Shown: positions 1 through 64,000 of the stretch, one piece after another | How positions within the stretch are numbered: position 1 is the first letter of the stretch | Layout: the number at the start of each line of letters is the position of its first letter | Source of the DNA: Takakia lepidozioides | Lineage: Eukaryota; Plantae; Bryophyta | Reading direction: 5' to 3' | NCBI GenBank assembly: GCA_030704615.1 | Contig: CM060731.1 | Span: forward strand, 44,268,001-44,332,000 | DNA length: 64,000 bases | Made by a program: the position numbers and the translations under genes | The notes under the pieces: generated by a model | What the model was told of the DNA's origin: nothing | The model's database searches: none | Seen by the model: the letters and a program-made list of their open reading frames with translations, nothing else

Positions 1-589
1 TTTCAGGTTGGTGGGTGCAAGAAAGGAAGCAAAAGGGCTGATTCTCTTGTGGTGAGAGTGGGGCATGTGTGGAGCATGCCTTCAGTCCATTGGGCTTTTG
101 TTTTCAAGCTTTAGAGAACTAGAAGAGAAGGTAAGGGGCTGATTTGCTCTTATGTGACAGTCCGACACTTGTAGAGCGTGTTCTTAGTTGGGGTTTCAAC
201 CTCAAGCCTAGATAGAGCATGGCTCTTGAAGTGGCAGATGTAGGGGGCTGGAATAGGCTCTAAAACAGATGCTATGGCTAAGGAAAACGCTTGAATGAGT
301 GCTCACAAGGGCTGGAAACCAGCAAGGCTTGGTTGTTTGCCATTGAGTTTAGTGGCGTGTTTGGGGAGTCTAAGTGAGAAAGAAGGCTTGGTTTGTGGCA
401 ACCATCTTCCTCATGGCTTAGGGCTACTATTGGTGGTGTGTGGGAGCCGAAAGAGCAAGAATACCTTGCTGATTTCTTCACAGCCGCCATAGCTCGGTGC
501 AAAGAAGCCTAGAGTCCAAGAGACACAAACCCTAGCTTGGCGTGGCTAAACCCCTTGGAGAAATGGCTAAACTACCATGAGTGGTCATG

Positions 590-1030
590 GATAGGGCTGT
601 GAGGGGCTGTGACAGGCTGTTCCCTGTGGCTGTGACAGGCTGTGACACGTTGTGATGGGATGTGAGGGGCTGTGACAGGTTGTGGCAGGCTGTGACAGGC
701 TGTGCCATGAGGCCTGTGGGGCTGTGAGGGGCTGTGAGGGGCTGTGACAGGCTGTGCCCAGTGGCCTGTGGGGCTGTGAGGGGCTGTGAGGGCTGTGACA
801 GGCTGTGGCCTGTGGCCTGTGGGGCTGTGACGGGCTGTGACAGGCTGTGATGGGTTGTGACAGGCTGTGCCTGTGGCCTTTGGGGTTGTGATGGGCTGTG
901 ACAGGCTGTGACCTGTGGGGCTGTGACCCTGTGACCTGTGTAGGGCTGTGACAAGCTGTGGCATGTGTGGGGCTATGACGGCTGTGACCAGTGAGTTGTG
1001 TGGGCCTGTGCTGGTCTGTGGTGGCCCGTG
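590..1030 (+). repeat. Degenerate ~10-bp tandem repeat (GGCTGTGA[C/G]x core) upstream of the retroelement gag
   Basis: Dozens of GGCTGTGACA/GGCTGTGAGG units. The low-complexity ORFs 532..954 and 572..964 are artefacts of this array. Confidence 0.9.
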
Positions 1031-1745
1031 TTGACCTGTGGACGGCCGGTGCTAACTCGTGGAGGCACTGGTGGACTGCCTAAGGACTGGCATGTGGTCT
1101 TGAAGGCCGAATTTTGAAGCTCGTGGAGGGCGGTTTGAGGAGTATCTTCATGATATTCCCATGGTCATGCAAGTGAGGGAAGAGAGGAGAGGAAGAGTGT
1201 TGGGATGAGGGCATGCTAGGGTTAGGCATTGCTTTAGCTTCTCTTCCTCGTAGTTTCCACCCTCTCATTAGGCCAAGACCTTTCTATAGGTGGCGGCAAG
1301 AGTCAGTCCGGGATTGGGCTCGGATGTCCTTGCAGGAGCAACACCGTGGAGTTGTTTTTGGTGTTGGGGAGTTGTCGTTCTGATTTCTTGTGTTTGGATC
1401 CCCTCCATACCTGCATGCTTGATTGTGCGCCATGCTAGTTTTATGTGGGCGCTTGTTTTTATAGGTGATTGGTCCGGATTTGATCACCGGCCAGTCCTAG
1501 AGCATGCTGTCGATGGTGAGGCTGGGGTGATGACCAGCCAGACCATCATTGTTTCTCCTGTGGTGAGGTTGGAGGTGATGACCAGCCAACCATAGGAGTG
1601 CTTGCGGTGGATGCAGGTACAGGTGTAGGCTATGTTAGGAACCTAGTATTCCAAACCATAAGCCGCAACAAGTTCTCTACCCGGTGACCTTGTGGAGAGG
1701 GGGTTAGGGACATGTTCATAACCGGTTGAATGACAGTTTGTCAAC

Positions 1746-4700
1746 ATGGAGGTGCCACTAGTTGCTGGGAACAATGCCGGTTCGAGCATTAGCGATACTA
1801 GTGGGTATACGAGACGAGGTGTGCGGTTTAGGCCACCTTCACCTCCTGTGTCTTCTACGGAATGTTCTAATTCGGATTGTGAATCAGGATGACTTATACC
1901 GGCGGTGCAAGTTGTTTCCTTGCCATTGTTGTGGGACACAATGGAAGAGATGTACGGAGCTATCAAGGGGCCACGAAGGTACTATGGGGCGGTGGGCACC
2001 ATCGAGTTGGATGATTTTATCCAAGAGTTTGATAGTTGGTGTGATTTGCAGCAAATGCGCAATCCACAACTATTTACGCCTTTCATGGCATGGAAGGGGC
2101 TGTTTTAGCACCTTGAGGGGCCGCCTATGGATGATTACCATGAATTCAGGCGGGGGCATGAGGTTGAGATCGAGGAGTGGAGGATGTACTGGTCACCCGA
2201 CTATATCTCCATCACTAGGGGCACTAGAGCCACGAGGGCAGTGGCTACATCTGCCGCTGCACTGGCAGCTTCAGCAAGCAGCAGTGGGACTAGTGGGACT
2301 GGTGGTACAGTAGCTACGACGTCCACCCAAGCCACTACCGCACCAGCACTAGTACCCGTGCCTGCCTTCAACCCAGTTGTGGAGTTCTTCGAAGAGTTGA
2401 GAGGGAACTACCAAGGGGTGAGGACAGAGAAGTTGCGGAGCTTGCAAGAGTTCCAACAGAAGCCGACCGATAGCTTGAGGGAGGCTTTCACTCGCATGAG
2501 GCGCTTGATAAATGTAACCCAAGGGGTTACGGAAGCTCAGGCAGTCCAATTCTGGTATGGGATATTGGACAAGGAGCTGAGGAGAAGGGTGCGGGATGCA
2601 ACTCTCATATAAACGGCCCAACCCACCTTAGCAAATGTGTTTTTGCTGGCAGAGCGGATAGAGCTCAACATGGTGGAGGAACGAGTGGTCATGGTGGGAT
2701 TTGCTAAGGAGACACCACGGGGTAGTGGTGCTCCTAGCCAACCACTACCTCAACGTGCTCAAGGCAATAAGGGGGCTCAGGTGAAGCTCAGGGAAGGGCA
2801 GAGAGGACCTCAGATGCAGGGGTCTCTCCCTTCATTTGCTGGCCAACAACGAGCGGATGTGGTGGCTGGACATGTGGATGACCCCATGTCAAGAAGGATT
2901 GCCCAGAGGGAGGCAAAAGGCCGGCACATGCACAATCTGCACAATTGCAGTGTAGGCATTGTGGCAAGCACGGGCATGGAGAGGCCCAGTGTTATGGTTT
3001 GCATCCTGAGTTGCGCCCAGGCCAGTTCTAAGGGAACAATGGTGGCCGGGGGCGAGGTGGAGCAGCCTAGAGAGGACGAGGTGGCCAGGCACGAGGTGCA
3101 GGCCAAGGGCAAGCTCAACATGGCCAAGAACGCGGAGGTCAGGGTGTTGACCAAGGCATGGCCAACCGGCTTCAGCAGCTAGAGCAGAGGCTCGATGCCA
3201 TGACTACAGCTCAGGTGGTACCGGCTCCAAGGCCGGATGGTCCACCTCCTGCTCCTGAGGGAGGAGATATGAGAGGCATGGGATTCATGTGCGGAGCAGC
3301 ACTACCACTAGTGCAGGTGGAGTCTGCTGTAGCCGTGACTCGAGGAGCAGCACGAGTTCCTGAGCCACGAGGTGCAGAGATGGAGTTGGATCCACAGCGT
3401 GGGGAGGCAAGCCGTCAGGCTAGGCTCCCTCAGTCATTCACATTGGTGGAGATAGTGTCGACGCCATCCATGGCACCTAGTTCTTGCCCAACTGTTACCG
3501 AGGCGGAGGTTACTATGCCATTGGGGAGAGCTACACGGGTAGCAGCACTACCTAGTGTTGCCAAGGCTACGGCAGCTAGTGTGCTGCTGGGAGCGGCCAC
3601 ATCTGTGTGTCAGGCTCCATTGTTCTCGGCTACCATGATTGCGATGCCGGGGGTAAGACCAGCTAAGGTGTTTAGGCTGGTAACTACACTCTATGAGAGT
3701 GGGGAGGTTACTTCATCTTCTGCGGAGATAGTGGGAGGTGTAGTGCTGGAGGGATCCTCAGATTTGAGGGTCAAGACTGCCACGGCGGCGCCATGGCAAG
3801 CTGCAGCTGCCAGGTTGATGGAGCTGCCAGCTAGGCCAGCCAATGCGCGCGCCATGGTGACACCTGGAGTTGTCATGTTAGACAACCAGGATGACATTTT
3901 CTGTTTGAGTGGACCGGCAGGCAAGATGTACCGGCCACTGCGGGTCTTGTTGGACTCGAGAGCTCAGCCATTGATGCTGGGCAGAGCTGCTATTGCAGGC
4001 TTGGGCCTCACAGAGGCGGATATGGAGCCTTGTCCTTTCCAGATACAGACGTCTCTGGGAGGATCGGAGCAGGCTCGGGGCATGACACGGCGTGAGTTGG
4101 CTATCAGACTACGGCTGGATCACCCTACAGATGGCTCAGTGATGCGAGCCAAGGCCATTGTGACAGACGCGGTCTCGTATAATGTCCTGGTTGGTGGGGC
4201 AGTGTTGTACCCCATGGGCTTCACCCTGGATTTTTGGGAGGAGTCAGCTTCCTATAGGCCTGGATGGCAGTCAGGGGAGGGCCGATGTGTGCAGCTCCCT
4301 GTGACATTCATAGGAGGAGTTGCGGTTGCCCAGCGGGGCAAGATGCCGACACTAGCAGCATTCACAGCGGCAGTGAGTTGGCCTGGAAAGTTGCTTGAGG
4401 GCAACGCTCAATCAGAGGATGTGCCACCTCCGAGAGAGCAGGAAGACATGTATGGTATGACGGAGTTGCCTGCCATGGTTGCTCAGACTCCATTGTGGGG
4501 CACGAGCAAGGATTTGCAACGGGTTGCTAATTGACGGGTGCAACAAGCCTGGGTGGAGGCTTTTGTACCATCGGGAGAGGAGGAGAGTGTGGGGATTGCA
4601 CCAGGACCACCTCAGTTGTCTCCATTGGACACCATACCTATTGTGTGGCAATATCCAGATGAAGGCATTTGTCTTCTGGACTTGTTTGGCGGGATCAGCA

Positions 4701-5420
4701 CCGGATTGGCTGCTGTGTTACAGGCAGGTTTACGAGTTCGGCGTTACCTATATGTGGAGAGAGATGAGACTGCACGACGCGTTTCACTTTGCCATGTTGC
4801 TCAGTTGATGCAGCGGTACCCTGAGTTGTTGCCGGTGTCTACAGTTCGTGGATATCAGCAGGCCCTGCCAGCAGACATTTCGTTGCTGGGGGCACAGGAT
4901 TTGGAGCGGGTTGGCTCCATTGATCTGGTAGTGGCAGGTTGGCCCTGCCAAGGGCATTCATCAGCCGAGCATGGGAATGGATTGTGAGACTCGAGGTCGG
5001 GTCTGTTTTGGGAGATGGTGCGGGTTTTGCGCCACTTGCAGCTTCATCAAGCTGTATCTCCAGCATACATCTTGGAGAATGTGCCACTGATGGGCGATTC
5101 TTGGGCCAGGGTGATGGCCAGTGTGCATCAAGTCCGGTCGTGGCTTGGGTCAGCAGTGTTGCTAGATGCAGCTACAGTGGGGTCACGGGCTCATCGTCCA
5201 CGGCTATGGTGGACTAACTTGATTCCACCCGCACTGCTCAAGCGTGCATTTGATGGGGTGCAGCGGCCAGCACATCTCACAGTGGATAGCATTCTGGACA
5301 CAGGGATGCAGTCTCAGCGTGTGAAACACGATGACCGTTCGCCTTTGGCAGTGGTCAACAAGGTGGGTCAACCATGAGCAACACTGCTCAGCTTCCCAGG
5401 ATCGCATGCTTTCCGGGATT
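1746..5420 (+). mobile_element. Decayed LTR-retrotransposon (probably Ty3/Gypsy-like) polyprotein: Gag - zinc knuckles - aspartic protease - C5 DNA methyltransferase, 3'-truncated (no RT/RNaseH/IN visible)
   Basis: ORFs 1905, 2127 and 2637 share a frame with ATG 1746 and are Gag-like (LRSLQEFQQKPTDSLREAFTRMRRL). After one frameshift near 2860 a single frame holds a degenerate knuckle (WTCG*PHVKKDC), an intact CCHC knuckle (CRHCGKHGHGEAQC, from 2951), protease motifs (VLLDSRAQP ... YNVLVG) and MTase motifs. The superfamily is inferred because RT is absent. Confidence 0.85.
4660..5420 (+). pseudogene. Retrotransposon-encoded C5 cytosine DNA methyltransferase domain, DNMT3-like (motifs I-VIII; IX-X missing)
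   Basis: Motif I LLDLFGGISTGL, II YLYVERDE, III ADISLL, IV IDLVVAGWPCQGHS (catalytic PC at 4943-4948), V GL*DSRSGLFWEMVRVL, VI YILENV (5075-5083), VIII LLDAATVGSRAHRPRLWWTNL. Compare DNMT3A [21 protein letters not shown]. Confidence 0.92.
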
Positions 5421-8330
5421 GTGAATAAGTCTTACAGTCTCTATAAAATTTTAGATAACTTTCCACGACATGTTATTCAATTCATTTCGTCTAGGCTTCA
5501 CATCTTTTCCATAATGATGTCATGCAAGTAGCAAGACGATGACGACCGCACGTATATCACATTTTTCGCGATGCCTGGATTCCTCGCTAGTCCACCGCGA
5601 TCTTTTGATCTTTATGTGTATGCACAGACTATGGCGAACCAGTGTTCAGAAAACTCGTCACCTCAATAGCAGTATGCATACTCCCGAAGATATGTACTTT
5701 TTGGGGGCTGGGCTTTTTGTTGATGATGTTGCAGAGGAGATGAGCAATAGTATAGAGAGTATTTCAAGTTCAGGCAGTTCATGTACATGAACAAACTTTG
5801 TGCTTGGTTCCTTACATATGTGTTTGCATATTCCAGTTGGCACATCATCATCGTATTGTTTAGGCTCCAACGACTCATAATCTGCATTTTCAATGTGTGG
5901 TTCTAGGTTCATTCAGTGTTTGCTTTGGATCTGGACCCAGTTATATTTTGAATTGTGCTTTTTGGGCCTTCAATTAAAATCCCATATACCAAAATTTTCA
6001 GGTTGGTATGCATGTGATCTGGATATTCATTTGTGGCAAACTGTTTCCATCCACAAATTATTCGCTATAGTTTTCTTTCCTTCAATGGATCTTGTCTGTT
6101 TTTCCATAGACTCGGGAATAGGGTCAATGATTCAGATACTATCTACGGTTATATGCTTTTCTTTTACTATTCTTGTTTCCTCGTCCAGCTCAAGCATCAC
6201 AAATCCTATTTTGCTATAGGCTCACGCTCGAAGGGTCACGCGAGCATGCTCATCAAAGAACATTCATGTCATTCTCCATATGAAGCATCCAATCCTTTCC
6301 ACCGGTAGAGTTGCCTTCCTATGTAGATAGAACCCATGTCAAGTCTGATCACCTCAAACTTCAGTGGCATTTCCCATTCGCACAAAATTAGGAAAGAGAC
6401 CTTCATCAAGTATTTCCTTACAGAATCAACTTGCTATATGCTAAATCCCCTTATGTACAAAACCTCTATAAAAAATTGGCTTTTGATCTCAACAATGTAG
6501 CATCTTTTAAGAACAGTACCAAATTATTACAATCACCTATGGTACATGTAGATTTCTCCTCCACTAGTGCCACTTGCAAATTTTTGGTTTCTATTCTAAC
6601 CAACTACCAATATTCCAAATGATGTCTGCACATATGAATAGTTGCATTGTAAAGTAAAAATGGGGGCCATGTTTCACCACCCAAGATAGATCTACACGTT
6701 CCCTCTTAAACACATAATCCATTTTTTTATCCCTTCAACCATTCCGTTCACAGGCCCGTGGCGGATGTTCAGAAAAGATGTCGAGACCCCACGTCGGCCC
6801 CGCGCCCGTGGCACCTGCACTTCGTCATCTCGCTTGGTTTGTTCACCATGTCACCGTTCCGTGATCATGATCGACTGATTTATGGCCTGGCTGGGCAGCG
6901 TATGTAACCCACCGTGGACTCGTTCTTATCCTTTCAGTTCATCTCCACAGGGCTCTAAGCATGCCCTCAAACTCTTTTCCTTTCTCTTTCCTCTCTGTTC
7001 TCAACACTGGGCGCCTCCCTCTATCAGTTCGGCCCGCTACTGTGTTCCCCGTTTTACTGTCACCGGATTTATCATGTTCTCGCACGTCAACTCGTTGGAT
7101 CTAGACTCTAAGTACCGATATGACACTCACTGGTAAATATGACTCTGGGCCAGCAACCCACAACACAAAATCCGTCTCAAAGCATAGGCAAACCTGCTGC
7201 ATTTTCCATTCCAGATCATGATCATGTCGTGACAAAAGTACATGCGTTTCTAGTGATATGATCTCTCTTTATGTCATGGTGATGCCCGGCATCCCGTCAT
7301 ATGTCAGCACTGCCTTCTCTTCTCAGTTCTTCCTTCTACTTTGTCTTCACGATGCTAGTAATAAAATCATCTCTAAAGTGATGCATATGTGTTTGCTTAA
7401 CATCGGTAGCTAAAACTCCATTGCTCTACCATCATCAATCTCAAGATCACTGTTGCTTCTCTACATCTCTTCTCTACAGCTTGACCATTACTATAATACT
7501 AAACAATTGCACCTTCATCAGATACACCTGTTGTTTTAAGTGTTTAATACACGGACTAGTGGCTCTAATAATGTCTGGATAATATCAAGAGCCTAAACAT
7601 AATTATCAGCGGCTGCTTAGTCAAGTGCCGTGGCGCTTTAGGGCGGCGGCCCACCAGTCGTCGATCCGCCTAGAATCCAACGCTCTGCATGTTGCCATCC
7701 CTTCATAATCCGTCCTGCCCTAATACTGTTCATTCGTGAGTTCATCCATCTCACTTAGCTACAAACAACGCTCCATACTTATCAACGAAGATCTCCATCG
7801 CTGTTTATTTATATTATGTTCTTCCGTTTGGTGCCAAAAAGTACAGTTTGCATCCTTCACTCATTCCATTTCCCTCCTCGTGCTTCATCCGCATAGGTTT
7901 TGGGATGACCCGCACGTCCATCCATCCTGCTGCCCCTTAGTTTCTCTCCAACTCATAAGCTGTTCGCAAAATCTAGCTTTTTATCATCACCAGTTCTCCC
8001 CTTACAGGACTCCCTTGACCCAAATGCCCCACAAACATAAGCCAATTTCCACCATTTCTCACCTTCACATGTTATACCTAGCTGCAAACAAACAATCATT
8101 TGACATTAATGACAAAGTAACAAACATGCAATGACCTCTAACTATAAGAAACATATGTGCAAAATGGAAACAACCAATTTGCACACTCGGCCCTACAAAC
8201 CCATAGAAGCAACTAGAGAAATGATCAACAATATATGCAAAACATGGACCTTCCAATCTAGTGTGCAACAATTGGGGACAAAATGTGATCAAAATATAAT
8301 TTCTGCAGCCCTAGGAAATCATAGCCCTAA

Positions 8331-8817
8331 CTAGGGTAGCCTGTGCCGTTGGCCCAAATGTCAAGTGTCATCTAAGCCCAAGTACAATATCCTATGTATG
8401 CAAGGGCGTGTCATATGTCGAGGCCCAAGTACAACCTCTAGGGTAGCTTGTGCCGTTCAAGGGTCCAATGTCATCTAAGTCCAAATGCATTTTTTTTTCC
8501 ACAGAGCCTACGACCAGATTTGAACCGGAGACCTTTCCCTTGATATCTCTCCTCTCGAGGCTCCAACCGTTGTCCCAGGAATTCCCACTTGCTATTTTTT
8601 GGGAATTTCCAGCGACCCAAAGTACTTGAAATTCCGCATCTCTCACTCCGCAGGTCCAAAAATCATGAGACCAAGCCCGTGCAACCCTCCTCGTCGAGGG
8701 CTTTCCAATGGTATCAAGCACCAAGGTTGGGGCCTCGTGGTTGGGGACATCTCAAATCTACAAAACAAAACAAACAAACAAAACAAAACAAAACAAACGT
8801 CTCGCTTCATATATTGA
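8331..8817 (-). mobile_element. Non-autonomous Helitron-like element (~490 bp)
   Basis: On the minus strand it starts A|TCAATATATGAAG and ends ...AACGGCACAGGCTACCCTAG|T, an A|T target with no TSD. A second copy of the 3' end (CTAG at 8438-8441) lies inside. A CAAAA microsatellite sits near the 5' end. Confidence 0.55.
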
Positions 8818-10444
8818 TTAGTCAAGCGACGCTAAGTTAATGCAACAAACCAAATGAACAAAAGTTACTTGATTTGTAAAACAAAAAAGATGATGGCAAC
8901 ATCTTATAAGCTCATGCATATGAACCTCCCCTTAGGTAGGAAAAGAGCAAGTCAAAATGTGGAAGTTGTTTCACTTCGGATACGTACTGATACTGTTTGT
9001 ATCACCTTGGACGGACAAGAATGTCATCGCACCACCGGCTTTGCGAACCACCTAGTTGCCAACTGTAGTCCATCCCACATGTTAGGTCAACGTGGTGCAA
9101 CTTGAATTGGTTACTCAAATTCCTATGGTGGTTAGTTTCTAATATTCGTATTTTATAACCGTTAACGTGCAGCAGTACGTGCCATACTTTCAATTGGATA
9201 GTACGTAATATGTTTGATTATGTTCTAACATTATTTTAAAAGTAATTCAACTTTATTCACACATGCAACACCCAATCCGTGCCTTGTAGGAAGTTAAAAG
9301 GTGAATATTCTACACTATTTAGATATATAAAGTAACATACAACAAATGACATATTGATTAGGATACTGTAAGGTCATCGTAAATGGTTGTGGATTCAAAG
9401 TCACATATGTTGGGTGTCACCCACTATGACCAACCCAGCTATTATTACACTAAAAAGAGATAACTGAGTGAACCAATTATTTAATGACAAATGTATGGGT
9501 ATAACCTTGGGATTTTCGAATGTTCGTGTCCTTGGGAAGGGTTGGACAATGTGTTATGATCGTTAGAAGTTAGTATAGCCCAAACATAAGGTTGTAGCTT
9601 TTTAGGGGTGACATGACACCATAAATTACATCTGTTTCAACATAAGTAATTTTCTATATCTATTATTTATTTATTTTTATAAATAAATAATATATTGAAT
9701 GGTTAAGTTGACTCATTTTGTAGATCTCTAGTGAGCTACCCTCGAACAAAAGTAGCAATATCCTTTGGATGAAGTGACACCATAAGTTATTTACTTCAGC
9801 AACATCAACATTTCATAACCAATACTAGCTTATAATGGTGATTATGTAATATTGATCTACATAGCTGGTTTGGACATTAGTCGTTAATGAAAAAGTATGA
9901 AAGGACATATTTTCAGCTTCTAGTGAATATATAGGTCATTGATTTGCCCCGAGACTCTTCAAATCTCTTCCATCCCTTGTAATTTCTCTATCCTAGCTCC
10001 ATTGTCTTTCTTTTTACTAAAGTTGGACTCGATGTGTCTAACCAAGTTTCACTTATTCACGTGAATCTCTAAGATCATCTCATGTTTTATTCCCAACTCG
10101 AATCCTTCTTAGACATAATACTAGTTATATTAAAAATTTAGGTTCAAATGCTTTCAAACCGTTTATCTTAAAAGTGCATACAATTCTTATTTGTCTCTTC
10201 CACAACTATAACCATCAATAGTCTCTTCTTTAAATTGTATAAAGTACAAATGATTGAAATTTTTATGAATCAATTTCAATTAAGTTTCGAAGCTTAAATG
10301 AAGTTATCAAACATTTCATCCCATTTTATCAAGATTTGATCAAGATCTATGAATATTATCAAATTCCGATGTGAATAACAAACAAAACATATGAAACCAC
10401 AAAATTGTTAGATGCTAATGTGAATTGACGTCCATGTCCAAGTA

Positions 10445-11931
10445 ATGGCACAAGGGCCAAAAGCCCGGGTTATCCTCACTCGAGCCACTACTAGAGCTTT
10501 GGAGATGGAGAAGGTGGAAAATTGTGAGGAAACAATGTCCTTCATTGGAGATGCCTCTGAGAGCTTAGTAACTATGGATGCCGCACTTTGGAGCAATCTA
10601 CCTGATCATCTCTTGGATAGAATTTTGGCACGCTTGCCCTTTCCAAGCCTTTTCAGATTCTTCTCCGTTTGCAAGAGCTGGAATGCTATGAAATTCAACC
10701 CCACATTTTTAAACCTTTACATAGACATTCCCACACAGGGACCTTGGTTTTTACTTTTGAGAAATCAGGACTACAGAGAAACATTTACATACAACCATTC
10801 ACTAAATCAATGGCTTCAATTGCTACCCCCCTCTTTTCCTCTAAACCAAATGTTTTTTCCCGTTGCAGCAGCTGGAGGTCTCCTTTGTTTTAGCTCATGT
10901 GCAAATGGGCATACTACTTTGGTGGTGTGTAACCCTCTCACTAAAAGTTGGCGTGAGCTTCCCCCTATGCTTAAGATCCAAACTTATCACATGGCAGGGA
11001 TGTCAGTGGACAAAGTTTCAAGAACTTACAAAATTGTGGTTGTGGGAATCTATGGGATATATGATGTATATTATCCAACAACAGAGGTTTATGATTCTAC
11101 CAACGACTGCTGGCATATAACAGGAGAGATTCCTCGAGGCCCTCTCTTCCCATCACGTCGCACTCTTCTCTCTAACGGAATTTTGTATTCATGGTGTTGT
11201 GACCCCCCTGATGGATTAGTGGCCTACGACCTTCAAGAAGAAGTTTGGAACCAAATTCATGCCCCTATGCGCCACTCTCTAGAGAGCCACACTTTGATTG
11301 AATGCCAAGGATGCATTTATACTGTGGGAGGGTTGCGTGAGAACAGCCTCACTAAGAGTATTTGCATTTGGGAGCTCCAAAGAAATGAGTTGGAATGGAA
11401 AGAGGTAAATGTAATATGTTTTAAAATGATACATCATTGTTTGCATTGAAGTTGTAACCAAACCATATAATTGAATACAAATATTTCATTTGTAAAGTTC
11501 TCCTGAAATTTACATATAGTTCATTTTACTATTTTCATGGATTGTGATCTAGTGTAAACTATAGTATGCTAGACGGAGACATTCTTTTTCTCACAATATC
11601 TTTTACTAACAAAATAACCTATGCATGTACTATTATATACTTTTGCGTCTAATATTATTTCATGCGACATATTGTCTTACGTTAATAGGTGGATCGCATG
11701 CCAGAGATTCTCTGTGAGGAATTTCTGTGTGGGGGAAGGCGGTTTATCTGCATTGGGTCCAATGACCTCGTGTTGTTGATTGTGCGGGGAAGAGATCGGT
11801 TAGTGTTGTTGTATGATTTGACAAAACGTATGTGGCGCAGACTACCTTATTGCCCCTTGACTGACCAAAAATTAAGATATGGACTAATTGATGGCATATC
11901 TTTTGAGCCTCGGTTGGATGCATTTGTATGA
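10445..11931 (+). CDS. F-box/kelch-repeat protein (~400 aa), 2 exons: 10445-11404, 11689-11931
   Basis: F-box WSNLPDHLLDRILARLP...VCKSW and kelch-like segments (AAAGGLLC, VVCNPLTKSWRELP, TEVYDS), C-terminal FEPRLDA. GT at 11405, AG at 11687-11688, phase 0. Confidence 0.93.
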
Positions 11932-12285
11932 GAAATAGAGTTTTACATCATTTCTTGGTTTATAACATGTCAAAATTTTATAATGGAATTATGTATTTTA
12001 TCAAAATTGATAGGATGTATATATAATCGTAGTTGAATTTATAGTTTAAATGTATTATCAATCATATCTATTGGATGTTCTCATCCCAATTTATGAATGT
12101 AATAATTTATTGTGTTTTTATATTATGAATTATTTGAAACATAATATGGACGTTATAGATCAAACATCAAAGATACTATACCACATAACTTGCATTTCTA
12201 AGAACATATTGATGTGGGAAAGAAAAGAGTAATGGAAGCAATGAGCTTGTGTGTGAGAAAAAGAAACAAAAACTTCAGTTAGTAA

Positions 12286-12950
12286 CCCTTAAGTTCCCAA
12301 GCCCTTTTCTGATTTTTTACCAATTTTGGGTACCCAGCTGCAGTAAATTGCCTCTAGAAACCTACCAAAAATCATCCGGAGATTCCAGCCTTATAGCAAT
12401 GGGCCCAGCTCATTTATGCATGACATACCAAAAAATGAGCCAAGTCCACCGTGGAAATTGTGAGATTATAGCGTTGGCCCGGACCTCAAATATGAGGTCC
12501 CAAAGAAAAAGTGAGAAAGAAATTGGTTTGACCAAATCAAAACCTAGCTTTATCCAATTTTGCTTGCCCCAAGACCCACCATTTCCAAATCAATAGTGGA
12601 GTGGCTATGACCCCACTAAATTGCAGGTCCAACTGATTTTTTCACCTATGCTTGCTATGCATGCAATTACATGGGGGTTGAAATCTCAAAATTGACAAGA
12701 GAAAATGTGCCTCCAAATGAAGTAATTTGTTTTCTACAAAAAATTTAAAAGCCAATGGAGGATGTGTGTATGTAATGCTCACTCACCACAAGGTGAAGTG
12801 TTTTTTTCTAAAATTGCTAATTTTCTGCCAAAAATGGCCTTTGGAGTGCAATCTGTTTTGGGCTTGTTTACCTGCCACGTCAGCAGTCAACAAGCCCTTT
12901 TTAGGCCCCAAAACGTAAATGAGAGATCTAAGATATTTTTTCTAGGTCGT

Positions 12951-12991
<41 letters not shown>

Positions 12992-13131
12992 TTTGTTTTT
13001 TCCATCATACTCGAGACAAATCCCTTGTCATTAAAGCTTCAGGAGTGGGCCCCATCAGATTAGATCTGCAAAAATTAGGTCCAACTGCAAATTCAAAGTG
13101 ACCCGATTCAGGTCGCTTGGGAACTTAAGGG
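12286..13131. mobile_element. piggyBac-like MITE (846 bp)
   Basis: Perfect 17-bp TIR CCCTTAAGTTCCCAAGC / GCTTGGGAACTTAAGGG, flanked by GTAA (left) and TTAA (right). No coding capacity; internal poly-T at ~12953-12986. Confidence 0.75.
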
Positions 13132-15319
13132 TTAAGTTGTTACATTATTAGACAATAAATGTATTAATCCATTTTTTTATTGTGTGGAATAATTTTCTAA
13201 ATACAAATTCCGAAAGTATCACGACTTTTGTAAAATTTTATAATTTCGTGATCATAAATTTTTCAACAATAGTGTAATAAGTTTTTTTTGTTGTGTGAAT
13301 GTAAAACTTGTTCTTGGGTGGTGTCCCATTCCTACACCTTCATGGCGCGGTTACAATGAAAGAGGTTATTTTCTCCTGTCACTGTTAAGGGGCCTGATTT
13401 GTGAGCTGTCGCTCCCAGGTGTTTCCCTTTAAGAAAATAAAAAAACTTGTATGTTGCTCTAATCTCATATATATATATGATGCGGTATATATATATATAT
13501 ATTTCTGACAAAAAATTGTCAGTTTTCAACCTGAAATAGAGGGCTAAATATAGTGGGCATACAATCTGGAATATTTGTCAGAATGCGATAGTGGTGGATT
13601 ATCAAGCGTCTAATTGCGCCCGTGGATATGTCAGAATTACATGCCACCTGTCACATCGATTACATTAGCAGATCTGGTATTGGCATGCAATTCAAGTGAC
13701 CCCACCATCCGATCTTGAATATTTCATATTCTTGTTGTGACAAACTCGCCCAGACACCCCCATTAGTTGTTCTAGAATAAGCTAACATGTTTTTTTTCAA
13801 CATTTCAACCTGAATGGATTCTAGATAGTAGAGATCTAGCATGGTTGAAACATTTGCTGATCCACATAATAAATTCGTACCTTCAAGGTCAATATAATAA
13901 TGGTGCAAAAGATGTATGGTCCTGATTTTTACATTAATATTAATCTCTCTACAAGGGAAACATTTTGTGAGACCCAAATTTTGCAACAATATTGAGAGAG
14001 ATGATGTTTGTCTTGCAATGACAAAAATGATGTCTTTGCCATACCGATCATTTTTTCTTTCTCTTCGAAACAAAGACGAAGAACAACCTTGTTTATACAA
14101 ATGCACCATCACGGTCATATTTCTAAGCCTGCCTTTTTGTATTTCAAAAATCTTCTTAAGGGGAGATCGGGGTGCATGGTGGGATATTGGGAAATATCTT
14201 CACTTTTTCTTCCGTACAAAGTTCAACTATTTATCACATGAGTGCAAACCGGATTCGATCACTTCAAGAGATGTTTTGCAAAGCAAACGCATGTTCAAAT
14301 AGATCTGTAGCATCAATGTCCAAAATATCAAATGCATGAAGAATCTCTTGCCTGAGCTGTAGTATGTTACAAAATATAGAATCACAGAAGTTCAAAATCC
14401 ATGGGGTTGTGAACTACAAGATTTCGTTTTTACCAAACTGGATAAATAACAATGAGTCACATGAGATCAATTATCTTATTACTTTCTTTGGAGAAACACA
14501 TTAAAAATCATAAATTACAATAGTAGATGCATTCCATATTAATTGTCAAAAACATTTATTTATTTTTGTCATATGAGATAAGTATTGTCCCTCACATATT
14601 CCAAAAGGATTGTATTATTATTCATTCCAAGCTTAAGAAATCCATGAAACCACATGATCGAGAATGATACGTGTTATTGAGGATGTTCGAGGTGAATAAC
14701 ATGCCTTCGCGCATGCTATAGCTTTCCAACCATGCTAGCCAAAGCAAGTGTTGGGTTTCAGACTATTTAGAGCGGGGATTAATGCTAGATTGTGAGCCTG
14801 GCCCCATGAGCCTATGAGCCTATAAGCCTTAGCATACTCACGTTTCGGCACGTAATTTCTCGGGCCCATAACAACAGATTTGGCACCAATTACCGCGGAT
14901 GGACGCCCATTTCCGCGAACATGTGCAACGATTGTAGTTCCTTGCACCTACAAATACTGTACTAACATGTTGGCCTATGTGTGTGTGATTTTTTTTTGTT
15001 TTTTTTTGCTTGCCTTACATACATCCATTGCCTCATGCAGCTAAGGCCAAGGATGTATATAGAAACAATAAAAAAAAAACTTAGGCCAAACTTAGGCAAA
15101 AAAACACAAATGTTTTTTTTTTCTTTTTTTTTTCTTTTTTATTTGCCTTATATACGTCCATTTGCCTCGATCGTTAATGATCTAAGCACCCCCCCTCCCC
15201 CCCCAAAAAATAGAAAAAAATCTTATATATGTCCATTTGCCTATTTTCATAGCTTCATGTGTGAACCACGCCATTACAAACAAGATTCGGTGGCTAACAA
15301 TTCAAGAACGAGCTATATT

Positions 15320-15950
15320 AGCCCAACACACAGCTGAATTTCCCGATTGTATTGAATTTATTGATGGGACTTTGGTGAAGATTCGGAGACCTTGACAAAA
15401 TGAGGAACACAAGAGTTGGTTTAATGGTCGGAAAAAAAAATGTACTCCATGAACAACACGGTTATTGTTAATCACCAAGGACTGTTCATTCATATCGACC
15501 TTGGATATCCTAGATCTTTCCATGATGTGAGCATCCTACGACACTCTGATTTTCACAAGAACTGGCGTGAGCATTTTGTACATGAAGATGAGTACTTCAA
15601 GTACTTATTGGGAGATCCAGGCTACATGGGTGAGGAGATGTTCATAATGCGAAGGATTGAGAGACGTGAATTAGCACCGGGTATTGATCGGTCGGCCGTC
15701 AAGGCTTATAACAAGATGCATGCTGGCTATCGAGTCCGAGTGAAGTGGGGAATTGGTAGTCTGAAGTGCAAGTGAAGACGTCCAATGAAAAGATTTGATT
15801 TTACAAAACCAAAGTTCAACCATCTATTTCAAGCTGCAGCTTTACTCACAAACTTCTTCAAAGAAGACGTCTTGATTTCACATTTGAAGTCATCGGTAAA
15901 CAACTTGGAGACCAAGCAGAGTTTGGATGAAATGGAGACTTCTAGCTACA
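15320..15950 (+). pseudogene. Harbinger/HARBI1-type DDE transposase fragment
   Basis: FPDCIEFIDGTLVKIRRP*...WFNGRKK..YSMN...GYPRSFHDVSILR...LLGDPGY...YNKMHAGYRVRVKWGIGSLK. It has stops and frameshifts, and the third catalytic E appears as K. Confidence 0.88.
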
Positions 15951-17215
15951 AGTTTAGCATCGCTTTTATTTGTTGCTTGAACTCCTCATCACTGATTACA
16001 CCTAGATCTCTAGCAGTCTTCAGATTTGCGATCTCCACCTTATTGTGCTTTGCATGATTGATGTCCATCTTTGCAGCTACTAAAACATCTTGCTTTTCAG
16101 ATGACTCTTAAAATTGCTTGGTCATCGCTGCAATGCTCTTGGATTGTTGCTGCAGCATGTCAGCCTTTGTCATTGATTTTTCGGTTCTTGCAGCTGTAGA
16201 ACTAGAAGCAGGTGTGGATGTTAGGCACTGCTGCATCAAATTGAACATCTAAAGTAGTGATCGGATGTGAAGGGATCGAACTAGAACTGACATCTCTCCA
16301 TTTATCAAACTTTATCTCATCTTTAAAATATTCCTAGTGGCATGTCCATCTGTGGTCTTCAAACGCGCCAACACTTCGTCACTCTGCAACACTGCTTTAT
16401 CTGAATCCTCCTCATTAGAAGTTCATGTTTTCAACTCTTTCAAGGTTTCCCGTAGGCGGTCCTTCAAGGTGTCTTCTTGAAATTGAGAATCAGGGTACTG
16501 TTCTACGTAGTTTGCATACATCGTCTTCCAAACAACACTAGGATCTATCCCTACGGTAAATAACAAAGTGATGGTTGTAGGCAGCTACCATTGTGTTGAG
16601 ATGCAAGGACTCCACGATTGGTCTGTACGCTGCATATTTCCGAGTAGCCTTTGGCTTGCACTTTACAGGGAGCTTGCCATTGACATGTTCACTCTCTATG
16701 CTAGTCTCATGAAGCATTTAATTTGTCAATTGATCAAACTTCATAAACCCCCAATTCTTTGCATTGTTCTCATACTGCAGCAGGTCATTTTTAATATGAC
16801 CCTCCATATGCGTTGTTCAGTTTGAATCCTCCCAATCTACATCTACAAACCTGAACCCTAGAAACTATCAATTTCATCAAAACCTAGCACCATCACCATG
16901 TTTATTCATGCCAAATGGTTGGAGAAAATTCTCATGTGACAAAACTGACCCATGTGACAATATTGTATTTGGAGAGGTGCATAAAAGGACCAGCGTGGCA
17001 TCCACATATAAATTAGGAACTCGCCTGCAAACAAATGCAACCTCATGTCTCGGCTTTAGCGACACCTTTGCATCCTCGTTTTACGTCATAAAGCTCATCA
17101 TATCAGCTATGACAGCTCACCGCTCTTCCCATACCAACATAGGTGGCATCACTACACTTTGTCACACTCGCACGTCTTGCAGCTTGCAGCCGCTGCACTT
17201 GCTCACGTCCGTGCA

Positions 17216-18457
17216 GACGTCTCGAAGCTCGCAACTTGCGGGTCGCTTGGTGTCATGGGGTGTGCAGCTCGGCAAAAGTTCCCAAACTGGGTTTAAAACT
17301 AGTTTGACCACAAGTTCTGATGAGAAAAACTAGTTTCATCCCATGCTTTTTACGTCTGTATGAGTTTGGTCCCAGTTTTTTAACTCGTCCCCACTTTTGG
17401 CCAAACTAGGGGTATTCGTTCCCAGTTTTTGGCACTTTACGGATAATTTTACCTAAGTTTTTGGTTTTTTGGTTTTTTTTAACTTTATATGTATATCGAT
17501 TTGCCTCCAAAGTGAATGATCGTGGATTTGGCCTCACGCAGCTAAGGCCAAAAAAAAATAAAAAAAACCTTAGGCCAATTGTATGTGCAGGTGTAAGGAA
17601 CCACGATCATGGTAGCACTACTTTCTGCAGTGTTGTGTTTTGTTCATATATGTGCGCACTGATAGTGGAAAAAGTAAGAGTCTCCATGTCTACAACCTTT
17701 CTGTCAGTTAGACACATATCTGATTTCTCGCAGTATTCGATTTTCTTTCGCCTGACCTCAGATATAGGTCCTCTTTCTTTGTACTACCACCTTGTGCTCA
17801 CGCTTATAAAACGTGAGCAAGTGCAGCGGCTGCAAGCTGCGAGACGTGCGAGTGTGACGTCTCGAAACTCACAACTTGCGGGTCGCTTGGTGTCATGGGG
17901 TGTGCAGCTCGGCAAAAGTTCCCAAACTGGGTTTAAAACTAGTTTGACCACAAGTTCTGATGAGAAAAACTAGTTTTATCCCATGTTTTTTACGTCTGTA
18001 TGAGTTTGGTCCCAGTTTTTTGACTCGTCCCCACTTTTGGCCAAACTAGGGGTATTCGTTCCCAGTTTTTGGCACTTTACGGATAACTTTACCTAAGTTT
18101 TTGGTTTTTTGGTTTTTTTTAACCTTATATGTATATCGATTTGCCTCCATAGTGAATGATCGTGGATTTGGCCTCACGCAGCTAAGGCCAAAAAAAAATA
18201 AAAAAAACCTTAGGCCAATTGTATGTGCAGGTGTAAGGAACCACGATCATGGTAGCACTACTTTCTGCAGTGTTGTGTTTTGTTCATATATGTGCGCACT
18301 GATAGTGGAAAAAGTAAGAGTCTCCATGTCTACAACCTTTCTGTCAGTTAGACACATATCTGATTTCTCGCAGTATTAGATTTTCTTTCGCCTGACCTCA
18401 GATATAGGTCCTCTTTCTTTGCACTACCACCTCTGCTCATGCTTATAAAACGTGAGC
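17216..18457 (+). repeat. Near-identical direct duplication, period 640 bp (17216-~17818 / 17856-~18457)
   Basis: The same sequence recurs 640 bp apart; ORFs 17461 and 18101 translate almost identically. Confidence 0.95.
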
Positions 18458-20189
18458 CCAGGCTCACGCTCTGGTGGGGAAGCGTGAGCCTGGGCTCACG
18501 ATTTGTGGGTGAAGCGTTAGCCTAGCTCACAGGCTCACAGGGCTAGGCTCACGCCGTAGTTGCGCTGATTTAGAACAAACGTAGGCAACAACAAACCACA
18601 TTGTAAGTTCGAGGCAGAGTAACCGCTGCCTTCACAAGTATTTATTTATGCACAAGAATGCGAATGTAAGAGTCAGATAAAAGCAAAAGGTCACTTCATG
18701 TTTGAGATACCGAATGAGTCATGTCTTCTATCTAAACTGCATAGAAGTCGCAAGTTGCACCATTAAAGATTGGCTGTATTCAAACCTTGATAGTTGCACA
18801 AGTCATTGATGGATCTTCTTGAGGGCAAAGCTTGGTGAGCCATTTTTCTCAACAATGCAATTGTCATTTACGTGGTTCCATAGCTACATACTTACATTTA
18901 TGTGCTTAAGTACCCACTTAGGTACCATGTTGTAAATGAATACTGCACGGTTAGGGTACGAAAACTCTAATTTAAACAACAATCATGTTTGTGTCTTAGC
19001 AATAAATATATATCATTTTATCAAACTTAGCCACCAAAAGAATGACTTTTGCATTTGGAATATACTTCTACATTTAAGGGTATCTTTAAATAGGTCAAAT
19101 TCATCCGTAAAGTATGATAAAATTGCAAGAAAATCCTGAATCTCAAGTTTAAAGAAAGAAGGAAATAAAGAGCTAAGAAAGAAATAGCGGTCGTCCTCTC
19201 AAGATGAAAAAGAACATTGACAATACAACCTTAGTACTAGGTAAGACAACCATAACTTCACTGCTAATAAAAACATCAATACATTAAAAGTTAACATTTT
19301 TTAGTTTTGTGTTTATCTTACGAAAACCAGAACTGCTAATGTAAACGAATATCATATTACTGTGTCATAGACATAACAAAATATAATGCAAAAGAGACTT
19401 GTTATGAAAGATATATTGAAACCTTTTTTCTAAGGATCTTTCTGAAGAGGAGATCGGGACGGGTGGTGGGGATTCAAGAGAATCAGTTCTCCTTAGAATT
19501 GCCTTGTCCATAACTAGGAAATGATAGGCAAAGAAATAATGTTAAAAAAATCCACCAGCGAGTGTAACCGTCTAGCTCACGTGGATTCACAGCAAAGTAT
19601 TTAATGACTCCCTAATGCTGGAACTTTATAGCCAAAGTCTCGTTGTTATGTTAGTTGAGCGCAACTTCCTGGTTTTTTTCCTGGGGTGTTTTTCCGGCCG
19701 CTAGCTCCCAATTTTCGGGTATTCTTGAATCCCCCACAATTTTAACCCTGCGAACTCTAGCATACCCTCATTCTTTGTAGGCGTCAAGCTGTAGTACCTG
19801 CGCACTTGTGTTGACATAAATAAGTTTCATACGGCCTCCCGCGCTCGATGACGTCGTCTTCCAAGGGACTGGCCTAGTCCATTGTTTCGCATGGGCATTT
19901 GCCGCCTCTGCCCACCAATCTACACGCAGAAACAAGTTCTTTTCCCAGCTAGGCACCCAACCTTCAGTTGTTTTTGTAACCATCGTCTTCATAAATAATC
20001 CATTCCCTCTAGATGTAACAAGTACGTAATAATGATTGTTGAGCTGTTCAGTTGTAGGTAACTTGTGAAAGATTAATGGACACTAATCATGTTGTCCAGA
20101 GTTGTAAATAGCCTAACTAAAAAAAAACAGCCTTCATCTTCTTGTAAGTGCAGCCAAGAGATGTGTCTGTCCATGTATTCATCTGAAGT

Positions 20190-20830
20190 CAATACGCGAT
20201 TGAGGGGGTTTAACGACGCCGTATCGACTTCTACGGGGTCACAAAACGACGAATTAGATCCCCCACGAAATTTCGAAACAAACGACCCCCAGGGAGTCGG
20301 TCAATCATTGTAAATGCAGGGGTCGGTTGCACGGAAATTATCTGACCCCCTGAAGGTCGTTGAAATGCCTCCACCAAGTTTGAACAACGACCCCAGGGGG
20401 TCGGTAGTAATAAGCGACGGATTGGGGAGCTTGCCCAAGGTTTACTCCTAAAAGCGACCCCAAGGGGATCGCACGTATTGCCGGTGGGAAGGGGAGGAGG
20501 TATGTGGGGTTTGACACCAGAAAGCGACACCCCTTGGGTTGCTTATAAAAAGCAACGGGAGGGGGTCGATGTGGGTTTACACTAAATAGTGACCCTCCGC
20601 GGGTCGTTTCTAATAAACGATCGCTGATGTGTATGGCTCTGCGCGGGTTTCTCACTAAAAAACAACTCCCTCTGGGCCGCCTCTAGTAAGTGACGGGGAG
20701 TGGTCTATATTGGTTTACACAAACTAGTGACTCCAAGGGGGTAGTTGATAATTATCGAGGGATATATTTGTTTTAAATATTCTGGTTAATTTCAAGTGGA
20801 AAACCGACCCCTTGGGGTCGCTTAACAAAT
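20190..20830 (+). mobile_element. Probable CACTA/EnSpm terminal region with subterminal repeats
   Basis: CAATACGCGA (a degenerate CACTACG) followed by many CGACCCC / GGGGTCG motifs in both orientations. The partner end was not found. Confidence 0.45.
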
Positions 20831-23101
20831 CCAAGAGTTTACAAATTAGCATAGACATGAAGATGACAAGAAATAGCTCAATCAATAAAAGATAAAGAGT
20901 CCGAGATATAACCTACCTGAAGTTGGTGTACAATTGAATGTGAGGTAATCTTCCGTCTTGGCAGTGTGCATGGAATATGCAGAGTGCCTGGTGACTGGAG
21001 AGATGCATATATTAGGAGTGAAAGCAGTGGCAGCCATGGTTGTAGTGAGGGATATTGGAGTGGATTCAAGAAAGATTTATGAGCATAGAGTATGGTGCTA
21101 GAGCTAGACATCACCAAAACATGTTTACATGAACTCTCTATACCAACCACAATGAAAGCTTGCTTCATGATTAGCTCTATGTAAGAAAGCAAACAATTGC
21201 AACCTCTAGTGCAAGATAGTCGTGACTTGTGAGAGACCGTCTACAAGTTGCACTAACTTCGAACTTCAAAGAAGTAAATATAGAGACCCTAGCTTGAGAT
21301 CAGTAAAATACTAAAACGTTGATTAGGTCTCATAAATGTGTGCCATCGTATTCAGATTATCACTGTGTTTATCATCCATCTATGTGGTCAAATACTTGAA
21401 AAATCATCCAAGTTGCACCCTAATTCCTTCCATTTATTTCTTTCGTTCACCAATGCAACCAAGAACGGTTTTAGGATTTTTCCCATGGGGGCAGAATTAG
21501 AAAATCAGACAGACAGAATTAGACAAATCATTCTACAACTACCAAGACTAAAATGGCAGTGCCCACATCAATCTGCAATTAAAAGAAAGAGTAAAAGTAC
21601 TTGAGCACGGATACAAAATTTGATGCATCATATAATGTAGAGAAAATGTAATCATGATTCATCACAGATGGAAGATAGTTGACAAGATTATAAAATGTCT
21701 TGCTAGCTTTTATTGTCATTTTTTATTCACAATCATAGATACAGAAATAGAAACAACAAATCATGGGGTTTTGTGTTTGAGCGATTGTCAATTCATCAAA
21801 TCTCTTCAACTATAGAAAGATGCTCTTTGCAGAGAAGAAAAGATTCAAATGGAAAACACATTGAGAAAGTATATGGAAATGAGAGCACATGGATGTGGGT
21901 GTTGTTTGAGGCATGAGAATGGATATGAGAACGTTTTTCAAGGCTTGGTGTCAATACTTTATAGCACAATTGCTCCAATTGATCAAAGTATTTAGAATCA
22001 AAGTGCAAATACAGTTTCTACCAGGTTTTTCTTCAAAAACTCATTGGTACCCTTTCATATTTGACTGTATTGTAATCTCTTTGACTTTATTAGACTAGAA
22101 TTCATCAATTTTTCATTCACGCAAGTATAAACGTGAAAGGTTATATGTGTTTCAATTCACACTTACCATGTCTACATTCATACTAAACCAATTCTCTAGC
22201 TGTAGCGCCCTTTCTCTCTCCTAAATCAAATAACTTAAGCTTATTGTAGATTTTTCAGGAATCGCGCCTTCATGGCTTCTCAAGGTTTTTTTCCTTATTT
22301 TAATGTTGTTTCTAGAGCCTCCATCCCCTGTTTAAAGAAAAAAAAGCTAAGTTGAAATTAAGCCTTAAAGCATTTAGATCTGTCAGCTAAGTATCCAGAG
22401 ATCCCTGGTTTGCTAAGATTTTTGGTCAAACCTGCAAGTTGCAATTTGAAGAGTAGTTGAATTTTTCTTTCATTTCCCCCCCCCCACCTTGAGCAATGTA
22501 TAATGTTGGAACGAGCTAGTCGGTTTGAAGAATCAGTTAGGTATGTTTTCTTCCTCCGTTTCCTTTGACCCAAGAGGTTAGCAAAACTCTATACCCCACT
22601 TCTGAATTTGAAAACCCTATATCTATTAATATACATTTTGTCACATATGTCTTATATATATATATATATACATATATATAGCATTTATGACACCAGCTCT
22701 AGGGGGTTTATATGTGTTGTTATTTCCTTCATAACAATATGGTGATGGTTTGTGCAGGAGGTGACTCATAAAAAAGCTCAGGTCTGTACTGTGATATAGG
22801 GGTGTTCTAAACCTTGGCTTTGTTGGGTAAGAAGAAGATGATGAAGGAATGTGGCCATCTACTACCAACTATGTATTGTGCTTTTCTGGAAGATGATGCA
22901 GTCTGTTGCTGTATACATGTGTATTTTGGGGTCATCTCATTGATCAAGGTTGGGCAATGATCACATCTGACCTGGGAGCTCTTTTGAGGAGAAGGTCAAC
23001 TTGTTTGAGCAATTACTCGCAGAAAGAATCAGAGACTACGGTCACTTGAGCACGGTTGGGTTGTGCTCAAGAGATGGTGGAAAGATGTTGGAGCGTCAGC
23101 C

Positions 23102-25308
23102 ATGGTAGGGACTGTGCTAGTGTTGGTTGTCGCGTTTTGGATGAGCGTCCCAGCCGTCCTGGCTCGGACGGGACGGCGACTGCAGACGCAAAGCCAAGCC
23201 TCCGACATGCAAGTACTACTAGAAATGGCACAGTTGGTGAGCGTAGATCCGTATAATGCACTGGGATCCTGGGACGGCACTCAGTCTAGCGCGTGCCACT
23301 GGAATGGCGTCAAGTGCAATTCTAAAAGGAGAGTGACGGAGCTTCGTCTAAAGGACAAGCAGATGGAGGGCGTTCTATCACCCGGCCTGGGCAATCTTGA
23401 ATATTTGAAATTTTTAGAACTTTCAAATAACCATTTGAAGGGAGGCATTCCCCCCTCCCTTGGTGGCTGTACATCACTTGTTGGCTTGCAACTTGGAAGC
23501 AACCAACTAACAGGCAATGTGCCAGCAGTTCTGTTCAATCAAACTCAGCTCAACACACTGGTCCTGGCAAATAATATGCTAACAGGGACAATCCCAGCGA
23601 CTATCCTTGGCTGTACAACCCTGAGCTTACTTAGCCTTGGCAACAACTTCCTAACCGGGACCATTCCCGAACTAGGTCCCCTCAGTTTACTAGAATATGT
23701 GGATTTGAGCAAGAACGGGTTCTCAGGAAGCATACCTAGCTTTGTGGGCCTTACCCACCTGAGGACTCTAAGTTTGTCCTCAAATGGTTTGACAGGTCAG
23801 ATACCCATCTCTCTTCAAGAACTACCAAAGCTCAACGAGGTCGGCCTCTCTGACAATCAGCTAACAGGACCTATTCCAGACACGAAATTCTTCCAGCATC
23901 TTCCATTATCGACATATGCGGGTAATGTTGGGCTCTGTGGGCCCATACTGAAGAAGGATTGCTCTGAAATTACCTCTGCCACGGGTGGGAACAGTACTGT
24001 ACCAAGGTTGCCTGGAACCGTTGCCGCGAAATCAGGCGAGAAGGTTCCACTGCCCTCAACAAACTCCAAGCTCTCAGAGATCAGCATCATCATACTATCC
24101 TGTGTCGTGGGTGGGGCGGGGCTGGTGATCAGCCTCCTTATTGTTTGGTGGTGTTATTCCGGCCGCGACCGCTCAAGTGGCCATGAATTTGGGAATGTGA
24201 CAAATGCGGATGTTGCCCCTTTGGCAGGCCAAGGGAGCGGATTCTCTGAAGCTGATCTTCAGAAGGCAACTGATGGGTTTAGTAAAGTTAATGTGATTGG
24301 AATTGGGAGATCTAGTACTGTCTTCAGGGGGATCTTGCCTAGCGGTCAAATCGTTGCGGTAAAAAGATTAAATTCAAAGAACAATAACTTGGATTTACAG
24401 CACAACTTCGTTGCTGAGTGTCGTGTGTTGAGCCGAATCACGAAACACCCTGGCTTGGTACGAGTGCTAGATTTTTGCGCCAGCTCTAACCTTTTGGCCA
24501 TAATTTTGGAGTTTATGCCTAATGGCACCCTGGAAAAGAACTTGTATGAGCGGAAGATGAGCTGGGAGGATCGCCTCATCCTTGCCATCGGTGTGGCAAA
24601 CGGGCTAGTGTATCTGCATCATGAGTGCTCGGAGCACCGAGTGTACTGTGATTTGAAGCCCTCACACATTCTTGTTGACGTAAGTGGCAAGGCGAACATC
24701 ACTGATCTTGGCATACCCCGATTTGCAACAGTACGGAACGTCGTTGGCCTTCCTAGTGCTGTCTTGCATGGCACAGCTGGCTACTCTGCTCCAGGTGAAA
24801 ACACTGGGGTTCAACCACCGTGCTTTGCCTTACAATTCTAGTTGGAAAGCCTAGGTACAATAATTCTGTGAAATGTACACGTGTCTTCATGCATACCTCA
24901 CCACATGCATTGCACATTGCATGCTCGAGCTAACAATCCGACATGCCTATGGGTTGGTGGATTTGATGAGCAGAATATGCACACACAACGGGAGCCACAC
25001 CAAAGGGAGATGTGTACAGCTTTGGCATCATAATTCTCGAGTTGCTCGTCAGGAAGAAGGCCAAGGACATTCTGGTGAGTGAAGGTATAAGCCTCGCACA
25101 GTGGGTGAAGCAAGCGTTGGCTAAACCGCAGCTTCTTGTGCAAGTATTTGATGTGGAACTGCTGCAGACTATGGGTATTGACAATCACCTGCTAGAGCTG
25201 ATGGATGTGGCCATGCTTTGTACACACGAGGTGCCTGAGAGACGGCCGTCCATGCCGGACGTGCTCAAGGTGCTCCTGAAAATCCAAGGACATCGACGGG
25301 CGCGGTGA
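23102..25308 (+). CDS. LRR receptor-like kinase, non-RD type; exons 23102-24794, 24974-25308
   Basis: Signal peptide, LRRNT (WDGTQSSACHWNGVKC), about 8 plant LRRs, GNVGLCG cap, TM (IIILSCVVGGAGLVISLLIVWW) and kinase (VAVK, YCDLKPSH, DLG, GTAGYSAP|EY, GDVYSFG, RPSM). The intron falls at the conserved APE position. Confidence 0.92.
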
Positions 25309-27109
25309 AAAAGCAGCTGTGTCTTCAGTTCCTCTCCTCAAATTTCTTCAAGCGAGAAAATCCACCTGGCCTGAGTACAAGATCAGTGTACTACATCTCT
25401 CATCTAAGTCATGTTTCTTGAATCTGACTTGATCTATCACATTCTCAGATCATAACCGATGGGCGGCTAAACCAAACTCTTCAAAAAAGCGGCTGGGTTG
25501 GACTGCGCCGGATTCGTTGTCTGGGCTTGGGGAACTCATTTGAACAAATTTTCTAGTGATGTAAGCTCGGTAATTGCTAGGACTGAGGTGTGTTGCATGT
25601 CTATTTCAGGTTATGTGATGAGCAAGAGACATTCTGTTGTTGTGAGCCACTAGTTGCAATGACAGCTGGTCGCTTATCTTCCATGCAAGGTATGTCGTTC
25701 GCGAAATTGATTGGATCGGCTGATTGATGACTTTGTCATGTGTGAGTACTTATGTTGTCCATGATCTTGAGGTCCACATATTAGATGAATATCTAAGTAA
25801 CAAGTCTAACTTTGAACTAGTTAAAAACTGTCTTGATACTCTGACACTAGGCATTGAGTCTAGCAGCTCTATCTCTAGATACACTGCATTCTAACCTCGA
25901 GGCGTATGTATTGTTGGGCACAAAAGCCGGAAGGGTGTGCAGGAATTTTATGACCGGTTTGTGGAAATTAGTCTTCATCAGCAATTTTATATTTCAAGAA
26001 GAATTGTTTTGTGTTACTCATAAAAGAGCTAACTCTAGCAAGACGAAATATTAGATCCAGCGCAAGAACACGAGAAACTATTGAAACATGTAAAGGACTG
26101 GGTGTTGCTGATTGACGAGAATCTCAGATGTTTACATGGAGTCCCTGCAAAAAATTTATTATGTAGTTAAAATTCATCAAGAGGTATCCTTTTAAGCTAA
26201 GGAGGTTGAAGTAAACTCTGATTTAATCATATACACTGGATTGAATCCTTTGAGAAGAGTCACACGAATAGCTCATAAGGTCACTAGGAGCACTTGCTCG
26301 CATATCATGAGTCAAGCGGAAATATCATGGAATACAACTCTAATAGTAGCTATAGGTTTCGAGACTGCCCTTAGATGTTATAATGCTCGTTATAATGTAG
26401 AAGACACAAGTTTGTTTTCGAGTTGCGGTATTCGAAAACCAAGTAAGTCTAGTTGCAGAAACCGCAACTACAAAGGGGTGCGATATAATTTAGAATAGTC
26501 CAACAAGTGGATGGAGATTTGAAAGAGATGTTACGAGTATTAGCACACAACCTGGAAGAAAGCAACGTCATGGCATGGTAGCTCTACCTCATGTGTGTGT
26601 TTGTATTTATTACCTGCATAGAGGGCGTGATGTATCCCCAGGAAAAGGGGACATGCATGAATTGCCTAACCAAGCAGTTGATCAAGATTAACATCATAAA
26701 GTGCATGTTGAAAATTCAGTCTAGGTTGAGTGTTGTGGTTTGACATTCTAGCGAGCTCTAGTGAGTCGTCCATTGTACAATTTTGATGAGTGCAAGACGA
26801 CTTCATGGTCTCAGTTACTCACAGGAGAATGAAAGACGCTGAGAAATTAGTGTTATTGTACAAGGATTGAAAAAATCAGATTGACATTACTGTTTTGGAC
26901 TTCATCTCTTGTGTTCAGTATTCGTAGATTTTTACAAATGTTACTTAGTTTTCTCATAATACAATGGCATCGCCACATTGTGAATCCGGAGGTGGGTTGT
27001 CCGTCTCCTGTACTGTAGCCTTGAACTCCAACTGAATTTTGAAGTAAATAGGGGAGGTTTCTTTCCAGGGAGCAAATAATGTCGGCAGGGAGAACATAAT
27101 TGAGGTATT

Positions 27110-30100
27110 CTACTTCTTGCAAGCTGCATTGGCACCTCCTGGTCCCCCGAAGAAAAAGTAGGTTCCCCAATCTACTCTGTTTCCGTACTGTGTCCATACT
27201 GTATAGCAGTATGGATTGCTCAGAATGGTACTTGATAGTGTGGCGTCCCACAGTGTCATATTTAAGTCTACGAATTGGACAAATTTTTGGTATGCTGCCC
27301 CAGGATAACCCGCAGTTGGGAAATTCCCTGAACCCATGGCTGTGGTTGTGTAGTTCGAAGCTAGAGCGGAAGGCGCAACTTCACCACCCCATTGTACCCA
27401 CAATGCTGAATTCTTCAGTGAGTTGTAGATAGTCGAGGGCCAGTAGCCGATATACTCTTGACCAATCATGAGCCACCAGTTTCCGTCCTGGACGTCCTGC
27501 CGTAAGATGAGGCACAAATTTCCCAGATTAACACGAGCGAACATGACAGTAAGGTGGATTGTGTGCCATCGACAGCAGCTTCACTCCTACACGAATGCCC
27601 ATGACTGTGACATTATTGACAGCTCTAAGTGGCTGCTCGTGTGTTCGAGTAGTTACTTAATTCCAGTTGGGTTAACGAATATAACTAGTTCTATTCCTCA
27701 AGGATCCAAACTCCGAACCCTTTCACAATGGTCAAATCTAGTCTCGCATCACAGACAAAAAGCCTTCGGGCTCACACAGTTGGATTTAGGTGTAAACCTA
27801 CTCCCGAATGGAAAGCCTCATTCTCTTGTCATGCACGATCCACAAAATGCCTGAATTCTCACCGTAGCTGATCTCAATCACGAATGATGAGCTAGCTGCA
27901 CTCGGTCCACCAATCGACATACTACATGTCATCTTACCTTGAAAATTAGAAGCGAGGCTTCATATTCTGATGAAGAGCCTGAATTGAGAGTGGTATAGTC
28001 AGTAAAGGCTCCACCCAGCACCCATTTCGTGCTTGTTTGCACAAATCCTGCACATTGCAGGTTGTAGCATCCTGTTGACTTGTAGGCGTCAGCCTGCATT
28101 GCCATTCACCCAGCTCATAAGGCACCCATTGATTTAATTGTCCTGCTCTGGTATTTTGAACACTTTTGCAATTAAATCTGCGCGTTTAGATGTGGAAACC
28201 ATGTATCAACATGTATCTTCTTCGGACCATTTAAAGCTTGAAAACCATGGCTAGGAACTCGTGATCGATGAGACTACATCTCAAGCCTGGGAGCCCTCTT
28301 AAAATCGGCCACATAGGGCATGTGTTTTGAGGTACAACCACAATCAGCGCACACTGTTTGAGCCCCCCTTCTCATTGTGTGTTTCATGTTAAAATTGGCC
28401 ACATGGGTTGAATCCACCCCTTATAGGAAGCTTGTTTTTCATGTTCAAAACGGCCACAAATGGCATCTCTCTCAAGTTCAATCCACACTTACCTGGCAGC
28501 TCAAACAATGTGCGGCAACGCACACTGTTTGAGCACCCCTTGTCATTGTTTTTTTCATGTGAAAATCGCGCACACAGGGGCCTCTATGTAAGGTACATTC
28601 CACCCCTATTTGGAAGCTCAAACAATGTGCGGCAATGCACACTGTTTGAGCCCCCACTTGACATTATTGTTTCAAGTTAAATTTGGCCACAAAGGGCCTC
28701 TCTGTCCACACATGGACACATACCTGGCAGTTCAAACAGTGTGCGGCAACGCACACTGTTTGACCACCCCTTGTCATTGTTTTTTTCATGTGAAAATCGT
28801 GCACACAGGGCCTCTATGTAAGGTTCATTCCACCCCTATTTGGAAGCTCAAACAGTGTGCGGCAACGCACACTATTTGAGCCCCCATTTTGCCTTGTTTT
28901 TCTTGTTCAAAACGGCCACAAATGGCATCTCTGTCCGGTTCAATCCACACCACTTACGTGGCAGCTCAAGCAGTGTGCGTTGACGCACACTGTTTGAGCC
29001 CCCCTTGTCATTGTTTTTTTCATGTGAAAATCGTGCACACAAGGGGCCTCTCTGTGAGGTTTATTCCACCCCTATTTGGAAGCTCGAGCAATGTGCGTTG
29101 ACGCACTGTTTGTGCCACTTTTTTGGTTGTTTGGGGCTTTTCGTCTCGACAGCCTTCTTTGATAAAGTCTAGCCAGTCGATGCATCAGTGCTCAAATTAT
29201 TATGATCAGGACTATCAAGTTATTTGTAAGGTCCATGACGCACTACGGGCAAGTACAGGTCTAGTACCGTCCAATATATGAAGAGATGTGGAGCTGTATC
29301 GCCGTAGGCTGCCGGGTATACCTGCGCGATTCAAGTCGAGAATGCAATTCATTAACAAATTCTCGGTACCCTAACAAAAATGTAGTCAATTCAGAATATC
29401 GTTCTAGTGTCAGCTCCCTTCATTCGCTCTACCAAATCTTGGCCTTGTTACAGTATACTGCAATGAGCTGCACGTTGAGAATCTGATCAAGGTGCTATTA
29501 CGTTGAATTTCGGAATATCACGTCACCAGAGACTTCGGGGTTAATTTATACACACCTGCCAGCCTACTTCGGCTGTGTTCAAGGAACCATCCGAGTAGCT
29601 TCCTGCCACAACCCAGAGCTGGGAGAGGCTGAATTCCACGTCCTTGTCTTGGATAGCGGGATCATTCACACTTAAAACCGCTGCGGATCCTCCATAGGTT
29701 CCTTGGGCCATCTCGGCCACTGCATACTGCACAATGTACAGTCGTGGCACTGATCATTTAAAGGTCAAATATAGCGTCTATAAACGTCCGTTATATGTAC
29801 CAGCAGATTATCATGATTTATAAAACTTGTCGACCTCATGAGATCAGCGGTAAGAGTAGTGACTTCATACTCAAATGTATCGTGTACATCAAATGTACGA
29901 GTAGCGTCAAAACTTCTAAGTACATCAGAGCTCCCCACCATGAACCTTTCCGTCTAATCTTCTTTTTCAAAACTGAAGAATCGACCTGGTCGTGCCACGA
30001 TTATTTACTATATCATGTTCAGACCCGTATCCCTAGGCTTTCCGAGTGTGGAAGTTCCTATCTAGCTTCGCCAGGATTGACCCACTAAAGTAGGGTCAGC

Positions 30101-31734
30101 ACCGATAACTTGAGAGTGGTCAAATTCGTCCTGTAAGGCCGTTATTGTTGGTCTGATGCACATTCAGCAATGAAAGATCATTTACCCCATCTTTTCACCC
30201 ACTTTAGGGGATGGAATGAAATTTATGGATAAGACTCTAGACTTGGTCAAACTTTTGTTCACGACCAAGAGCGTAATCTTCACACTTGGACATCTGATCA
30301 ATTCGTTTTCTTCAAATCGGAGATTTCGACACGCAAGTCGTGGAGGGACCCAGCACCACAAAAGGATCACTCGGCTCCACATCGAGAAGTAATATGCGAA
30401 AATATTCTTCTGCCTGTACGTTCCCCAAGAGAGGATCATATGTGGGACTCACAAAGATCACATGTAACCTGGCTAATTATGAAAACAAAATTGTGGAGAC
30501 GATATGCGCCCTTGTAAGTAGTAATCGAGGTTCCCATGGCTCTGCTGCAAAGGCTACCTTGGTATAACATCATGGCCCAAGCTCCTGCAACGTCCTTGAA
30601 CTGAGTTGGCTTCGAATATATGCAGGCTCACAGGGTCTGTTCTAGAACAGACGTAGACACAGACACATAAATGGTTATAGATCTATTGTATATTTGATTC
30701 ACCTGGTGATGATGACTTCAAATTAGGAAGGTCCGCAAGTCTAACCTGGTGAGCTCCTACTCCATCCCCGCTTTTAGGCAATTGGAATGCCTCAATATCG
30801 CGCTTGGGATGATGCTTTTTATAGTGAAGTGGTTGATCGGCCCCCTTCCGGTGAACAGGAATGGTTCCTTCAGGACAGCCGCCATGCTCCTGATAAAACA
30901 GTTGTTCACGGTTGTTTGCACTTTGAGGCCTGTCCTTCAAATGAGTCGGCATAGACGATGGCTCCATCTATATTAGAACATGTAGGCAAGAAGCGTTGGG
31001 TTAAGACTCAAGTTCCCATGTCGATATCTTAGACAAAGTGGCATGCGATAGACAGAATGAGTTATATGGGTAAAATACAAGATTTCCTTCAAATGTTGCA
31101 TACCTTTATAACGTGATCCTTGAGGGAGGGGTGACGAAATGCAATCTGTTCTTCAATTCGGACACAGTCCACATGACTACCATCTGAAACCTGCGAATAG
31201 TTATCCTACATCAAACCTTAAAAGAGTCGAATCTGCTGCTGTTCTGAAATGAAGCTCTCTAGAGATACTGGGTCATGAAATTTCAGCTCCTAGACACCAT
31301 ATAGTGGCCGACACTATATGAAGAGCCCTAGAAGTGGGATCATCAGCGCGACGTGGGGGTACACAAAAAACAATAAACTGATCAGATAGAGGTCTTATAA
31401 GCGGCTTCTTGTTAATTGCAGATCTCTACTAGCTGGCCAGTTTCAAAGTTGTAATATCACAAGAATTGCAACCCGCAGCTTAAACCTGAAAATTTTCGTA
31501 CTGATCAGTGCGGCTGGGCGTGTTCCTAAGATTCAGAGATCAAAAGTCGGTACTAGGTTGGACCTGGTAGGACTCGAGAGCAGGTCCATGCTGCATAGCT
31601 CTGTCGATATTGCTATCTGTTGTTTGTAGCTTTCTTGCTTGGGTCAGCGCTATCGTGCAAAGCAGTAATTGTATACACGTGACGAGCCAACCAGTTGCCG
31701 TGAAACTGATTAGTCTGCATTTCTCTGTTCCCAT
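27110..31734 (-). CDS. Neprosin-family (DUF239) glutamic prolyl endopeptidase, ~415 aa; exons 31734-31564, 31190-31104, 30967-30746, 29726-29556, 29321-29268, 28093-27938, 27496-27110
   Basis: Signal peptide, activation peptide (DGSHVDCVRIEEQIAFRHPSLK, CPEGTIPV), EFSLSQLWV, AEVGWQVYP, FIYWTADAY..TGCYNLQCAGFVQ, GNWWL, IGYWP, WGGEV, MGSGNFP, YFFFGGPG. All splice sites are GT-AG and in phase. Confidence 0.93.
28290..29115 (+). repeat. Intronic minisatellite, ~115-120-bp alternating A/B subunits
   Basis: CACACTGTTTGAGCCCCC-like motif recurs at about 28350, 28521, 28638, 28752, 28867, 28987 and 29102. Confidence 0.85.
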
Positions 31735-33829
31735 AACAATAATTGGATGCACGCCAGCACACGGTCTGCGTAATGATGTAGCTTGTTAGAACCTGCAGGT
31801 GTGTTTCAGGATGCACAAAGCTGTGTGTGAGGTCGGTATGTAGAATGAACTCCGTATTACAGGAGGTAGATCGTTGGAACCAATTGGACAGTCCATTGAC
31901 TCGAGTCACAATTGACAGGACGTGCAGCACATATCACATTGTACAGCTGCATCTAGCTCGTGATAATATGCAGCCAAAAGTCGACCGGCAGGAGTCAAGT
32001 GCGTAGTTTTCCTATAAGGGCATGGGCAAGTTTAGTAGCTAGCTCGAGTGAGCACATGAGACAATGTACACCTCCGGTTATAGTTTGGTCTAGAGATCTT
32101 ATTGCATGGATGGAGGGAGAAGGAGCGAGAGCAAGAGAAAGAGAGCTAGCAGAGGGAAGAAGAACATTAGAACATCAAAAAGAAAGAGCATGAGAAAATC
32201 TGTAGATCTACTCTGTACTCAGATGCACGACAAACGAAAAACTTGAAGTGAACTCGTCTTATGAGTATCGATTTTGCAAACCATATCTAGAATACGAGCC
32301 ACTGGGCGAAGACCGGCACGAACAAGCTTCCATTTTAGGTCCTGGGACGGCCAAGTCAAAGAGAGATCCGCCGTCGTTGGAAGCTCGGGGGCAGCTACGG
32401 CTGCTTCCCCTTCGTCAAACTCGGATCCTTTTCTCACTTGACTGTGCGCAACACAACACGACACTTCAGGCCTACTCCGTCAAGCAGGCAGGGGCTATTC
32501 CTGAAGGTCGAAAAAAGGGAGAGGATTGGAGCGGCCAATGGGGAGGGAGAGCAATGGTGTTGGAATCGATGAGTGAGGCCACGTCTGAGGTAGCATAGAA
32601 ATAGGATATGCGAGGGCGGTGGGCCCTCCTTCTAGTTTTAGAGCTTTCCAAAGTTTTCAATTACTGTAGGACGAGGCTGGCCCCCTTTCTACAAGGCTCC
32701 ACCACTCTTGAAAGAGGGCCAAGGCTTACTACGAGACGTCTCTTCCGCCTCCACCTTACTTTCCTGGGCTCCTGGAACCTGAACCATGAATGGAAATGTC
32801 ACTTGTCGATATGGCTCTTCCCACAGTGTGGGGTTGCCCGACCTTCCCAAGCTGGCCAAATGAGTTGGGGTACATCATACTAGTCGATACTTATAGCACG
32901 AGAAAAAAGAAAAAAAGTGAAGGCATTGCTGAAGCAAGCGTAACTTGGTGTCCCGTGGGAGATTATGCACGCCATCTTTTCCTTACACTGTCATCTTTCA
33001 TGTTAGATGCCCCAATCTGAGCCGTCCATAGCGAAAAGAAACGGGAAATAAATCCTACGTCTTTACGCAGTGTAAGTCCCCCACCCTCGGGCAGGTACCT
33101 ATGGTATTCGTGTCGTGTCACTCCCCTCACACAATCGATTGTGACGTAGCCGTTGGTTGGGCCTTGGTTAGAGTGGGGTCCGATCAACTCACAAAATACA
33201 TTAGACAATACGGGCTCAGTTAAATTGAGATGGGCTTTCTCAATGAGTAGATCTGATTCAAAAATTGCTTAACGTTGGAAGACAATAGGAATAACGTAAG
33301 AACTTAATGGACGCGTGTGATCTGACAGTACTTTTGTATTAGGGAAGGGTCGTTCCCAAGGCCCTTCCTGAATTTGAGAGCACCGGCAACGAGGGCGGAG
33401 CCTGAGTTCCGGGTGCTCGAAAATTCAGGAAGGGCCTTGGGACTACCCTTCCCCAACGTGAAAAACTGGGAAATTTTTCTTTCCCGCTCCTTGCCCCGCA
33501 AATGGGGGGACGCTTCCACACGCGGAAGGTACTTCCCGCAAATTGGGGGACCCTTCCAAAAGCGGAAGGTACTTTTCGTTAAACGGGGAACCTTGCAGCC
33601 AGGGAGGCTCCTTGAATTACAATAGAAAAAAATTTGCCTATGTTTTATGAGGGTTTGGGGAACCTGGGCTTCTGGGGCGGGGCCCCTGTCAAATCCTCCC
33701 CACCCACTCTTATCTCCGTTTCACTATTAAATACTTCCAAATCCGAGTTAGATGCAAGCTGTGGTGGGTAGTGTGACGGTAAGGTTGAGTTGTCGAGGTG
33801 GCGAGTTCGATTCTTGATAGGAGGCTCCT

Positions 33830-34170
33830 GTAGCGTAACCCCGGTCGATTTAACCCCACTTGGTCTCAACCTTTGACTAAGTCCAAATGTGGCTGACCAG
33901 AGTTACATGAGAAACCGGGGTTACAGAGGGTTACACCAATCGGAGGGTTACACTGACTGGAGTTACACTCCATTCTGTGTAAGCCCGTGTGGAGTTACAC
34001 ACCTTGTCGTGTAACCTGATGTAACCCCAAGTGGAGTTACACCTTGTCGTGCAACCCAGTGTAACCCTGACTGGAGTTGACACTCCTTCAGTTCCATGTC
34101 GAGGGTGGGGAAGATTTGACATGTTGGAAACCGGCGTACAGGGCGTACCATCCTGTCAGAGATTACACGT
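33830..34170. repeat. Cluster of GTTACAC/GTGTAAC direct and inverted motifs (probable DNA-transposon subterminal relic)
   Basis: Repeated GGAGTTACAC...GTGTAACC units. No termini identified. Confidence 0.5.
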
Positions 34171-35423
34171 GTGCATTAAGTTCTTACATTATTCCTATTA
34201 TCTTCCGTTAATATGGGTCTATAGTACAGAGGGATCAGCATACGACTAACCACGAAGGCCACCCGTTGGATTTTGTATGTGAGTGGTGCGGATCCTCGAA
34301 AGTACAAAAAAATCTATACATGGGTGCCATTCCCATTTTCTGAAGTAAAAATCTGCTGAAGAAGTGATCAGTCACAGGAGGGTGGTGGTATGGATGCTGC
34401 TACCTCAGGCACCCATGAAGTGCTGGAAAACTAACCTGGTTTCAAATCTAGGACACATGGGAACCGTTATAAGTTTTGGGGGGAGGTCATCGGCAGTCAG
34501 AGATACATTTATGCCAGTCATAAGACGATTGCCTCGTGTGGAATCGGACAGATGCAAGTGGACGTGTGCATCACTGGAAGTAAAGAGAAACCCATCAGCC
34601 CAGAGTTTGTGAAATGAAGGAGAAAACTCGTTGTACAACTGGATCCAAAGATACCACAAAACGGCCACACTGAAGCAAAGTGCTGTATTGTGCTTAATAC
34701 CCCTCAATGTTGTGAAGAAACGAGTACAATTTTCTATCACTAACACTTGCAGCCAAAGCCATGCGACCTGCAATGCTCCACTGCAGCCTTCGTCGAACTT
34801 CTTCAAGCGACCGATCCGCGTTCATGAGATCCTTGTTTCCAATCTCACTTCGAGGTTGAATGCTCCACTGTCGCAGACCACTCTTTGGGTCCTCATTTCA
34901 GGACTACCCCAAGAATGGCTTGTCAAAATATGCAGCATCTACAAAATTATTGGTTGTAAAAGCTCTCCGTATTCTGAGATTGCGGAGAGAGGCATTGTCT
35001 GACCAAAGCGTGGCTGGAAACTTAGTGTCTCAGGAAGCTGATCGGGTTGCACCAGAAGACACCTGATCCACAGTCGGCCTACCACTTGTAAGGAGAAACA
35101 CACAGCTGCTATTATGGGCTGGCGAGAGAGTCCAGAAACAGCTTTCCCGACCCCTCTCATATCAATTTAATAGGCCTGAAGCAAGAAAACAGGTAGTACT
35201 ATGCTGTACAGGTATAGTTTCGACCTATTTACCTCCAGCCGTCTACAAAATTGGGTAGAGGCAAACAGGTCGAAATGCTTTCTTAATATGAGAGAGGAGC
35301 ACTATAAATTTATGATGTCCACAGGAAAGTGGATTGCATGAGAAGCAAAGAAACGAGCCTCAATTGCTGCTAGAAGACAGAGTACCTCTAGAGAAGGATG
35401 GTTACCACTGTGGTTGGGATGTT

Positions 35424-38400
35424 TTAAGCACGCCCAATATGTTTGGGGACCTTGCCACTGAGCACTTGGATTTTGTGCTCCTTGAGCCGCACCAGCTGCT
35501 CCAGCTTCCTCACCTTCGCCTCCAACAGCTGTTGGTCCACTGAAACTTGATGATTAGAGTACTTTTCCAATTTCTTCAGTGCTTTTCACATCCTCAAAAT
35601 TTGTGGCTGAGATGATGAAGACCTTAAGGTTGAAAAGACATCAATTTTTGTGGTTTAATTAGATTGTACGTGAAAAAAATTTCACCTTATCTTACAACAT
35701 TGTTTTGAAGGCTTTTGAATGGGAAAATTACCTCAATAGTTTCACTAAGCTCTCGGATGTGGGCATCCTTCTCTTCTAGTTTGGCAGCTGCAGGATCTTG
35801 CACACTGCGGCGGGCTGGACTCTGCAAGATGCCACCAAAAACTTAATTTGATGTTCAAAGGACAACAGCCCACCAGCCTTGATGAGGATTGCTCACATCT
35901 TCTCAAAAACTAGAAAGACAGTAGTGTACAGACAGCTATAAATTACCAAGGGAACCGTCCTCTAGAGGAATGGCATTCACTACAGGGTTCGCTCGTATGA
36001 CTTTCTAAGTAGATTTCAAATTGCGGGCATCCTATTTTTCATATGGTGACAAGTGCTGCATCAAGTGAGTAGACACTTTGACACTCATCAAAATACCTCT
36101 GCAATGGTCAGAGAGGGAGATGGAGATGGGTTTCAGAAGTGCTGAATATAAAGTGGATAGCAGCATCTTTTAGACATCCAGGGGGAGGAAGGGCACCTAG
36201 TGCTTACCGTAGCCCTTGAAGAAGGGTATGGGTCTTGTGAAACGCGCCTGCCAGCTCACCCAACCTCATTAGCCCCCTTCACCCTATCTATTTCCCTTAG
36301 CTCTCTTAAGGTACTTTGTCCAAGAAACCAAATTTCAGAATACACTTTCTCTCTACTACTGCCTGTTTAGAAACAACTGATCCCTCATAGAGGTGTTTCA
36401 TTATGAGGATCAGAGATGCCTGGCGGCATATCTACATGAGGAGACCTTAGATCTCCTGAAGTTGAAATGTGTTTCAGGCGGCTTATTGGGGGCCCACATA
36501 ATTTTTGTATCCAGCATTGCTTTCTCCAATAAGCTTTTAGCTTCCTGTGAATGTTTCGAAGTTTTCGTTTTCATTCTTTCCTCCTCTGTGGACTATCTAA
36601 AATCTCTTCCTTTCTTAATTCTCTCTTTGACCAAGGTTCCTCTCTCCTCTCCCCATGGATGACAAATGTAAGAGAAAATAAGAAAGAAACATAGAGGGCC
36701 ACGAGAGCCCATGGGACAGGATAGAACAAACCAAGAACTACTCCGAATACATCAAGTGTCGCCCACTGACAGAGAAAGTAAGAAGGAAATGAAATGAAAT
36801 GATACTTAATGTCTGCAGGGAAAGGAAATGACTTGAAAGGAGATGGTACGTTATAATGTCCATGGGAAGCTCAAAGAGAAATGAAATGAAATGAAATGGA
36901 ACTTTATAACGTCCGCAGAGAAAGAAAGCACAATTCCACCTGAAAATCTGGACAGAGCACAAGAAAAGAAATGAAATGAAAGGGTACTTTATAACGTCCG
37001 CAGAAGCTTATCGGACAGAAGGAAAAACACGAAAGAAGAATAAGACAGAACCACACAAAGAGAGAGCCAAAAAGCAGCCCAAAAGCAACTACTGTTCAAG
37101 GGATTGCCTAAGGGTCAAGGCTCCATGCAGATAAGCTGCCAAGCATTTCTGAACCTCATAATGGAAGACTTCTGTGAGAGATTCGGTTCCACGCAATAGA
37201 CAGTTGAATCTCCCACGGATCTCGTAGTAGAGAGGGCAATAAAAGAATTGTCCTTCAGAAAGAAAGATGCAGATGGTTGTGGACCAAAACCATAGCTGTG
37301 AGAATGCATACATTCTGGAAGGTGTGAGGTTCATTCTTTTATTGGAATCTCGCTCTCGCGAGAACTCGTGCCGTCCTCCATTTTCCCCTTTTGTTTGTGG
37401 CTGCTGAGCCAGTCCTGCACACTCCATACTGATAGTGTTGGCCTTCTTCTCATATCACTCCCTCCCTTGTCTTGTGTATGTCATGCACACAGCTCACAGT
37501 TTGTTCAGCCTTGAAAGAAGCGACAATTATAAACTCAGAATCACCCTCCCCAGAAGACTTTACAACCAAATTAACATCACAGTTGTGGGTACACCAATTT
37601 TGGTTAAAGTTGGCCACACCAGGAGAACTAGACTGCAAAGATCTATGGACAGTGGTCTGGCTCGAGCATGTGCCACAAACTTTTTATTTTGCAGAAACTC
37701 TCTTTTGGTAAGGAAATGAGAAGTTGGGGGAGTACTCATGAGCGTATCTCTCTGGGGACCCGTACTCCATGCACGAGGGTCATGAAAGCGGGATCCATTA
37801 TCGTCCTTACTAATATCCGAATCCTCAAACAATCCATTTGGCTTGTACTTTGCTATCTGTCCATTATCAGAAAATTTCCCAAGGCCCTTTCTTTAAGAAG
37901 AAGTTCAGCCACGTTGCACCCATCTTTTTAGAGATCTTTTCCCATGTAAGATCTTGTGCTCTTTACTCTTCTAATAGCTCCTTATAAACAACCAGATGTT
38001 ACTGCTTGTATTTCATACATGAAGATAATTTTATCGTTCCTTTTGGTTTGAATCTTCAATGTAGTCAGTCAGCATTAGAAGGACATTGAGCCAGCCAAGG
38101 ATACTACTTTGTTGATGTGTATTCACTAGGGGTCATGCTCCGTTGATTCTTTACCTGTGGTAGGGAGAAGGGTCATGTGGGGGTCTACCTTATATTTGAG
38201 AAGCTTTAGGATCCTCTCAATCATCTGCGGCTCACAACTGGCCACTGCCTCCATGTCCTCCTTTGTCAAGGAAAAATGCAGGCGCCTGAACACCTTGACT
38301 GCTCAAACTCCCCAAGACAGGCATATATACCAGTGTTGCTATTTTAATGAAGCCTTATTGTTACTCCCTTCTAGTTGATCACTTCCATTCTTTACTCAGC

Positions 38401-41400
38401 TCCCCCAGCTGTCTTTTTCTCGTTTCTCTACCACTTGTGTTTTGTGATCAGCTTTGCAAATACTTTCATGCACCAATACCAAGCGTTTGTACCACATGGT
38501 GTGCACAGAAACAAGGCTATCAGTTATTGTGATGGCAAATCAGTGCAGCTTATAAGCACTTCTCTCCCTGTTTGTGTTTGTCTGTCTAATAGGGCTACAC
38601 CCATCCCATCTGACATAAGCCTGTCTCAAAATTGTCTGGCTTTTAAGTTGGGTGTTCATAATTCCAATGCCAAATATCAGATATTCTTCAGTACATTTAA
38701 CTGAGGCTAGCACCTGACGTAGAAGAGAGCAAGCCAGGGATACTGACAGTCACAACTGTAGGAAAGGGAACATAAATGAAATGAAATGAAATGGTATTTT
38801 ATAACGTCCGTGGAAAGCTCAAAGAGCTTATGGGACAGAACGGAAAAAACAAGAGAGAGGCCAAAACCAGAGCCAAAAAACAGCCCAAAAGCAACTACTG
38901 CTCAAGGGATTGTCTAAGGGTCAAGGCCTCGTGCAGGTAAGCTACCAAGCATTTCTGATCCTCATAGTGGGAGACTTCAGTGAGAGATTGAGTTCCACGG
39001 AATAGACAGTGGAATCTGCCACGGATCTCATAATATAGAGGGCAATAAATGAAGAATGTTCTTCAGTTTCAATTTCCTGGTTGACAAAAGTTCCCTTCTA
39101 ATGAGTCTGTTGCGATCTTGTTTGGATGTGATTTCCACCCCTTCTGGATTTTGTGGCAATAGCGAAGCAATAGAGAGTCCATTGCACTCAAAAAAGTGCA
39201 TACTCGAGCATACCAGGAGTGCTTGAAACCTGCTGTTGTGAGCGTAATAGATGTTGCGAGGGCTCTTGCCATGAGCCCCTTGGGTGGAAGGACTTGTAAC
39301 CTTATAAGAAAGATTGTAAGCCGGAAGAGGGCCTCGGTTTGAAGTGGCACGCATGCATGAAAGAAACGAAATGAAATAGTACTGCACAACGTCTGCGGAA
39401 AGCTTAAAGAATGGACAGGAATTGAAATGGTGCTTTATAATGTCCGCGGAAAGCTCGTAGAGCTTATGGGGCAAAGTGGAGGAAAACATGAGAGAGGAAA
39501 CAAAATCAGAGCCAGAAATAAAAACTAATGTTCGATTGATTGTCTAAGGGTGACGCTCGTGCAGGTAAGCTGCCAAGCATTTCTGATCCTCATAGTGGAA
39601 GACTTCAGTGAGAGATTGGGTTCCGTGGAATAGACAGTGGAATCTCCCACGGATCTCATAGTATAGGCAATAGAAGAAGTGTTCTTCAGTTTCAATTGCC
39701 CCTGTGCAAGTTGGACATAGGCGGTCTTCCCGTTGCAGGTTTTCCCATCTGCCAGTCTCTAGCCGTAGGAAGAGAAAGAAAGAAAGAAACAAGAAAGAGA
39801 GAGGGGCACTCCACAAGCGTCCCACAAGCAAATATTGCTCAAGGGAGTGTCTAAGAGTCAAAAGCCTCAGGCAGGTAAGCTGGCAAGCCTGTCTGATCCT
39901 CATAGTAACAGACCTCCATGAGAAATGAAATGGTGCTTTATAACGTCCGCGGAGAGCTTATGGGACAAAATGGAAGAAAACATGAGAGAGGAAACAAAAG
40001 CAGAACCCAAGAATAAGAACTAATGTTCTAGCGATTGTCTAAGGGTGAAGGCCTCGTGCAGGTAGGCTGCCAAGCATTTTTTATCCTCATAGTGGAAGAC
40101 TTCAGTGAGAGATTGGGTATCACGGAATAGACAGTTGAAATCACCAAATGGAAGAAATACAAAAAGCAAGAAAAGGACAAAGGAAAGAAAATAGCTTCAT
40201 AGTGTCTACAAATGGTCCAGAGAGAGAGGGAGAAGAGGGTTACTAACTGTTCAGGGTGGTCCAATTGTATATTTTCTGGGCCAGCCCATTGGCAGCACTG
40301 TAGTTGTGCACATCCACCAGCTTCGGACAGTAATGCGCAACCACCTCTGCTGCCAGCACTGCCGCCAAGAAGAATCACACCACTTTCACCTTTGGAAACA
40401 TGATGTTTCTTATTTCTATCTCCTTCATTAGCAGACGCACAGTCTATTGCTACTCCAGCAAACCTGAGTCTCTGAGGGACTATATATACTCTCTTTCTGT
40501 GAGCCAAATTCTGATGCTCGCACTCACAGCTGACAGGATGCATCCTATCTCCCTTGGACCTCTAATGAATGTCTTCCTTATTTATTGAGAGAAATGAAAT
40601 GAAATAGTACTTTATAACGTCCGCAGAAAGCTCAAAGAGAGAGAAAGGTCCCATTTTCTCTTCTTTGAGAAATGAAATGAAATGAAACAAAATGGTGAGT
40701 AACAATCTTACAACATACAGGAAAGTAGAAGGTTTATGTTGAGGAGATAGAGCATGGTGAATACCTCCATCACTGAAGTCTCGGGCAATGTTGCGCTTGG
40801 GTCGTGACAATGGGATTCCATCAATCTGTACCCAAACACCACACGCATCTGGTTAGTGGCTCCCTCTGATCCGATAGATGTAATACATTTCATTTTTTTC
40901 CCAACCCTCTCCTCCACTTGTTATGCAACTTAGAGGGTTGTCATGAGTTTAGCTGCATCCACTCTAATCAACATCATTGCATCATTGATACCACCCGCAT
41001 ACATACAAGAAGTTGCGAAGTACCATGAACTGATTGCCCCATGGAGGTTCCTTGTTCCTTCCCATCATACTAGTACAGATGAACTTTTAAAGCTTTGGGA
41101 ATTACAGCTCAAATTACCAGGCTGACTTCTGGCAAATGAATGTTGGTTAGTGCTACTTACTCTAAATGAGAACCAAATAGAAAAACCCGGATGGACTCCT
41201 CTAAGGCCCTAAAACCCCCATAACCTTCCGTAGGTAAATGTTTCTTGACACACTATGTTTCAGCACCTACAGCAAGAACCTGTTGCCTTGAGTACAGCAA
41301 GAACAGCAAGGGGGATTGCGAGAGACCAAATTGACACTGGGTCTCACGGCTAAGCGTGGCCTGGATGGGTTCTGAGGTCACACTTGCTAGAACCTGCTAC

Positions 41401-42123
41401 AATAAGTCGTGCCCACAATCCAAAATTAGCCCAGTTCTTGATGGAGTTAATCTTAGGGTGTAGGATGCCTATGCACTTCAACATGCATGGCAGATAGCAG
41501 TAGAGGGAGAGGTGAAAAAGGCCCAGTTGGTTTTTTTTTCATGAAAAGCCTATGAGAGGGCATTTGGTCCAGGTGGTTGCCAAAGAGAGGACGATGTTCT
41601 CATTAGACTTTGCTTGCCATGGCCTTGAGGCCACAGATGCAGCGCCTTGTTTGGTTGGAGGACAAGAGCCAAAGAAGGGGGGTGAGAGGATAACGGAAAG
41701 AGACCCATTACCATTGCTAAGGGACCCACATCTTTTTTGTTAAGTAGAATTTGGCCTTTCCAACTTGCTTCAGGGACCTTCGTCCCGTAGAATGAAATTG
41801 GTTTCGAAACTCCACCCAGATTCAGAACAAAGCATGCGGTTTACACAACGACGTCCTTTTACATTTGAGCACAAAAAAGAGGGGCAACGGTAGTCTTTCC
41901 GTGTAGGTATCAAGCTCAAAAGAATATTCTCTGCAATGCAAAACGATATGGATGCTATCCGCACTATCATGCCAACTCATGGGGCAGATAGGTCACCAGT
42001 AAGGTTTGAGTGATGCATCCACAGAATGACATAAGCTACCTGTATTTGGGAATGGCTCAATGCCACAGTAAGATGACTGACCCAGGTATAAAGAAGGGGA
42101 AGCTCGTCAGGCGACACATCCAT
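35424..42123 (-). CDS. SPEF1: Sperm flagellar protein 1 homolog (calponin-homology CH_2 domain plus C-terminal coiled coil)
   Basis: Small exons missed by the ORF track: 42123-42082 MDVSPDELPLLYTW; 40825-40765 IDGIPLSRPKRNIARDFSDG; 40358-40248 VLAAEVVAHYCPKLVDVHNYSAANGLAQKIYNWTTLN; 38298-38189 KVFRRLHFSL..IERIL; ~35822-35732 KLEEKDAHIRELSETIE; last exon LLEAKVRKLEQLVRLKEHKIQ...*. Linker exons are uncertain. Confidence 0.9.
36780..37290 (-). mobile_element. 5'-truncated LINE 3' end with (TTTCA)n tail
   Basis: FFYCPLYYEIRGRFNCL...FHYEVQKCLAAYLH, then GCGGACGTTATAAAG..CATTTCATTTC tails. Confidence 0.75.
38770..40690 (-). mobile_element. Stack of several 5'-truncated copies of the same LINE 3' end in SPEF1 introns (the span includes one SPEF1 exon)
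   Basis: Repeated EIRGRFHCLF..FHYEDQKCLAAYLHE blocks (~38900-39060, 39545-39760, 39835-39915, 40030-40140) and tail-only copies (~39360-39450, 39920-39960, 40590-40690). One copy retains RLETGRWENLQREDRLCPTC..ETEEHFF-C. Confidence 0.8.
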
Positions 42124-42739
42124 GGTAGCAGTGCCGCATCGCTGTCACCAGGCATCATGCAGGCCGCCGTCGCCACTTTTCCTCACTCTTTGAGCCCATA
42201 TGTTCCCCTTGCCAAAGCTCTCTGGACCACACTTGCAAAGCACCGTGAAAGCAACAAATCCTCTTTTATTCCTCCACCAGCAAAACTCGAACAGTTCTTA
42301 AGAGAAAAACTTCTTCTCCAGACCTGAATCAACGCAAAGCACCACAACCCAAAAACTGGATCGCTTGGAAATTTACTGAGAAACACTCAGGGGAGCTCCG
42401 GTTCCAAAGATGTGACGAAGGTACCCGGGGCGGGCGGGAGGGAGGGAAATTCAAAAAGCGGTTGCAAGCTTGTAACCGTTGCTCCACCCTCTTGTTACCG
42501 CACTGACCAGACTTTACTGCGGAACCCCAGGTCAGTCTCAGATGCTTTCTCGGATGTGACTTTCCCTATAGGGACACGTGTCCAAGAATGCATGTTTGGG
42601 TCCCAGCAGTCTGATGAAGGCGACAGAAGCGTGTTCTTCTCTTTTCATGGAGGTCACCAACCCATTACCGTCACGAGATTCGTCTTGAGAGTTGAGTGGG
42701 TGGATTGAGCATACTGGCCCTGCATCTACTGCAAGAGCT
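42124..42739. promoter_or_regulatory. Putative bidirectional promoter/5'UTR region between head-to-head SPEF1 and GalAK
   Basis: The two start codons (42123 on -, 42740 on +) are only 616 bp apart. Function is inferred from geometry. Confidence 0.55.
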
Positions 42740-45700
42740 ATGGCACCATCATCAGCCACATCATGGCCTTCGCCTGCTCTGGTGAGCTGTTTTAAGTTGC
42801 CCTTCTGCCAAGTGTTGTTCCTATTCATTGCGAATTGGTTGTATTTTGTTTGTTTGTTTACGGGTTTGCAGAATTGAAATGCAGGGATGAAGGAGGAGGT
42901 TGTATGATGATCTTACTCTTGCACATTTGAGAATTTGATCATAAGTTGCTGTAGCCTATATTATGGCAGACACAGTTATGTGAACTCGCTGTGGGTTTGA
43001 GAAGGAGATAGTCTTCTTGGAGTAGACGATACAATGGTTGCGAGGAGGTTTTTGGACTCTCTCTCGCGGCCCAATTACCTGTCTGCAGCTCTATCTCCCT
43101 CTCGTCTAAGGGCATTGGGAAGGTTCAGGGTGGGCTCCCACAGGCTGAGGATAGAGTCTGGTAGGTGGGACAACCTGCAACGTGAGGACCGCCAATGCCC
43201 CGCTTGCGCTAGGAATAACAGGGAATCGAAAGTGAAGAACATTTCTTCTTTCACTGCCCTTTTTCGCTATGAGATCCGTGGGAGATTCAATTGTACATTC
43301 CGTGATACTCAATCTCTCACGGAGGTCATCCATTACGAGGATCAGAAATGTTTGGCAGCTTACCTGCATGAGGCGTCCACTATTAGACTATCCCTGAGCA
43401 ATAGTTGCTTTTGGGCTGCTTGTGGAGACCCCTCTCTCTTTCTTGCTTCTTGCTTTCTCTTGTCCCATAAGCTCTTTGACTTTCCGCGGACTTTATGAAG
43501 TAATACATTTCATTTCTCTTCAGGAGAAATTTCTTCGTCCCTATGGGCCGCATGGCAGATGGCTGATGGGAAGCTCACTCGAATAAATTTTTGCATACAG
43601 AGATAATTAAGATGCATCTGTTCAGTAGCAATTTTGCAATGCTGAGCATGGGACATAACTGGACTCTTTAGTCCTTTTGATTCTTGGTCCCTTAAGCCTG
43701 TACAAAATGTGGAGTGATATTAGAACCCTAGAAAATAGTGAGGCAAACCTTTGTCAATTATTTCAGTAATCCTCTGAAATCTCTGGTTCACTACAGCTGG
43801 ACGATGCTCACAAAGTGGCGTACTCATTGATTACCTCATCGCATGGATATTTGGGTGATCAAATTGTATGGATCATTGGGTTGATGGCACATGGAAGAGA
43901 ATCATATCTGTTGATGGTGCTTTGCCTGTCACCAATCATCATGTGCATGTGAGACTTCTAGCAAGACTCTTTTGAGTGGTAAAATGTAGTTGGGGAATTT
44001 ATGTAGCATCTTCATAGTCGTCTATCCCAACCGCTGAATCTACAGTAGTTAGCAGAAAGGGAGTCTGACGTCATGATTTTCTTGCCTAATTTTTGCAGTT
44101 GAAGAAAGTTAAGGACCAAGTCGTGAGCATGACAGAGATAGACTGTGACAAAGTGAGGGTAACAGTATCACCTTATCGGATCTGCCCTCTTGGAGCCCAC
44201 ATTGACCATCAGGTATGTTCCCACAATGTAACAGATCAGTGCTAAAGATTCAGGTTTGCTCTAGCCATTTCAGTTGGAGATTGGCTTGTAACAAGTAACC
44301 CTGGGTAGTGGCTGGGACGGGAAGGTGGTATGGTTATAGCCGTATAAAACATAATTCACTGAAAAGGAGGTTGAAGCATGCAGGGAGGGTCAGTTACTGC
44401 CATGGCCATCAGCAAAGGGGTCTTACTGGGCTTCATCCCTTCTGGTGATACCAAGGTACACCCTCTCTATGAGATGTTTTGATTGCCTTTAGTTTCCATG
44501 AGCATAGCATTGGCACAGTATCTAATTTGACAAATGCGTGAGTAAGGACTGTGCCACATTGAATGCATACTAAGATGTCTGTTGTATTTGTTGTTACTGT
44601 ATAATTGATTGGGATGTTAGACCATCTGTTTTGGATGTTTGTGGTCGCAGATGCAGTTACTTTCTGGCCAGTTTGCAGGTGAAGTCCACTTCAGGTGCTT
44701 GAGCCCCCTCTCTACCTTTCCTTGTGGTCATTGAAAAGGACCAAAATGACATTGTGCTTTATTTGGGCATCCTCTCAAGCGTTGTGAGGTCTATGTGAAG
44801 TTCTTCATAGCTAGAAAAGATGTGTATGCTAGTAGGTTTTGAACACACGTCTTGTGGGCTAGGGAAATGAAATGAAATGAAATGGTGCTTTATAACGTCC
44901 GCGGAAAAGAGAAGAGAGAGGACAGTGCTGAACTTATTGGGATATGGGTTAGGCATGATACATTCATTCGATCAAATCATGCCATAACATTATAGGTGCG
45001 TATTTTAAGGAGTTCCTGTGTTGTCAATCTGATAGGGTTCTCTCATGGGCTGGCCGTGCCCATTATGGATACTAGTTTTGTTGCCTATGAGGGCAAAGTA
45101 TTCATATATTTACATAGTAGCTGTCTGCTCTTAACAAACTTGGGTGTAGAGAAAAACTATTGAGGGCTAATAGAAGATATGGGATCACAGCCTTGATATG
45201 GTCCCTCCTAGAAAATGCAACAATGAGGTGCAGGAGAGTGGTGACAACCATACAGCTGAAGAGTGTGCATGGGGAAACTATGCCCGTGGAGCTGTCCTGG
45301 CCCTTCAGAAGACGGGCCACAAGCTCTCTCAGGTATACATTCTCGAATGTCATGATCTATTGTTGGTACTTTTGACGAGGCGGGATTGAGATATAGTGCA
45401 GAATTCGTGAAAATGTTAAACAGTTGCTGTTCGCTGCTTCTACTTAAACCCTATGTGGTGAGATGTATACCTGCAAATGGGCTTCTCCATACTCAGGAGC
45501 AGTAGAGCTCTATCACAAAGTTGGGTTACTGTGATACAGGGTATTGTGGGATACTTGGAGGGCTCAAAAGGGTTTGAAGGCTGTGGTGTCAGCTCCTCAG
45601 CTGCTGTAAGTGTAGCTTCATTTCCACTCTCGTGGTGTATTGATTAGTTTCTCCAAAGGGCTTAACAACTTCCTTCTCAGTGAGTGGTGCAACAACTGAA

Positions 45701-48700
45701 CAGGCAGTCTAATTGTGTGAACAGAACCACAAGCATCACAACTTTGCACTCACATAACACATAACACATATCATGGCAGTGATGTTCTGATCTAGTAGTT
45801 GCCTTAGGTGGATCCCTTAGTTGCCAGTGTGAGAAAGTGGTATTGTATATGCTGGTATAGTGCTATGATGTGTCAGAATGAACAAAGCAAAATCTTCGCT
45901 TTGTTGAAATTTACTGGTGTGATGGTTGTTCAGGTCGGAGTAGCATTTCTGTTGGCACTCGAGCATGCAAATGGACTTAACATCTCCCAAGAGGAAAATG
46001 TCGAGCTTGACAGGTCTAAAATTTTACCAAAGTCACTCAGTACCGAGAGATGACTGTTAGGTGGCCTTGAGAAAATGGCTCATTCTCTGCCAGTCAACTG
46101 TGACCCTCTCTATTAGCCTTGGATCACATCATCACATGTGTTATGGGTTACCAACATGCTCAAAATTCAAACATAACAGTAAGTTAGATTTTAACCCCTC
46201 CCCTCCTGTCCTTATCCTTCCATCAAATCGAGAATGTACTCCGGAACAAACTCCATCTGCAAAGAGCCAACCTCATATCACCCAGCTTAAGGAGTTTCTG
46301 ATCGCCTAGTGTTCTAATGGTATTTGCCACAGGCTGATTGAGAATGGGTACTTGGGTCTCCAAAACGGGGTGCTAGACCAGTCAGCAATCTTGCTATCCA
46401 AACGCCACTGCCTCACAGCCATTCATTGCAAGGTAATCATTGTTTCCTTGTGCTTTCTGGCCTTTCTTCCCACCCGCAACTTTTAGGTTTCTGGGGTAGT
46501 GGGCAGTCCTGTTTCATTGATTGAGAACAGCAATACAAACTGAAACTAGGAACAGAGTCTCAGTCCTTACAAAAGCACCTGAAGTTGTAGATCACATCCT
46601 TTATGACTAACACTCCCTATTTTCTTTTACAGCATTCCCTTTGATCATCCACCAAAACTTTCGCGCATTTGTCTCCTGTGCAATTATATTATGTGGAATA
46701 ATTTCAGGGCCCAAGCAACTCCCTAGGAGCTTGTGTTTTGAACTGAAATTGCATACACTAAGGGGCACACACTCATGTAGAAAGGTGAGGTAACCAGGAG
46801 GAGGAAAGGGAGAGAAAAGAATAAATTGAAGACGTCCACAGGAGGCCCAGCTACCCTGTGGCACACTAGAACTAGAGGAGCAGAGAGGAGACTTGGGATC
46901 TATACATTTTTTCCATATCTGTGAGTGACTGTTTCAGACTAGCTTGCTGCAAAATGAGGGTGCTACCATTAGAATAGACCTTGCTTGCTCAAGGTTTTCT
47001 CTTCATTTTTTTTTACTCTGCGGTAAGCATAGCGTACACCGGGCTTTGGTGGATAACAGAGCCGAAAGTATGAGTTAGTATACCCTCCTTGGTATGGAAG
47101 GACCCAAGGCAAGCATTACAAGATACTCTTGGCTTTCTCCGGTCTGAAGCATGCATTGTCAAGCAAACCAGGGTACAACTTGAGAGTTGCCGAGTGCCAA
47201 GAAGCTGCAAAGATTTTGCTCAGGTGGGCCGTCCAAGGAACAGGTGTAGCCATTATCAGGAAAGACTTCACTGATGGTGAAGAATGTAGTCATAAGTTTG
47301 CCGTAGCCTTGTGGCCATAGACCCCACACCCAGGTTGGATGGAAAACTGACAGTAGATTTGGTTGGCATGGAAATTTCATGGTAACAAGTGGTCAGTATA
47401 TCTCTTCTTGACCTGATTGGTGTGTGAGAAGTATCACAACTGTAGGCAATGATTGTTTGTCCCCTCAGGTGTGCGCCTTTTGAGTGGGGCTAGTTGACTG
47501 ATGTTAATACTGTGGCAGGGCTGCTGGCAGGGACTCAAGTCAAGCTTTGCTATGCAATGGTAAGGATATCCCTCCTACTACAAGGAGCTGTAAGTAGGTG
47601 ACTTAAGCACGCCTGCCAGTAAAAGGGGTGAGTTGTAGTGAGTGGCCATGTGGTTCGCAGACATTCATCTGGGCTTGCTACAGGTCTTTCAGACCAACCT
47701 GGGGCCCTGCAAACCATCGGTAAAGATGTAAAACAGGTTGTCTGCTTCTGAAGGAGTGTGGTTGGTTTCTGTACAGTAACTTTGGAGGAGTACACACGTC
47801 ATAAGGTGACTACTGGCGACTATGCTCTTGGCCAGAGCTTCTAGCCCTGAATCTACCTCATTGAACTCCTTCACAGTGGTGATTATCCTGTACACAGGAA
47901 GAATTTCATAAATGTTATTACATGGATGTTCATTTAAGCCATATGTGGTGAAAAACTACCCTGTCTTTGGTAGGTCATTTATGGGCCAGGTGATGTGGCA
48001 GTTGGATAGACCTTTCTTTTTTCTACCGAAAGTTCTGAGGAGTTTACCATCCCTCCTGCAATACAAGTGTCATTTAAAGCCATTGTGGTTCCTTTCAGGT
48101 GTGACCCAGAGCTGCCTGTCCTAGATCAGCCCCAGTTTCAAGCTGTATAATTGTCAGCTTATATCCCTTTTTGGTCGTTCTAAATCAATCACAGGGTTTT
48201 CACTTTTGTGCTACTTATCACAGGGTCTGTTCCAGGTACTAGCTTATGTTAACCTGCCTGATGAATGAGAAACAGGGATTGCTGGAGGGAGCTGTTGCCA
48301 AGAGAGCCAAGCATTTCTTCAGGGAAAATACTCGAGTTTTTGCAGGTGCAGTAGGAGGCCCCACATGTATCTGTATAGTAACTTTGAGGATTTGAGCTTT
48401 TGAGGTGTCAAAGGTAATCTGATGTTGTTTTCAAGCCTATTCCATGAGGGCAACGAAATGGGATGGTTGGTGTCTGATTATTGGGCTATGCTGCAGGGAT
48501 TGAGGCCTGGTCTGCTGGGAATCTGGAGGATTTTGGTAGGCTGATGTCAGAATCGGGTTGGAGCTCTATTCATGACTATGAGTGCGGTATGGTAGTCCAT
48601 CTTTTGCATCAAAAATTCGTAGTATCTGCAGATATGAACTTTATTTTTAGAGGGAAAGCCCAAGCCCTGTATGTAACATCATGATTCACGTTAAATAGGT

Positions 48701-49229
48701 ACCCTTTATTTTCCTCCCTTTCCCAATCACTCCCACTTTTCTCCCCCCACAATCCATGACCTTCCATCCAAGAGCTCAGCTCCATTAGCATATTCAACTA
48801 ATGCATCTCTTTGCTATGCAACAGCCATCTTCAGCCAAAATCCTCTGCTCTTCATATAAACATTTTTTAGAACATAGGTAAGTTTCACCATAACCTGTCA
48901 CTTGCCAGGAGCTGCTCTGTTGGGGATGGATATGATGAATCCCTGGAGTATCTAAGGATGGTTCCAAATTTCCTATTGTTACAGGATGTGAGCCCTTGGT
49001 TCAGCTTCGAGAGATTCTTTTGAGAGCACCAGGTGTCTATGGGGCGAGATTCAGTGGAGCAGGATTCCGTGGATGTTGTGTGGCATTGGTGGCTTCAGAG
49101 CTTGCAGATGAAGCCTCCATATATGTTCAGACCTTGTATCAGCAGGCCCAGCCTGCTCTTGCCAAGCAACTGGACTGTGCCACAGCTGTCTTTGTCTGTG
49201 ATTCTGCAGACAAGGCTCACATTCTATAA
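42740..49229 (+). CDS. GALAK: Galacturonokinase (GHMP kinase family), multi-exon
   Basis: Exon 1 MAPSSATSWPSPAL (42740-42781); 44099-44212 VSPYRICPLGAHIDHQ; then GGSVTAMAISKGVLLGF, WGNYARGAVLALQ, GVSSSAA, IENGYLGLQNGVLDQSAILLS, ILLAFSGLKHAL..PGYNLRVAECQEAA, AKRAKHFFREN, FGRLMSESG..YECG and GVYGARFSGAGFRGCC. One internal exon was not located. Confidence 0.93.
43034..43520 (+). mobile_element. LINE ORF2 C-terminus (CCHC zinc finger, RTEX/Daphne-like wording) plus 3' tail, in GalAK intron 1
   Basis: RALGRFRVGSHRLRIESGRWDNLQREDRQCPAC ... EIRGRFNC..HYEDQKCLAAYLHE, then CCGCGGAC..CATTTCATT. Confidence 0.8.
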
Positions 49230-49965
49230 CTATCTCTGGCTGAATCACAATTTTGACAACTCGCAGGCTATGCTCTTTGTACAGGGAAGTTAAAAGTCCT
49301 CTTTTCCACGCAGGACTATTTCCCGCTTTTGACAACAGCACAACTCCAATTTTTCATTGAAGACTACTATTCCAGATATGATCAAACCATGTGAGGTGAT
49401 CATTTGGACATAGTGACCTAACACACGACGACCAAGATTTGGCACAAGTTTCTAATGACAGGACCTACAAGAAGAGTATGAGAAGCATCCGATTATGGAA
49501 TTGGGCACTGTTTTTGTACCACTCTTGCAGCATCAGATTTTTCATTGATCCCCCTTGACAATTTTGTTATACAACTTCTGGGTTTTCTGAAGAGATACGA
49601 TGGTGAGCACACTTTTGAGGCCCACTGTGAGCAGCAGTGGTCATCAAGGGGTACTTGGATGGGCAAGAGACTCTTATCGGAGTCTTGTTCCAGTCCGGTA
49701 AGACTAGGGCAGGTAGTGCAATTTACTTCCTTGTGATATTCGACCATTATTGTTAAACCCTTGAAAATCATTGCAAAGATTATGCCTGAATTGTGGGCTG
49801 TCGCTCCCAGCTTTCCTTACTAAGTAAGGAACAGAGCCCGCTAGAATTGTATTGGAAACATTTGTATTATACTTACATAGGGAGAGGGAAATATGATGGA
49901 CTACAGTAGATGAGTTGGTTTTGATTTCAAATGGTTTACCAATGCTAGAAACCTACAGTCCCTAG

Positions 49966-52900
49966 TCACTTTATCTTTCCGTGAACATAATCTTTGAAGA
50001 TGAAGTGTTTTTCTGCGTGTTTCAATGCATACGCCAACAAGGCACTGATTGTTGCTCCGGCGGCTATAAGCAACCGAAGAGGTAGGGCCAACGACAATCC
50101 AGAGCACACCGCTAAGGCCATGGCCAGGACCAGGGCATGGCCGATAAATACTTTCTGCCAGAAACGGAATGACTCTAGTGCTTTTCTACAGGAGGCACAC
50201 TTGGTTGTGTGCGTGTCGAACCGATCCAAAATCTACATCAATCACAACGAGTCTGAATTAGTATGTGTTCTTAAATCACCAGCGAGAGGGAATATGCACA
50301 GGGCACCAAGAGGAAGGACCTATGTATACATGCAAACTGGTCATAGATTGGCATGACATAGTAGTGCTGAAGAGTTAAACGAATATCTCAAAAGTCAAGA
50401 TGAATTCCAAATTAGCACCTCACGTCTGGTCATGGTGACGATTTGACGAGGCTTGCTGTTAGGCGCCCATTCAACTTTGCCACCACCATAGCGGTGAAAC
50501 CAATTGCGGAATGCAAGCACAAAACGATCTGAGGAAGTGGGTGTGAATGTGACTTTGTTGTATACTTGTTCCTTCGCAGTTTCAACTCCCTTTTTCAGAA
50601 GTGCCCTTTCTTGGCCCGCAAGTAATGCCATATCCCCATCCAAAATATCATTTTGATTGCAATGCTCCATCCACCGTGGAAAAACCTGCAAGATTCCATA
50701 GCAGTTTCTTCTTTCACAATGAAATTTTTTGGTGGGCCACCAAAGTTTAGCTCCATATCATAACTAGGCATCATCAAATATCATGTGCAAGCTCGGTAAC
50801 ATTCTGACACAACAAGGAGCTTGCTCAAGGATATTGAACACGGTGCACCTTACTCCAAATGCCACCTATAAGTGGTTGGTTGGATGGAAGGCGTGTGCGG
50901 TATATAATCGAAATTATACGAACTAGCCCGGGAGCCACAGGAACTTCGAATAAACAATGGCGTTGTTGAACCCTCACTCCCCCAACAATTGGTATATTCA
51001 TGACAAATTCAGCCCTGAAAGATTCACATTCCCATTGTCAAAAAATATTCTTCGTTAATCTACGTAATGTCACATTTCAACCCATCCAGAGGAATGGAGA
51101 CTATCAAGCAACCAACCACGTGATCAACCCAACTTAACCTCATTGATGGGCATTTGAAGAGAAGAAGAAAACGAAGGGTTGGCTCTCACTTAACCATAAC
51201 GAAGCAAGGCGCACGAAATTCAAGCTCGAACCATGGCTCATCGGTGCCAGAAAAACCCCAGGGCGCAACTGGCGACACTAACTTGAGAGGCAAAGGTGAT
51301 GCGTCTTCCCTCCTTCCTGCAACCTGATCCCCATGCACCATGAAGTGGTTTCCTTCACAAGCAAGGCTTTCACTATCATGGCCATGTAATATGGTCGCAT
51401 ACGACGTAGTTGCGATTGATCTCCATCATTGTAGCATTAATTAATACCATTGATTGTAGGGTTAATCCTTGAAGGACCTAATGGACCTACCACTGACCCG
51501 GTTTCACTGATTTTTTTATAATTACTGGAAGTTTGAGACCCAGTAAATTGAACTGTATACAATAAACTTGGCAAAGACATGCGACAATTGAGTTCAAAAT
51601 GTCGAGTGGTTTTTCTTCGGAAATTCGTAGAAGTACTTCACTATTTGCATGCTTTTTAATGTTAGATGAAATATGACTGTAAGAGCTTTCAAAGAAACAT
51701 ATTTAGGGGTCAACCAGCCCACTCTCGACAGGGGACAGTAGCTGAAAGGTGAAGTAGCTCTCAGTTACGCTTGCCTTGACTATAAGAGTATTCTCTCTCT
51801 AGGGGTCATTCAGACCTACCTAGGGTTAATTACAGGCACCTAAAAGTGTGATCAACCTGAAACAAATCACTTGGTGCTTAGGGCTTAATCTAGTGCCACA
51901 ATGGCCTAGATCTTCCTGGTTTGGGAGAGGCTTGAACAATTGCTCATAAATCCTTCACCACTCGAGCTATTTGGGATCAAGCATACGGTAGTAATATGAC
52001 AATGTTCGGCAAAAACTTTTGGCAGGTTGGAATGACATTGACGATCATGTGACATGCACATGCTCCTAGTACGAGTGTAGATAGCCTTTAAGATCTATAC
52101 ATATCTTGTTAGTCGGTACCTACATAATCTCATTAGTATGTGCAACAATTACAGTGCGAGTGTGACAATGTACATGGGCCTTGTGAGAGCAGAGAGACCT
52201 TATGATGTGCGAAGTAGGGGTGGGCGGGGTCTACTACATTCTCCATGCTCACACTATAATCATAGAATGCATCTCGCATACAAGTAAGAGGAAAATTGTG
52301 TGGGTCCTCAAACGCTGAAGGCAACCTGCACCCCAGTCCGTCACAATTTTGGAATTATAATTTTGTATATAACAATGATAATAAACTCTAGAGCTACATA
52401 CATTTCATTGCAGGCATTTTGCATATCACCAACTCTATTCATGATCAATCTCTCAAACTATGGTTAACGCTTTGCAAAGATTATCGAAAACAAGCAATGT
52501 CATCTGAGGTTTGCATCCAAATCATTTGGCATTCAGTTCTACGCAACCTGATCCATCAGTTGAGAGGGAGGGGACTTGCGTCACAAAAATGCTCATCTTG
52601 GCAGTTCAAGGATGAGGAAGTGAAATCGTCTAGTTCATGTACATATATATGTCACTAGAAATGAAGTATACATTTGGAAACTGTAAGCAAGTAGATCAGC
52701 TTTTGTCGTTGAAGCTGTAGATTGGATTTCTGCCTTGATAAGTGCCCAACATACATGTGCAATTACATGGGAGAAATGAACAGAGTAAGATTGGCTTCAA
52801 ATATAATGTAATGAATTTTGCATTGGAAGAGGTCAAAATGTGTACTTTTGGGGCTCGGTAGTAGATGCCATCTCCCACCCATGCTCATCAGGCCACACAA

Positions 52901-54279
52901 ACAGTAGGCCCTGAGAAACTTGTGTAGGGAAGGACACAGCACAAGCACGTGGAGAAAACTGTGCGTGGGTCTCCGGTCCCTTGGATGCTGCTTGCGGAAT
53001 ACCGCCACAATTGCCATCGCCGTTGAACGCCCATCCGTGGTATGAACACTGCAGTTGCCCTGTCTCATTCACCCTTCCTTCCTGTCCATTCCAAAAAACG
53101 TAGTCAGTAAGCTAATGAATACCTTGAGCATTGTCCCCATTCCTATTGTCATTTCAAGCCATCTTTGATGTGGCATCTTTGATGTAGTTTCTAAGGCCTA
53201 GGTCATAGTCATCCACAAGGATTGCAGATTGATTAACTAGTGCTAGCTCTAAAGCACATGAAGTGAGGAAGACTTAATCAATAGAACTTGTATATATGTA
53301 TGGCTCCCGGTTGATTTTGTGAGCTTGCAGACTTCAGATAAGCTAGATTTTAAAATGTTAAGTGATTGGATGCTCGAGGTAATGTAGATAGATTATACGA
53401 AAATAGATCTAATCCTGCATTCAATCGGAAGCATGCAATAGAAGAACACACCATCATGTACCAATCTTTTATGTTCAAGTAACCAAAACATTTAAGAAGG
53501 GGAGGAGTAGTATACGTGCAAAAGAATATAGAAAAGTACTTGCAAGCAACGCAATAACTATAAATGATTTAATCACGCGTAACTTACAGACAAGGGAGCA
53601 AGTCTATGCGGACACTCATCAAGAAATGCTCTCCATGTTTTGTCTACATCTCGCCATAGCACGAGCTCCCGACCCAACAGCTGCACAAACTAGGATCCAA
53701 GTCCTCCACAGGCGACACTGGATACCAATAGTTTTTCCACACAAATGGCTCCACACTTGGTTGTGTCTCCTCCCCCCTTTCCAAAGGCATGTTGTAATCT
53801 GTACCCCCAATGGATTTGTCTTTCTCTACAAACACAGTGGGACTTGGGGTAGGAAATGGATCATGAGCAATAGTAGCCAGAATGGTGCCATCATTTCGAT
53901 GGACTCCATCCATCGTTGAGTTTGCCTTCGAAGCTTGCAAATACTCCTCATGTCCATGACCCTTTACATGGGCAGTTGACGTAGATTTCAAGGAGCGGAT
54001 CCTCCTAGACTCTCCAATTCTGAAATTGTGGTCCACGAATCTATAGGCTTGAAGAGAAGTAGCCATGAGAGTTCCACTTGACTTCCTCCCTTGTCGCTCA
54101 CCAACTTTAACCGCAAACTTGAAGCTCACTGTCGCAACAAGGGTCTCACAGCGAGAGCCACATGTTTGCATGGCATAATCACTAAGTTGCATTGGCATTG
54201 TGGATTGAGATGTTACTGACATTGCAGAGGATAAGCTTAGAGCATTGAGAAGTCGAACAACTGATGCTGTAGTTGCCAT
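49966..54279 (-). pseudogene. Pheophorbide a oxygenase (PAO/ACD1/LLS1)-like Rieske oxygenase, divergent, with a frameshift in exon 1
   Basis: Transit-peptide-like N-terminus; WYPVSPVEDLDP / frameshift / VQLLGRELVLW..DECPHRLAPLS|EGR..LQCSYHGW (Rieske); MENVVDPAHPYFAHHK (mononuclear Fe); DGDM; FTPTSSDRFVLAFRNW; DRFDTHTTKCASC; C-terminal TM helices. About 7 exons with GT-AG sites. Confidence 0.85.
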
Positions 54280-54733
54280 TGCAATGCTTACTCGTTATCG
54301 ATCACTCGTACTAGTATTAACATAAACATAAAATTACGTCTGTTGTCTTTTTCAGAAACAGAGTGATGCTCTTTCACCAAAAAAAACAGAACCATACAGG
54401 TGTTCTCTCAAAGAATGTAAGCAAGTTGCTACTCCCTCTCAAACTGAAGAGTGACTAATACAGTTTTGGGTTATGTACTCTTACAAATAGAGCTTGGCAC
54501 CCTTTGAAAGGTCAGTCGAAGTCCTATCTTCCTATTAGCTGAAGTCATCTTTGGACTAAAAAGGGAGCTCGTGCCCCTAGAAAATATGGTTTTACGCTAT
54601 TGACTGTCCAGACAAGATAAGATTGGTTTGACCCGCAACCACTTGTATACAGTATGACTAGTGCTTGGCCCCTATTGACTTATGAGTCATGGTACTGCCA
54701 TATGGCACACTCTATTTTTCTATGAGCATTTGT

Positions 54734-56330
54734 ACTAGGGAACGGGCCGCGTTGGCCGATTCTGCCCTGTAAGCGGCCTTTGGGCGAGCCCTATGGCCGC
54801 GCACAGGGCAGAATCGGCCAACGCGGCCCGTTCACTGGCGTTAAAAGCAGGTGTGGCGGATTCTCGCCGCTACGTGGCGCAATATGATTGAGGTTCGATT
54901 ATCCCATATCGATTGCCCAGATTCAGAGCCCTGGAGAAGATATAAAGGGGGCGAGGCTCAAAGGAAGGAGGGAGGGTTGATGGCTGATGACATTGGGCTC
55001 AGTGGTAGGTTAGCCATCCTCTGTGTGTAATGGGCCATCCCTGCTGACTGCCCTTGGTTGCCGATGCGGCCTGAGAATTAGGGCAATGGGGTGTGTTTGG
55101 CCGATTTTGCCCTCTAAGCGGTCTAAGCGGCCTTCCGTTAGGGCGAGCCCTATGGCCGCACATAGGGCAAGGTCGGCCAATCGCGGCCCGTTCACTGGCA
55201 TTAAAAGCAGGTGTGGTGGATTCTCGCCGCTATGTGGCGCAATATGATTGAGGTTTGATTATCCCATATCGATTGCCCAGATTCAGAGGAAGGAGGGAGG
55301 GTTGATGGCTGATGACATTGGGCTCGGTGGTAGGATTGCCATCCTCTGTGTGTAATCGGCCATCCCTGCCGACTGCCCTTGGTTGCCGATGCGGCCTGAG
55401 AATTAGGCCGAAAAAGTGGAAGAATCTGCCACACCTGCTTCTAACGTACTAGAGAATGGGTTGTGTTTGGCCGATTTTGCCCTCTAAGCGGCCTTCCGTC
55501 AGGGCGAGCCCTATGGCCGCACATAGGGCAATCGCGGCCCGTTCACTAGCATTAAAAGCAGGTCTGGCGGATTCTCGCCGCTATGTGGTGCAATATGATT
55601 GAGGTTTGATTATCCCATATCGATTGCCCAGATTCAGAGCCCCGGAGAGGATATAAACGGGGCAAGCCTCAGGGGAAGGCGGGCGGGTTGATGGCCGATA
55701 GACATGGGCCTCGGGTCTGTTGTCCTCTATGCGCAATCGGCCATCCCTGCCGATTCTGCCCTAAGTGGCCGATTAGGGAACAAGAGATAGTCGCCCTAAT
55801 GATTGTCATAAAGTAACAATCAGGAAAGGTCTGCAGCTCATCAATCCATTCCAAAGTGATCTTGGTGGGGTTCTGCACAAAGGCTGGAAAATCAACATGG
55901 TAATCAACGGATAGTGTATGCACAAACCAGTAAGCATACTGGACAATGAGAGAGGGAAGATACTTTTGTCAGGTCAAGACAAGGACAAGACCCCTAGGGT
56001 TGTTGTCAGGAAGAATAAGAATAATGAGACATATCAGCCACTTTTCAATGGCACCATCCATCAATCACCAAGCTGGAAAATCCAGAATTACCTCCATGCC
56101 CAATAATGTGTTCATGCCAATAATCTTCATAACCCAGAGAGTAAGTAAAAATACTGATTGACCACCAGTCATAATCAGGATATACATTCAGAGGTCTGGG
56201 TGGGATGGTGGGCACTTTGCCACACTTTGCCCTTAATGTGTTGCACGTCAGTTGGTCACACATTTTTTACAACGAAGGCTTGAAAATCAGGCCGAAAAAG
56301 TGGCAGAATCCGCCACACCTACTTTTAATG
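54734..56330 (-). mobile_element. Head-to-tail Helitron2/Helentron-like non-autonomous elements (54734-55446, 55447-56330) with ~360-bp internal repeats
   Basis: CTAG terminus; perfect 31-bp inverted repeat 54740-54770 / 54803-54833; asymmetric inverted repeat TTAAAAGCAGGTGTGGCGGATTCT (~54841) vs AGAATCCGCCACACCTACTTTTAA (~56305, also ~55421). Confidence 0.55.
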
Positions 56331-56479
56331 AAATCAAAATACATCAGTATATCCAATTGCCCTCCAAAGGATCGCCCCTGGAGGTAATAATCATGGGTGG
56401 TTTCACAGAGCCCTTTCCATTCACTCTGATGTTGTATTTACCATTGCAATGCTTACTTGTTGTCAATCAGTACTATTAA

Positions 56480-57251
56480 CCCCAAAAGGACGACGCGACC
56501 CGCGTCGGATTACTTGCCACGCTCCCATTCCCATGGATGATAGTGGATGGAAGTGAACCTTGAAAATGAATTGTAGATGTCAGATAGGAGCACTCGTGGG
56601 AATTTACAGCGCCAAAAAATCATAAAAGTTGTGCTCCCTAGAATTTTGCAAAGTGCCAAGGTTAGAGCACCATTGACCTGCCTGCGTGGCAGTCAAATGG
56701 GCAATGTTCAAGATAACATCTAGGGCTGAAAATTTATCATAATGCCAAAAACTTTGGACAAGGCACCATGAAATGTTACTGTGCACTTACTTACCAGAGG
56801 AATTGGAAAAAAAATGTCACCTCATGGGTGTATTTGGGATAGAAGCCAAAACAAGATAATTTGCCCCCCAAGATTTCACATACAAAGCAGCCCCCCAATA
56901 TTTTTGGCATTTTGGTCTGAGATTCTGGGAGATAACCTGTTGGTTGCCCCTTATCCGGATTCTGGAGCCATTTCTTCAAGAAAAAATGTAAAATCACCAA
57001 ACTTGCATGGTCAATTTTTCCTCTCTTTTTTTGTTCATGGTTTCAACTTGGCCAATTTTCTTTTGTTATAATCTACTAAATGGAACGGTCAAAAATGCTA
57101 CAATTTTTTGAGGACCTTCATGTAGTAGGTAGGGATGAAATGGAACGGTCCATCCAGCTGGATGTAAGGGGGTAGGAAGTTACAGCTCAGCAATGGAGGG
57201 TATTGCCCACTTTTTGGGAAAACTCCCAAAAGTTAGCTAGTCCTTTAGGGG
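56480..57251. mobile_element. piggyBac-like MITE (772 bp) with TTAA target-site duplication
   Basis: TTAA(56476-79)-CCCCAAAAGGAC ... GTCCTTTAGGGG-TTAA(57252-55), an 11/12 TIR. The joined flanks match the uninterrupted sequence around TTAA 54317-54320. Confidence 0.85.
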
Positions 57252-58028
57252 TTAACACAAACACAAAATTAGTTTATCAGAAATAGAGTGATGCTCTCTC
57301 ACAAAAAAATAGAACACCACGGGATTGCAGCAGTGTTGTGCGGGTATATTGTTTTAGCCATACCCTCCGGGTCCGGGCAAGAAGAAATACTATATTTCCA
57401 AATTATATTTACCCTCCGGGTATGGGTATATTACTGCTGGTAGAATCTGAAGGGTATAAATAAATAATAAAACTCCTCATTTATACCCTGAGGTATAAAT
57501 AAATGTCGGGTATAGTTAAATAGGTATATTTCTATTGTTTATCTAGTTTATAATATATATACTCCACCTTTTTTCCTTTTTTTCTTTTTTTTGTTTTTTT
57601 GTTTTTCCGTTCGTGATATGATAGCCAGGCCATACAGGGTGTGGGCTCCGTTGGGTGGTGCGTCTGGGAAATGATTTGAGTTGAACCAGCCAGTGGCCCC
57701 TCATTGGCCGGGTTTAAACACATGCCATAATATGAGCGGCCAAAATCGTTTTGTATTTGTATTTGTATTTGTTGGCATTGGGACTTCATCTGGTTGCATG
57801 TGCCAAGTGAGGTGACGAATCTCACTTGGGATGCGAAAAGGCTCATCTCCACGTGAGGCTCAGGAAGACTCGTCTTCTTCTAGTTGAGTGTAGAATAAAA
57901 CTAAGATCAATCCTAAAAGAAAAGATCAATGAGTTCTAAGGTTCGTTCGCTGGGGAAAGCACTATACGACTAATTCATAATGATGCCAGACTATTCTATC
58001 TCTCTCTACTCCTTCTTTGAAACAATTT

Positions 58029-58331
58029 CTACCAACAGTCATCTTCATCTAACACGATCATCATTCTTCCAGATTCATGAATATTCCCTCCATCTTCTAT
58101 TAACTCTGCTCCATCAGCTAAAATCAAATACCATTGCTCCACTATATTCTTCCTCCAATAATCTCTCTGATACAAAGTCAACAGCTCTCGATACCATTCT
58201 TTACTGACTAACCATAGATTGATTATCTCCTTGTCGCTACATTGTAACATTTTAAGGATATCTAGAGACAAACTATGAGGCAGTCCAATAATCAATTCTA
58301 CATGATATACTAGTTGTTCTCCTTTACACAT
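58029..58331 (-). CDS. Small F-box-domain protein (100 aa) inside the LTR-like module
   Basis: ELIIGLPHSLSLDILKML....INLWLVSKEWY matches the F-box pattern L..LP.....IL..L......L..VSK.W. The ORF is open with an ATG start. Confidence 0.6.
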   Translation of the reverse strand: MCKGEQLVYHVELIIGLPHSLSLDILKMLQCSDKEIINLWLVSKEWYRELLTLYQRDYWRKNIVEQWYLILADGAELIEDGGNIHESGRMMIVLDEDDCW

Positions 58332-58344
58332 CGTCAGTGCTCAT

Positions 58345-58655
58345 TCTTCACCACCAATTCTGTTTCTCAAGTCGTTCCAGGGATTTCCCCTCACCAAAGT
58401 TATGATTCCATTCTCTCATAAGTTCAGGATAGCCTTTAAATGGTCTATACCACTTCTGCAACCAACTATGCTTCCAATAACAACTCCGGTATAGAATGGA
58501 TATCTCCCTATACCATCATTTATTGACCAATTGCAATAAGAATACTCTTTATCACTACAACAAAGCTTCTGAAAGATTGTTATTGATAAATGATCTGGTA
58601 ATCCAGAGATCAATTCCGACACTTCCTTTATTCCTTCATCATTCCTCTCTGCCAT
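58345..58655 (-). pseudogene. Second, frameshifted F-box mini-ORF paralog
   Basis: ELISGLPDHLSITIFQKLCCSDKE, then after a frameshift FLLQLVNK*WYREISILYRSCYWKHSWLQKWY. This aligns with INLWLVSKEWYRELLTLYQRDYWRKNIVEQWY of the neighbouring ORF. Confidence 0.6.
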
Positions 58656-59467
58656 GCAAATGATTTTAATTCACTGTTTCACTCCTATCATGAACCCAAT
58701 TGGAAACTCTCTCTGTCTTCGTTTCCTTAATCTGCTCCTTCTGCGCTTTGCATATCTCTCTATCGATATTTCTCTTGATAGACCAGAAACTGATTCTCAC
58801 ATCGAATTCTTTATCTGTTTCATTTATGCGTATTCTCATCATCTTATATAGTCATGGTTCTACAGTTCTTACCCACAGAAACACATTCTCATTCCATCAC
58901 TCCATTCTTCACACGTACACAAAGTGAATTGCACTTCCTTTTTCTTCTCCTTCTCATTCATAAATCACAACACTGCAAGAACGCAGTACTAAATCTACCA
59001 TTGCAGAATAACTCTATAGTATACCTCTTACTCACTCTACTCCCGGTCACGGCTCTCTAGCTCAATTGACACTTTCTTCTTCCCATTAACGCTTTATATA
59101 GCAGGGCACTTCAATAACTGTAATAACCGCTCAAGCTTCTTCATCCATCCTTTACAATTATTCATCCATTTCTTCTATCATTCAGTCCAAGATAGACTAT
59201 CGACTGTATACAAGATATCGAAGAACATTGCCCTATCGCAGCAATATCGAAGGTATCGTAGGCTATATCGATAAGAAAAATATTAAAAATTTCTGAAAAT
59301 TATCATTAAGTCAGAAATTCCTATTATTCTACAATATAGCCCCACTCCCAATTGTGTAGCGCCCTCGCAAACACTATCTTCTGCAACTAATTTCTTGGCC
59401 GCTTCTCCCGCCTCCCCTCTAACTCATGTGACCGACGATGGTCACACTCATCCCCTTCCTTCTGGAA

Positions 59468-61231
59468 CTACTTGAACGTCATATAGGGGTGGTATCGCGA
59501 AGGCCCCCAATCATCATACATAGCATAATCTGCACACTGGAGAAATCCAGTCAAGCACATCAATTCTAACACCCGCATTTCCCTTGTCGGGTGATGCAAT
59601 AGCTTGGCTACTATCCCGAATTCATGTCCCCCCAACATAGGCCTGTTAACATCAACAACAACATGGTAGTAATGACACCACTTAGCCAAAACCCCGCAAA
59701 AAATGACTGCCATAAAACACAAAGGATCGAAATGATTCGCATGCAGCCCCTGAAAGGATTTGTACGCTGTCTCGCAATAGTCCGCACTGCTGAACTCTCC
59801 CGGAATTAACGGCCAATTGTAAGGTAAGGACTTCAAGTACTCATTCTCGTGCCATTGACCACGACGCGCACACATGCATACATCAAATCAGCCTATAATA
59901 TTCCGTGGCCACGGTCCACTGATTGGTGTCAATCAAGTGCCCATCTTCAAAATCGATTCTCCCGTTGCAGTGTGGCCATAGTCTTGCCCCATCCATAACA
60001 ATACTTCCCAACATGGCAGCACCTTATCGTCAGAATCCGCATAGACCTTCTCCGTTCTGCCCAAAAACTCTGAGTACTCCCAGTTAGTAGGAAAGTGACA
60101 TCGTTCGAATATCGCAAAGCCCACCTGCGAAACTTGTGTAGCACTGGGTTGATTGATTTACAAATCCTCCATCCATTTGGCCGTCAATAACTCTGGTCAA
60201 GTTTTTGCTTCCATCCACTTGCTTATCCTTTGCTGAATTGCAATCTGCGTCCAGACATAGGGGGATCCATGTAAACACTCCGGAACCAGCCGATACCTAC
60301 GATGAGCTCTCTCCAACATCGTATGAAACTGGGCCTCGTCCAACACTTGAGCTACCAGAGGTTGCACCATATCCAGGTACCTTGGCAACAGTTTGTCATC
60401 TAGCCTTGGAATAGCAAAAAGAAGACCACAAGCATGTACTCGATTCCAGTGTCTATCGTGGAGGTAAGATTGTCAAAATGCCTCCAGTCTATCTTCCAAC
60501 TGTTTATAATACAAAAAACAGCGACTGGCAGGATCTCCAACAATAAACAAAAACTGTTCTGGATGGGCGACTGCCACGTCTCCCCTCACCACCATCTCCA
60601 CGGCCACATTCTCCATGTGATAGTTGCACAGGTCTTCCCACTCTGCCTCCAAATCAATCGGCTCCTCTCCACCATTGAAAAGCAATTGTAAAATAGTACT
60701 ATCATACAAGTATCCTTGACCAAGGCTCTGAGCATAACATACCTCATGCCATCCCTGCAAAACGTTGAGTCCAACGATTTATGCAGGTCTTATCGTCTCT
60801 CTGAACTATTGTAACTCGGACATTTGTGCCTTCATGGTCTGTTCCATCACATCCATCTCCCCTTGCTGCTCAGCGCGATAAGAATCAAATTCCTGCTGCA
60901 AAACTACATATCGTTCCTCAGGATTGACTATGGCAGTAGGTTGTTTCCCCATCTCTGCTACTTGCTTGGTAATCTCTACCAACTGACTCTCCAATTCACT
61001 GACACGAGCCTCTTTTGACCTCATCTGCTCTGCCTGTGTAGCAATGATTGCATCATTTTCAACAATAGCCTGCTGCTGACAAGCCTCTTTCATCTTCCAC
61101 TGATCCTGGAATTTGTGGAGTTTTGTCGAGCGGCTTTTATTCACCCATCCATTCGCTATCCGAGGTGGAAACTCCAAGATAGAAGAGTTGGATATCTCTA
61201 AGCACTCAGCCCGCTCAGAACAATCAATCAT
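59468..61231 (-). pseudogene. ORF-B: ~588-codon unknown protein (N-terminal coiled coil plus aromatic-rich globular region) broken by in-frame stops
   Basis: ORFs starting at 61231, 60760, 60388, 60124 and 59875 are all in one frame, ending just before a PPT-like tract. Confidence 0.7.
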
Positions 61232-61747
61232 GACGTGCAGCTAGTGAATCATGGTTGTGCTTCCTATTTGTATTCCTTCCTGCCTTCATGTTATCAATTT
61301 ACCTTACCGTGTATACTGAAGCATCAGATTGCTTCAGTATCTATTAAGTTCCAGTTAATCATGCATTCATTCCACAGCTTCTCTCGTGTCTCTCTACACA
61401 ATATGTTTGTATCGATTCAGTATTGGATTAAGATTAATCATGTATCATGCCTATGCCATGGTGTCTCTATTCTATCCTACTGTATAATTCTACAACTTGC
61501 ATGAACTACGCCTCATTCAAGTCATCATCTCCTCTTCATTGTTTTCCGCTCTCCGTTACGTATCTTCTTCTCTTCTACAAGTCGCCCTCCTCCAGAAGTG
61601 ATCCCCTTCTCGTTGCCGCTCTCCTAATCTACCCGCAAGCTGTTCTAACCACCTAACTAACTAATCGTCACCCCTGAAGTAACACGTTCCCTCTACAGAT
61701 GTCGTTCTCTCATAGTCGTTCCCTGTCAATGATAACTGTTCCCCATG

Positions 61748-61848
61748 TACTGTGACAGGCTGTGTCAAGCTGTGCCGAGCTGTGACTGACTGTGTAAAGC
61801 TGTGTCGGGCTGTGACTGGCTGTGCGAAGCTGTGGCGGGCTGTGTAAC
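61748..61848 (+). repeat. 10-bp GCTGTG-core tandem repeat
   Basis: CTGTGACAGGCTGTGTCAAGCTGTGCCGAGCTGTGACTGA..., about 10 units, resembling the array at 590-1030. Confidence 0.85.
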
Positions 61849-62003
61849 CCCCCTAAAGCCTGCTGCTGCCACCCCTAAAGCTCCTGTTGGTTTCATTCTA
61901 CGCAAAAATTAAGGGTACCCCATAGAACCCGTAAAAGCGTCTAAGTCCCAATCAGCCCTCTAACATTACCCCTCCCCCTCTCAAAAAGTCGTGTCCTCAC
62001 GGT

Positions 62004-64000
62004 TTACTGTTTGGGATGAGCAAACATTTGTGAGCGAGCACCCTTCTGTCGGTGAGAGTCGCATGAAGGACTCCGTGTGTGAGCCAGAGTCCTATCACTG
62101 GCGGATGGAGATGATTGAGCACTACCTGGAAATGTCTGACCCTCCTTTGGCTGATAACGAGGTAATCTCTCGGGCATAGGAGATCCTCGTCGTTTCTTCT
62201 CTGCCATCTGAAGTGCATCTGAAGAAACAGTAGTATCAGAATCCTCGTCCCCCCTTAGGTGTTTTAACGGCCAAACTTTAAGTGGAATCCTATGTGGCAT
62301 GCAATGCGGTCCCACCATGTCTGGAAGTTTAAACTGTATAACTTGTTGTAAGCGCTTGCAAGCAAAATTAGTGAACACCCTGAACTCCTTATCCGTATAG
62401 GTGAGAGGTATGCCAATGACTTTGGAATAGTGTAAGTATTTCCAGGCTTCATGTCCCTTAAAGAGAATATCCTCAAGGCCGAATTTCTGTGTTGTCAAAT
62501 TGTTCCAAGCCGAATTAAACCATGAACGAAGTTGGGAATCCTTCTGCATCATAACTTTTGCATCATATAGGTACATATGAGGTGGCACTGAAGGTAAGAC
62601 CCAATGATCCCCACTGGAATAACTCAGAAATCGTGATTGCATCCTCTGCTGCTCAATGTGACAACGTGCAAGCACCATAGTATAATCCATTATTGAACAA
62701 TATTGTTGCTAAGTAAGTCCCCAGAGTATTGGCTTGTCCCATGACAATACTAGATACCTCCTTGGTCTTGGTATAAATGTACCCATGTACAACCTGGAAG
62801 GCAATTAATTCTTTCAGCATGGTACCTGCCTCAAACCAGTACCTCGCAAAATGATGATCCTCAATGGGTCGATTGTTCGGAAGAACCTTAGTCCGAGTTG
62901 CCACCGGCAACCAAATGCGCATGATCTGATAGTAATGTGCCAACGACTGCGGAGAACTAAATTCCTTCCAAGCCAAATCCAGCACAATGGGAATTTGGTT
63001 GAAGGGCATAATCATAGTCCGACTGTACTCCCGTGCAGCAGGGGTCCTAGGTGGGTTAAAAGCAGCATCCCCCCATACCTCAGGATGTGGTGTGGTTGTA
63101 GTAACAACAGGGTCAGCTACCTGCACAGCCACTTTCTGTGGTATTGGTACCACTGGCCCTTCTATCACTGGCATCTCCAGCGAAGAAGACTGAAAAATTA
63201 GAGTCAAGTAGCCATCAGCTGCTCCTCAGGAACAAAGACTCTCTTGTCAATATTTGAACTCAGGTCATCCACTTGAGTCTGCAGGCCTTCCACATCCTCA
63301 TGTAGCTCCGCTATCCTACTATAGACATTATCTATAGTAATTGTGGAAATGTTCTGCACCTGCAATCAGAGCTCATTCATCTCGCCCTGGGTGAGCTTCC
63401 GTGGTGTTTTGCCTTCTACCGGTCCTTGTGCTAACCAGACCTGCATAAGGTGGTTATCCACCGAGTCCTGTGTGGCACCCCTGAGAGTCTGCTCCTCCGT
63501 GAGTCTGTACACATCTAACTGCTACTGTAAAGCCTCCATGTGCTTTGCATGAGGTTCAACCAGGCCCGCATAGGCAGCAGCCAGATTATTGGCTTCCTTC
63601 CAAGCCTTGTTAGCCACAGAGAGTTCATTTCTATTGACCATGACTGATTGTTGCAACTCCAGGATGTACCTCTCCTGGTCAACCTCAACCTGTCTGTATT
63701 GTTTGAAAGTATTCTCATTGCGACAGATTGTATTCTTCATATCAACAATGAGTTTTACTTGCTCTATTATCTTAGCTTCTGCCCTCATACATCTCTCCCC
63801 TTGTCTGTTAACTTCTAATGCAGTTTGCTCTAGAGTAGTTGTGAGTGTAGCACATTGTATGGTCATCTTCTCATGTACTGCCTCCAACTCTGTATGTAGT
63901 ACGTTCACTTCTTGCAACTTGCCCTCATGCTTCACCTGCAATTGGTATAACTGTTGCTTATATGTTTCATGCAACTGGTCCTGCTCGAGGCCTACTTCAA
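62004..64000 (-). pseudogene. ORF-A: long unknown protein (coiled coil, Pro-rich linker, globular region) with stops and frameshifts; 5' end outside the window
   Basis: Collinear fragments 63522..63974, 62653..63207 and 62004..62690. The stop lies ~20 nt before the PPT. Confidence 0.65.

Follow-up and report, generated by a model that had tools for sequence, protein, structure and literature searches.

Small F-box-like proteins are encoded by plant viruses; polerovirus P0 and nanovirus Clink have been shown to bind SKP1, and the action of P0 leads to the loss of AGO1. A protein-coding gene within the LTR of a retroelement is known from mouse mammary tumour virus (MMTV), in which the superantigen gene sag lies in the LTR and overlaps U3. 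The VANC proteins of the VANDAL21 DNA transposons of Arabidopsis act against silencing through DNA hypomethylation. Little is understood of the accessory genes of plant LTR retrotransposons; the ones on record belong to the internal region, where additional ORFs occur in the sense or antisense orientation (PMC7264820; for the Retand lineage, PMC11963269).

Here we describe two tandem F-box-like mini-genes found in a stretch of 64,000 nucleotides from the bryophyte Takakia lepidozioides, referred to below as the window. The best explanation of the locus, to which we would give roughly an even chance, is that it represents the 3' LTR of one decayed copy from a bryophyte LTR-retrotransposon family of very high abundance, and that this LTR carries tandem, old, paralogous F-box mini-genes that are accessory to the element. 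Like P0 and Clink, the products of the mini-genes would be small, would belong to a selfish element, and would have a minimal F-box but lack a classical substrate domain; the viral proteins, however, come from RNA or ssDNA viruses, no sequence relationship between them and the mini-genes was found, and the comparison is one of analogy only. With sag the mini-genes share their position within a retroelement LTR, but sag encodes an unrelated protein of an animal retrovirus and is a single gene with no tandem duplication. VANC is a precedent for a transposon-encoded factor directed against host silencing, although it is an unrelated protein of a DNA transposon and works by DNA hypomethylation rather than through the ubiquitin system. 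The additional ORFs of plant LTR retrotransposons are, as the mini-genes would be, accessory coding sequences beyond gag-pol that are kept across many copies of a family (PMC7264820; PMC11963269), whereas the mini-genes lie inside the terminal repeat and not in the internal region. The review text on these ORFs contains no mention of F-box, ubiquitin or genes within the LTR (PMC7264820; PMC11963269). In the papers that full-text searches on plant LTR-retrotransposon ORFs and gene capture brought up, we found no F-box gene inside an LTR, and no description of the layout seen here, a tandem F-box-like gene pair within one LTR.

Two tandem open reading frames and their paralogy

Both mini-genes are located on the minus strand. 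The downstream one, fb2 (58331-58029), is intact and runs for 100 codons from ATG to TAG; its putative F-box occupies residues 13-48 and is followed by a W/Y-rich tail predicted to be helical. The upstream one, fb1 (58655-58348), is broken and was delimited by reading its frames and by its paralogy to fb2. Its open frame comprises 79 codons (58655-58416), and the start of its F-box is readable from 58655 to about 58546. Two lesions were detected: the loss of one base near 58545/58546 and an in-frame TGA at 58518-58516, immediately ahead of the WYRE motif. Another frame (58515-58351, with a stop at 58350-58348) contains the W/Y-rich tail and the second half of the fb1 F-box, in which L-V-N-K is followed by W-Y-R-E. 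When the whole window was searched with fb2 by tblastn, fb1 was the sole match, in two pieces (62.5% identity over 24 aa and 30% over 60 aa, joint E 7.6e-10). This joint match, together with the reading of the frames, demonstrates that the window contains an old tandem pair of paralogues, 36% identical to each other, of which fb2 is intact and fb1 carries both lesions. The preliminary description had quoted an F-box motif from each ORF, and both motifs were located on the minus strand where it had placed them. It had also presented the pair as two paralogous ORFs of about 100 codons; the paralogy stands and the length is correct for fb2, but fb1 is broken and its open frame is shorter.

The start of fb2 lies 17 nt after the stop of fb1. 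As an ORF situated 17 nt behind an ORF of 100 codons, fb2 would be poorly translated from one common mRNA, and it would therefore need its own transcript start or some reinitiation. Between the second candidate TATA box (see below) and fb1, the segment 58746-58796 (minus strand) weakly resembles the start of fb1, a similarity that may reflect a relic third unit or chance. As a third decayed F-box unit this segment (58796-58746) was rejected, since it gave E 0.059 in a tiny search and overlaps another weak match in a different frame.

Resemblance of the mini-genes to F-box proteins

The F-box likeness of the mini-genes is weak but consistent. In comparison with the F-box domain entries of Pfam (PF00646 and PF12937), fb2 matched F-box-like with E 0.0033 (17.6 bits, below the gathering cut-off of 24.3) and F-box with E 0.0073 (16.6 bits, below the gathering cut-off of 20.5), in both cases over residues 16-48, while the 79-aa open part of fb1 gave no F-box match in the Pfam scan. 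Language-model features of fb2 placed an F-box cluster second in rank with a score of 0.93, and other F-box clusters scored 0.88. A full HMMER search of 1.84 billion representatives with fb2 returned two matches only, both of them artefactual concatemers. One consisted of a repeated true F-box unit aligned to fb2 residues 14-48; the other, made of P450-like repeats, was taken as chance. No single-domain homologue of fb2 was found at E 0.001 in the large protein libraries by word-index search or HMMER. The word-index protein search with fb2 returned no match, a look-up of its exact product found no record, and a metagenome scan for further copies gave no match.

We also used profiles. A three-row alignment of fb2 and the two fb1 pieces (profile A1) was compared with solved structures, and its best match was the F-box of Cdc4 (E 0.062), in register over residues 12-73; the F-box protein Dia2 was also listed. 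A PDB search with the single fb2 sequence gave a match at E 0.15 only, which was judged to be chance. In a test fixed beforehand, A1 was aligned by hhalign with a profile of the F-box columns of 28 bryophyte and other plant F-box/kelch proteins, and the alignment had P 0.0019, with the pattern LP..L..IL ... V-S/C-K-x-W in register. Its score of 20.3 was reached by none of 300 column shuffles (mean 10.0, sd 2.2, maximum 19.9), and the reversed alignment scored 8.8. The core F-box motif (L-P, a hydrophobic heptad and V-S/C-K-x-W) is thus present in register, and fb1 contains the same motifs across its two frames. An AlphaFold2 model built from the three-row alignment was helical, with a mean pLDDT of 45.9, which is too uncertain for a fold search.

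These results bear on the possibility that the resemblance is accidental and that the mini-genes are frames left open by chance where the repeat is conserved but non-coding. All database matches were below formal significance and the structure model is of low confidence, as this explanation would predict; four libraries, however, point independently to an F-box at the same residues, no shuffled profile reached the observed score, and the two paralogues share the motif set despite their divergence and differ least at second codon positions (see below). We consider a chance resemblance very improbable, and from the sequence comparisons an F-box origin of the mini-genes appears likely. The F-box signatures named in the preliminary description are therefore retained as an F-box-like character that recurs in all libraries at the same residues and in the profile test, but that stays below the Pfam gathering cut-offs.

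Cellular F-box proteins such as yeast Cdc4 and plant F-box/kelch proteins have, like the mini-genes, the pattern LP..L..IL ... V-S/C-K-x-W in register, followed by a W-containing helix. In contrast to these proteins, the mini-genes have only about 100 residues and no WD40, kelch or LRR target-binding domain, fall below the Pfam cut-offs, and are borne by a repeat instead of forming a single-copy host gene. The window itself contains an intronless host F-box/kelch gene at 10445-11449 (plus strand), through which the 28 proteins of the comparison profile were collected. This gene has clear Pfam matches, and among its named relatives the nearest come from Sphagnum (78%) and from liverworts (about 68%). 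A separate ORF of 592 codons at 23063-24841 (plus strand) encodes leucine-rich repeats and a protein kinase domain, and represents a receptor-like kinase or an exon of one.

Anatomy and copy number of the surrounding repeat

For the copy number, contigs from four public DNA runs (X1-X4), all from one sample of the same species, were aligned to positions 57401-61400. Each run gave 758-3,686 contigs on this region at 80-100% identity, with all identity classes populated and with changes that were mostly transitions. Such a spread of identities, together with the transitions, is expected of an old, methylated repeat family. The stretch is part of a dispersed multi-copy family with a sharp boundary; the preliminary description had left the choice between a repeat and single-copy host-gene debris to a check of copy number, and the high number of contigs rules out the latter.

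The proposed 3' LTR (57677..59450, minus strand, 1,774 nt) begins with TGAGT (59450-59446) and ends with ACTCA (57681-57677), which form a 5-nt terminal inverted repeat. Directly ahead of its TG there is a polypurine tract of 13 purines (59451..59463, minus strand), located four bases beyond the stop codon (59470-59468) that closes the last upstream ORF. Two candidate TATA boxes were read by eye on the minus strand, TATATAAA at 59093..59100 and TATATAAG at 58843..58850, the second of which precedes the fb1 start codon by about 190 nt. The opposite end is marked by a public contig that stops precisely at 57676 and by a roughly tenfold step up in contig depth at 57669. The terminal ~230 nt of the LTR (57677..57908, minus strand) are common to a more abundant repeat variant that is different further upstream: contig depth is higher in bins 57669-57936, loose ends occur at 57705, 57831 and 57888, and one error-free contig spans 57676-57908 and then diverges. 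The preliminary description had placed the ORFs in an LTR-like module downstream of a TATA-like box and a PPT-TG junction. Box and junction are both present, and the LTR-type anatomy, that is the polypurine tract, the TGAGT...ACTCA ends and the sharp boundary at 57676, fits an LTR. A solo-LTR reading was rejected because the five flanking bases differ (GGGGA vs AATCA) and the polypurine tract adjoins the start, and the feature was read as a 3' LTR. No second copy of the LTR, and hence no partner LTR, was detected within the window. No primer-binding site, gag or pol was seen in the window either; the element would have its 5' side past position 64000. An Rfam search of 57000-64000 gave no match. 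A few kb from the end of the LTR, at 54816-55699, units of about 350 nt that are 71-95% identical to one another are repeated in tandem.

The upstream part of the same repeat (59468..61240, minus strand) contains two ORFs, a coiled-coil ORF of 144 codons (61240-60809) and a frame-broken ORF without family assignment (60778-59468). Contigs bridge this part and the F-box part across the joints 59374-59481 and 59380-59453. The upstream ORFs had no usable match in Pfam, the Atlas or the word search, and the five longest ORF pieces between 59468 and 64000 contained no Pfam family and no gag or pol. The upstream modules 64000-61950 and 61950-59380 showed no mutual similarity in tblastx at E 0.01.

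The same region is the source of another explanation, in which the mini-genes are present in the stretch but there is no 1.8-kb LTR, and they belong either to the tail of a longer LTR that starts from a junction near 61966 or to the internal or 3' region of some other repeat. A second purine tract followed by TG at ~61985-61966, the contigs that join the region of the upstream ORFs to that of the F-boxes, the lack of a pol domain in the 4.5 kb upstream and the single copy within the window are all in agreement with it. On the other hand, the first purine tract follows a stop codon at a distance of four bases and adjoins the TG on its other side, the two ends (TGAGT and ACTCA) correspond, and the boundary at 57676/57677 is backed by a contig end; moreover, a long internal region between pol and the 3' LTR occurs in the Retand lineage of plant Gypsy elements (PMC11963269). 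We regard this explanation as unlikely, and the 1,774-nt 3' LTR as the reading to be preferred.

Several other features were observed upstream of the LTR. The second purine-TG junction on the minus strand may begin another LTR or a nested element. Just upstream of it, 62004-63225 (minus strand) contains a 190-codon and a 234-codon ORF that overlap in different frames and probably represent one broken gene of about 420 codons; they had no Pfam family, and the word search found no homologue. Downstream of the junction, 61750-61844 contains CACAGC-like units that are 74-77% identical to positions 607-960 of the window. In the segment 61019-61400 contig depth was hundreds of times above that of neighbouring bins, with a summed word depth of up to ~1.27 million (X2). 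The segment has variable flanks from 61124 and a perfect hairpin with an 11-bp stem near 61310-61340, and it resembles a short repeat in its own right, of extreme abundance, lying over the start of the coiled-coil ORF. It had no Rfam match, and its overall fold was not unusual (z -1.6).

Coding constraint and a possible role for the mini-genes

The contigs of the family were compared with the two mini-genes. The base absent from fb1 near 58545 is carried by 4,703 of the 5,232 units of contig depth in X1 and by 70 of 80 in X3, and by a minority in X2 and X4. Since most of the depth in X1 and X3 has the extra base, the loss belongs to this copy or to its subfamily. Among the 12 indels and 5 larger deletions listed inside the LTR, only this missing base falls within an ORF. 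The ORFs make up about one third of the LTR, and their avoidance by the listed length changes has a rough P of 0.01-0.05, depending on how clustered sites are counted; as a sign of coding constraint it is suggestive only. Between fb1 and fb2, differences were found at 46/90, 31/90 and 53/90 of the first, second and third codon positions, respectively (chi-square ~11, 2 df), in an alignment made at the protein level, which somewhat favours a low second-position difference. Silent sites are saturated (pS 0.77 vs pN 0.42). Taken from the sequences, these patterns are hints of coding constraint in the family. At the three places listed where fb2 departs from the family majority (I15 for T, L26 for F and H85 for Y), the change alters the amino acid, and the F expected at position 26 is the usual F-box residue, present also in fb1. 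The broken fb1 and the amino-acid-altering changes of fb2 indicate that this copy is decaying.

The same data are relevant to whether the ORFs are captured parts (for instance first exons) of host F-box genes that travel as passive cargo and whose coding-like divergence predates their capture. Host gene pieces are captured by LTR retrotransposons (PMC7264820), amplification alone yields a high copy number, this copy decays freely, and among public RNA runs none was found to contain the stretch. What argues against passive cargo is that both units have the same short architecture with their own start and stop, are only 36% identical and have saturated silent sites, which implies a long persistence as open frames, and that the length changes listed for the family avoid the ORFs. 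Furthermore, no longer, host-like relative was found in the protein libraries searched. An origin from the host F-box/kelch gene of the same window was rejected, as fb2 has no BLASTP similarity to it. We consider passive cargo possible but doubtful.

If the mini-genes are accessory genes of the element, each would encode an F-box and a short W/Y-rich helical tail without a substrate-binding domain, and in this copy the upstream gene would be dead and the downstream one open yet drifted from the family majority. Transcription would start from a TATA promoter inside the LTR; with the promoter in that position, solo LTRs would also transcribe the mini-genes. The products would be expected to dock on SKP1 through the F-box and, having no target-binding domain, would most likely either occupy SKP1 as decoys or work through the tail as minimal adaptors, to the benefit of the element. 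An anti-silencing role may be one possibility among several. A more far-reaching version of this proposal is that the lineage has kept and repeatedly duplicated F-box-only genes in its LTR, so that each element or solo LTR is an expression unit for SKP1-plugging proteins that disable or redirect SCF ligases in favour of the element, for instance by weakening silencing; as a whole, we think it improbable.

Each element would carry two copies of any gene placed inside its LTR, and such genes would persist in solo LTRs; in this way a genome could hold very many small promoter-plus-gene units. If their products bind SKP1, the mini-genes would parallel, in a transposon, the F-box proteins with which plant viruses counter the defences of their hosts. 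If they are passive debris, the case still shows how a genome can become seeded with F-box fragments.
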